Source: an archaeon
GTDB lineage: Archaea; Micrarchaeota; Micrarchaeia; Norongarragalinales; UBA97
Assembly (NCBI GenBank): GCA_020057405.1
Contig: JAGVFW010000010.1
Coordinates: forward strand, 1-30,389
DNA: 30,389 nt
Direction of reading: 5' to 3'
In this document: in pieces, positions 1 through 30,389 of the stretch
How the letters are laid out: each line of letters opens with the position of its first letter
Numbering within the stretch: the stretch's first letter is position 1
Notes under the pieces: generated by a model
Told to the model about the DNA's origin: nothing
The model's database searches: none
The model's input: the letters and a program-made list of their open reading frames with translations, nothing else
Made by a program: the position numbers and the translations under genes

Positions 1-218
1 ATGCTAAAGCCAATGAACGCCCAGATTATCCAGTCGGGAAGCAAAAAGCTGATGGTCGTGCCGTTCATCGCAGTGTCGAAGGGAACGTGCGACTCCTCCG
101 CAAAGGCAATCTTTGCCAGGCCCATGTCTTCCAAGAGCGAGCCTAAGCTGGTGAAGAACCCCGGGTGTAGTGCCGGGTTGCTTCCGACTTCAAGTTTCTT
201 CATGTCGCGGTTGTTCAT
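1..218 (-). CDS. Hypothetical membrane protein, N-terminal part (runs off the window; not in the ORF track)
   Basis: Open minus-strand frame from ATG 218 (alternative ATG 230): MNNRDMKKLEVGSNPALHPGFF...LLPDWIIWAFIGFS. GGTGA SD upstream; abuts the stop codon of 231..647. Confidence 0.7.
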   Translation of the reverse strand, partial: MNNRDMKKLEVGSNPALHPGFFTSLGSLLEDMGLAKIAFAEESHVPFDTAMNGTTISFLLPDWIIWAFIGFS

Positions 219-230
219 TTTTTTCACCAT

Positions 231-647
231 TTAGTCTACGAGCACGAGTGACCTGTGCTGGCCGAAGCGCCTTGCGATTTCGCCATACCACCAGGCGAGG
301 TCAATCTGCCTTGCTGCGACAGCAATCGTGACGAGGGCACCCGGAAGAAAGACATTAAGCATGAGAAATCCGATTACGAGGAGGGAAATGCCTATGACGC
401 GGGCCATGTGCTCGTACTTCCAGTAGCCGACGAACTCCTCGAGGTACTGCCAGCGCGTCCAGTTCTTCATCGTGGGCGGCAGGTCGGGCTTCGAGTCCAT
501 CGGGAGCATGGTGCTCATGTACTCGCTGCTCTCGTCACCAGCCCTGTCGGCAAAAAGCCGCTCGGTTTGCGACTGCGCCCCCGCGTTTGCATCCAGTTGC
601 GACTGGACTTGCGGGAAGGAAATGTGCGGTGCGACGTAGTCTGCCAT
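231..647 (-). CDS. Hypothetical membrane protein (probable paralogue of 659..1036)
   Basis: 138 aa with hydrophobic segment VIGISLLVIGFLMLNVFLPGALVTIAVAA; GAGGA SD; operon-like spacing. Confidence 0.75.
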   Translation of the reverse strand: MADYVAPHISFPQVQSQLDANAGAQSQTERLFADRAGDESSEYMSTMLPMDSKPDLPPTMKNWTRWQYLEEFVGYWKYEHMARVIGISLLVIGFLMLNVFLPGALVTIAVAARQIDLAWWYGEIARRFGQHRSLVLVD

Positions 648-658
648 GTTTTTTTCCT

Positions 659-1036
659 CTAGGTCGTCTCAAGCAGGCGCCTCTTGCCGAGGAGCTGCGT
701 GACGTAGAACTGTGCCCAAATGTGCTGGCCGTACATCCAGCCCGCCCCAATCGCTGCGGCGGCCGAAAGCCAAATGTTGTATCCGAGAAGCAAAACCGTA
801 AGGATTGCGAGTGCGGCTGCCGCAACGCGGCTTACCCTCCACCGCAACCACCAGCCGATGTTGGTGTCAATAAACTTCTGCCTGGTCGTAATCGTGGCGA
901 CGCTATTGCCAAAAGTCCTGGTTGGGAGAAACATGGGCACCGGGGTAAACTTGGAGCCGTGGTCGTCTCCGTGACCGTCTCCGGTCGCAAGAGCGCCGCT
1001 CGCCTTCATTTCCTTCAGTTGCGCTAGGGTAGTCAT
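659..1036 (-). CDS. Hypothetical membrane protein
   Basis: Hydrophobic hairpin VAAAALAILTVLLLGYNIWLSAAAAIGAG. Start ATG 1036 chosen from a GAGG SD and the TATA box at about 1072-1079. Confidence 0.75.
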   Translation of the reverse strand: MTTLAQLKEMKASGALATGDGHGDDHGSKFTPVPMFLPTRTFGNSVATITTRQKFIDTNIGWWLRWRVSRVAAAALAILTVLLLGYNIWLSAAAAIGAGWMYGQHIWAQFYVTQLLGKRRLLETT

Positions 1037-1071
1037 CTCGGTTGCCTCTACCATAACTATAGTTCCCATAA

Positions 1072-1079
1072 TATATAAA
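1072..1079 (-). promoter_or_regulatory. Putative TATA box of the membrane-protein operon
   Basis: TTTATATA on the minus strand about 36-43 nt upstream of ATG 1036. Confidence 0.55.
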
Positions 1080-1100
1080 CTTATCAGTAGTAACAAGTCA

Positions 1101-1149
1101 TCCACGATTGTCGGACAACCAGTTGACAATCGTCGTCAAGTGTCGTGGA
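1101..1149. repeat. Interlocking inverted repeats (operator-like)
   Basis: ACGATTGTC(1104-1112)/GACAATCGT(1125-1133); TTGTC-G-GACAA(1108-1118); TTGAC..GTCAA(1123-1139); TCCACGA(1101-1107)/TCGTGGA(1143-1149). Confidence 0.6.
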
Positions 1150-1237
1150 AGGCGGATTTGGTTTGGCGTCTCTTCAAAGTCCTTAAATAGCCAGTTGCGG
1201 CTTATTGAACCAGTTTTGGTGCTTTGAGGCGTAGTCG

Positions 1238-1843
1238 GTGAAGTGGCTTGAAAGACGAAGGCAGGATGCTGTTCTCAAAAAGGCGGGCAGCTACCCGTCG
1301 CATGATGAGCTAGTTGCGGAGGCCGGACAGCTTGCTGGGGAATACCTGCGTAACCATTATTTTCCGTCTCTTGGGAACCGGATACGTACGTGGCACGGGG
1401 CAGGAAAGGAAGAGCTTGACTGGTTTGAGAAAGAAGAGAGTCACTTGATTTCTCACTTGCAGGAAACGCAGTTTGTAGCCAAAGTTGAACAACGCGCGTT
1501 TGAGCTCGCCTTAGAGTCTGCCTGCAGGCGCATTGGCTATAGGAATCCGTATCTTCGTAAGAGATTAGCTTACGATTTGCAGGGCTGGGCTGTGCGCTAT
1601 AAGCAACTGACCGGTGTTGGCAACACGCGCTTGGCCGGGGATCCCATACTCTCGAGGATTGAGGAAACGTTTTCCCTCCTGCTAATCGACGATAAGCAGG
1701 GACGAATTTTTTTGAAGCACTTTGCTCGCACTCACGGCCGCGTCTATGATGAATTGGGGCAACATTTCATCCTGGCAACCTCCACTTCTGCTTTTGCCAA
1801 AAACCACCAGCTGTGGCTTAGCACTAAAAGCAAAAAGCAGTAG
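1238..1843 (+). CDS. Hypothetical protein
   Basis: 201-aa ORF filling the gap; GTG start with GAGG SD; no motif recognised. Confidence 0.65.
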   Translation: MKWLERRRQDAVLKKAGSYPSHDELVAEAGQLAGEYLRNHYFPSLGNRIRTWHGAGKEELDWFEKEESHLISHLQETQFVAKVEQRAFELALESACRRIGYRNPYLRKRLAYDLQGWAVRYKQLTGVGNTRLAGDPILSRIEETFSLLLIDDKQGRIFLKHFARTHGRVYDELGQHFILATSTSAFAKNHQLWLSTKSKKQ

Positions 1844-1901
1844 GCCGGGCTATTGTCGCATGCGATAGGGCTTAAGAGCAGCAAATGCCTTACTTTTCCT
1901 T

Positions 1902-2687
1902 ATGGACTGCTCTGCTTCCGATGTCCGTGCCATTCGCGCTCCGCCAAAGGGTTCCAGGAAGGGCGAAAACGGCGTTCTTCTGGTGATTGGCGGAAGCAAG
2001 TCGTACTTTGGCGCTCCCTTGCACGCACTCCGGGCAGCTTCCCTCTTTGTTGACCTTGGCTTCTTCTCGCCTTTCCCACAGAATAACGCCCTTGCTAGCC
2101 AAGTGAAGCTAGCGAATGCCGACCTGATAGTGGAACGGGACTGGCGCAAGGCAGTGAAGCGCGCTGACGCCATTTTGGTGGGTCCCGGCTTTGAGGGCAC
2201 AGGGGCGGAAAAGAGGTTGGTTGATGCCGTTCTGCGGCTCGGTAAGCCTGTCGTTCTAGACGCGCCCGCAATATGGCTTGCCGACAAGAGGCTCTTTGGC
2301 CCCAACGTTGCAGTCACGCCCCACGCCGGCGAGTTTGAAAAAGCGTTTGGCGTTGTTGCAGGCGAAAAAAGTTGCTTCGAGCAGGCGCGGAAATTCAACT
2401 GCAACATTCTTCTCAAGAATCACGGCGTCGACTACGTTACCGACGGCAAGAAAATTTTTTCAAACAAATCTGGCATTCCCGCAATGACGAAAGGCGGCAC
2501 GGGCGACGTGCTCGCGGGGCTTGCGGCGGCGTTTGCCTGCAAAACCCCCCTGCTTGCTTCGCTTAAGGCAGCTGCCTTCCTAAACGGCTTTGCAGGCAGG
2601 CGGCTCTACAAGCGCGCGAACTTCGCTTTCACCGCAACGGACTTGGCGAACGAGATTCCTAGCGCGTTCGCTGCGCTGAGGAAGTAA
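1902..2687 (+). CDS. nnrD: ADP/ATP-dependent NAD(P)H-hydrate dehydratase (YjeF C-terminal family)
   Basis: Motifs KGENGVLLVIGGSxxYxGAP, VGPG, VLDA, TPHAGEF, GGTGDVLAG. Confidence 0.92.
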   Translation: MDCSASDVRAIRAPPKGSRKGENGVLLVIGGSKSYFGAPLHALRAASLFVDLGFFSPFPQNNALASQVKLANADLIVERDWRKAVKRADAILVGPGFEGTGAEKRLVDAVLRLGKPVVLDAPAIWLADKRLFGPNVAVTPHAGEFEKAFGVVAGEKSCFEQARKFNCNILLKNHGVDYVTDGKKIFSNKSGIPAMTKGGTGDVLAGLAAAFACKTPLLASLKAAAFLNGFAGRRLYKRANFAFTATDLANEIPSAFAALRK

Positions 2688-2719
2688 AGAAAAAAGAAGG
2701 TTGGAACGCGAGCTTTGAA

Positions 2720-3019
2720 TTATCCGCCAATGAGCAGGATGAGTGCGCACATCATTATTCCCGCGTAAAGCGGGGTACCGAAGAAACCCCTCATATTCGC
2801 AACCAGGAAGAGGAATGCGAGGGCGCAGAGTGGCGCTAGGATTGGCGAAGCCGCAGCAATTTCCTTCAAAGCCAAGAGCGGTACGAGCGTTATCGCGCCA
2901 AGCCCGCTTACGAGCATCGAGTCGCCGAAGCTGCCGCCTCCCGTATAGACGGAAAGGGCTGCGAGCATGAACACGAGTATGCAAAGCGTCTCGGTGTCGT
3001 GGAAGAGGTCTGCAAACAT
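2720..3019 (-). CDS. Small multi-pass membrane protein
   Basis: 99 aa, almost entirely hydrophobic; GTGA SD; divergent from a TrmB-family gene. Confidence 0.7.
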   Translation of the reverse strand: MFADLFHDTETLCILVFMLAALSVYTGGGSFGDSMLVSGLGAITLVPLLALKEIAAASPILAPLCALAFLFLVANMRGFFGTPLYAGIMMCALILLIGG

Positions 3020-3085
3020 TAAATCACATCATTATTGTGCCTTTCCGCAAATATTAATTAATGTGGCTACTATAATCACCACAAT

Positions 3086-3847
3086 ATGGAAAAGCCCGCG
3101 GTTGAAGGCGCCCTTTCGGACCTGGGTCTGAGCGGCAACGAAGCTAAAGTATACTTCGCGCTCTTGAGGCTCAAGTCGGCCCTAGCTGGCGAGATAACCG
3201 CAAGCAGCGGGGTCCATCGCCGCAATGTCTACGACTCGCTTGAGCGGCTGCAGGAAAAGGGGCTCGCCAGCGTCACCATGAAGAACAACCGGCGGTACTA
3301 CACGGCGGCCGCGCCCACCCGTCTTCTTGACATGGCGCTTGAGCGGGAAGAAAAAATTCGTTCGGCACTGCCCTTCCTTGAAAGCATGCTTGGCCGCAGT
3401 GCACACGGAGAGACGGTGCGCGTTTACAGCGGAATTGCAGGCTTCAAGACGCTCTTTGAGGACATTCTCTCCACCCTGCCGCCTGGTTCTGTATGGAAGG
3501 TAATCACGGTATTCCACCGCATTTCGCAACCCACGCGGTCCTATCTTGACTTTGTGCACAAGCGGAGAGTGCAAAAGCGCATTGCATTCAAGGGTCTCTT
3601 CAACGAGGACGCGATGGGTGTGGTGAGAGGCCGCGAGGTTGCCAAGCTTCCCCTCGCAACCGCAAGAAAGACGCCACTTTCGGGCAAGTCTCCGGCAGGC
3701 CTGAGTGTGTACGGAAAGAAGTGTGCGCTCACGCTTGTCGCCGAGCACGAGGAACCGCTTATAGTAATTTTTGACAACGAGTTCATCGCACGGACTTTCG
3801 AGACCTTTTTCGACGCGCTTTGGAAAGAGGCCAAGCCGCTGCGCTAG
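3086..3847 (+). CDS. TrmB-family transcriptional regulator
   Basis: LGLSGNEAKVYFALL...EITASSGVHRRNVYDSLERLQEKGL winged HTH, plus a C-terminal effector-type domain (VRVYSG, FDALWKEAK). Confidence 0.88.
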   Translation: MEKPAVEGALSDLGLSGNEAKVYFALLRLKSALAGEITASSGVHRRNVYDSLERLQEKGLASVTMKNNRRYYTAAAPTRLLDMALEREEKIRSALPFLESMLGRSAHGETVRVYSGIAGFKTLFEDILSTLPPGSVWKVITVFHRISQPTRSYLDFVHKRRVQKRIAFKGLFNEDAMGVVRGREVAKLPLATARKTPLSGKSPAGLSVYGKKCALTLVAEHEEPLIVIFDNEFIARTFETFFDALWKEAKPLR

Positions 3848-4203
3848 GTTGCTTTCGCTAGTTTCTCGTCGAAGGTGATTAGCTCGGCTTTCAGGTTTTT
3901 CGCCTGCACGAGGAGAGAGCAGTCGGTGAAGCTGAGCTTTCCGTAGTGCTTGGAAAACGCGTCAATGGTTTCCATAATTTGTTCTTCTGGAAGCGCCACG
4001 AGCTTTACTTTTTCCATCATCTGCTTGAGGCAATGGACGGCCAGTTCCTTGTTCCTGAGCCTTTTTTCTAGGACGTTGGCCACTTCGCACAAGACGAGGC
4101 TGTTAGTCGCGCCGTCCGAATAGTCCTTGCCGAGTGCTTTCTCGTGCAGTTCGTCATCCTTGTTAAAGTACGCCACGAAGACGCTCGTGTCAATAAGTTC
4201 CAT
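3844..4203 (-). CDS. vapC: PIN-domain ribonuclease (VapC-type toxin)
   Basis: LIDTSVFVA, conserved E (LCEVANVL), LSFTDC, LITFDEKL; start ATG 4203. Confidence 0.88.
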   Translation of the reverse strand: MELIDTSVFVAYFNKDDELHEKALGKDYSDGATNSLVLCEVANVLEKRLRNKELAVHCLKQMMEKVKLVALPEEQIMETIDAFSKHYGKLSFTDCSLLVQAKNLKAELITFDEKLAKAT

Positions 4204-4432
4204 CCCTATACATCCCGTCCAGTATTTCATCGACCTGCTGGCTTAGTTTCTCGGTGCCTTTGCCAAAACTTACTGGTTTTATCGCGTTGAGTCCAAGCTT
4301 CTTCGGCTGCCTGGCGTAAACCCGTATGCCCGCGCCAAGTATTTCCGCAACTGTCTTCTCGTCCCTGGCCGCAAGCATCTTCGCGAGCTTGTAATCTCCC
4401 TTGTCCATGTTTTTGATGAACACGTTAACCAC
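4190..4432 (-). CDS. Putative antitoxin (ribbon-helix-helix-like, VapB-type)
   Basis: 80 aa, overlapping and upstream of the PIN gene; N-terminal NVFIKNMD beta-alpha-alpha pattern and C-terminal LSQQVDEIL; GGTGGTG SD. Confidence 0.72.
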   Translation of the reverse strand: MVNVFIKNMDKGDYKLAKMLAARDEKTVAEILGAGIRVYARQPKKLGLNAIKPVSFGKGTEKLSQQVDEILDGMYRDGTY

Positions 4433-4479
4433 CCGACACCACCAAAAAGCTTGGGTATAGCTAGTATATATTGTTGTAC

Positions 4480-4686
4480 TTAGTTTTTACGCCGATCTTT
4501 TTTTGGGTTGTTCCTAATTACTGCGCGTTTTTTGGTATCTTTCGATCCGATACCGCTTAGTCGCTTTTCCTTTTCTAGCTCCCAGGCTATTTCCTCTTGG
4601 TGTTCTTTCTTGAATTTTTCCATGTCAATTTCGGGCATGCTGCCGAACATTTCTTGAATAGTCGGCACTCGTTTGGATTTTTTCAC
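4480..4686 (-). CDS. Small charged hypothetical protein (antitoxin-tail-like)
   Basis: 68 aa, GTG start with GGGATGA SD; EMFGSM resembles the xFG motif of antitoxin C-termini. Confidence 0.5.
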   Translation of the reverse strand: MKKSKRVPTIQEMFGSMPEIDMEKFKKEHQEEIAWELEKEKRLSGIGSKDTKKRAVIRNNPKKDRRKN

Positions 4687-4740
4687 AGTTGTTCATCCCT
4701 AAAAAATAAAAATTGCCGGCAAAAGCCGGCGCAAACTAGT

Positions 4741-5778
4741 TTACTCTACATCGACAATGCCGTCAGTGGTCACGCGGTAGATGACTTCGCCGTCGGGAAG
4801 GTGCGGCGAGTCGACTATCTTGGCGATGCGCCGGTCTTCCTTGCTGCGCCTTAGGTAGAGCCGGTAGGTGCTCATGTGTGCCAAGACGTTGCCGCCAACG
4901 GGCGTGGTAGGGTCGCCAAACAGCATGTCCGGCCGGTCCATCACCTGATTAGTGATGTAGACTGCCAAATTGTAGACGTCAGCCAGCCGCATGAGCAAGT
5001 GGATGTGCTTGTTGAGCTTCTGCTGCCTGTCCGCAAGCATTCCGCGGCCGACATAATCGCTTCGGAAGGCCGAAGTAATCGAGTCGACGACGATGAGCTT
5101 GACGTTGTGCTTCTTGATAAGTTCCTCGAGCTTCTCAACTAGGAGAATCTGGTGGTCGCTGTTGTAGGCGCGGGCGACGTGAATGCGCTTGAGTGCCGCG
5201 TCCGGGTCAAGGCCGCGCGCGACCGCCATTTGCGCAACGCGCTCGGGCCTAAAGGTTGCCTCAGTGTCAATAACAACTGCCTCGGCGTCCTGCCCGCCCT
5301 TGTCCAGTGGTGCCGTGACGTTGACGCACAACTGGAATCCTAGTTGTGACTTGCTTGAGCCGAAGCGTCCGAACGCTTCAGTGATTGCGCCCGTCTCAAC
5401 GCCGCCTCCAAGCAGGCCGTCGAGCTCTTTACTGCCGGTGGTAATCTTCGTAACCAGCTTTCTTCGCTCGAGAATCTTGTCGCCGGTCTCGTAGCCCATC
5501 TCAAGGGCCTGTCGTGCCGCATTGATGATTTTCGCCGCAGTGCCTTCGCCCAAGCCAGCAATTTCAGCAAGCTCGACCGGCATTGCAACAGCTAGTTGCT
5601 CGAAAGTGTCGTAACCCGCGTCCTTTAGCTTATTCGCGGTAGTCTCTCCCACTCCGGGGAGCTCCTCGATAGTTTGTGGCTTCTTCTTTCCCGTCTTCTC
5701 AACGGGCTCGCCGATTTCCATAACCGGAACTTGTTCTGAGATAGATACTTCTTCGATTTTCTTTGCCATGCACATCAA
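4741..5778 (-). CDS. radA: DNA repair and recombination protein RadA
   Basis: N-terminal HhH (IEELPGVG), ITTGSKELDGLLGGG, Walker A variant GRFGSSKSQ, IDTE, VVDS, GRGMLADRQQKL, TNQV. True start may be ATG 5769. Confidence 0.97.
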   Translation of the reverse strand: MMCMAKKIEEVSISEQVPVMEIGEPVEKTGKKKPQTIEELPGVGETTANKLKDAGYDTFEQLAVAMPVELAEIAGLGEGTAAKIINAARQALEMGYETGDKILERRKLVTKITTGSKELDGLLGGGVETGAITEAFGRFGSSKSQLGFQLCVNVTAPLDKGGQDAEAVVIDTEATFRPERVAQMAVARGLDPDAALKRIHVARAYNSDHQILLVEKLEELIKKHNVKLIVVDSITSAFRSDYVGRGMLADRQQKLNKHIHLLMRLADVYNLAVYITNQVMDRPDMLFGDPTTPVGGNVLAHMSTYRLYLRRSKEDRRIAKIVDSPHLPDGEVIYRVTTDGIVDVE

Positions 5779-5877
5779 CTCCGGACGGTTCCAGCACGGG
5801 GGCCGGAATGCTTCCGCGATAAGGATTAGTTGACCCGCTTATAAACAACTTTGCAGTGGCTTGCCGGGGCTGCCGGG

Positions 5878-6630
5878 CTAGCTTGCCTTCTTGATGTGTA
5901 GGAGGGTGCCCGTGCCATTGCGAACGAGCTTTAGAATTTCGAAGTGTTCTTTGGCGGCCTTTAGTTTGCGATAAAAGTCCCAGCGGTTAAACGGGCCTCT
6001 AAGCTCATTGAACCTGAGGACCGCTTCCCCTCCGGGTTTTAGCAGGTGGATTGCGTTCTCTATCGCTTCGCGTTCCTGCCGGTGGATTCCGCAGCTGCTT
6101 ACGACAAGGTCGAATGAGGATGGCTCAAATTTTTCGTGCGGCTGCGCGGCGTGCGCTACCTTGAAGTCAATTTTTTTGGCAAGCTTGGGGTCGATCGAGC
6201 GGGTAAGGGACATTGCGTGGAGGTCGAGCCGGTCAAGCCAGTCTTTCCATTGCCTCGCGCTGCCGACGCCCATGTCGAGGACCTGTACTGTCGTGGGAGA
6301 AGCCTCGATTTTTTGCTCAAGCAACTTTTCCAAATCCAAGCCGCGCTTGTCAAATTCGATTCCGGCGCCCTTGTCGTTCTTGACCTTCTGGCGGATGCTG
6401 ATTGACGCGTACTCTGAAAGGGGCGTGTCGTAAACGCCCCAGCTACCTGAATACAGCGCCCCGGCTATTGGTTTTATCTCCGGGCTATCCGCAACTGCCT
6501 CCTGTAAAAAACCGGTTTGCCGGTCGCTTTTCCTAAACTCAGAGAGCAGTTTCTTCAGTTTCCGCCTGTTTTTTGGCGTTTTGGAATTGGCGCGGCTGCC
6601 GAAAATGTATCCCGGTCTGAACTCGCTCAT
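5878..6630 (-). CDS. Class I SAM-dependent methyltransferase
   Basis: Motif I VLDMGVGS, FEPSSFDLVVS, LLKPGG; basic N-terminal extension. Confidence 0.82.
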   Translation of the reverse strand: MSEFRPGYIFGSRANSKTPKNRRKLKKLLSEFRKSDRQTGFLQEAVADSPEIKPIAGALYSGSWGVYDTPLSEYASISIRQKVKNDKGAGIEFDKRGLDLEKLLEQKIEASPTTVQVLDMGVGSARQWKDWLDRLDLHAMSLTRSIDPKLAKKIDFKVAHAAQPHEKFEPSSFDLVVSSCGIHRQEREAIENAIHLLKPGGEAVLRFNELRGPFNRWDFYRKLKAAKEHFEILKLVRNGTGTLLHIKKAS

Positions 6631-6690
6631 GGTCTAGTGTTGAAAAAAAGAGAATAAAAAGAGTTGGTGGGCGCAAGCGCGCCAAAGAAC

Positions 6691-6996
6691 TTACTTCTTC
6701 GCTGTCGCGTCTTCCTTCATGATGAACTTGACTATCATGAAGATGACGAGGGCGATGATGGCGAAGTCGATTACCGCACCGACAAAGTCGCCCACTAAGA
6801 ACTTGATTGTGCCGACGTCGAAGGTTGCAGTCCTCCAGTCGCCCCCCGGGACGACTGCGCCGACTATTGGCATGACGAGGTCGTTGGCAATCGCGGTGAC
6901 GAGCTTTGTCGCTGCCGCGCCTATGATGAAGGCAACTGCGAGGCCGAGGACCTGGTACTTTTTGAGGAATTCAGAGAATTCTGCGGCAATGCCCAT
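6691..6996 (-). CDS. mscL: Large-conductance mechanosensitive channel (short form)
   Basis: EFSEFL..LGLAVAFIIGAA..KLVTAIANDLVMPIV..GDFVGAVIDFAIIA; GGTGAG SD. Confidence 0.9.
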   Translation of the reverse strand: MGIAAEFSEFLKKYQVLGLAVAFIIGAAATKLVTAIANDLVMPIVGAVVPGGDWRTATFDVGTIKFLVGDFVGAVIDFAIIALVIFMIVKFIMKEDATAKK

Positions 6997-7002
6997 GTTT
7001 TC

Positions 7003-7773
7003 TCACCTTATTTTTTTGTGAATGAATTTTTCAATTGCGTTTGCGTGTTCGTGGCGTACGCTGTACATTTCGTAGCCGTCCCTCTTGCCATCGTCGCGGT
7101 CGAGGACGCCTTCGCGGTAAAACCCGCCGAGTATTCCCCTATGCGCGGAGTCCATGCCCGGCTCCACCGGCGGGGTTATGACGAGCTTGAGTGCGTTTCT
7201 GACTTGTTCCCTTCCGTACTCTTTGGCGAGTGCTTCCAGGTCCAAGGGCGCCGGCTTTACAAACGCAGTTACTTCGGGCTCGAAGTACGGGTTGATTTTG
7301 TAGTGGCCGTACTCGACGACCTTGCCGGCTGGTTTCGACGACTCCAGTATTCCGGTTTGAACAAGAGTCAGCAACGCAATCTCGTGGCGTGGTTGAATCG
7401 CCGTATTCGCAACCGGCAGGTTGCGCATCACACGGTCAAGCACTTCTTGCAGGACTGGCGCATCTATTCTGGAGCCCTCGGCGAGCTTTGCGAAACTGAA
7501 TTTCCCAACGAGCCTTCTAACGTCCTCAAAATGGTCTGCACTCACGCGGTACCTGCCGAATTCCGAGGCTTGGCCCGGGCTAATGCCGTTCTCAAGCAAG
7601 CCCTCCTTGTGGAGGCGGTTAAGTATTCGGCTGTGTTCGAGGTTTACCGGCGCGCCCGTCAATCTTGGTGACGCAACCACTTCGTTGAGGACGTGCTTTA
7701 CGCTTTTGATGGGAACGCGGTGGTCTTCGCTAAAGGCCTTAAAGTCAAAGCGCTTCACTGGACGGCCGGCCAT
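7003..7773 (-). CDS. Hypothetical protein with three ~85-aa internal repeats
   Basis: Repeated pattern F/L-x-F/L...V..VL...H..IL..L...G[LIV]L[ED]...Y-x-[VI]; start ATG 7773. Confidence 0.75.
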   Translation of the reverse strand: MAGRPVKRFDFKAFSEDHRVPIKSVKHVLNEVVASPRLTGAPVNLEHSRILNRLHKEGLLENGISPGQASEFGRYRVSADHFEDVRRLVGKFSFAKLAEGSRIDAPVLQEVLDRVMRNLPVANTAIQPRHEIALLTLVQTGILESSKPAGKVVEYGHYKINPYFEPEVTAFVKPAPLDLEALAKEYGREQVRNALKLVITPPVEPGMDSAHRGILGGFYREGVLDRDDGKRDGYEMYSVRHEHANAIEKFIHKKIR

Positions 7774-7807
7774 AGTTCTCAACGCTTTTCTCTTACGCCG
7801 TGTTCTT

Positions 7808-7839
7808 AAAAAAAGTGATTGCCGGAGCCTAAACTCCGG
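7808..7839 (-). terminator. Hairpin plus T-run downstream of the half-TBP gene
   Basis: CCGGAG-6 nt-CTCCGG (7822-7839) followed by T7 on the minus strand. The T-run may double as the TATA box of the next gene. Confidence 0.5.
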
Positions 7840-7854
7840 AAAAACCCGTTTTGC

Positions 7855-8157
7855 TCAAACGTAGTCCTTGAGCACTTCGGCAGCCCGCTTGATTGACCGC
7901 TTGATCTGGTCCTCGCTTTTCGCGCCGCTGCAGATGACTTTTCCGTTCTTGAAGAGCAGGAGAGTCGTGCCGACGTCCTTTAGGCGCATGATTGCGCCGG
8001 GGAACTGCTCGGGCTCGTACTCGACGTTGCTAACTTCCATGGCGATGTTAAACAGGTCGAGCTCGACGCCAAGCGCTGCGCTTGCCACGATGTTCTCTAC
8101 CTTGTAGTTAAGGTTAAACTTTGGCGCTGGTTTGCCCGAAGGAGCTTTCTTTACCAT
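7855..8157 (-). CDS. Single-repeat (half) TATA-binding-protein-like protein, 100 aa
   Basis: KVENIVAS...YEPEQFPGAIMRL...LLFKNGKVICSGAKS corresponds to exactly one TBP repeat; GGTGG SD before ATG 8157. Confidence 0.9.
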   Translation of the reverse strand: MVKKAPSGKPAPKFNLNYKVENIVASAALGVELDLFNIAMEVSNVEYEPEQFPGAIMRLKDVGTTLLLFKNGKVICSGAKSEDQIKRSIKRAAEVLKDYV

Positions 8158-8185
8158 ATAAACCACCTTTAAAAATGAGGTGCCC

Positions 8186-8210
8186 AGAAGTATAAAAAGG
8201 TTAATATAGG
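8186..8210. promoter_or_regulatory. Back-to-back TATA boxes for half-TBP (-) and 8231 ORF (+)
   Basis: TTTTTATA on the minus strand; AAAAAGG-TTAATATA on the plus strand about 25-30 nt before ATG 8231. Confidence 0.5.
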
Positions 8211-8230
8211 CGGCTGGGGGGAAGGAGTGC

Positions 8231-8665
8231 ATGAAAGCACCTTTGCCTTGGCACGAGCGCGCTGCTGATTCGCTTGTTAAGCACTTTAGGGGCATTGGCC
8301 GCTCTAAAGTCAACGTCGTCGTAGGCGAGGTGCAGGTCAAGTCCGGCGCGTCAAAGCTGCAGGTCCATTCGCCAAAGCATGACGCTGAAGCCGTAATTAC
8401 CTTTCACGCGTCGTCCCCGAATAACATTTCGCTTGTGACTCTTACTTCCGCGATAGATTCAAACATGCCCGAGCAAGTCACGGCCGCGCTTCACCTTCAT
8501 CGGAAGGGATACTGGTTTCCGACTCTTGAAAACGCCACCCGCGGCTTTACGACGCGCCAGCTTCTTCACATAGCGACGCTTGTGGGCCCAATCGAGAGGG
8601 TAGTCGCAAGACACGACCCCGAGTTCGCCAAGGCGCTTTTGCGGGTCAAACCCGGTTCAAGATAA
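8231..8665 (+). CDS. Hypothetical protein
   Basis: 144 aa, AGGAG SD, fills the gap; no motif recognised. Confidence 0.65.
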   Translation: MKAPLPWHERAADSLVKHFRGIGRSKVNVVVGEVQVKSGASKLQVHSPKHDAEAVITFHASSPNNISLVTLTSAIDSNMPEQVTAALHLHRKGYWFPTLENATRGFTTRQLLHIATLVGPIERVVARHDPEFAKALLRVKPGSR

Positions 8666-8748
8666 GGCGGGGCCCAAGGCGTAGCCGCCCGCCCCCTTGC
8701 AGATATAAATACTTGCCCTTCCTAAGATACTCTAAAGGTGGATTTTCT

Positions 8749-9024
8749 ATGAAGCGTTCTCACGGTAGCTATAGCAAACAGAGCCGCAACCTGAAAAGCA
8801 AGGGCCGGCCCAGGATTACCAAGCTCATGTCCGAGTACGCAATCGGCGAGACTGTGCGCATTGACGCATCGCCGATGACTAAAGACGGCAGGCCGCACCT
8901 CAGGTTTAACAAGACGCTCGGCAAGATTGTCGGCCGCTCAGGCAAGGCCTACAAAGTCGTCGTCACCCAAGGCAACGCTGAAAAGATTCTAGTGGTCGGC
9001 GACGTCCACCTAGAGAGAATTTAA
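8749..9024 (+). CDS. rpl21e: 50S ribosomal protein L21e (eL21)
   Basis: MKRSHG...GRPHLRFN..GKIVG..GKAYKV...HL; GGTGG SD; conserved eL21-rpo4-DUF655-ksgA order. Confidence 0.95.
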   Translation: MKRSHGSYSKQSRNLKSKGRPRITKLMSEYAIGETVRIDASPMTKDGRPHLRFNKTLGKIVGRSGKAYKVVVTQGNAEKILVVGDVHLERI

Positions 9025-9041
9025 GAAAAGGGGAGATTGCT

Positions 9042-9377
9042 ATGAAACTCTTGGAAACCAAACCCATTTCATTTCGCGAAGTAAACGACTACCTTAAGGA
9101 GCGCAAGAAGGAGGCCGCCGGCGGCGAGCTCGGCTACGAGCAGGCTAACTCCCTTGACTACTCCGAGAAGTTCCTCCAGCTCACGGACGCGAAGGAACGC
9201 GACTTGCGCGACGACCTCTCAAAACTCGGCCTCCAGGAGCCTGTAATCACCGGCCTCGTCGACATGCTCCCGAAAAAGGAGGACGAAATCAAGCTAATCC
9301 TACAATCCGGCAAGCTAGAGCTGCCTGACGACCAGGTTAAGGAAATCGCAAAAGTCGTCAAGAAGTACCGCAAGTGA
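9042..9377 (+). CDS. rpo4: RNA polymerase subunit Rpo4 (F)
   Basis: ELGYEQ..SLDY..KF, LVDMLP...EIK; conserved gene context. Confidence 0.92.
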   Translation: MKLLETKPISFREVNDYLKERKKEAAGGELGYEQANSLDYSEKFLQLTDAKERDLRDDLSKLGLQEPVITGLVDMLPKKEDEIKLILQSGKLELPDDQVKEIAKVVKKYRK

Positions 9378-9955
9378 GGGCGAGTGCAGTGTTGCGGCGT
9401 GAAGAAAACGCGGTAGTTCTCGACTTTCTCCCCTCCGGCAAGAGCGGGGAAGCAAAGCGCGAGCCCGTCGCCCAGATTCTCGGCGACACTTACTTTACAC
9501 TACTTGAAGTAGTCGCAAAGGCAGGCACTACCCTGGCGCCCGGCGAGAAAGTCTACATCGGGAAAGAAGTGCGCGACAAAATCGATTACATCAAGGGCCG
9601 CGTCACTTTCCTAGACCTTACCTCACAGGCGCAGCGCGCTTGCGAAGAGCAGGTAAAGGCCCTCGTCTTGGCCCGCGAAGCGGAGTTCATCGGTTTTCTA
9701 AACCGTGCGGACGCGCTAAACATCCGCGTCCACACCCTCGAGATGCTTCCCAGCATCGGCAAGCGCCACCTGATGGCCATCCTCTCGGCGCGCGAGCTAA
9801 AGCCGTTCGCCTCTTTTGTGGACGTGCGCGAGCGCGTCAGCGGCATCGGCCACATCGAGGACATTTTCGTCAACCGCATCATCGAAGAGCTAAGGGGCGA
9901 CAGCAAGTACTACCTGTTCACCAAAGCGCCGAGCCGAGAGCACGAGCGCCACTAA
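9374..9955 (+). CDS. DUF655 putative RNA-binding protein
   Basis: EENAVVLDFL, AQILG..YFTLLE, VYIGK..RDKI, HTLEMLPSIGK; conserved context. Start may be slightly downstream. Confidence 0.92.
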   Translation: MRASAVLRREENAVVLDFLPSGKSGEAKREPVAQILGDTYFTLLEVVAKAGTTLAPGEKVYIGKEVRDKIDYIKGRVTFLDLTSQAQRACEEQVKALVLAREAEFIGFLNRADALNIRVHTLEMLPSIGKRHLMAILSARELKPFASFVDVRERVSGIGHIEDIFVNRIIEELRGDSKYYLFTKAPSREHERH

Positions 9956-9963
9956 TCCTTGCA

Positions 9964-10821
9964 GTGACCGAACAACTCATTTCAGTGAAGGCGAAACCCA
10001 AACCGCGCCTGTCCCAGAATTTCCTCATCGCCCCAGAGTTTCCGATGGAAATAGCGGAGCGCCTCCCCCTCTTAGGAAAGAGCGTGCTTGAAATCGGCGC
10101 CGGGACGGGCTTTCTAACCGCCGAGCTCGCAAAGCACGCCAAAACCGTGACCGCAGTCGAGGTTGACCCCGACTTGCTTTCCGAGCTAAAGGAACAGCTT
10201 GCCGGAGCCAAGAACGTCAAAATCAAGATTGCCGACGCACTCGAGTTTGACTTAAGCGGCTATGACTGCATCTTCGGCGCCCTCCCCTACCACCTTTCTT
10301 CCCCGCTTCTCTTCCGCATTCTTGCAACGGGTTGCCCCGACGCCGTTCTCGTCCTGCAAAAAGAGTTTGCCGAACGGCTTTGCGGTGCGCCGGGCTCAAA
10401 AGACTGGTCGCGGCTATCCGCAATGGCGCAAGCGGACTACGACGCGACTCTCGTCGACGTAATTCCAGCACACTGCTTCTTTCCAATCCCGAACGTCGAC
10501 TCTGCAATCGTTCACTTGACGCGAAAGCCGCTAAGCAAGCGCGTCTCGCTAAACGCCGAACTAGTCGCCGCGCTTTTCCAGCACAAGAACCAAAACGTGA
10601 AAAAGTCGTTGCTTCACTCGGCACACGCGCTTAAAATTGACGAAACCGCGCTTTCGCGTTTTGCCGACTCGCTTCCAAAAGAGCTTTCCTCAAAGCGCCC
10701 GCGCGCCCTGACCTTAAGCGAGCTTTCCGAGCTTAGCCGTTTGAGTCTTCGACTGCTTGTTCGAAAGCCTGGTGCAACATCGCAATCAGGTAGCCCTGAG
10801 CGTAGCGTCCCTGTCGCCTGA
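9964..10821 (+). CDS. ksgA: 16S rRNA m6,2A dimethyltransferase KsgA/Dim1
   Basis: LSQNFL, VLEIGAGTG.LT, AVEVD, ALPYHLSSP, QKEFAERL, P.PNVDSA. Start GTG 9964 inferred. Confidence 0.93.
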   Translation: MTEQLISVKAKPKPRLSQNFLIAPEFPMEIAERLPLLGKSVLEIGAGTGFLTAELAKHAKTVTAVEVDPDLLSELKEQLAGAKNVKIKIADALEFDLSGYDCIFGALPYHLSSPLLFRILATGCPDAVLVLQKEFAERLCGAPGSKDWSRLSAMAQADYDATLVDVIPAHCFFPIPNVDSAIVHLTRKPLSKRVSLNAELVAALFQHKNQNVKKSLLHSAHALKIDETALSRFADSLPKELSSKRPRALTLSELSELSRLSLRLLVRKPGATSQSGSPERSVPVA

Positions 10822-11794
10822 TTTCGCCGCTTTGCACCGCGTCCTCAACCACTTGCCGTCCGGCTTCCACGACGGCTTCGAGCTTTTCTTTCGAGTGCCG
10901 CCTTACCTCAAGCCAATGTCTCGCCCGCTCCTCGATTTGGGCGTCACTGGGTATCGTCCGGTCTTTTTCCGATTCCACGCGCTTCCTGAACGCCATGAGC
11001 GAGGGAGTCAAGGGCTTGGCTGGAATTTCTTTTGCAGCCTCCTTCTTGCGTGCATCTATTTTCTTTAGCCTCTCGACTGCCATTTTATCGAATACTTGGC
11101 GGGAAGTTTCCCCGGCGTGGGACTGAAACGAGTGTTCGTTCAGGTTGTAATGCGGCAGGTTCTTGAGCACCGTCGCTACCGCGTGGCCCGTAAGCACTGC
11201 GGCAAGAAACCGCCTGTTCTCGCCCCCAGCCAGTCTCCCCTTGTCTATGAACTGTTCTGCAATGAGCTGGATTTGCGGCTCCATTGCTTTTTTGAGCCTT
11301 AGAACCAGCCGCCTTCTTTCCGGCAGGTCTTCTCCCGCCCGCTGCGTGTCTTGGGCAAGCTCATGCAGCACTGTTTTCGCCCTTTCTGCCGCTGCCCTGA
11401 GAGTTTGGGGGCTGGGCACCTCAAAATCTTTCTCTTCCTCGTTAGCCGCCTTGAGCAATTTTTCAATCGCCTGGCCGTGAATTTGCCTGGCCCGCTCCCG
11501 GCCGGCTCGATGGCCCATTACCCTGAGTTCGCCCGCTATTTCTTTAAACGAGGCGCCTTCCAACTCGTGTCGCAAAAACACGTGCCTTTCCTTTTCATTG
11601 AGCGCGTCAAGCAGTTGGCGCAAGTACTCTGCATCAAGGACGCTATCGAGCTGCTTTTGCGCTTTGGGGTCGTCGCGGGAGATTTTGGGCCGCCTCCAGC
11701 GCAGCTCCCCCTCCGCTTCCCGCAATCCCCCATCTTGCCTGATTTTGAAGGCCGTAGGCTCGCGCTTTGGTTTTCCGCCGGCATTTCGCTTCAT
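10733..11794 (-). CDS. Protein with a sigma-70 region-4-like HTH and a possible region-2-like segment
   Basis: aa ~58-114 LDALNEKERHVF..HELEGASFKEIAGEL...RERARQIHGQAIEKL; aa ~160-240 weakly resemble region 2. Confidence 0.75.
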   Translation of the reverse strand: MKRNAGGKPKREPTAFKIRQDGGLREAEGELRWRRPKISRDDPKAQKQLDSVLDAEYLRQLLDALNEKERHVFLRHELEGASFKEIAGELRVMGHRAGRERARQIHGQAIEKLLKAANEEEKDFEVPSPQTLRAAAERAKTVLHELAQDTQRAGEDLPERRRLVLRLKKAMEPQIQLIAEQFIDKGRLAGGENRRFLAAVLTGHAVATVLKNLPHYNLNEHSFQSHAGETSRQVFDKMAVERLKKIDARKKEAAKEIPAKPLTPSLMAFRKRVESEKDRTIPSDAQIEERARHWLEVRRHSKEKLEAVVEAGRQVVEDAVQSGEIRRQGRYAQGYLIAMLHQAFEQAVEDSNG

Positions 11795-11847
11795 ATGCTG
11801 GTAGCTATGCTGCTTATGGAATAAGAGAGTTTGGGGGGGGGAGCAAA

Positions 11848-12051
11848 TCAGCTTCTTGAAGCGAGCTTGATGTCCTCGGCGGTGACGGTCTTTCGTCCCG
11901 CGTGCTTGGCTAAGTGCACTGCCTTCTGTGCGATGTCAATCGCGGACTCTTCCAAGACATCGGCGAGCGCCTGCGCAGCGTCTTCGCTCACGCGCTCGGC
12001 GCCGGCTTTCCTGACTAATCGTTCGACTGGTGCAAGTGGAATGTCGGACAT
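11848..12051 (-). CDS. Archaeal histone (HMf family)
   Basis: [22 protein letters not shown]...[17 protein letters not shown]; start ATG 12051 after GGAGATGA. Confidence 0.96.
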
Positions 12052-12161
12052 ACGTATCATCTCCAATACACAATTTCCTCCAACTGAAATAAATAGCTTG
12101 TGCCTCAATTTAGTGAATAAGGGCCTCAAAGGGCTTGTTTTCCCAAATAGAGTGCGTTGCA

Positions 12162-13721
12162 ATGGAACCAGACCTCGAGGAGTTTATCTCTGGCCTTAGC
12201 CTCGACTTTACCAAACTGCAGCCGCGCGAGTACCAAGTGCGCGCAGCGAAGGCCGTGATAGAGCGCGGAAACACTCTTGTCGTGATGCCGACCGCCTTGG
12301 GCAAGACATTCGTCGCCGTCCTCGCGATGGCAAAATTCCTGCAGCGCAACCCAAAGAGCCGCTTTCTTTTCCTCGCGCCCACAAAACCCCTCGTTCTCCA
12401 GCAGGCCAACCGGCTGGCGGAGCTTCTCAACATCAAGGCCGAGGCAATTACCGGCGAAATGGCGCCAGAAAGCCGCCGCGGCCTCTACACCTCTGCGCAG
12501 CTGATTTGCGCCACTCCCCAGACAATCAAAAATGACCTGCGCTTTACCGACTTCTCGCATTTCGCCATAGTTGTTTTCGACGAGGCGCACCGAACCGTCG
12601 GCGACTACGCTTACGTCCCCATTGCGAAAAAAGCCGTGGCGCAGGGTTGCCGCGTGCTCGCCCTCACCGCATCCCCGTCCGCAGAGCGCGAGAAAATCGA
12701 CGAAATCCGCGGCCACCTGGGCATCGAGCACGTTGAAATCAAGACCGAGACCGACGAGGATGTCGTTGATTACGTCAACAAGGTCGAAGTCGAGTGGGTT
12801 TTCGTTGACTTGCCCCCGGAATTCCCCGCAATGCGAAAGCAACTCCAGTCGCTGGCGCAAGACGCCTACTCCGGCATCACCCGCGCAGGCTTTCCTCTCC
12901 CGCCCCTGGGGTTTCTCAAGCGCACAGACTTGCTTGCATTGCGCCTCAAGCTCACGCAATCAATCAAGCGACAAGACGTGCGCGCTTACGGTGCGATGAG
13001 CTCGCTTGCCAAGCTCATGAATGTCCTTCACGCAATTGACTTGCTTGAGAGCCAGGGCATCGAGCCTCTGCGCAAGTTCCTTGAGGGCTTTGAGGAGAGA
13101 AAAGCCGCCAGCAAGGCGGTCGCGGCCCTCGCGAGAGAGCCTGCAGTAAAGACGATAATCGCAGACTGCGCCGCGCTTGAAGCGCTCGGAGTCGAGCACC
13201 CCAAGTACGCCAAGCTCAAGGAAATAGTCGGCACGGCTGCAGAGGGGGGCCAAGGCATCATCGTTTTCGCGAACTTCCGTGACACTGTCTCCAAATTAGT
13301 CGAGGAGCTAAACGCCTTGCGTCACGTGAAAGCCCGCCAGCTAATCGGCCGCGGCGGCAAGGGCATGTCGCAAAAGCAGCAGGGCGCGCTCATCGACGCC
13401 TTCAGGTTCAAGGAATTCAATTGCATGGTGTGCTCAAGCGTTGGCGAGGAGGGGCTCGACATTCCTTCAGTCGACTTAGTCGTCTTTTTCGAGGCGGTGC
13501 CAAGCGAAATCCGCCTCATCCAGCGCCGCGGCAGGACCGGCAGGATGAGGGCAGGAAAAGTAATCGTGCTTGTCGCAAAGGGCACGCGCGACGAGGCATA
13601 CCTGCACGTTGCCCGCCGCAAGGAAAAGCAGATGCATTCCGAGCTCGAGCGAATCCGCAGCGAGCTCGAGGACAGCAGCGAAAAGCCGGCTGACGGACAG
13701 AAGAAACTTGACGGCTTTTGA
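12162..13721 (+). CDS. hef: Hef/FANCM-type SF2 helicase (helicase-only polypeptide)
   Basis: [51 protein letters not shown]; ends in QKKLDGF. Confidence 0.93.
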
Positions 13722-13827
13722 AGAGACGGCTGGCAGTATAAGCGCTTAGCGTCAGAGCCATTCCGATCAACGGGCTCCGGCGGCCACTAGCTGCTTTTTT
13801 TAATCACTGCATCCCATACCACTGCTT

Positions 13828-15864
13828 ATGCGGCTTGCTGCTTATCCTTGGTTCCAAAGGCTCGACAAGCTGGTCCACAGCGGCAGCGTGGACATTCCGA
13901 ATTTGGGAGAACGGCGCTTTACCGGCACGAGCGTTGAGGACCACGCAAACGCGGTGGCCGAACTTACTGGCCGTTTCATCCACGGCATTCCCGTCGACAT
14001 GGCTAGGGCTTCAGTCGCACCCAAATTCGATGATGTTAACATGCGGGCTTTTGTTGTTGCAGCCTACTTCAAGGAGCTTCTTGGAAATCCCCAGCTGATT
14101 TCGGGCGTGCGCATCAGGCACTACTCTACCCACCAGGTGCCAACTTTCTGGAAGAGAGTGCGCAGGACGGCCGGCTTTGACCGCAAGAAAGCGCCCTTAA
14201 TGGGACAAAGGGAAATAGCCGCGCTTTCCCGCAACGGCTTTACCGTGATGTCGACGAAGGAGTTTCAAAGATTCAACCGCGCCGTAATTACCGATCACGT
14301 GGAGCCCGCGCTGGAGCAGGGGCGGGTCCTCAGGCCGCTTCTCTTGAGCCGCAACATACTTTCAAAAGAAGGAATTGACCGGGCGCAAAAACTCCTGGAG
14401 CTGGTTGACACGATACGCTTGCATGAGACAATCTACGGCACTCCGGTGCTCAAAGATAACGAAATGAAAGACATAGATCCAATTCTATACAAGAGCGCAC
14501 TCGTCATCCGGTCAATGGACCTGCTTCAATCCCTCCGAGAAGCAGCCAAGGACGAGAGCGTCGCAACTAGCGACTACGCCTACAACATCGCGTGCCATGC
14601 GTACAACCATTACCGCCGGCTGTTTAGGGCCAGCGGCTTCTACGACCTCCACCGCAGGATGTCGGATGCGGCTTCGCGCATTTTCTTCAAACGCGAGAAC
14701 TTGCTCCGCTCCCTTCCAAAAAGAGTCGTAAAGTATGATTACGACGACGTGGCGGGCCTTTACAGAAAACCTGAAGTAAAGCGCTACCTAGACGATACGC
14801 GCAAGCTGATGCGCGGACTTACTGACCAGACGCTCTTGCGCATGGGTTTGAGCCGCATCGAGGAGTCCGCGGAAACATTCCAGGAAATCAAGGACCCGTG
14901 GTCGGTCATCGAGAAATATTATTCGGTTTGGACGCGCCACAAGAAACGAGGAAAACTGGAAGCGCCGTTGGGTGACAAGCTCACGAATCCGCTTCTTGTC
15001 CACGACCTTGTCCGCACGCGCGTAATCCTCGATAACGTCGATGACTGCTATGCCTTTGCAAAAGGAAAGCTTGACGCAAATGTCGCCAAGAAGAGCGGCA
15101 TCGATGAAATTCTTGACGAATGGGTTAAGTCTGGCCGCATCACTTCGTTCAAGGTGCACCAGTATCGGGACTACATCGCTTCGCCAAAAGACAATGGCTA
15201 TAGTGCGCTTCACGTCATTGTTGACGTCGAAGTGCCCGGAAAGAACGGCAATCTTTGGCTTTTCAACAGGCGCCGACGCATGGAATTCCAGGTGCTGACT
15301 AAAGAGATGTGGGAGAACAACGAGAAGGGCACGGCGCACCACGAATTAGAAAAAGAACCCAAGAAAGGCGGCGTGGTCGAGGGCGCGTACGCGGGCACAG
15401 TTCCAAAATTCAAGAACGTCAACCTTGCTGACATAGACCTAGCGAACATTGGTGAACACTTTAAGACCGCGGCCGGTGAAGGCACGGACGTGGGCATCAG
15501 GCCGTGGGAGGATTCTCTCGTCGTTAAAATTAATGACAGCAACCCGCCCTACCGGCTTACTGGCGATGACACTTTTGCCTATGCCCTCGCGATGCATTTA
15601 CCGAGGTACGCAAGCGAACTTAAAAAACACCGGCGCGATATCGTGTTGCTGGATCAAGAGACCAATCGGCCGATTCCGCTTGACTCGACGCCTTCCCGCG
15701 ACAACACTTATGTGAAAGTCAAACTTATCTCCCCCGGTTCCGAGGACGAAAAGCGGTTTGCCGGATATATACGTTCGCCCAAGGAAATAATGCAACTGGT
15801 GCCCGAGCACCGCCAAGACGAGCTGGACAAAGTCCGCCGCACGCTCGGCAAGTTGTTGAAGTGA
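13828..15864 (+). CDS. RelA/SpoT-homologue (RSH)-like protein: degenerate HD, synthetase and TGS-like domains
   Basis: KDPWSVIEK, HDLVRTRVILDNVDDCY, YRDYIASPKDNGYSALHVIV, EFQVLTKEM..NEKGTAHH; N-terminal RFTG..DHANAVA; C-terminal GDDTFAYALAMH. Confidence 0.85.
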   Translation: MRLAAYPWFQRLDKLVHSGSVDIPNLGERRFTGTSVEDHANAVAELTGRFIHGIPVDMARASVAPKFDDVNMRAFVVAAYFKELLGNPQLISGVRIRHYSTHQVPTFWKRVRRTAGFDRKKAPLMGQREIAALSRNGFTVMSTKEFQRFNRAVITDHVEPALEQGRVLRPLLLSRNILSKEGIDRAQKLLELVDTIRLHETIYGTPVLKDNEMKDIDPILYKSALVIRSMDLLQSLREAAKDESVATSDYAYNIACHAYNHYRRLFRASGFYDLHRRMSDAASRIFFKRENLLRSLPKRVVKYDYDDVAGLYRKPEVKRYLDDTRKLMRGLTDQTLLRMGLSRIEESAETFQEIKDPWSVIEKYYSVWTRHKKRGKLEAPLGDKLTNPLLVHDLVRTRVILDNVDDCYAFAKGKLDANVAKKSGIDEILDEWVKSGRITSFKVHQYRDYIASPKDNGYSALHVIVDVEVPGKNGNLWLFNRRRRMEFQVLTKEMWENNEKGTAHHELEKEPKKGGVVEGAYAGTVPKFKNVNLADIDLANIGEHFKTAAGEGTDVGIRPWEDSLVVKINDSNPPYRLTGDDTFAYALAMHLPRYASELKKHRRDIVLLDQETNRPIPLDSTPSRDNTYVKVKLISPGSEDEKRFAGYIRSPKEIMQLVPEHRQDELDKVRRTLGKLLK

Positions 15865-15874
15865 TTAGCCCCCC

Positions 15875-16540
15875 ATGACCAGCCTGCGCATTATGGTTGA
15901 CGACCGCGAGGCAAGCGGTGCCGTAGTCGCACGCCTGCGAAAACTCGGCGTTACGATTGAGGTCAAGCGCCTGCCGGTTGCCGACTTCGTGCTCTCCGAC
16001 CGCGTGGCAGTTGAGCGGAAAACCGCTGCCGACTTTGAGTCAAGCGTGGTTGACGGCAGGCTGTTCGAGCAGGCCGGCCGCCTGAAGGCAGAATTCGCTT
16101 CGCCTCTAATCTGCGTTGTTGGCAACGACTTTTTCCGCCTCGAAAAAGCTGCGCGCCGCGGAGTGCTCATCGCCCTTGCAACCGACTTCAATTTGCCGGT
16201 CTTCTTCCTTGAGAGCGAGGAGTCGCTCGCCGACTTCATGGTGCAGATTGCAACCCGCGAGCAACTGTCGAAGAAGCACGACCACAAGCTGCAGTTTGCG
16301 AAAAAGACTGAAATCCTGGCAGAACAGCAGCAGCTCATTATCGAGAGCTTACCCGGCATCGGGCCGTCAACAGCCAAGGCGCTTCTGGCGCACTTTGGCA
16401 GCGTCGAGAACGTGCTTACTGCCGATGAGGAAGAACTCTTGGCCGCACCCGGCGTTGGCCCCGAGCGGGCTAGGGCGTTAAAGAAAATAGTGTGCGGCGA
16501 TTACTCGCCGCAAAAAGAAAGTAGAAGCCCCTTAGCCTAG
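15875..16540 (+). CDS. ERCC4/XPF-family nuclease with two HhH motifs (Hef nuclease half)
   Basis: VDDRE, L.VADFVLS, VERKTAADF..S..DGRLFEQ, SLPGIGPSTAKALL, APGVG. Confidence 0.93.
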   Translation: MTSLRIMVDDREASGAVVARLRKLGVTIEVKRLPVADFVLSDRVAVERKTAADFESSVVDGRLFEQAGRLKAEFASPLICVVGNDFFRLEKAARRGVLIALATDFNLPVFFLESEESLADFMVQIATREQLSKKHDHKLQFAKKTEILAEQQQLIIESLPGIGPSTAKALLAHFGSVENVLTADEEELLAAPGVGPERARALKKIVCGDYSPQKESRSPLA

Positions 16541-17218
16541 GAGCTTCTTGATCTCGCTTCTGTGTTCCTTGGCGGTCGAGCTGACCGTGTCCTTCATTCC
16601 AAAGCCGATGGCGATTGCACCACCCAAGCCGATTGCCAGGGCGAATGCGCCAACGAGGAGGGTGAAGAACGTGCGGAGAATCTCGACGTCAGCACCGGGC
16701 AGGATGAGCGGCATGGCGATAACAAGCGCCGTGTAGCCCACGAAGACCTTGCCCATCACCGCCATTGCGTTGGGGAAGGGAATGTCCTTCGTCTTGCGTA
16801 GCCTGTCGGTCACGTAGTCGGCGCCCAGCATGGCGATGACTAGGATGACTACGCCTTCAATGAGCCCGGGCAGATAGCCTAGGAACCAAAGGATGATGGT
16901 GTTGAGGAAGCCGAGGTTCGTCACGTCTGCGGCCACGCCAAGGAAGACGGCGAAAGTCGCTACCTTCGTCATGGTGACTAGGATGTCGGTGAAGGTGAAG
17001 CCCATGAGCGCGTCGTCAAGGCCCTTTTGCGCGAGCTTGCGTTCAAGGCGCGTCTCAGCCAAGCCCCTCTTTACTAAAGAAGCGAGGAAGCGAGAGACAA
17101 TGTAGCCGATGCCTAGGAAGATGAGCACGACGATAAAGTCTGCCAACCCCCCGACGAAATTAGAGCCGACGCGGCCCACTACTTCACTCAATCGTTCCTG
17201 AAGGATGTCCAAAGCCAT
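16532..17218 (-). CDS. Membrane protein with conserved TM-helix repeats (mechanosensitive-channel/CmpX-like)
   Basis: Two repeats of the type YLPGLI..VVIL..; C-terminal ALAIGLGGAIAIGFGMKD; GGTGA SD. Confidence 0.78.
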   Translation of the reverse strand: MALDILQERLSEVVGRVGSNFVGGLADFIVVLIFLGIGYIVSRFLASLVKRGLAETRLERKLAQKGLDDALMGFTFTDILVTMTKVATFAVFLGVAADVTNLGFLNTIILWFLGYLPGLIEGVVILVIAMLGADYVTDRLRKTKDIPFPNAMAVMGKVFVGYTALVIAMPLILPGADVEILRTFFTLLVGAFALAIGLGGAIAIGFGMKDTVSSTAKEHRSEIKKLLG

Positions 17219-17328
17219 TTTTCAATCACCTGTGGTGAATAAATTTAGAGCATTACGCCGCGAGCCTTTTTAAACGTGTTGATGCATAAAACTTATTGCA
17301 ACTGTTTCTAACAGAAGGTGGTTTTCAA

Positions 17329-17820
17329 ATGGTTCTCTATCACAAGGCGTCAAAGACAAAATCCAAGGGCACGGGCGGGCTAAAGCGCTCCCAGCGCGAC
17401 AAAATCAAGGTCCACTACGGCGGCTTCTTCGCACGCGCCAAGCTCAACAAGGCAGCCGCAAAGGAAGAGTGGGTCGTCAAGGAATCCAAGGGCGGCTCCA
17501 CTAAAGTGGCTGCCCGAACCGTCATCTACGCCAATGTCGCAATGCCGGGTGGCAAGGTCAAGCGCGTCAAGCTCGACACTGTGACGACCACGCCCGACAA
17601 CCGCATTTACGCCCGCGAGAACATCCTCACCCGCGGTGCCCTCGTCGCTTCCGAAGTAGGCAAGATTCGCATCACCTCCCGGCCCGGCCAGGACGGCAAC
17701 GTCAACGCAGTGCTCGTCGAAGCAGCCGCTGGTGCGCCCACTCAGGCCCACGAGGCGCCCAAGGCAGAGAAGCCAAAGGCACCTAAGGCTGAAAAGGCGC
17801 CCAAGCCCGCCAAGGCCTGA
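17329..17820 (+). CDS. rps8e: 30S ribosomal protein S8e (eS8) with a Lys/Ala/Pro tail
   Basis: GTGG..RDK, YANV, N..YARENILTRGA, ITSRPGQDGNVNAVL; GGTGG SD. Confidence 0.95.
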   Translation: MVLYHKASKTKSKGTGGLKRSQRDKIKVHYGGFFARAKLNKAAAKEEWVVKESKGGSTKVAARTVIYANVAMPGGKVKRVKLDTVTTTPDNRIYARENILTRGALVASEVGKIRITSRPGQDGNVNAVLVEAAAGAPTQAHEAPKAEKPKAPKAEKAPKPAKA

Positions 17821-17866
17821 ATTCCCACTAGCAACCTTTCGTCGCCTGACGAAGAAATAGTGGAAT
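17821..17866 (+). terminator. Stem-loop immediately after rps8e
   Basis: ATTCCCACTA...TAGTGGAAT outer stem with inner TTCGTC-GCCT-GACGAA. Confidence 0.45.
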
Positions 17867-17958
17867 GCAAACATTTTTATTCTGCCATCCGCATACCTAT
17901 TTATACTTAACTCTTCTGTCTGACGCTCTCTAGTAGGGTAGTTACGGCGGTTTTTCAA

Positions 17959-18180
17959 ATGCTATTTAAGGCACTAAAGCCGACGGTAGGTAACCGCCTG
18001 CTCTTGACGAGCGATTCGGGGGAGCCCGTGGCTAGGCCGCGGCCGTTTACCCTCTCAGGCAAAAAAGTTGGTATAATTAGAGAGACGATAGGCGCGGTTG
18101 CAAGCCCGATTTATGTCGCGGATTTGCTCCCTGACGTCGAAATGAAGAAGCTTTTTGGAAAGAAACTGGAGAGTGGTTGA
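17959..18180 (+). CDS. gar1: Gar1/Naf1-like H/ACA RNP protein (divergent)
   Basis: GKKVGIIRETIGAVASPIYV resembles the Gar1 core; conserved position directly upstream of tfb. Confidence 0.72.
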   Translation: MLFKALKPTVGNRLLLTSDSGEPVARPRPFTLSGKKVGIIRETIGAVASPIYVADLLPDVEMKKLFGKKLESG

Positions 18181-18183
18181 GTT

Positions 18184-19083
18184 ATGAGATGCCCGGAATG
18201 CCAGAGCAAGAGCATGTTTCGCGATAACGAGCGCGGAGAGGTAGTCTGCAAGAGCTGCGGCCTAGTCATCGAGGCGGATATGATTCAAGAGGGTCCCGAG
18301 TGGCGTGCTTTTGACGCTGAACAGCGCAACAGCCGCGCCCGTACCGGTGCGCCCCTAAAGTACATGTCGCCCAACAAGGGCTTGGTCACTGAAATCGACC
18401 AGTACAACCGCGACATCCGCGGCGGCAAGATTGCCCCCTCGCAACAGAGCCAGCTTTACCGCATGCGCAAGTGGCACAAGCGCGCAAGCATAAGCAACTC
18501 AATCGAGCGCAACCTCGCGATTGCCCTAACCGAGCTCAACCGCGTTGCCAGCCACCTTGGCTTGCCGGAGAACATCCGCGAGAGCGCGGCTTTTCTCTAC
18601 CGCAGGTGCGTCGAGAAGGGCCTCATCCGTGGTCGCCAAATCGAGAGCGTCGTGAGTGCAGTCATCTACGCAGTCTGCAGGCAGTACGGCATTCCCCGCA
18701 CGCTTGACGAGATTGCAGTTGTCGCTGAAATTCCCAAGAAGGAAATCGGCCGCACGTACAGGCTGATAACTCAGGCGCTTGGACTCAAGGTGCCACTGAC
18801 CAACCCGCGGTTCTACATCAGCCGCTTTGTCACTTCCTTGAAGCTCTCGGGTGAGACGCAGGAAAAAGCAGTCGAACTGCTTGACAAGGCGATTGAGAAG
18901 GGCCTCATCAGCGGCCGCGGCCCGATGGGCGTTGCAGCAGCTGCAGTCTACATAGCGTCAGTCCTCACGGGCGAGCGCAGGACGCAGAAGGAAGTCGCCG
19001 ACGTGGCAGGTGTCACCGAAGTGACCATCCGCAACCGCTACCGCGAGCTCAAGAAGTCACTCGAGCTCAACGTGACCATCTAA
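18184..19083 (+). CDS. tfb: Transcription initiation factor IIB
   Basis: Zn ribbon CPEC..CKSCG, GPEWRAFD, ERNL..A..EL, two cyclin repeats, VTEVTIRNRYREL. Confidence 0.98.
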   Translation: MRCPECQSKSMFRDNERGEVVCKSCGLVIEADMIQEGPEWRAFDAEQRNSRARTGAPLKYMSPNKGLVTEIDQYNRDIRGGKIAPSQQSQLYRMRKWHKRASISNSIERNLAIALTELNRVASHLGLPENIRESAAFLYRRCVEKGLIRGRQIESVVSAVIYAVCRQYGIPRTLDEIAVVAEIPKKEIGRTYRLITQALGLKVPLTNPRFYISRFVTSLKLSGETQEKAVELLDKAIEKGLISGRGPMGVAAAAVYIASVLTGERRTQKEVADVAGVTEVTIRNRYRELKKSLELNVTI

Positions 19084-19093
19084 ACTCCCTTTT

Positions 19094-19128
19094 AGGAGCC
19101 GTTTTTAGGCTCCTCTTCCTACTTTTTC
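19094..19128 (+). terminator. Hairpin and pyrimidine/T tract after tfb
   Basis: AGGAGCC-GTTTTTA-GGCTCCT (19094-19114) followed by CTTCCTACTTTTT. Confidence 0.55.
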
Positions 19129-19131
19129 TAT

Positions 19132-19506
19132 ATGACTAATCCGACGCTTTCAGACCACTTAAGTATTGCCGGCTATCTCGCAACCGTAGGTTTGGGTTTA
19201 GTTGCCGCAAGCTTCAGTGTCAAGCAAGCAGGGCAGGATGGACTTGGTTTGGGCATGCTGGGTTTGTTTTTGCTTTTCTATAGCTTCTTCTATCCGTTTC
19301 TAAATTATCTGCAAGGATGGAAGATGAATGGCCCGTGGCAACTTCCGGTAATTGGTGGAGCTTTGCTATCAGTCTATACTAATAGGAAATGGATTGCGGG
19401 ACCGATTTTGCTTTATTGTGCTATTATTCTGATTCTAGCAATCGTAATTTGGTTAGCAGCGGGTTACGCCCAGTTGCATAACTTCTTCAGTTCTATTCGG
19501 TGGTGA
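19132..19506 (+). CDS. Hypothetical membrane protein (AT-richer segment)
   Basis: 124 aa with about four hydrophobic segments. Confidence 0.65.
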   Translation: MTNPTLSDHLSIAGYLATVGLGLVAASFSVKQAGQDGLGLGMLGLFLLFYSFFYPFLNYLQGWKMNGPWQLPVIGGALLSVYTNRKWIAGPILLYCAIILILAIVIWLAAGYAQLHNFFSSIRW

Positions 19507-19510
19507 TTTA

Positions 19511-20218
19511 ATGTTTTGTTGGAAACGGCTTGATACACTCAAACTGATTTACGTAGTTCTATTCGCATTCGGGCTTGCCTTTTTTACAGCAGGTTTGTCG
19601 TTGGTCCTAATCTCGATTTCTACCCCTCCAGTTGTGTCCACTCAAAATAATGACTTTAGTCAGTGGCTTAACGTCTTGAATTATTTAGTTGCTGGCGGAG
19701 GCGTTTTCATAGCCGCTGGCGCTTTCTTGTTATCGTCAGCTTGGGAAAGCATGGGCAATATTGGGCGGCAAGAGAATTTGCTGGCATCCATAGCCGTGCA
19801 GCTTCGTTTTTTTGGAGATACTAAGCGAATGAAAGTGCTAAACCAGTTCGAGAGGATTTCACTTTTGAGTTGGTTTCTTGAAACACTAGGGGACCCTAAC
19901 CGAGGGATTCCCGCTCACTCTGGAGAAGTTATTTCGGCTACTTATTACGCAAACGAGTTACGTCCTGGCATAGGCAAGAGGGAGGCTGTCAGAAAACTAA
20001 TCGAGGCGCTTTATTTCATTCAACACAAGCAGTTGATGATTAATTATTGGATAGATAAGTCTTTGACTCTCGCCATAGCCGGAAAGAAAAAGTCGAAAGC
20101 AGCCAAAATCGCAAACAAGCTAGTTGTCGACGCTTCGAAGGAAGCTCGCGAGGCTTGCGAACTGACAATTGAGCACATTCGAAAAGAGTTTGGCGTTGAC
20201 GTAACTTTGTCCAGTTAG
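19511..20218 (+). CDS. Hypothetical protein with two N-terminal TM helices (AT-richer segment)
   Basis: 235 aa; GGTGA SD overlapping the upstream stop codon. Confidence 0.7.
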   Translation: MFCWKRLDTLKLIYVVLFAFGLAFFTAGLSLVLISISTPPVVSTQNNDFSQWLNVLNYLVAGGGVFIAAGAFLLSSAWESMGNIGRQENLLASIAVQLRFFGDTKRMKVLNQFERISLLSWFLETLGDPNRGIPAHSGEVISATYYANELRPGIGKREAVRKLIEALYFIQHKQLMINYWIDKSLTLAIAGKKKSKAAKIANKLVVDASKEAREACELTIEHIRKEFGVDVTLSS

Positions 20219-21369
20219 ATCTCGCGATTTTGTTTCTTTAGCGAAGCGTCAAACGCCTTCTTCAAGCCGGCAACCGGTGCGTTAGTTCTAAATCCAGTTG
20301 GCGAGAAGTGAGTGTAGCTCGCAGTGAATCCTGCTTTCCTTAGCTGAGCGAGCAGTTCGTCGCTCTTGGGCGAGTGGACTTTCCACAACTTGGAGAGTTC
20401 GTGGACTGAATAGAAGAGTGGCTGCATGTCGTTTTCCTCAAGCATTAGCGTAAGCGCCGTGCGCAGCTGTTCCTTTTGCGTGTAGTTGCGTTTTTCGTTG
20501 ATTTCAATTGCCTTCTTCACAATTTCCGCGTCATTGAGCTTGCCTTTCCACATTGGTCCCGCGTAGTTGGTCTTGCCGCCGCATTTGCACGCTTCTGGAA
20601 AGTCGGAGAACCATCTGCTGCCGCACTTGCTGCAGAGATTGGCGTAGGCGAACTGCTTCATTGCGAAGTCGGCCTTTGCAGAACTCTTTTCGCAAAGCAC
20701 CATCGCCTTTATCGCGTGACCCTGGTAGAAGCAGAAGAGCGGCGTGATGCCGTAGTCACGCAAGGCGAGTGCCTCAGCCATCTTCTTGAGCAGAATCCGT
20801 ACGGCTATTTCGTGGGAAAATTCGCAGCGCATTGGCTTGCTTGAGTAGTTCCTTATGCAGGTTGCAGGCTCATTGCCGCAGAGCTTTGCGAGGTCGGTGC
20901 CGGTCGCGCTGATGATGCCTGACTTGCCAAGCAGCATGGAGGCGCCTTCAAGGAAGAACGCGGGCGTGCCAAACGGGTCGAGTTCAACAAAATCATAGCG
21001 CTCGTCTGCGCTTGCGACGAATTCGTGGAATTTCTTCCCTGCGATTTTGGTTTTCTTGAGCTTGTTGGCCTTGATGTTCTGCTTTAGGAGCTTGACTGCA
21101 TCGGGGTTTGCCTCGATGAACGTCACTGCAATGCCCGGGTTATCTGTCGCATAGCGGATGCCGCGCGCACCCGTGCCGGCGAGGCCGTCAACGAGCGTTT
21201 TTTCCGGCATGAGCTGCATGAGCGCGCCAAGCCCCACGCTTGCCATTGAGCGGTTGAATGACATTCTGGGGTTGTAGAATGCGCTTTTGTGGAAGGGGTC
21301 GTCGCTTGCGCCTGCGGGGACTAGGAGAACTGCCTTTTCTTCCCGGATTTTCTCGAGCTTCATGGTCAT
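20215..21369 (-). CDS. trm1: tRNA (guanine26-N2)-dimethyltransferase
   Basis: FYNPRM..NR, DGLAGTGARGIRY, ELDPFGTP, TDLA.LCG, HEIAVRILL, CxxC..CxC Zn site, GPMW.G, THFSPTGFRTNA. Start 21369 or 21363. Confidence 0.95.
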   Translation of the reverse strand: MTMKLEKIREEKAVLLVPAGASDDPFHKSAFYNPRMSFNRSMASVGLGALMQLMPEKTLVDGLAGTGARGIRYATDNPGIAVTFIEANPDAVKLLKQNIKANKLKKTKIAGKKFHEFVASADERYDFVELDPFGTPAFFLEGASMLLGKSGIISATGTDLAKLCGNEPATCIRNYSSKPMRCEFSHEIAVRILLKKMAEALALRDYGITPLFCFYQGHAIKAMVLCEKSSAKADFAMKQFAYANLCSKCGSRWFSDFPEACKCGGKTNYAGPMWKGKLNDAEIVKKAIEINEKRNYTQKEQLRTALTLMLEENDMQPLFYSVHELSKLWKVHSPKSDELLAQLRKAGFTASYTHFSPTGFRTNAPVAGLKKAFDASLKKQNREI

Positions 21370-21422
21370 TAGTGTTTTAATGCTGTTGCAAGCATAAGAA
21401 CCTTAGTAGGTGAGATTTCCAA

Positions 21423-21902
21423 ATGTATGCTTTCATCAGGGCTTTCGTCAATTCCAGTGACGTACTTTCGACGCACCTTGACCTCAAGGTAATGCCGCGC
21501 CATGCCACTTTCGCCCTTACGGGCTACATTGAGCTGAAAAAGTACGAGAAAGTCGAGGCGGGCGAGGACCCTCACGCCGGTGGCCACACGAAGCAAATCA
21601 AGGCCTTCCTAAAGGCACTGCCGGAAGGCGAGGCCGTGATGGTTTCGGTAAAGACTCACCCCTCATTGCGCATGGGAAAAGAGCTTTCCTATGAATTCAG
21701 CGTCGGCCGCAAGTTCGACTCCGAGGCCCAGATGCAAATCGAGGTCGAGAAGCTCCGCAAGGATTTGCTCATCGACGAGTACACTGCACCCGTCTTCAAG
21801 CACAAGGAGGAAATGTGGGTCTCGAGCGACAACCCCAATGCGGGTAAGGAAAGCGTGGTGCTGCCTGTGAAGAAGGATAATTCGGGCGTCGATTCCTGCT
21901 AA
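21423..21902 (+). CDS. Hypothetical protein
   Basis: 159 aa, AGGTGA SD, codon usage like neighbouring core genes, operonic with the DHH gene. Confidence 0.75.
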   Translation: MYAFIRAFVNSSDVLSTHLDLKVMPRHATFALTGYIELKKYEKVEAGEDPHAGGHTKQIKAFLKALPEGEAVMVSVKTHPSLRMGKELSYEFSVGRKFDSEAQMQIEVEKLRKDLLIDEYTAPVFKHKEEMWVSSDNPNAGKESVVLPVKKDNSGVDSC

Positions 21903-21911
21903 GTGATTTAA

Positions 21912-22814
21912 TTGCCAGCCCTCTACACCCACACTGACTTTGACGGCGTAGTTTCCGCAGTTCTCGTCACTAGCGGAGACGATGTTTCCGAGGTTCGTTT
22001 TGCAGAGCCCGACGACATCCAGCAAAAGCGAATCGACATCCCGAAGGGCTCAATCATCGCAGACCTGCCTTTTCACCACAACGCGGGCAAGTGGTTTGAC
22101 CACCACGCGTCATCCGCAGGCGCAAAGGCCCCTGACGGCAAGTTCGACCCCCACGCCAAAAGCGCCGGCCGCGTCATCCTCGACTACTACGAGAATCCTT
22201 ATCTCAACAAGAAGTTCGGCGACTTAGTCGACGCGTGCGATAAAATTGACTCCGCGTCTTTTACCGAAGACGACATCCGCTCCCCGTCAGGCTATTACTT
22301 GCTTTCTTTTGCCCTTGACGCTGATGACACTGCCTCCGACGCGATGAACTTCCGTCGCTGGCTCATCGAGGCGATAAAGAAAAACTCCCTCGAACAGCTG
22401 CTGGCAATGCCTGAAGTGAAGACTCGCGTGGAGAAAGTGATGGCGCGGCGCGAGCGAATGGCGGCCGAACTCGAGCGATTCACCACCGTTCACGGCAGAG
22501 TATGCGTGATTGACGGCCGGGAATTACCTGCAGAGTTTGCAGGCGGTGGGACAAAGTTCCTTTCCTATTTGCTTCACCCGCAGTGCATCGCAAGCATCAA
22601 AATCAGGAAAGGCCGGCTTGAGGGCAACACTGACTTTAGCATGGGCGAGAACATCTTCTATCCAGAGCGGGGCAAGCTTGACCTGGGTGCGATTGCGCGT
22701 CGGCATGGCGGGGGCGGACATCGCGCAGCGGCAGGCTTTCGTGTTGCCGAAGCGCTTGCAGACTCGATTCTGGAGGCAGTTGTTGCCGAGATTAACGCCT
22801 TTCCCACTGGATAG
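21912..22814 (+). CDS. DHH/DHHA1-family phosphoesterase (nanoRNase/exopolyphosphatase-like)
   Basis: HTDFDGVVS, IADLP, WFDHH, GGGGHRAAAG. Confidence 0.9.
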   Translation: MPALYTHTDFDGVVSAVLVTSGDDVSEVRFAEPDDIQQKRIDIPKGSIIADLPFHHNAGKWFDHHASSAGAKAPDGKFDPHAKSAGRVILDYYENPYLNKKFGDLVDACDKIDSASFTEDDIRSPSGYYLLSFALDADDTASDAMNFRRWLIEAIKKNSLEQLLAMPEVKTRVEKVMARRERMAAELERFTTVHGRVCVIDGRELPAEFAGGGTKFLSYLLHPQCIASIKIRKGRLEGNTDFSMGENIFYPERGKLDLGAIARRHGGGGHRAAAGFRVAEALADSILEAVVAEINAFPTG

Positions 22815-22854
22815 CCATAACCCTTATTAGCTGTGGCCGGAGAAAGAAGGGCTT

Positions 22855-24012
22855 GTGACAGAATTTCGCCTGACCGAGCCGGGGCAACTCAAAAAACTCC
22901 CGCCCGGAACCCATTTTGTATTGTTTTCCGAGGAAGTCGCGCCAACGGCAGAGCTATTGTCGGACATTTCGGACAACCATCGCCTCGTCAGGGCCATACT
23001 CATTTCAAAAAAGCACGAGCAAACATTGCCGCAGGACTTCAAGTCCGTGCTCAGGCCTAACCTAGTCGTCCACTCCATTCCCGACTCGGACGAGGCAAAA
23101 AGCAGGTTGGAATACCGTTTTGAAAACCTAAGAAAGCGCGCCAGGTCCCTACCCGAAGAAATCCGGGAGAAGCACGAGCGTGAATTGGATTCTGCAATCT
23201 CGCTTTTCCAGGCCAACGGGCGTCATGCGGAGGCCGAGCTGCTAACTGTTGCCCTGCGGGCAATTAACCCAGAGGCCAAGGCCGAAGGATTCGGGTTTAA
23301 CCTGGATGCCGTGGAGCGCGTGCACAGGGCAACAAGGGCAATAGATTTCCTCTCCCGGATTGACGTGCGAAAAATCCTCGAGGCGGCTATAAAACCAGGG
23401 CACGAAGCCGACGTCGCGCCAAGCGGCCTTACTGTGGCGCACATTGGAACAGGAGGCGAAGCGGATTTTATTCCCGGCTATTACCAAGTCCGGCCCGCGT
23501 ACCTTGGCACGTCTTTGGGGTACACGAACTTCAACTTGTTTGACGAAAAGCGCCTGCATATCCTGCAGCTTTTGCCGAGTACGACCCAGCGCATCAGCAA
23601 ACTGACTCAAATGCATCCGAAAAGCGATTTGCTAGGCTGGCGTTACGTTAATCTGAACTTGGCTCTCGTTTTGGCCGAGGCAATTGGCGCCGAGAAGTTA
23701 AGCGTCGAGACGAAAAACTTGAGCGAAGAGGCCGAGGAGGAGCTGGTTAAGTACTTGAAGGAAGGCTGGACTGATGAACAAGAAGTCATCCATCCGGGGC
23801 CGCATGACCTTGCTGGAATCCATCCCTGGCGGCCAGTTGACGAAGAAGGAAAAATCGTCCGCTCGAAAAAAGACGGCCAAGAAGTCGTCCGCTACGAACA
23901 CAGTGTTTCTGGGCATAAAATCCTTGAGCAGTTCGGCCTGAAAACCATCGCGCCTAGGCGGATTGTAAAGAAGGCAGGCAGCCGAATCTCCAAACCTAAA
24001 ACTAGCCTTTAG
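22855..24012 (+). CDS. Hypothetical protein
   Basis: 385-aa ORF filling the gap; no motif recognised. Confidence 0.7.
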   Translation: MTEFRLTEPGQLKKLPPGTHFVLFSEEVAPTAELLSDISDNHRLVRAILISKKHEQTLPQDFKSVLRPNLVVHSIPDSDEAKSRLEYRFENLRKRARSLPEEIREKHERELDSAISLFQANGRHAEAELLTVALRAINPEAKAEGFGFNLDAVERVHRATRAIDFLSRIDVRKILEAAIKPGHEADVAPSGLTVAHIGTGGEADFIPGYYQVRPAYLGTSLGYTNFNLFDEKRLHILQLLPSTTQRISKLTQMHPKSDLLGWRYVNLNLALVLAEAIGAEKLSVETKNLSEEAEEELVKYLKEGWTDEQEVIHPGPHDLAGIHPWRPVDEEGKIVRSKKDGQEVVRYEHSVSGHKILEQFGLKTIAPRRIVKKAGSRISKPKTSL

Positions 24013-25802
24013 CCGCCGATGTGTGTCTCGTCGCCTTCGTGCTTGCCTATCGAGGGCAGGCCGCCCGTGCTTGCCGAATCGCCTTCAGTTTGGATAATCG
24101 TTTCCTCAGTAGTCGTGGTCTTGTTCTGTCCCTCGCCTTCCTCGACTTGCGAGCGGAGCTTGCGGAGTTTTGCGATGTACTGCTGCCTGCTGCGTTCCTC
24201 TGGCGTTGTTGCCGTTGAGGCGTGGCGGTAGTAGAACATTGCCGCGCCGACAAAGAGGATGAAAATGAATATGGCTAGCTGGCCTGAGAGCGCGCCAATG
24301 AACAGGCCGCTGATGCCGCTTCCGCGCTTGAAGGCTGGAAGCTTTGCGGATGCGATTTGGACGCCGTTGCTCTTTGCAATCACTTGAGCGCTTGTCGCCT
24401 CATCGTCGGTGCTGGGGTTGACCGTGAGCTTGATTTCCTTCTCCGAGTGGGCGGGAACGTCAATGACTTCCGACGACTGGTTCCATCCCGGGGGCAGGCC
24501 TGTTGCATAAAGAGTCACTGCAGGCAGGGCGTTGTCGCCCGTGTTAGCGACTTTAGCGGTAAAGACGAGGGCGCCAGATGATTGCTGGGGTTCTGAAACC
24601 GACATTGACGCGGTGCCGCTGCAAGTGCCGACGCGTATGAGCACGGTGCCGCTGCCAACAAGGCTGTTCCCAAACGCACTAACGTAGACGAGGTTGTCGC
24701 CTGCCTTTAGCGCGCTTGTTGGGATTGCAATCGGGAATTCTGCTGACAGGCCCGACTCGATTCGAAGCGAGCGGGTGAACACTGGGGTGCTGCCAAGGCG
24801 CGCTTCTACGTTAAAGTCGCCTGCGCGGTTGCCCTTGTTTTCAAGCTGGGCCTCGACGTTGAGCACTTGCGGTAACCTGCAGTCAAGCAAGTCAATGCCA
24901 GCGGCAGTGATTGCCGGGAGCGTGAGGACTGCCTCTTGCGGGCTGCCCCGGACCTCGACGGTCCATTTGTTTTCAAAAAGCTGGAGAGTGCCGCTAAACG
25001 CGCGAAGAGTGACTTGGTGGATGCCTGCACTTGCGCTTGGTGCGGCGCGCACGACGAACGTCGCCTTTGTCGAAGCCGCGCGGTCTAGCTCAAAGTCGGC
25101 AATAGCGGGCGTCACCGTGAGTGCGCCGTCGTCGCTCTCGGCGGTGAGCTTGAAGTTGCCTGCAGCGCCGGTGTTGCGCACGCGGTATGTTGCGACAAGG
25201 GCGTCGCCGCCGCTTAGGGTATCGTAGTTGCACATAGCGTCAGTGCAAAATAGGGGAGTGCTGCGCGTCACTTCAAGCGACTTGCGCGTGGGTGAGTAGA
25301 TGCTTGCAAAATCGATGCGCGAGTTGACGCTGTCGCAGCCGGTCTCGCCGCAGTTGCCAATAGGATTGTAGGCTTTGGTGAAGTCCTGCTCGAGCCTGGT
25401 AGAGCCGCACGTCTCGCCGGGGCACGGCGTGATTGAAACGGCGAGGAGCTTGCTTTTGGACTGGCAGTTGCTGCCGCCGGGACTGCAGACGCTTGCAAAT
25501 ACGCGAACCTGCACTACGCCCTGCATGCAGGAGAGCGCTGAAATGTGAAGATTGGTGCCCTTAGCCCCGTTGCCATCGATAGTGAGCTGGCTTGCGTCAA
25601 AAACGCCTGTGAGGTCCCAAGTGGAGGCACTAAAGAAGACCGTGTCGCCGGCATTGGCGCCGGAGACCCAGACGGGTAGGGTGCCGCCGCTGCAGGGGGT
25701 GACTTCAAGAGTAGTTGCGCCAACGCCCATGTCGAAGGCGTAAACTGCCGAGAATGCGAACAAGAAAGCAACAGCGAACAAAGTAAACCGCAATTCTACC
25801 AC
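24009..25802 (-). CDS. Cys-rich cell-surface protein with Ig-like (CARDB/NEW3-type) domains and a C-terminal TM anchor
   Basis: Signal peptide (FTLFAVAFLFAFSAVYA); beta-rich repeats (VRNTG, LENKGNRAGDF, VANTGD..GLPPGW); TM segment LAIFIFILFVGAAMFYY. Confidence 0.82.
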   Translation of the reverse strand: MVELRFTLFAVAFLFAFSAVYAFDMGVGATTLEVTPCSGGTLPVWVSGANAGDTVFFSASTWDLTGVFDASQLTIDGNGAKGTNLHISALSCMQGVVQVRVFASVCSPGGSNCQSKSKLLAVSITPCPGETCGSTRLEQDFTKAYNPIGNCGETGCDSVNSRIDFASIYSPTRKSLEVTRSTPLFCTDAMCNYDTLSGGDALVATYRVRNTGAAGNFKLTAESDDGALTVTPAIADFELDRAASTKATFVVRAAPSASAGIHQVTLRAFSGTLQLFENKWTVEVRGSPQEAVLTLPAITAAGIDLLDCRLPQVLNVEAQLENKGNRAGDFNVEARLGSTPVFTRSLRIESGLSAEFPIAIPTSALKAGDNLVYVSAFGNSLVGSGTVLIRVGTCSGTASMSVSEPQQSSGALVFTAKVANTGDNALPAVTLYATGLPPGWNQSSEVIDVPAHSEKEIKLTVNPSTDDEATSAQVIAKSNGVQIASAKLPAFKRGSGISGLFIGALSGQLAIFIFILFVGAAMFYYRHASTATTPEERSRQQYIAKLRKLRSQVEEGEGQNKTTTTEETIIQTEGDSASTGGLPSIGKHEGDETHIGG

Positions 25803-25848
25803 CCTTAAGAGATTAGGCCCACTGCCGCTATTTAAGCATTACTATTTG

Positions 25849-25915
25849 TTACTTCTTGCCAGTAAATACATTTAAATAAGTCGGGCGGCTTAATTACTTT
25901 ACAACTCGAGGTTGT
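25849..25915. promoter_or_regulatory. Inverted repeats flanking a TATA box upstream of the second TrmB gene
   Basis: TTACT-7-AGTAA (25849-25865), TTTAAATA (25871-25878), ACAAC-TCGAG-GTTGT (25901-25915). Confidence 0.45.
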
Positions 25916-25983
25916 TACTCTTGAATGATAGAAACGACGAAGATAGGCTTAATAATGCGGGTGCAGTGAGACCTAGGATTGCC

Positions 25984-26730
25984 ATGCCGGCTAATCCCGA
26001 TGTGTTAAATTCGCTGCGCAGGCTGGGCCTTAACCAGTACGAGGCTAAGGCTTACTATGCCCTCTCGACTACTGGCAAGAATACGGCTGGCGAGCTTTCA
26101 GAGCGCGCAGAGTTGCCGCGCCCCCGCGTTTACGACGTCCTGGCGAGCCTGCAGAACAAGGGCTTTGTCGCAGTGCAGCCCGGCAGGCCGGTAACTTACA
26201 CTTCGCTTCCAGTTTACGAGGCAATCAAGACGCTACGAAAGCAGAGGCAGGAGGAGCTTTCAGGCGAGCTTGCCAAGATTGACGAAGTTGGCGGCGAGCT
26301 TGCAACCAAGCTCTCAGCCGCCGGCGCCCTCCCCTCGTTTGCTTCTGAGGCAGTCTGGACGCTTAAGGGCCGCGAGGCCATCTATTCCAAGCTCGCCTCA
26401 ATGATTGAGGAGTCCAAAAAGCACGTCATGCTCTCAACAAGCGCAGCCGGACTCCACCGCAAGCTAGGCGAGTACGGAAAAGTCCTTGAGAAGGCTAAAG
26501 GCCGTGGCGTCAAGATAAGCATTTTTGCGCCCACCGACCGAATCAAGGCCGGTGACTTCGCGAAAATCGCGAAAGTCAATCCAATCGAGCTTCCGACGCG
26601 CTTTGCAGTCGCGGACGACCAATCGCTTCTCTTCCTGACTCCCGAAGGCACTCACGCCGACGAGGAGCTCGCCCTCTGGCTCCACAACCCCCACGTTTCC
26701 TCTACCCTTCGCCAAGTAGTGCGCGAGTAA
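25984..26730 (+). CDS. TrmB-family regulator (TrmBL2-like)
   Basis: LGLNQYEAKAYYAL...LPRPRVYDVLASL..KGFV....GRP..Y; coiled-coil; VWTLKGR..IY. Start ATG 25984 inferred. Confidence 0.9.
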   Translation: MPANPDVLNSLRRLGLNQYEAKAYYALSTTGKNTAGELSERAELPRPRVYDVLASLQNKGFVAVQPGRPVTYTSLPVYEAIKTLRKQRQEELSGELAKIDEVGGELATKLSAAGALPSFASEAVWTLKGREAIYSKLASMIEESKKHVMLSTSAAGLHRKLGEYGKVLEKAKGRGVKISIFAPTDRIKAGDFAKIAKVNPIELPTRFAVADDQSLLFLTPEGTHADEELALWLHNPHVSSTLRQVVRE

Positions 26731-26795
26731 AGCCAAACGCAGCTTTTTTTAACCCCGTGTTGCAACACTCTCTTTACCAACGGGGGTGACGATGA

Positions 26796-27128
26796 TTGGT
26801 TAGCGAACTTGTTGACTTTGTCGCGCGCATTGCGACCGTTGCGCTTACCCCTATCGTCATCTTCTATGCTTTGGCTGCAATGCACAGTTCGGCGGCGAAA
26901 AAGAGCAGGGAATACAACGGCAGCTTTTGGATAATCATCGTCGCGGCGGTCCTTCTAAGCGCCGGCGAGCTGATTTCAGTCTACGCGCAGATTTACGGTA
27001 TGCCGCAAGTAGCGTCCGTCTCAGCAGTCGTCAGGCTGGTCGTGTTCTTGCTGCTTTTGTGGAAACTGCGCGAAAAGACGAAAGAAAGCGTCTTTGAGCA
27101 CCTGAAAAAGAGGAGGCGGAGTAAATGA
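26796..27128 (+). CDS. Hypothetical membrane protein (about 3 TM)
   Basis: GGGGTGA SD; hydrophobic segments; basic tail. Confidence 0.7.
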   Translation: MVSELVDFVARIATVALTPIVIFYALAAMHSSAAKKSREYNGSFWIIIVAAVLLSAGELISVYAQIYGMPQVASVSAVVRLVVFLLLLWKLREKTKESVFEHLKKRRRSK

Positions 27129-27571
27129 ACAAACTCAAGCTAGGGGCAATGAGCTTTCTCCTCTACCTGATTGTCGAATTCGCGTTCAACTCGGCTTTCG
27201 AGGCAGTGACTGGCGGCCGTCTCTTCAGCTACTTTCTCCTCCCCATTGCCGATGGCAAGACCAGCCTTGTTTCGCCACTCATCTTCGCCGTTCTAGTGAT
27301 ACTGCTCTTCGACTCGTTCAAGTCAGCCTATGATTCAATCAAGGGCTACCACAACCGCGTGCTTTTCGTAGGCGTTGCCGTTGCATTGCTTGGGCCATTC
27401 TACGAGTGGATGTCGGGCACCGCAATCCGGCTTGCGACCGGCAGTGCCTATTCGCTCTACCTTTTCCTCCCAGTGCTTGAGGGCTACACGAGCCTGCTCT
27501 CGCCAGTATACTTCTTCACAGTCGGGGTAGCTTTCGTCTACTCATGCCGCGCGCTAGGGTTTCTTGATTGA
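27125..27571 (+). CDS. Hypothetical membrane protein with an internal duplication
   Basis: Two similar halves: YFLLPIADGKTSLVSPLIF and YLFLPVLEGYTSLLSPVYF. Confidence 0.75.
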   Translation: MNKLKLGAMSFLLYLIVEFAFNSAFEAVTGGRLFSYFLLPIADGKTSLVSPLIFAVLVILLFDSFKSAYDSIKGYHNRVLFVGVAVALLGPFYEWMSGTAIRLATGSAYSLYLFLPVLEGYTSLLSPVYFFTVGVAFVYSCRALGFLD

Positions 27572-27584
27572 CGGCTAGCAAGAG

Positions 27585-27662
27585 TTAGACGAGCAGGATG
27601 GCGAGCACTATTACTGCAATAGTCCAGGCAAAGTAATCGTCTTCGTGGAATCCGCCGAACAT
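27585..27662 (-). CDS. Putative 25-aa single-TM small protein (not in the ORF track)
   Basis: MFGGFHEDDYFAWTIAVIVLAILLV*, with GTGAT SD upstream; fills the intergenic gap. Confidence 0.5.
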   Translation of the reverse strand: MFGGFHEDDYFAWTIAVIVLAILLV

Positions 27663-27705
27663 AAAAATCACTAACTAAATTATGGTCGCCCTGAGTATTT
27701 AGGCC

Positions 27706-28413
27706 TTAGGCCGTGCTTGCTGAGGGTTCCGGCTTGGGCGCGGGCTCCTCTTCAAGGGGCGGCCGCTGCAGTGACTGCTGGCCCTGCGATTCGTGCTCGG
27801 GCTTTGGCAGGTCGTGCACTTCCTCGGTGTCGAACTCTTCCTTAAGCGCGGTCTTCCAGACTTCGACGCGGCGGATTGGCGTTATCTTGCCGAGTTCCTT
27901 GTGGAGGTCCTGGACGCCCCTGCCGAGTACGATTTCCTTGATGAAATCGCCAAAGTCCTGCGACCTTGACTTGGCCGAGAGTACTTCGACAATCTTTCTG
28001 CGCAGCGACTTGCGCTGGCGCTCTGAGCAGCTGTTCTCGGTCACAACCATGGCCTTGACGCGGAATTCAATTCCGTCCTTTGAGACGGTCATGAAAACGA
28101 CGTCAACGACGTCGCGCCTGCGGCGCACGAGCGAACGCAGGTACTCGCGGGCAATCGAGTGGCCGATGAACTTGGTGTAGGCCTTCTTGCCCTTGATTTC
28201 GTGGATGCGGAGCTTGATTGAAGTGTACATGTGGTTTAAGTCGCGCGTAATCTCCTTTAGCGGGATTTCGATGATGCGGTTCATGAGCGACTCGTCCGCA
28301 AGCGACGGGACTTGGGCCGCTTCGATGTTGTTTAGGAAGTTGGGTGCGATGACCGTGTACCACTTCTTGGCCTTCCACGAATCGACGACTTTCTTGCTAG
28401 CGGGTGCTGCCAT
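27706..28413 (-). CDS. rps3ae: 30S ribosomal protein S3Ae (eS1)
   Basis: DSWKAKKWYTVIAP, TKFIGH..AREYLRSLVRRR, KITPIRRVEVWK. Confidence 0.96.
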   Translation of the reverse strand: MAAPASKKVVDSWKAKKWYTVIAPNFLNNIEAAQVPSLADESLMNRIIEIPLKEITRDLNHMYTSIKLRIHEIKGKKAYTKFIGHSIAREYLRSLVRRRRDVVDVVFMTVSKDGIEFRVKAMVVTENSCSERQRKSLRRKIVEVLSAKSRSQDFGDFIKEIVLGRGVQDLHKELGKITPIRRVEVWKTALKEEFDTEEVHDLPKPEHESQGQQSLQRPPLEEEPAPKPEPSASTA

Positions 28414-28424
28414 TTTCTTTCACC

Positions 28425-28877
28425 TTACTTGACGAGTAGCGCGGCCTGCTCGGGATCGTATTTCCAGGTTGCAGGGAGTTTCTTTCCGCGGTAGTACTTG
28501 ACGAGGCGCTTGATCTTGCTCTCGGTGCGCCGTAAAATCGATTTGTTGTGGATGTCGGTGCCGTTTGTCTTCAAGTGCTTGTGTAGGCCGACTGCGCGCT
28601 TGATTAAGTCCATCAGGTCGCGGGGGTAAGTCCTCGCGACCTTGGCTGCCGTGAGTATTTGTGAAATGGTCTGGCCTGTGATGTTGCGCACGCTTGGCAC
28701 GCCGTGGCCGTCGCGCAGCAGCCGGCCGATGGTCGCCTCGTCGTGGCCCTCGCGTGCCATCTTGATGACGAGGTCGGTGATTTCGTCCTTGCTTAGCTGG
28801 ACCCACGAGGGGGGAGTCTTGGTCGAAGGCTTGCGGCTGCCTGCGTGGCCGTGCTTTCGTGAGTGCATTCTTGCCAT
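28425..28877 (-). CDS. rps15: 30S ribosomal protein S15 (uS15/S13e)
   Basis: MARMHSRKHG..GS.KP, IGRLLRD.HGVP, P.DLMDLIKRAV, ESKIKRLVKYY. Confidence 0.97.
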   Translation of the reverse strand: MARMHSRKHGHAGSRKPSTKTPPSWVQLSKDEITDLVIKMAREGHDEATIGRLLRDGHGVPSVRNITGQTISQILTAAKVARTYPRDLMDLIKRAVGLHKHLKTNGTDIHNKSILRRTESKIKRLVKYYRGKKLPATWKYDPEQAALLVK

Positions 28878-28883
28878 TTTTTC

Positions 28884-30389
28884 TTATACCTTGAGTTCAA
28901 TTGCTATTGTTTCGCCGCCGCGAGCGTTTAGCTCCTCGATTGCCGCAACAGCCTTTAGTTCCTCTTCAATCTTGTGGAAGTCTTTGAGCAAAGTGTCAGG
29001 CAACGCAACCGAGGCAAAGGCGATTTTCGCGTTTAACGCCATTGCATGACCGGCCTTGAATTTGCGCGCTTCTCCCAAAAGAGAATGGAGAACCTCAACA
29101 ATATTGTCTTCGGGCGGATTTATATACTCTTCTTCCGGGGCCGGCCAAGAGCACTGGTGCAGGCTTTCGTGGCCCTCTTCTTTGGCAAACATTTCCCGGT
29201 AAATCTCGTCGGTGACAAAGGGCGCAAACGGCGCAAACAACTTTAGCGTTGTGTTGATGGTGTGGCGCAGGCAGTAGTTTGCAGCCGCCTTGCTCTCCTC
29301 GTCAGTGCCGTAAATTCGGTACTTGACTTCCTCCAGATAGTAGTCGCAGAACTCCTTCCAGAAGAATGACTGCATTGAAGTGATGGCGGAATAGTAGTCG
29401 TAGCCGTTTAGCGCCAAAGTGCAGTCCTTAACGAGCTTGTTGAGCCGGCCCAAAAGCCACTTGTCGGTAGCCCGGAACTTGAGTTTTGAAACGTCCTTCT
29501 CAACCGGCGCCCCTTCGAGGGACTTTTCGACAAACTTTGCCGCGTTCCAAAGCTTGTTCAAAAACGACTGCGAGTAGTCGATGTCCTTGTAATTAAACGG
29601 CCTGTCGCGGGCAAACGCCCCGCTTAGTGCCGCCCACTGGCGCAACGCGTCGGCGCTGTACTTCTTTAGTAGAATCTCGGGGTCCTCGTAGTTCCCTAAG
29701 CTCTTGCTCATCTTCTTGCCGTCTTTCCCAAGCACGCTTCCGTTGATGAGCACTTGCTTGAATGGCGCCTTGCCTGTCAGGGCAAGTGAGCGTGCGATTG
29801 TGTAGAATGCCCACGTGCGGATAATCTCGAGCCCTTGCGGTCGTAAGTTCGCGGGGTAGAGCCGCGAGAAGCTCTTCTCATCGTCGGGCCAGCCTGCAAT
29901 CACCAAGGGCGTGATGCTTGAATCAACCCAGCAGTCGCAGGTGGATGTCTCGCCAGTGACTTTCCCGCCGCAGTCGCACTTGCCTTGCCATTCTTGTGCG
30001 GAAGGGTCAACCGGCAGCTTGCCGTAGTCGGGAGCGTAAGTCTTGCCGCAATCTTCACAGTAGTAGAATGGAATTGGCGTGCCGTAGACGCGCTGCCTTG
30101 AGATGACCCAATCATATTCGATGAAATCCGCCCAGTCGATTAAGTATTGGAGCGCAAATTCGGGAATCCACTGCATTTCCTTTGCGGCAGCCTTGATCTT
30201 GTCCTCGGTTCCCTTGATTTTGACGAACCACTGCATGCTTCGCAAGTATTCAGTTGGCTTGCCGCACCTGTCGTGCACTTTTACGCTTTGGTTTAGTTTC
30301 TCCTGTTTGAGCAGCAGGCCGCCGGCTTTAAGTTCCTCAAGAATGCGCTCGCGCGCCGCTTGGGTTGAGAGCCCGTCATAGCCGGGGCC
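28884..30389 (-). CDS. valS: Valine--tRNA ligase, C-terminal part (start outside the window)
   Basis: QWFV, DWVISRQRVYGTPIP, DCWVDSS, RPQGLEIIRTW, KMSKSLGN, anticodon-binding domain FCDYYLE. Confidence 0.96.
   Translation of the reverse strand, partial: GPGYDGLSTQAARERILEELKAGGLLLKQEKLNQSVKVHDRCGKPTEYLRSMQWFVKIKGTEDKIKAAAKEMQWIPEFALQYLIDWADFIEYDWVISRQRVYGTPIPFYYCEDCGKTYAPDYGKLPVDPSAQEWQGKCDCGGKVTGETSTCDCWVDSSITPLVIAGWPDDEKSFSRLYPANLRPQGLEIIRTWAFYTIARSLALTGKAPFKQVLINGSVLGKDGKKMSKSLGNYEDPEILLKKYSADALRQWAALSGAFARDRPFNYKDIDYSQSFLNKLWNAAKFVEKSLEGAPVEKDVSKLKFRATDKWLLGRLNKLVKDCTLALNGYDYYSAITSMQSFFWKEFCDYYLEEVKYRIYGTDEESKAAANYCLRHTINTTLKLFAPFAPFVTDEIYREMFAKEEGHESLHQCSWPAPEEEYINPPEDNIVEVLHSLLGEARKFKAGHAMALNAKIAFASVALPDTLLKDFHKIEEELKAVAAIEELNARGGETIAIELKV

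Follow-up and report, generated by a model that had tools for sequence, protein, structure and literature searches.

E. coli RelA is a monofunctional long RelA/SpoT homologue (RSH) with an inactive hydrolase domain. In its structures (PDB 5iqr, 5kps) a pseudo-hydrolase is combined with an active-type synthetase and a TGS domain, and a similar logic, with a candidate TGS-like part, is predicted for the archaeal protein of 678 amino acids described here. RelA, however, carries the ribosome-binding AH, ZFD and ACT domains and reads EFDD where the archaeal protein reads QYRD. Bifunctional Rel (B. subtilis 6yxa/8acu, S. aureus 7oiw, T. thermophilus 6s2u, RelSeq 1vj7) retains the HD, ED and ADRLHN motifs and both clamp arginines (R241 and R269 in RelSeq; PMC7983052), whereas the archaeal protein has K-E for HD and E353 for a clamp arginine. 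RelP and RelQ (6fgx, 6ex0, 5ded) are single-domain tetramers, unlike the archaeal protein. The CapRel/toxSAS enzymes (7ztb, 9erv) have the synthetase fold in common with it, but are without a hydrolase-like N-terminal half and differ in the C-terminal part. For the synthetase site, Mg-binding is described for RelP D107 and E174 and for RelSeq D264 and E323 (PMC5794853, PMC7983052). RelP K80, S84 and K88 are the ATP-phosphate residues and R78 and R112 sandwich the adenine (PMC5794853), as do R241 and R269 in RelSeq, where the G-loop tyrosine Y308 stacks the acceptor base (PMC7983052). Among DPANN archaea, RelA/SpoT genes were reported in 69.0% of Diapherotrites, 41.7% of Woesearchaeota, 21.3% of Pacearchaeota and 19.0% of Nanoarchaeota and were predicted to be of bacterial origin (Li et al. 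2021, PMC8407392). As far as its account of these genes goes, that survey stays at the level of annotation, with Micrarchaeota outside its list and no domain or site analysis (PMC8407392). An earlier, sequence-only reading of the present DNA had confined long RSHs to bacteria and plastids, which is dated, as DPANN RelA/SpoT genes have been in print since 2021 (PMC8407392). Since archaeal RelA/SpoT genes have been noted before, the present gene is an unusual form and not a new class of system.

The window, that is the whole stretch of 30,389 nucleotides that was analyzed, comes from a tiny archaeon of symbiotic type. Features of the RSH-like gene and its neighbours are listed in Table 1. Based on sequence and modelling, we give slightly better than even chances to the gene being a real, conserved and very diverged member of the RSH superfamily with a truncated long-RSH layout, encoding a monofunctional alarmone-type pyrophosphokinase.

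Table 1. Coordinates of the RSH-like gene, its predicted parts and its neighbours in the window
Feature	Position	Strand	Basis
Hef helicase half (528 aa), upstream neighbour	12135..13721	+	NF010337 Hef 540 bits, profile positions 10-520 of 781
TTTTTTTAAT	13795..13804	+	24 nt before RSH ATG; read directly in the sequence
RSH-like ORF, 678 aa + stop	13828..15864	+	ATG start; ORF list, Pfam RelA_SpoT, 63% identical P0002
Degenerate hydrolase-like (pseudo-HD) half, residues 1-300	13828..14727	+	hhalign for 214-300; model superposition
Lineage-specific basic insertion, residues 88-143 (56 aa)	14089..14256	+	gap in all 22 relatives in A3
Synthetase (RelA_SpoT) domain, residues 305-507	14740..15348	+	Pfam, small alarmone synthetase structures, column counts
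Linker, low confidence, residues 508-562	15349..15513	+	pLDDT 23-48 per block; 55% identity to P0002
TGS-like beta-grasp candidate, residues 563-640	15514..15747	+	modelled strands and helices, MAFFT, Atlas
C-terminal helix, residues 641-678	15748..15861	+	model helix 660-677; no Pfam match
Hef nuclease half (221 aa), downstream neighbour	15875..16540	+	NF010337 214.9 bits, positions 570-780; ERCC4 + HhH

The assignment to the superfamily rests on the synthetase. Pfam RelA_SpoT (PF04607) matched the whole protein with 45.3 bits (E 1.2e-11, cut-off 27) at residues 364-507, and residues 342-542 alone scored 48.1 bits, so that the synthetase identity proposed from the letters alone is beyond chance. 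Close relatives are rare. Among about 15 billion proteins the only close homologue was P0002, with 677 amino acids, 63% identity and the same ATG start. It was also the sole relative among 7999 scored candidates of a single-sequence search, and of the 7 proteins that HMMER retrieved in an exhaustive search (E <= 0.001) one was a strong match. No close relative was detected in 400 other genomes of the phylum (1/401 matched, the genome itself), nor any relative in a contig scan of genomes. RelA_SpoT ORFs were present in 26 of the 68 genomes of its own order (labelled Micrarchaeota). By hhalign, the protein matched 22 order relatives over residues 214-513 (Prob 98.9%, E 2.2e-17), and the A2 profile picked out the RSH gene as its sole match in the genome (75.3 bits). 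The protein stands far out in a family that roughly one in three genomes of the order carries. The order ORFs (350-620 aa; for example L034, named 'HD domain-containing protein' at NCBI) have the same domain order and share the invariant synthetase K, D, Y and H, but are only 14-21% identical to the 678-residue protein, which is 60-300 aa longer. Its residues 1-213 and 514-678 have no detectable similarity to them. The Hef slot and residues E353, R396, L490 and W495 also set it apart.

These sequences were combined in a family alignment (A3) of 24 rows, comprising the 678-residue protein, P0002 and the 22 order relatives; A2 and A3 omit 4 of the 25 order ORFs (L036, L042, L044 and L050, short or truncated) and the weak L049 match. 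Searched against B. subtilis Rel (6yxa), the A3 profile gave E 1.4e-78, with positions 20-487 on residues 30-495, a match that spans hydrolase, synthetase and TGS. Isolated TGS chains were matched as well (2kmm 1.5e-5, 3hvz 2e-4). In the individual order ORFs, HD_4 was listed in 8 of 25 and above the cut-off in 2, and TGS was listed in 3 and above the cut-off in none. A tree of the 24 rows over the equivalents of residues 214-507 was mostly unresolved, with 7/21 inner branches well supported.

AlphaFold with the 24 sequences yielded a model with a mean pLDDT of 68.1 and a pTM of 0.63. This model is family-informed, as it relies on the MAFFT alignment to the relatives; with the 2-sequence alignment the mean pLDDT was 43.2 and the structure search gave generic helical bundles only. 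Among the Foldseek matches listed at E <= 0.001 (30 counted), all were long RSHs or small synthetases. A superposition on Rel had been suggested from the sequence. With VIA-align and the family-informed model, the bifunctional Rel set gave the best structural matches (Z 19.6-20.3 over both catalytic domains), headed by 8acu_B (Z 20.3, rmsd 3.9, 300 of 331 residues, model 1-501). E. coli RelA followed with Z 19.3 over 315 aligned residues and was also the best single-sequence PDB match (E 0.0068, residues 445-522 to RelA 306-371). RelP and RelQ superposed on model residues 306-513 with Z 12.4-14.2 and rmsd 2.7-3.4 over about 151-160 aligned residues, which shows a synthetase fold in the model, and CapRel/toxSAS reached Z 11.2-11.4. 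Taken together, hhalign, the A3 profile and the superposition bear out the long-RSH-type layout read from the letters, in which a synthetase sits between a hydrolase-like half and a short tail.

In the N-terminal half, the motifs quoted earlier are all in place (RFTG 30-33, DHANAVA 38-44, AAYFKEL 78-84, IRSMDLLQSLR 227-237, YRRLFRASGFYDLHRRMSD 262-280). Residues 214-300 aligned by hhalign to the last hydrolase helices of the order family. Here the proposed equivalences of IRSMDLLQSLR and YRRLF...MSD were confirmed, as they align to the family columns R..D....L and Y.PLA...E..AF (one hhalign match, 98.9%). The part before it is less clear. For RFTG..DHANAVA and AAYFKEL, the proposed equivalences are favoured by the MAFFT alignment, the family-informed model and a language-model Atlas lead (HD_4 at 0.85), but residues 1-213 did not rise above shuffles: they scored 12.1 against the N-terminal columns of the family, where 60 column shuffles gave 11.06 +/- 1.98 (max 16.4). 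There was no Pfam HD_4 match in residues 1-213, and residues 1-215 against the full family profile gave E 0.076. Model residues 1-294 also superposed on PDE HD folds with Z about 11.5. At the place of the catalytic His-Asp of the hydrolase stand K82 and E83, directly after AAYF. The hydrolase half is therefore predicted to be dead, a pseudo-domain, as had been read from the letters. By the same alignment this loss would not be special to the 678-residue protein: the His is present in 10/22 relatives and the Asp in 1/22, so that the pair is likewise degenerate in 21 of 22 order ORFs. We infer that the hydrolase was lost independently in E. coli RelA. The basic insertion, which sets the protein apart from the order ORFs, contains 11 K/R and 2 D/E (net +9), was modelled at pLDDT <50 and is 61% identical to P0002.

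Between the two subfamily members, no region is better conserved than the synthetase (81% identity to P0002; 47-63% elsewhere), so that in one of the most diverged DPANN RelA/SpoT-type genes the catalytic core is conserved above the rest of the protein. The quoted motifs (EIK 353-355, HDL 392-394, QYRD 445-448, DYI..PK.NGY..LH 448-462, EFQVLT 486-491) were again found in place. By alignment, both Mg-binding residues are present (D393, 22/22 relatives with the same residue; E486, 17/22), as are the three ATP-phosphate residues K355 (22/22), S359 (19/22) and K363 (20/22), the acceptor-stacking tyrosine Y458 (22/22), H462 (22/22) and Q488 (21/22). In the arginine pair around the adenine, the second is R398 (20/22) and the first is replaced by E353, which puts a negative charge at an adenine-clamping position where 21/22 relatives have R. 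Compared with RelP, equivalents of K80, S84, K88, D107, R112 and E174 are thus retained, and R78 corresponds to E353. Further derived residues are L490 (R in 16/22) and W495 (H in 18/22). The claim that two usually conserved arginines are replaced therefore holds for E353 and L490. No papers on the EIQIRT motif came up in a literature search. The fourth derived residue, R396, which the earlier reading had overlooked, occurs together with E353 in the 678-residue protein, in P0002 and in L030, while the other 21 sequences combine R with A or G. On the best tree this swap takes 2 changes, and one origin or two are both compatible with it. From this co-occurrence, R396 may substitute for the lost clamp arginine at 353. 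One adenine-sandwich arginine would then have changed strands, from the place of E353 on the first to R396 on its neighbour, and the donor pocket would have been rebuilt and not destroyed.

These replacements bear directly on the question of activity. Any one of E353, L490 or W495 could abolish catalysis. The protein might then be a pseudo-enzyme, in which pyrophosphate transfer was lost because the adenine clamp, the QIRT and the MH motifs changed, and the fold was retained for structure or regulation, for instance to bind a nucleotide, tRNA or partner. That the hydrolase half is already a pseudo-domain fits this idea, as does the very low score of the curated RSH model (TIGR00691, 31.5 bits, cut-off 499). 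We nevertheless regard it as unlikely. Both metal ligands, the three phosphate-binding residues, the second clamp arginine and the acceptor tyrosine are kept, and the synthetase is the region that the two subfamily members preserve best. The coupling of E353 to a new R396 moreover indicates a rebuilt site and argues against decay.

In the favoured alarmone-type pyrophosphokinase, the pseudo-hydrolase half and the synthetase would be followed by a disordered linker, by what is probably a TGS-like beta-grasp and by a helix at the end. Mg-ATP would be bound through D393, E486, K355, S359 and K363, the acceptor base would stack on Y458, and pyrophosphate would be transferred to the 3'-OH to yield (p)ppGpp or a close analogue. 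The product could be removed by a stand-alone HD_4 hydrolase encoded on contig 11.

A TGS-like tail had also been proposed from the letters. In its favour, residues 563-640 were modelled with beta-grasp-like elements at pLDDT about 59-86 (about 80 already with the 2-sequence alignment), MAFFT placed them against the family TGS region, and the nearest named Atlas clusters were all TGS (0.76-0.80), which serves as a lead only. Pfam, however, did not match TGS in the tail, and hhalign of residues 514-678 to the family gave a Prob of 0.2%. The absence of ZFD and ACT was confirmed, as neither Pfam nor NCBIfam matched these domains in the protein, which has 171 residues after the synthetase. It ends 38 residues past the TGS-like part, and there is no room for the AH, ZFD and ACT domains in the C-terminal residues; the AH, ZFD and ACT/RRM set of a long RSH is thus missing.

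The tail and the insertion are also relevant for an active transferase of new specificity, whose donor or acceptor would differ, so that it might make (pp)pApp or pyrophosphorylate the 3'-end of RNA or tRNA instead of forming (p)ppGpp. The changed part of the site is the donor-base clamp, as defined in RelSeq (PMC7983052). The 56-residue basic insertion and the TGS-like tail could bind RNA, and the synthetase superposes on the tRNA pyrophosphokinase CapRel (9erv_A, Z 11.4, rmsd 2.9, 152 aligned). Against this stand the retained Tyr-His pattern of the guanine-nucleotide G-loop (Y458, H462) and the closer match to Rel (Z 20) and to RelP/RelQ (Z 12.4-14.2) than to CapRel. We judge a new specificity to be rather improbable, a little below loss of activity.

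A genome search for a cognate small hydrolase had been suggested, and it recovered the HD_4 ORF on contig 11 (L051:1351-2106, 252 aa, 42.4 bits, cut-off 27.2). Its translation contains LLHD and KLADRIHN, so that it has an HD_4 match above the cut-off, the His-Asp and the ADR.HN of a small alarmone hydrolase. Used as query, it found matches in only 5 of the 68 order genomes, and in one of these 5 RelA_SpoT had no match. The same genome would thus hold a synthetase with an apparently relocated ATP-clamping arginine and a separate, intact-looking hydrolase. This makes a compact pair for asking whether ultra-small archaea make alarmone, and for asking how far an RSH synthetase site can be rebuilt and still work.

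The RSH gene occupies a variable slot in a Hef gene that is split into a helicase and a nuclease half. From its stop to the start of the Hef nuclease gene the junction counts 10 nt, and the two genes are probably co-transcribed. If the coupled E353/R396 exchange has reshaped the donor pocket, the product might be a non-canonical pyrophosphorylated nucleotide or a modified RNA 3' end. Together with the contig-11 HD_4 protein this could form a private archaeal make-and-break signal. A transcript shared with the Hef nuclease would link that signal to stress at replication forks or from DNA damage, as opposed to amino-acid sensing on the ribosome. We offer this as a speculative idea with a small chance of being right.

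Relatives carry unrelated cargo at this place between the Hef halves. The flanks are syntenic with a genome of the same genus (G001, 73% complete) in the order helicase, cargo, nuclease and membrane protein, and the RSH gene is absent from that genome. The G001 cargo ORF (480 aa) was considered as an RSH relative and discarded, having no similarity to the protein and no Pfam or PADLOC match. Such a slot, together with the patchy distribution (about 15 billion proteins yielded a single close homologue), would suit a toxSAS- or CapRel-like toxin or defence effector. PADLOC reported PDC-S33 only, a weak match (23.4 bits) to a candidate system on the synthetase domain. Yet there is no small antitoxin-like partner, adjacent or fused; the neighbours are the Hef helicase and nuclease halves, and the long-RSH layout with a pseudo-hydrolase is unlike the single-domain toxSAS and CapRel synthetases. 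Elsewhere the family sits in stable housekeeping neighbourhoods, adjoining AlaRS in 8 and a PEP-utilising enzyme (PEP-utilizers_C) in 8 of 25 loci, a setting that is replaced here by the Hef halves. A search of the flanks for repeats, as a sign of mobile insertion, turned up short matches only. The composition is not foreign (GC 0.54 for the gene; 0.455-0.584 across the window), which, with the syntenic flanks, speaks for a native gene. An effector role is accordingly given little credence.

A chimeric contig, bacterial contamination or a decaying pseudogene, as a bacterial-type family and a very divergent protein might suggest, is highly improbable given the intact 678-codon frame, the 63% identical homologue of 677 aa, the archaeal flanks syntenic with G001 and the RelA_SpoT ORFs in 26/68 order genomes. 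Profile searches identified archaeal histone, TFB, RadA, S8e and Hef genes around the ORF, in agreement with the archaeal setting recognized before. The RSH gene probably has its own promoter. Upstream of its ATG, TTTTTTTAAT may serve a leaderless mRNA as an archaeal TATA box, may end the helicase transcript as an oligo-T terminator, or both.

The 678-aa protein is a real, conserved and very diverged RelA/SpoT homologue (RSH) of truncated long-RSH type, in which the hydrolase half is a pseudo-domain and the synthetase pocket has been rebuilt. The sequence-only reading, which had proposed a long RSH-like protein in an archaeon with a dead hydrolase and an altered synthetase site, was borne out in its core by the family profile, hhalign and column counts. 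The gene is one ORF with an ATG start, and all motifs quoted in that reading were found at the implied residues. RelA_SpoT was the sole Pfam domain detected (residues 364-507, 45.3 bits, E 1.2e-11, cut-off 27). Pfam HD, HD_4, TGS and ACT gave no match in the protein, including its three parts scanned singly, at E up to 10, and NCBIfam RelA/SpoT models scored far below threshold (e.g. TIGR00691, 31.5 bits vs a cut-off of 499). The best sequence match among solved structures was E. coli RelA (E 0.0068), with QYRDYIASPKDNGYSALH placed on EFDDYVANPKPNGYQSIH and MEFQVLTKEMW on VEIQIRTKQMH. The C-terminal length is too short for a ZFD or an ACT domain; the sequence-only reading had seen neither.

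The protein is rare. When 5.8 billion clusters were searched by word index, P0002 (677 aa, matching over its full length at 63% identity) was the single match besides the query itself. A profile search run exhaustively over 1.84 billion representatives yielded 7 proteins at E <= 0.001, and P0002 alone fell below 1e-10. Used as query, the protein matched 2 of 41 relatives' genomes (its own and, weakly, G036) and 1 of 401 genomes across the phylum, its own. RelA_SpoT ORFs were detected with the Pfam model in 26/68 genomes of the order (25 above cut-off), and in 11 of the 22 that are at least 90% complete. They are 179-620 aa long, mostly with 200-390 residues N-terminal and 100-200 C-terminal of the domain. 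Among 25 of these ORFs, HD_4 was listed in 8 and above cut-off in 2 (L034, 37.5 bits; L028, 28.7 bits), and TGS was listed in 3 (L026, 21.2; L046, 20.0; L030, 14.9) and above cut-off in none. A profile (A3) was built from our protein, P0002 and 22 order ORFs, leaving out four short or truncated ones. It matched B. subtilis Rel 6yxa (E 1.4e-78, positions 20-487 on chain residues 30-495) and 34 more chains, including RelA, RelSeq, T. thermophilus Rel, SpoT, RelP, RelQ and CapRel, and also Mesh1-type hydrolases and isolated TGS domains. The matches across Rel and to isolated TGS domains therefore identify the order family as a truncated long RSH consisting of hydrolase-like, synthetase and TGS parts. 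A second, very diverged RSH-like pair was also observed, an ORF of G036 and P0009 (603 and 562 aa, 29% mutual identity). It scores just below the RelA_SpoT cut-off (26.6 bits), its EIQIRT motif reads EIQLVN / EVQLVK, and PheRS is a direct neighbour.

Atkinson et al. 2011 (PMC3153485) describe archaea as being without long RSHs and having only few small ones. The relevant passages of the Jimmy et al. 2019 preprint, which distinguishes 13 long-RSH subfamilies, do not discuss archaea. A sentence in Li et al. 2021 (PMC8407392) reports RelA/SpoT in four DPANN phyla, with a predicted bacterial origin; Micrarchaeota are outside that sentence. Literature searches on DPANN and ppGpp, and on archaea and long RSHs, found nothing more specific.

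By hhalign, our protein and P0002 aligned to the 22 relatives with Prob 98.9% and E 2.2e-17 over own residues 214-513, the entire synthetase included. Two of the four hydrolase correspondences proposed earlier were recovered there, IRSMDLLQSLR on family R..D....L and YRRLFRASGFYDLHRRMSD on Y.PLA........E..AF. The other two, RFTG..DHANAVA and AAYFKEL, were not, since the N-terminal score lay within the shuffles (12.1 against the family N-terminal columns; 60 column shuffles 11.06 +/- 1.98, max 16.4; not significant). Against the full family profile, residues 1-215 aligned collinearly at E 0.076, with H39 and VAAYF on the family H and AAL columns. In the Atlas, a protein-language-model cluster resource, residues 1-213 were nearest to HD_4 clusters (0.85, under the 0.9 threshold for counted matches). 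AlphaFold gave a poor model from two sequences alone (pLDDT 43.2). The model from the 24-sequence alignment (mean pLDDT 68.1, pTM 0.63), which leans on the MAFFT alignment to the relatives, superposed on Rel catalytic halves from residue 1 (8acu_B, Z 20.3, rmsd 3.9, 300/331 residues; 7oiw_A, Z 20.3; 6s2u, Z 19.8), and its residues 1-294 on phosphodiesterase HD folds (Z ~11.5). The Atlas and AlphaFold lines are independent of each other and weakly suggest a hydrolase-type N-terminus.

The earlier call of a dead hydrolase was supported by Lys-Glu at the place of the His-Asp pair in our protein and P0002. The position after AAL is His in 10/22 relatives; the Asp position is Asp in 1/22 (L046) and Gly in 13/22. 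At the ADRLHN-equivalent positions D231 is kept (13/22 relatives), and Q-S stands where bacterial Rel has H-N. Judged by these columns, the hydrolase site is dead across the whole order family and not in our protein alone. The hydrolase-like half also holds a 56-residue basic insertion (11 K/R vs 2 D/E) that is absent in 22/22 relatives and 61% identical in P0002, with QVPTFWKR and KAPLMG invariant. Such a loop might bind nucleic acid or a partner.

Structural accounts of RelP place the adenine between R78 and R112, with phosphate contacts by K80, S84, K88 and R91 and Mg ligands D107 and E174 (PMC5794853). For RelSeq, an adenine clamp of R241 and R269, catalytic D264 and E323, and guanine stacking by Y308 are described (PMC7983052). 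The column counts (Table) agree with the earlier claim that two conserved Arg are replaced, by E353 and L490. Position 396, 3 residues past the catalytic Asp, is Ala/Gly in 21/22 relatives and Arg in our protein and P0002. L030 is the lone relative with Arg at 396 and also the lone one with Glu at 353; the lost clamp Arg and the new Arg thus co-occur in 3/3 sequences, and neither change is seen in the other 21. From this coupling, which the sequence-only reading did not contain, we infer that the clamp arginine may have moved to the neighbouring strand. Most branching in a tree built from the 24 rows is poorly supported; its best topology needs two origins of the swap, but the swap may have arisen once. 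Our protein and P0002 share 81% identity in the synthetase vs 47-63% in every other region, which fits purifying selection centred on this domain.

Features of the RSH-like protein, its family and its locus (conservation counts are alignment columns of the 22 relatives; unprefixed nucleotide positions refer to the window)
Feature	Location	Counterpart or match	Occurrence or remark
RSH-like ORF	13828-15864 (+)		678 codons
Basic insertion	residues 88-143; 14089-14256		
K355		RelP K80	22/22
S359		RelP S84	19/22
K363		RelP K88	20/22
D393		RelP D107	22/22
R398		RelP R112	20/22
Y458		RelSeq Y308	22/22
H462			22/22
E486		RelP E174	17/22
Q488			21/22
E353 (changed)		RelP R78	R in 21/22
L490 (changed)		QIRT-motif Arg	R in 16/22
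W495 (changed)		MH-motif His	H in 18/22
Stand-alone HD_4 ORF	contig 11, L051:1351-2106 (+)	HD_4	252 aa
Diverged RSH-like ORF, G036	L003:454-2265		
Family flank	L029, L032, L034, L037, L038, L040, L041, L047	AlaRS	directly beside
Family flank		PEP-utilising enzyme	8 of 25 loci
Family flank		class II aldolase	3 of 25 loci
Family flank	L048	PheRS	1 of 25 loci
Family flank	L045	OB-fold anticodon-binding domain protein, possibly an aaRS	1 of 25 loci
Hef helicase half	upstream of RSH-like gene	NF010337 positions 10-520	528 aa
Hef nuclease half	downstream of RSH-like gene	NF010337 positions 570-780	221 aa
Hef gap region compared	12135-16540		
Hef gap, G001	L019	480-aa ORF	unrelated to RSH-like protein
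Hef gap, G002	L020	439-aa ORF	opposite strand
Hef gap, G005	L023	serine hydrolase	
Hef gap, G007	L021	APRT- and MTAP-like genes	judged from their sequences
Hef gap, G039	L022	no long ORF	
Inverted-repeat arm CTTTTTCGAGGCGG	13484-13497		in helicase gene
Inverted-repeat arm CCGCCTCGAAAAAG	16135-16148		in nuclease gene
Interrupted Hef frame, G021	contig 9, 99326-102310	Hef profile 57-433, then 431-534	1085 aa
Sigma-70-like ORF	10733-11794 (-)	sigma-70 region 4 HTH	353 aa

A search of the same genome for a cognate small hydrolase, suggested earlier as a check, found a separate HD_4 ORF (42.4 bits vs cut-off 27.2). Its LLHD and KLADRIHN motifs are intact, and E-N follows the HD. Rel and SpoT have E-D at this place. 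This protein may thus be a small alarmone hydrolase; none of its three neighbouring genes had a Pfam match. As query it matched 5/68 order genomes, 4 of them also with RelA_SpoT and G007 without (small numbers, kin genomes). The RSH-like protein would most probably act as a monofunctional alarmone-type pyrophosphokinase, predicted to be paired with this stand-alone hydrolase.

For the tail, residues 508-562 were modelled with low confidence. Residues 563-640 formed strands and helices (pLDDT ~59-86; ~80 already in the two-sequence model), were placed by MAFFT on the TGS region of the order family and were nearest to named Atlas clusters that are all TGS (0.76-0.80, a lead only). Pfam and hhalign detected nothing there, and the TGS-like tail proposed earlier is therefore a plausible candidate.

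The flanks of the order family were scanned at 25 loci (49 ORFs). Alanyl-tRNA synthetase lies beside 8 of them, all within one taxonomic family of genomes. The aaRS adjacency may be shared synteny only, or may point to a link to tRNA charging. Such stable housekeeping neighbourhoods make it unlikely that the order family as a whole is a mobile defence gene. The gene in the window differs from them in location.

Its setting is archaeal and native. Nearby genes encode an archaeal histone, TFIIB/TFB, RadA, ribosomal protein S8e, Trm1 and KsgA; the gene has a GC content of 0.54 (range across the window 0.455-0.584), and the window is one entire contig of a 1.22 Mb genome (17 contigs, 90.6% complete). 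The gene is flanked by a split Hef, a helicase/nuclease, with one half on each side, and the same-genus genome G001 has the identical order of helicase, cargo, nuclease and membrane protein. A chimeric contig, raised earlier as an objection, is ruled against by the archaeal neighbours, the GC content, the order shared with G001 and the Hef halves on both sides. As the comparison of Hef gaps in five relatives demonstrates, the slot between the halves is variable, and the former Hef linker looks like an insertion hot spot. In some relatives (G008, G013, G030) a frame of ~755-768 aa suggests a fused Hef.

A TTTTTTTAAT box was read upstream of the RSH-like ATG, its end 24 nt from the ATG, and the Hef nuclease ATG lies 10 nt past the RSH-like stop. 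The gene would have its own promoter and a leaderless mRNA, and may be co-transcribed with the nuclease gene. A perfect 14-nt inverted repeat brackets the RSH gene and has no evident function; the chance expectation for such a pair in 2.9 kb is ~0.02 (rough estimate). In G021, the Hef helicase match within one frame is interrupted and resumes ~1.5 kb further on; this points to some ~520 aa inserted in frame, perhaps as an intein. Finally, one ORF in the window of this archaeal genome has bacterial sigma-70 region 4 HTH models (32 and 28 bits) as its sole Pfam matches.
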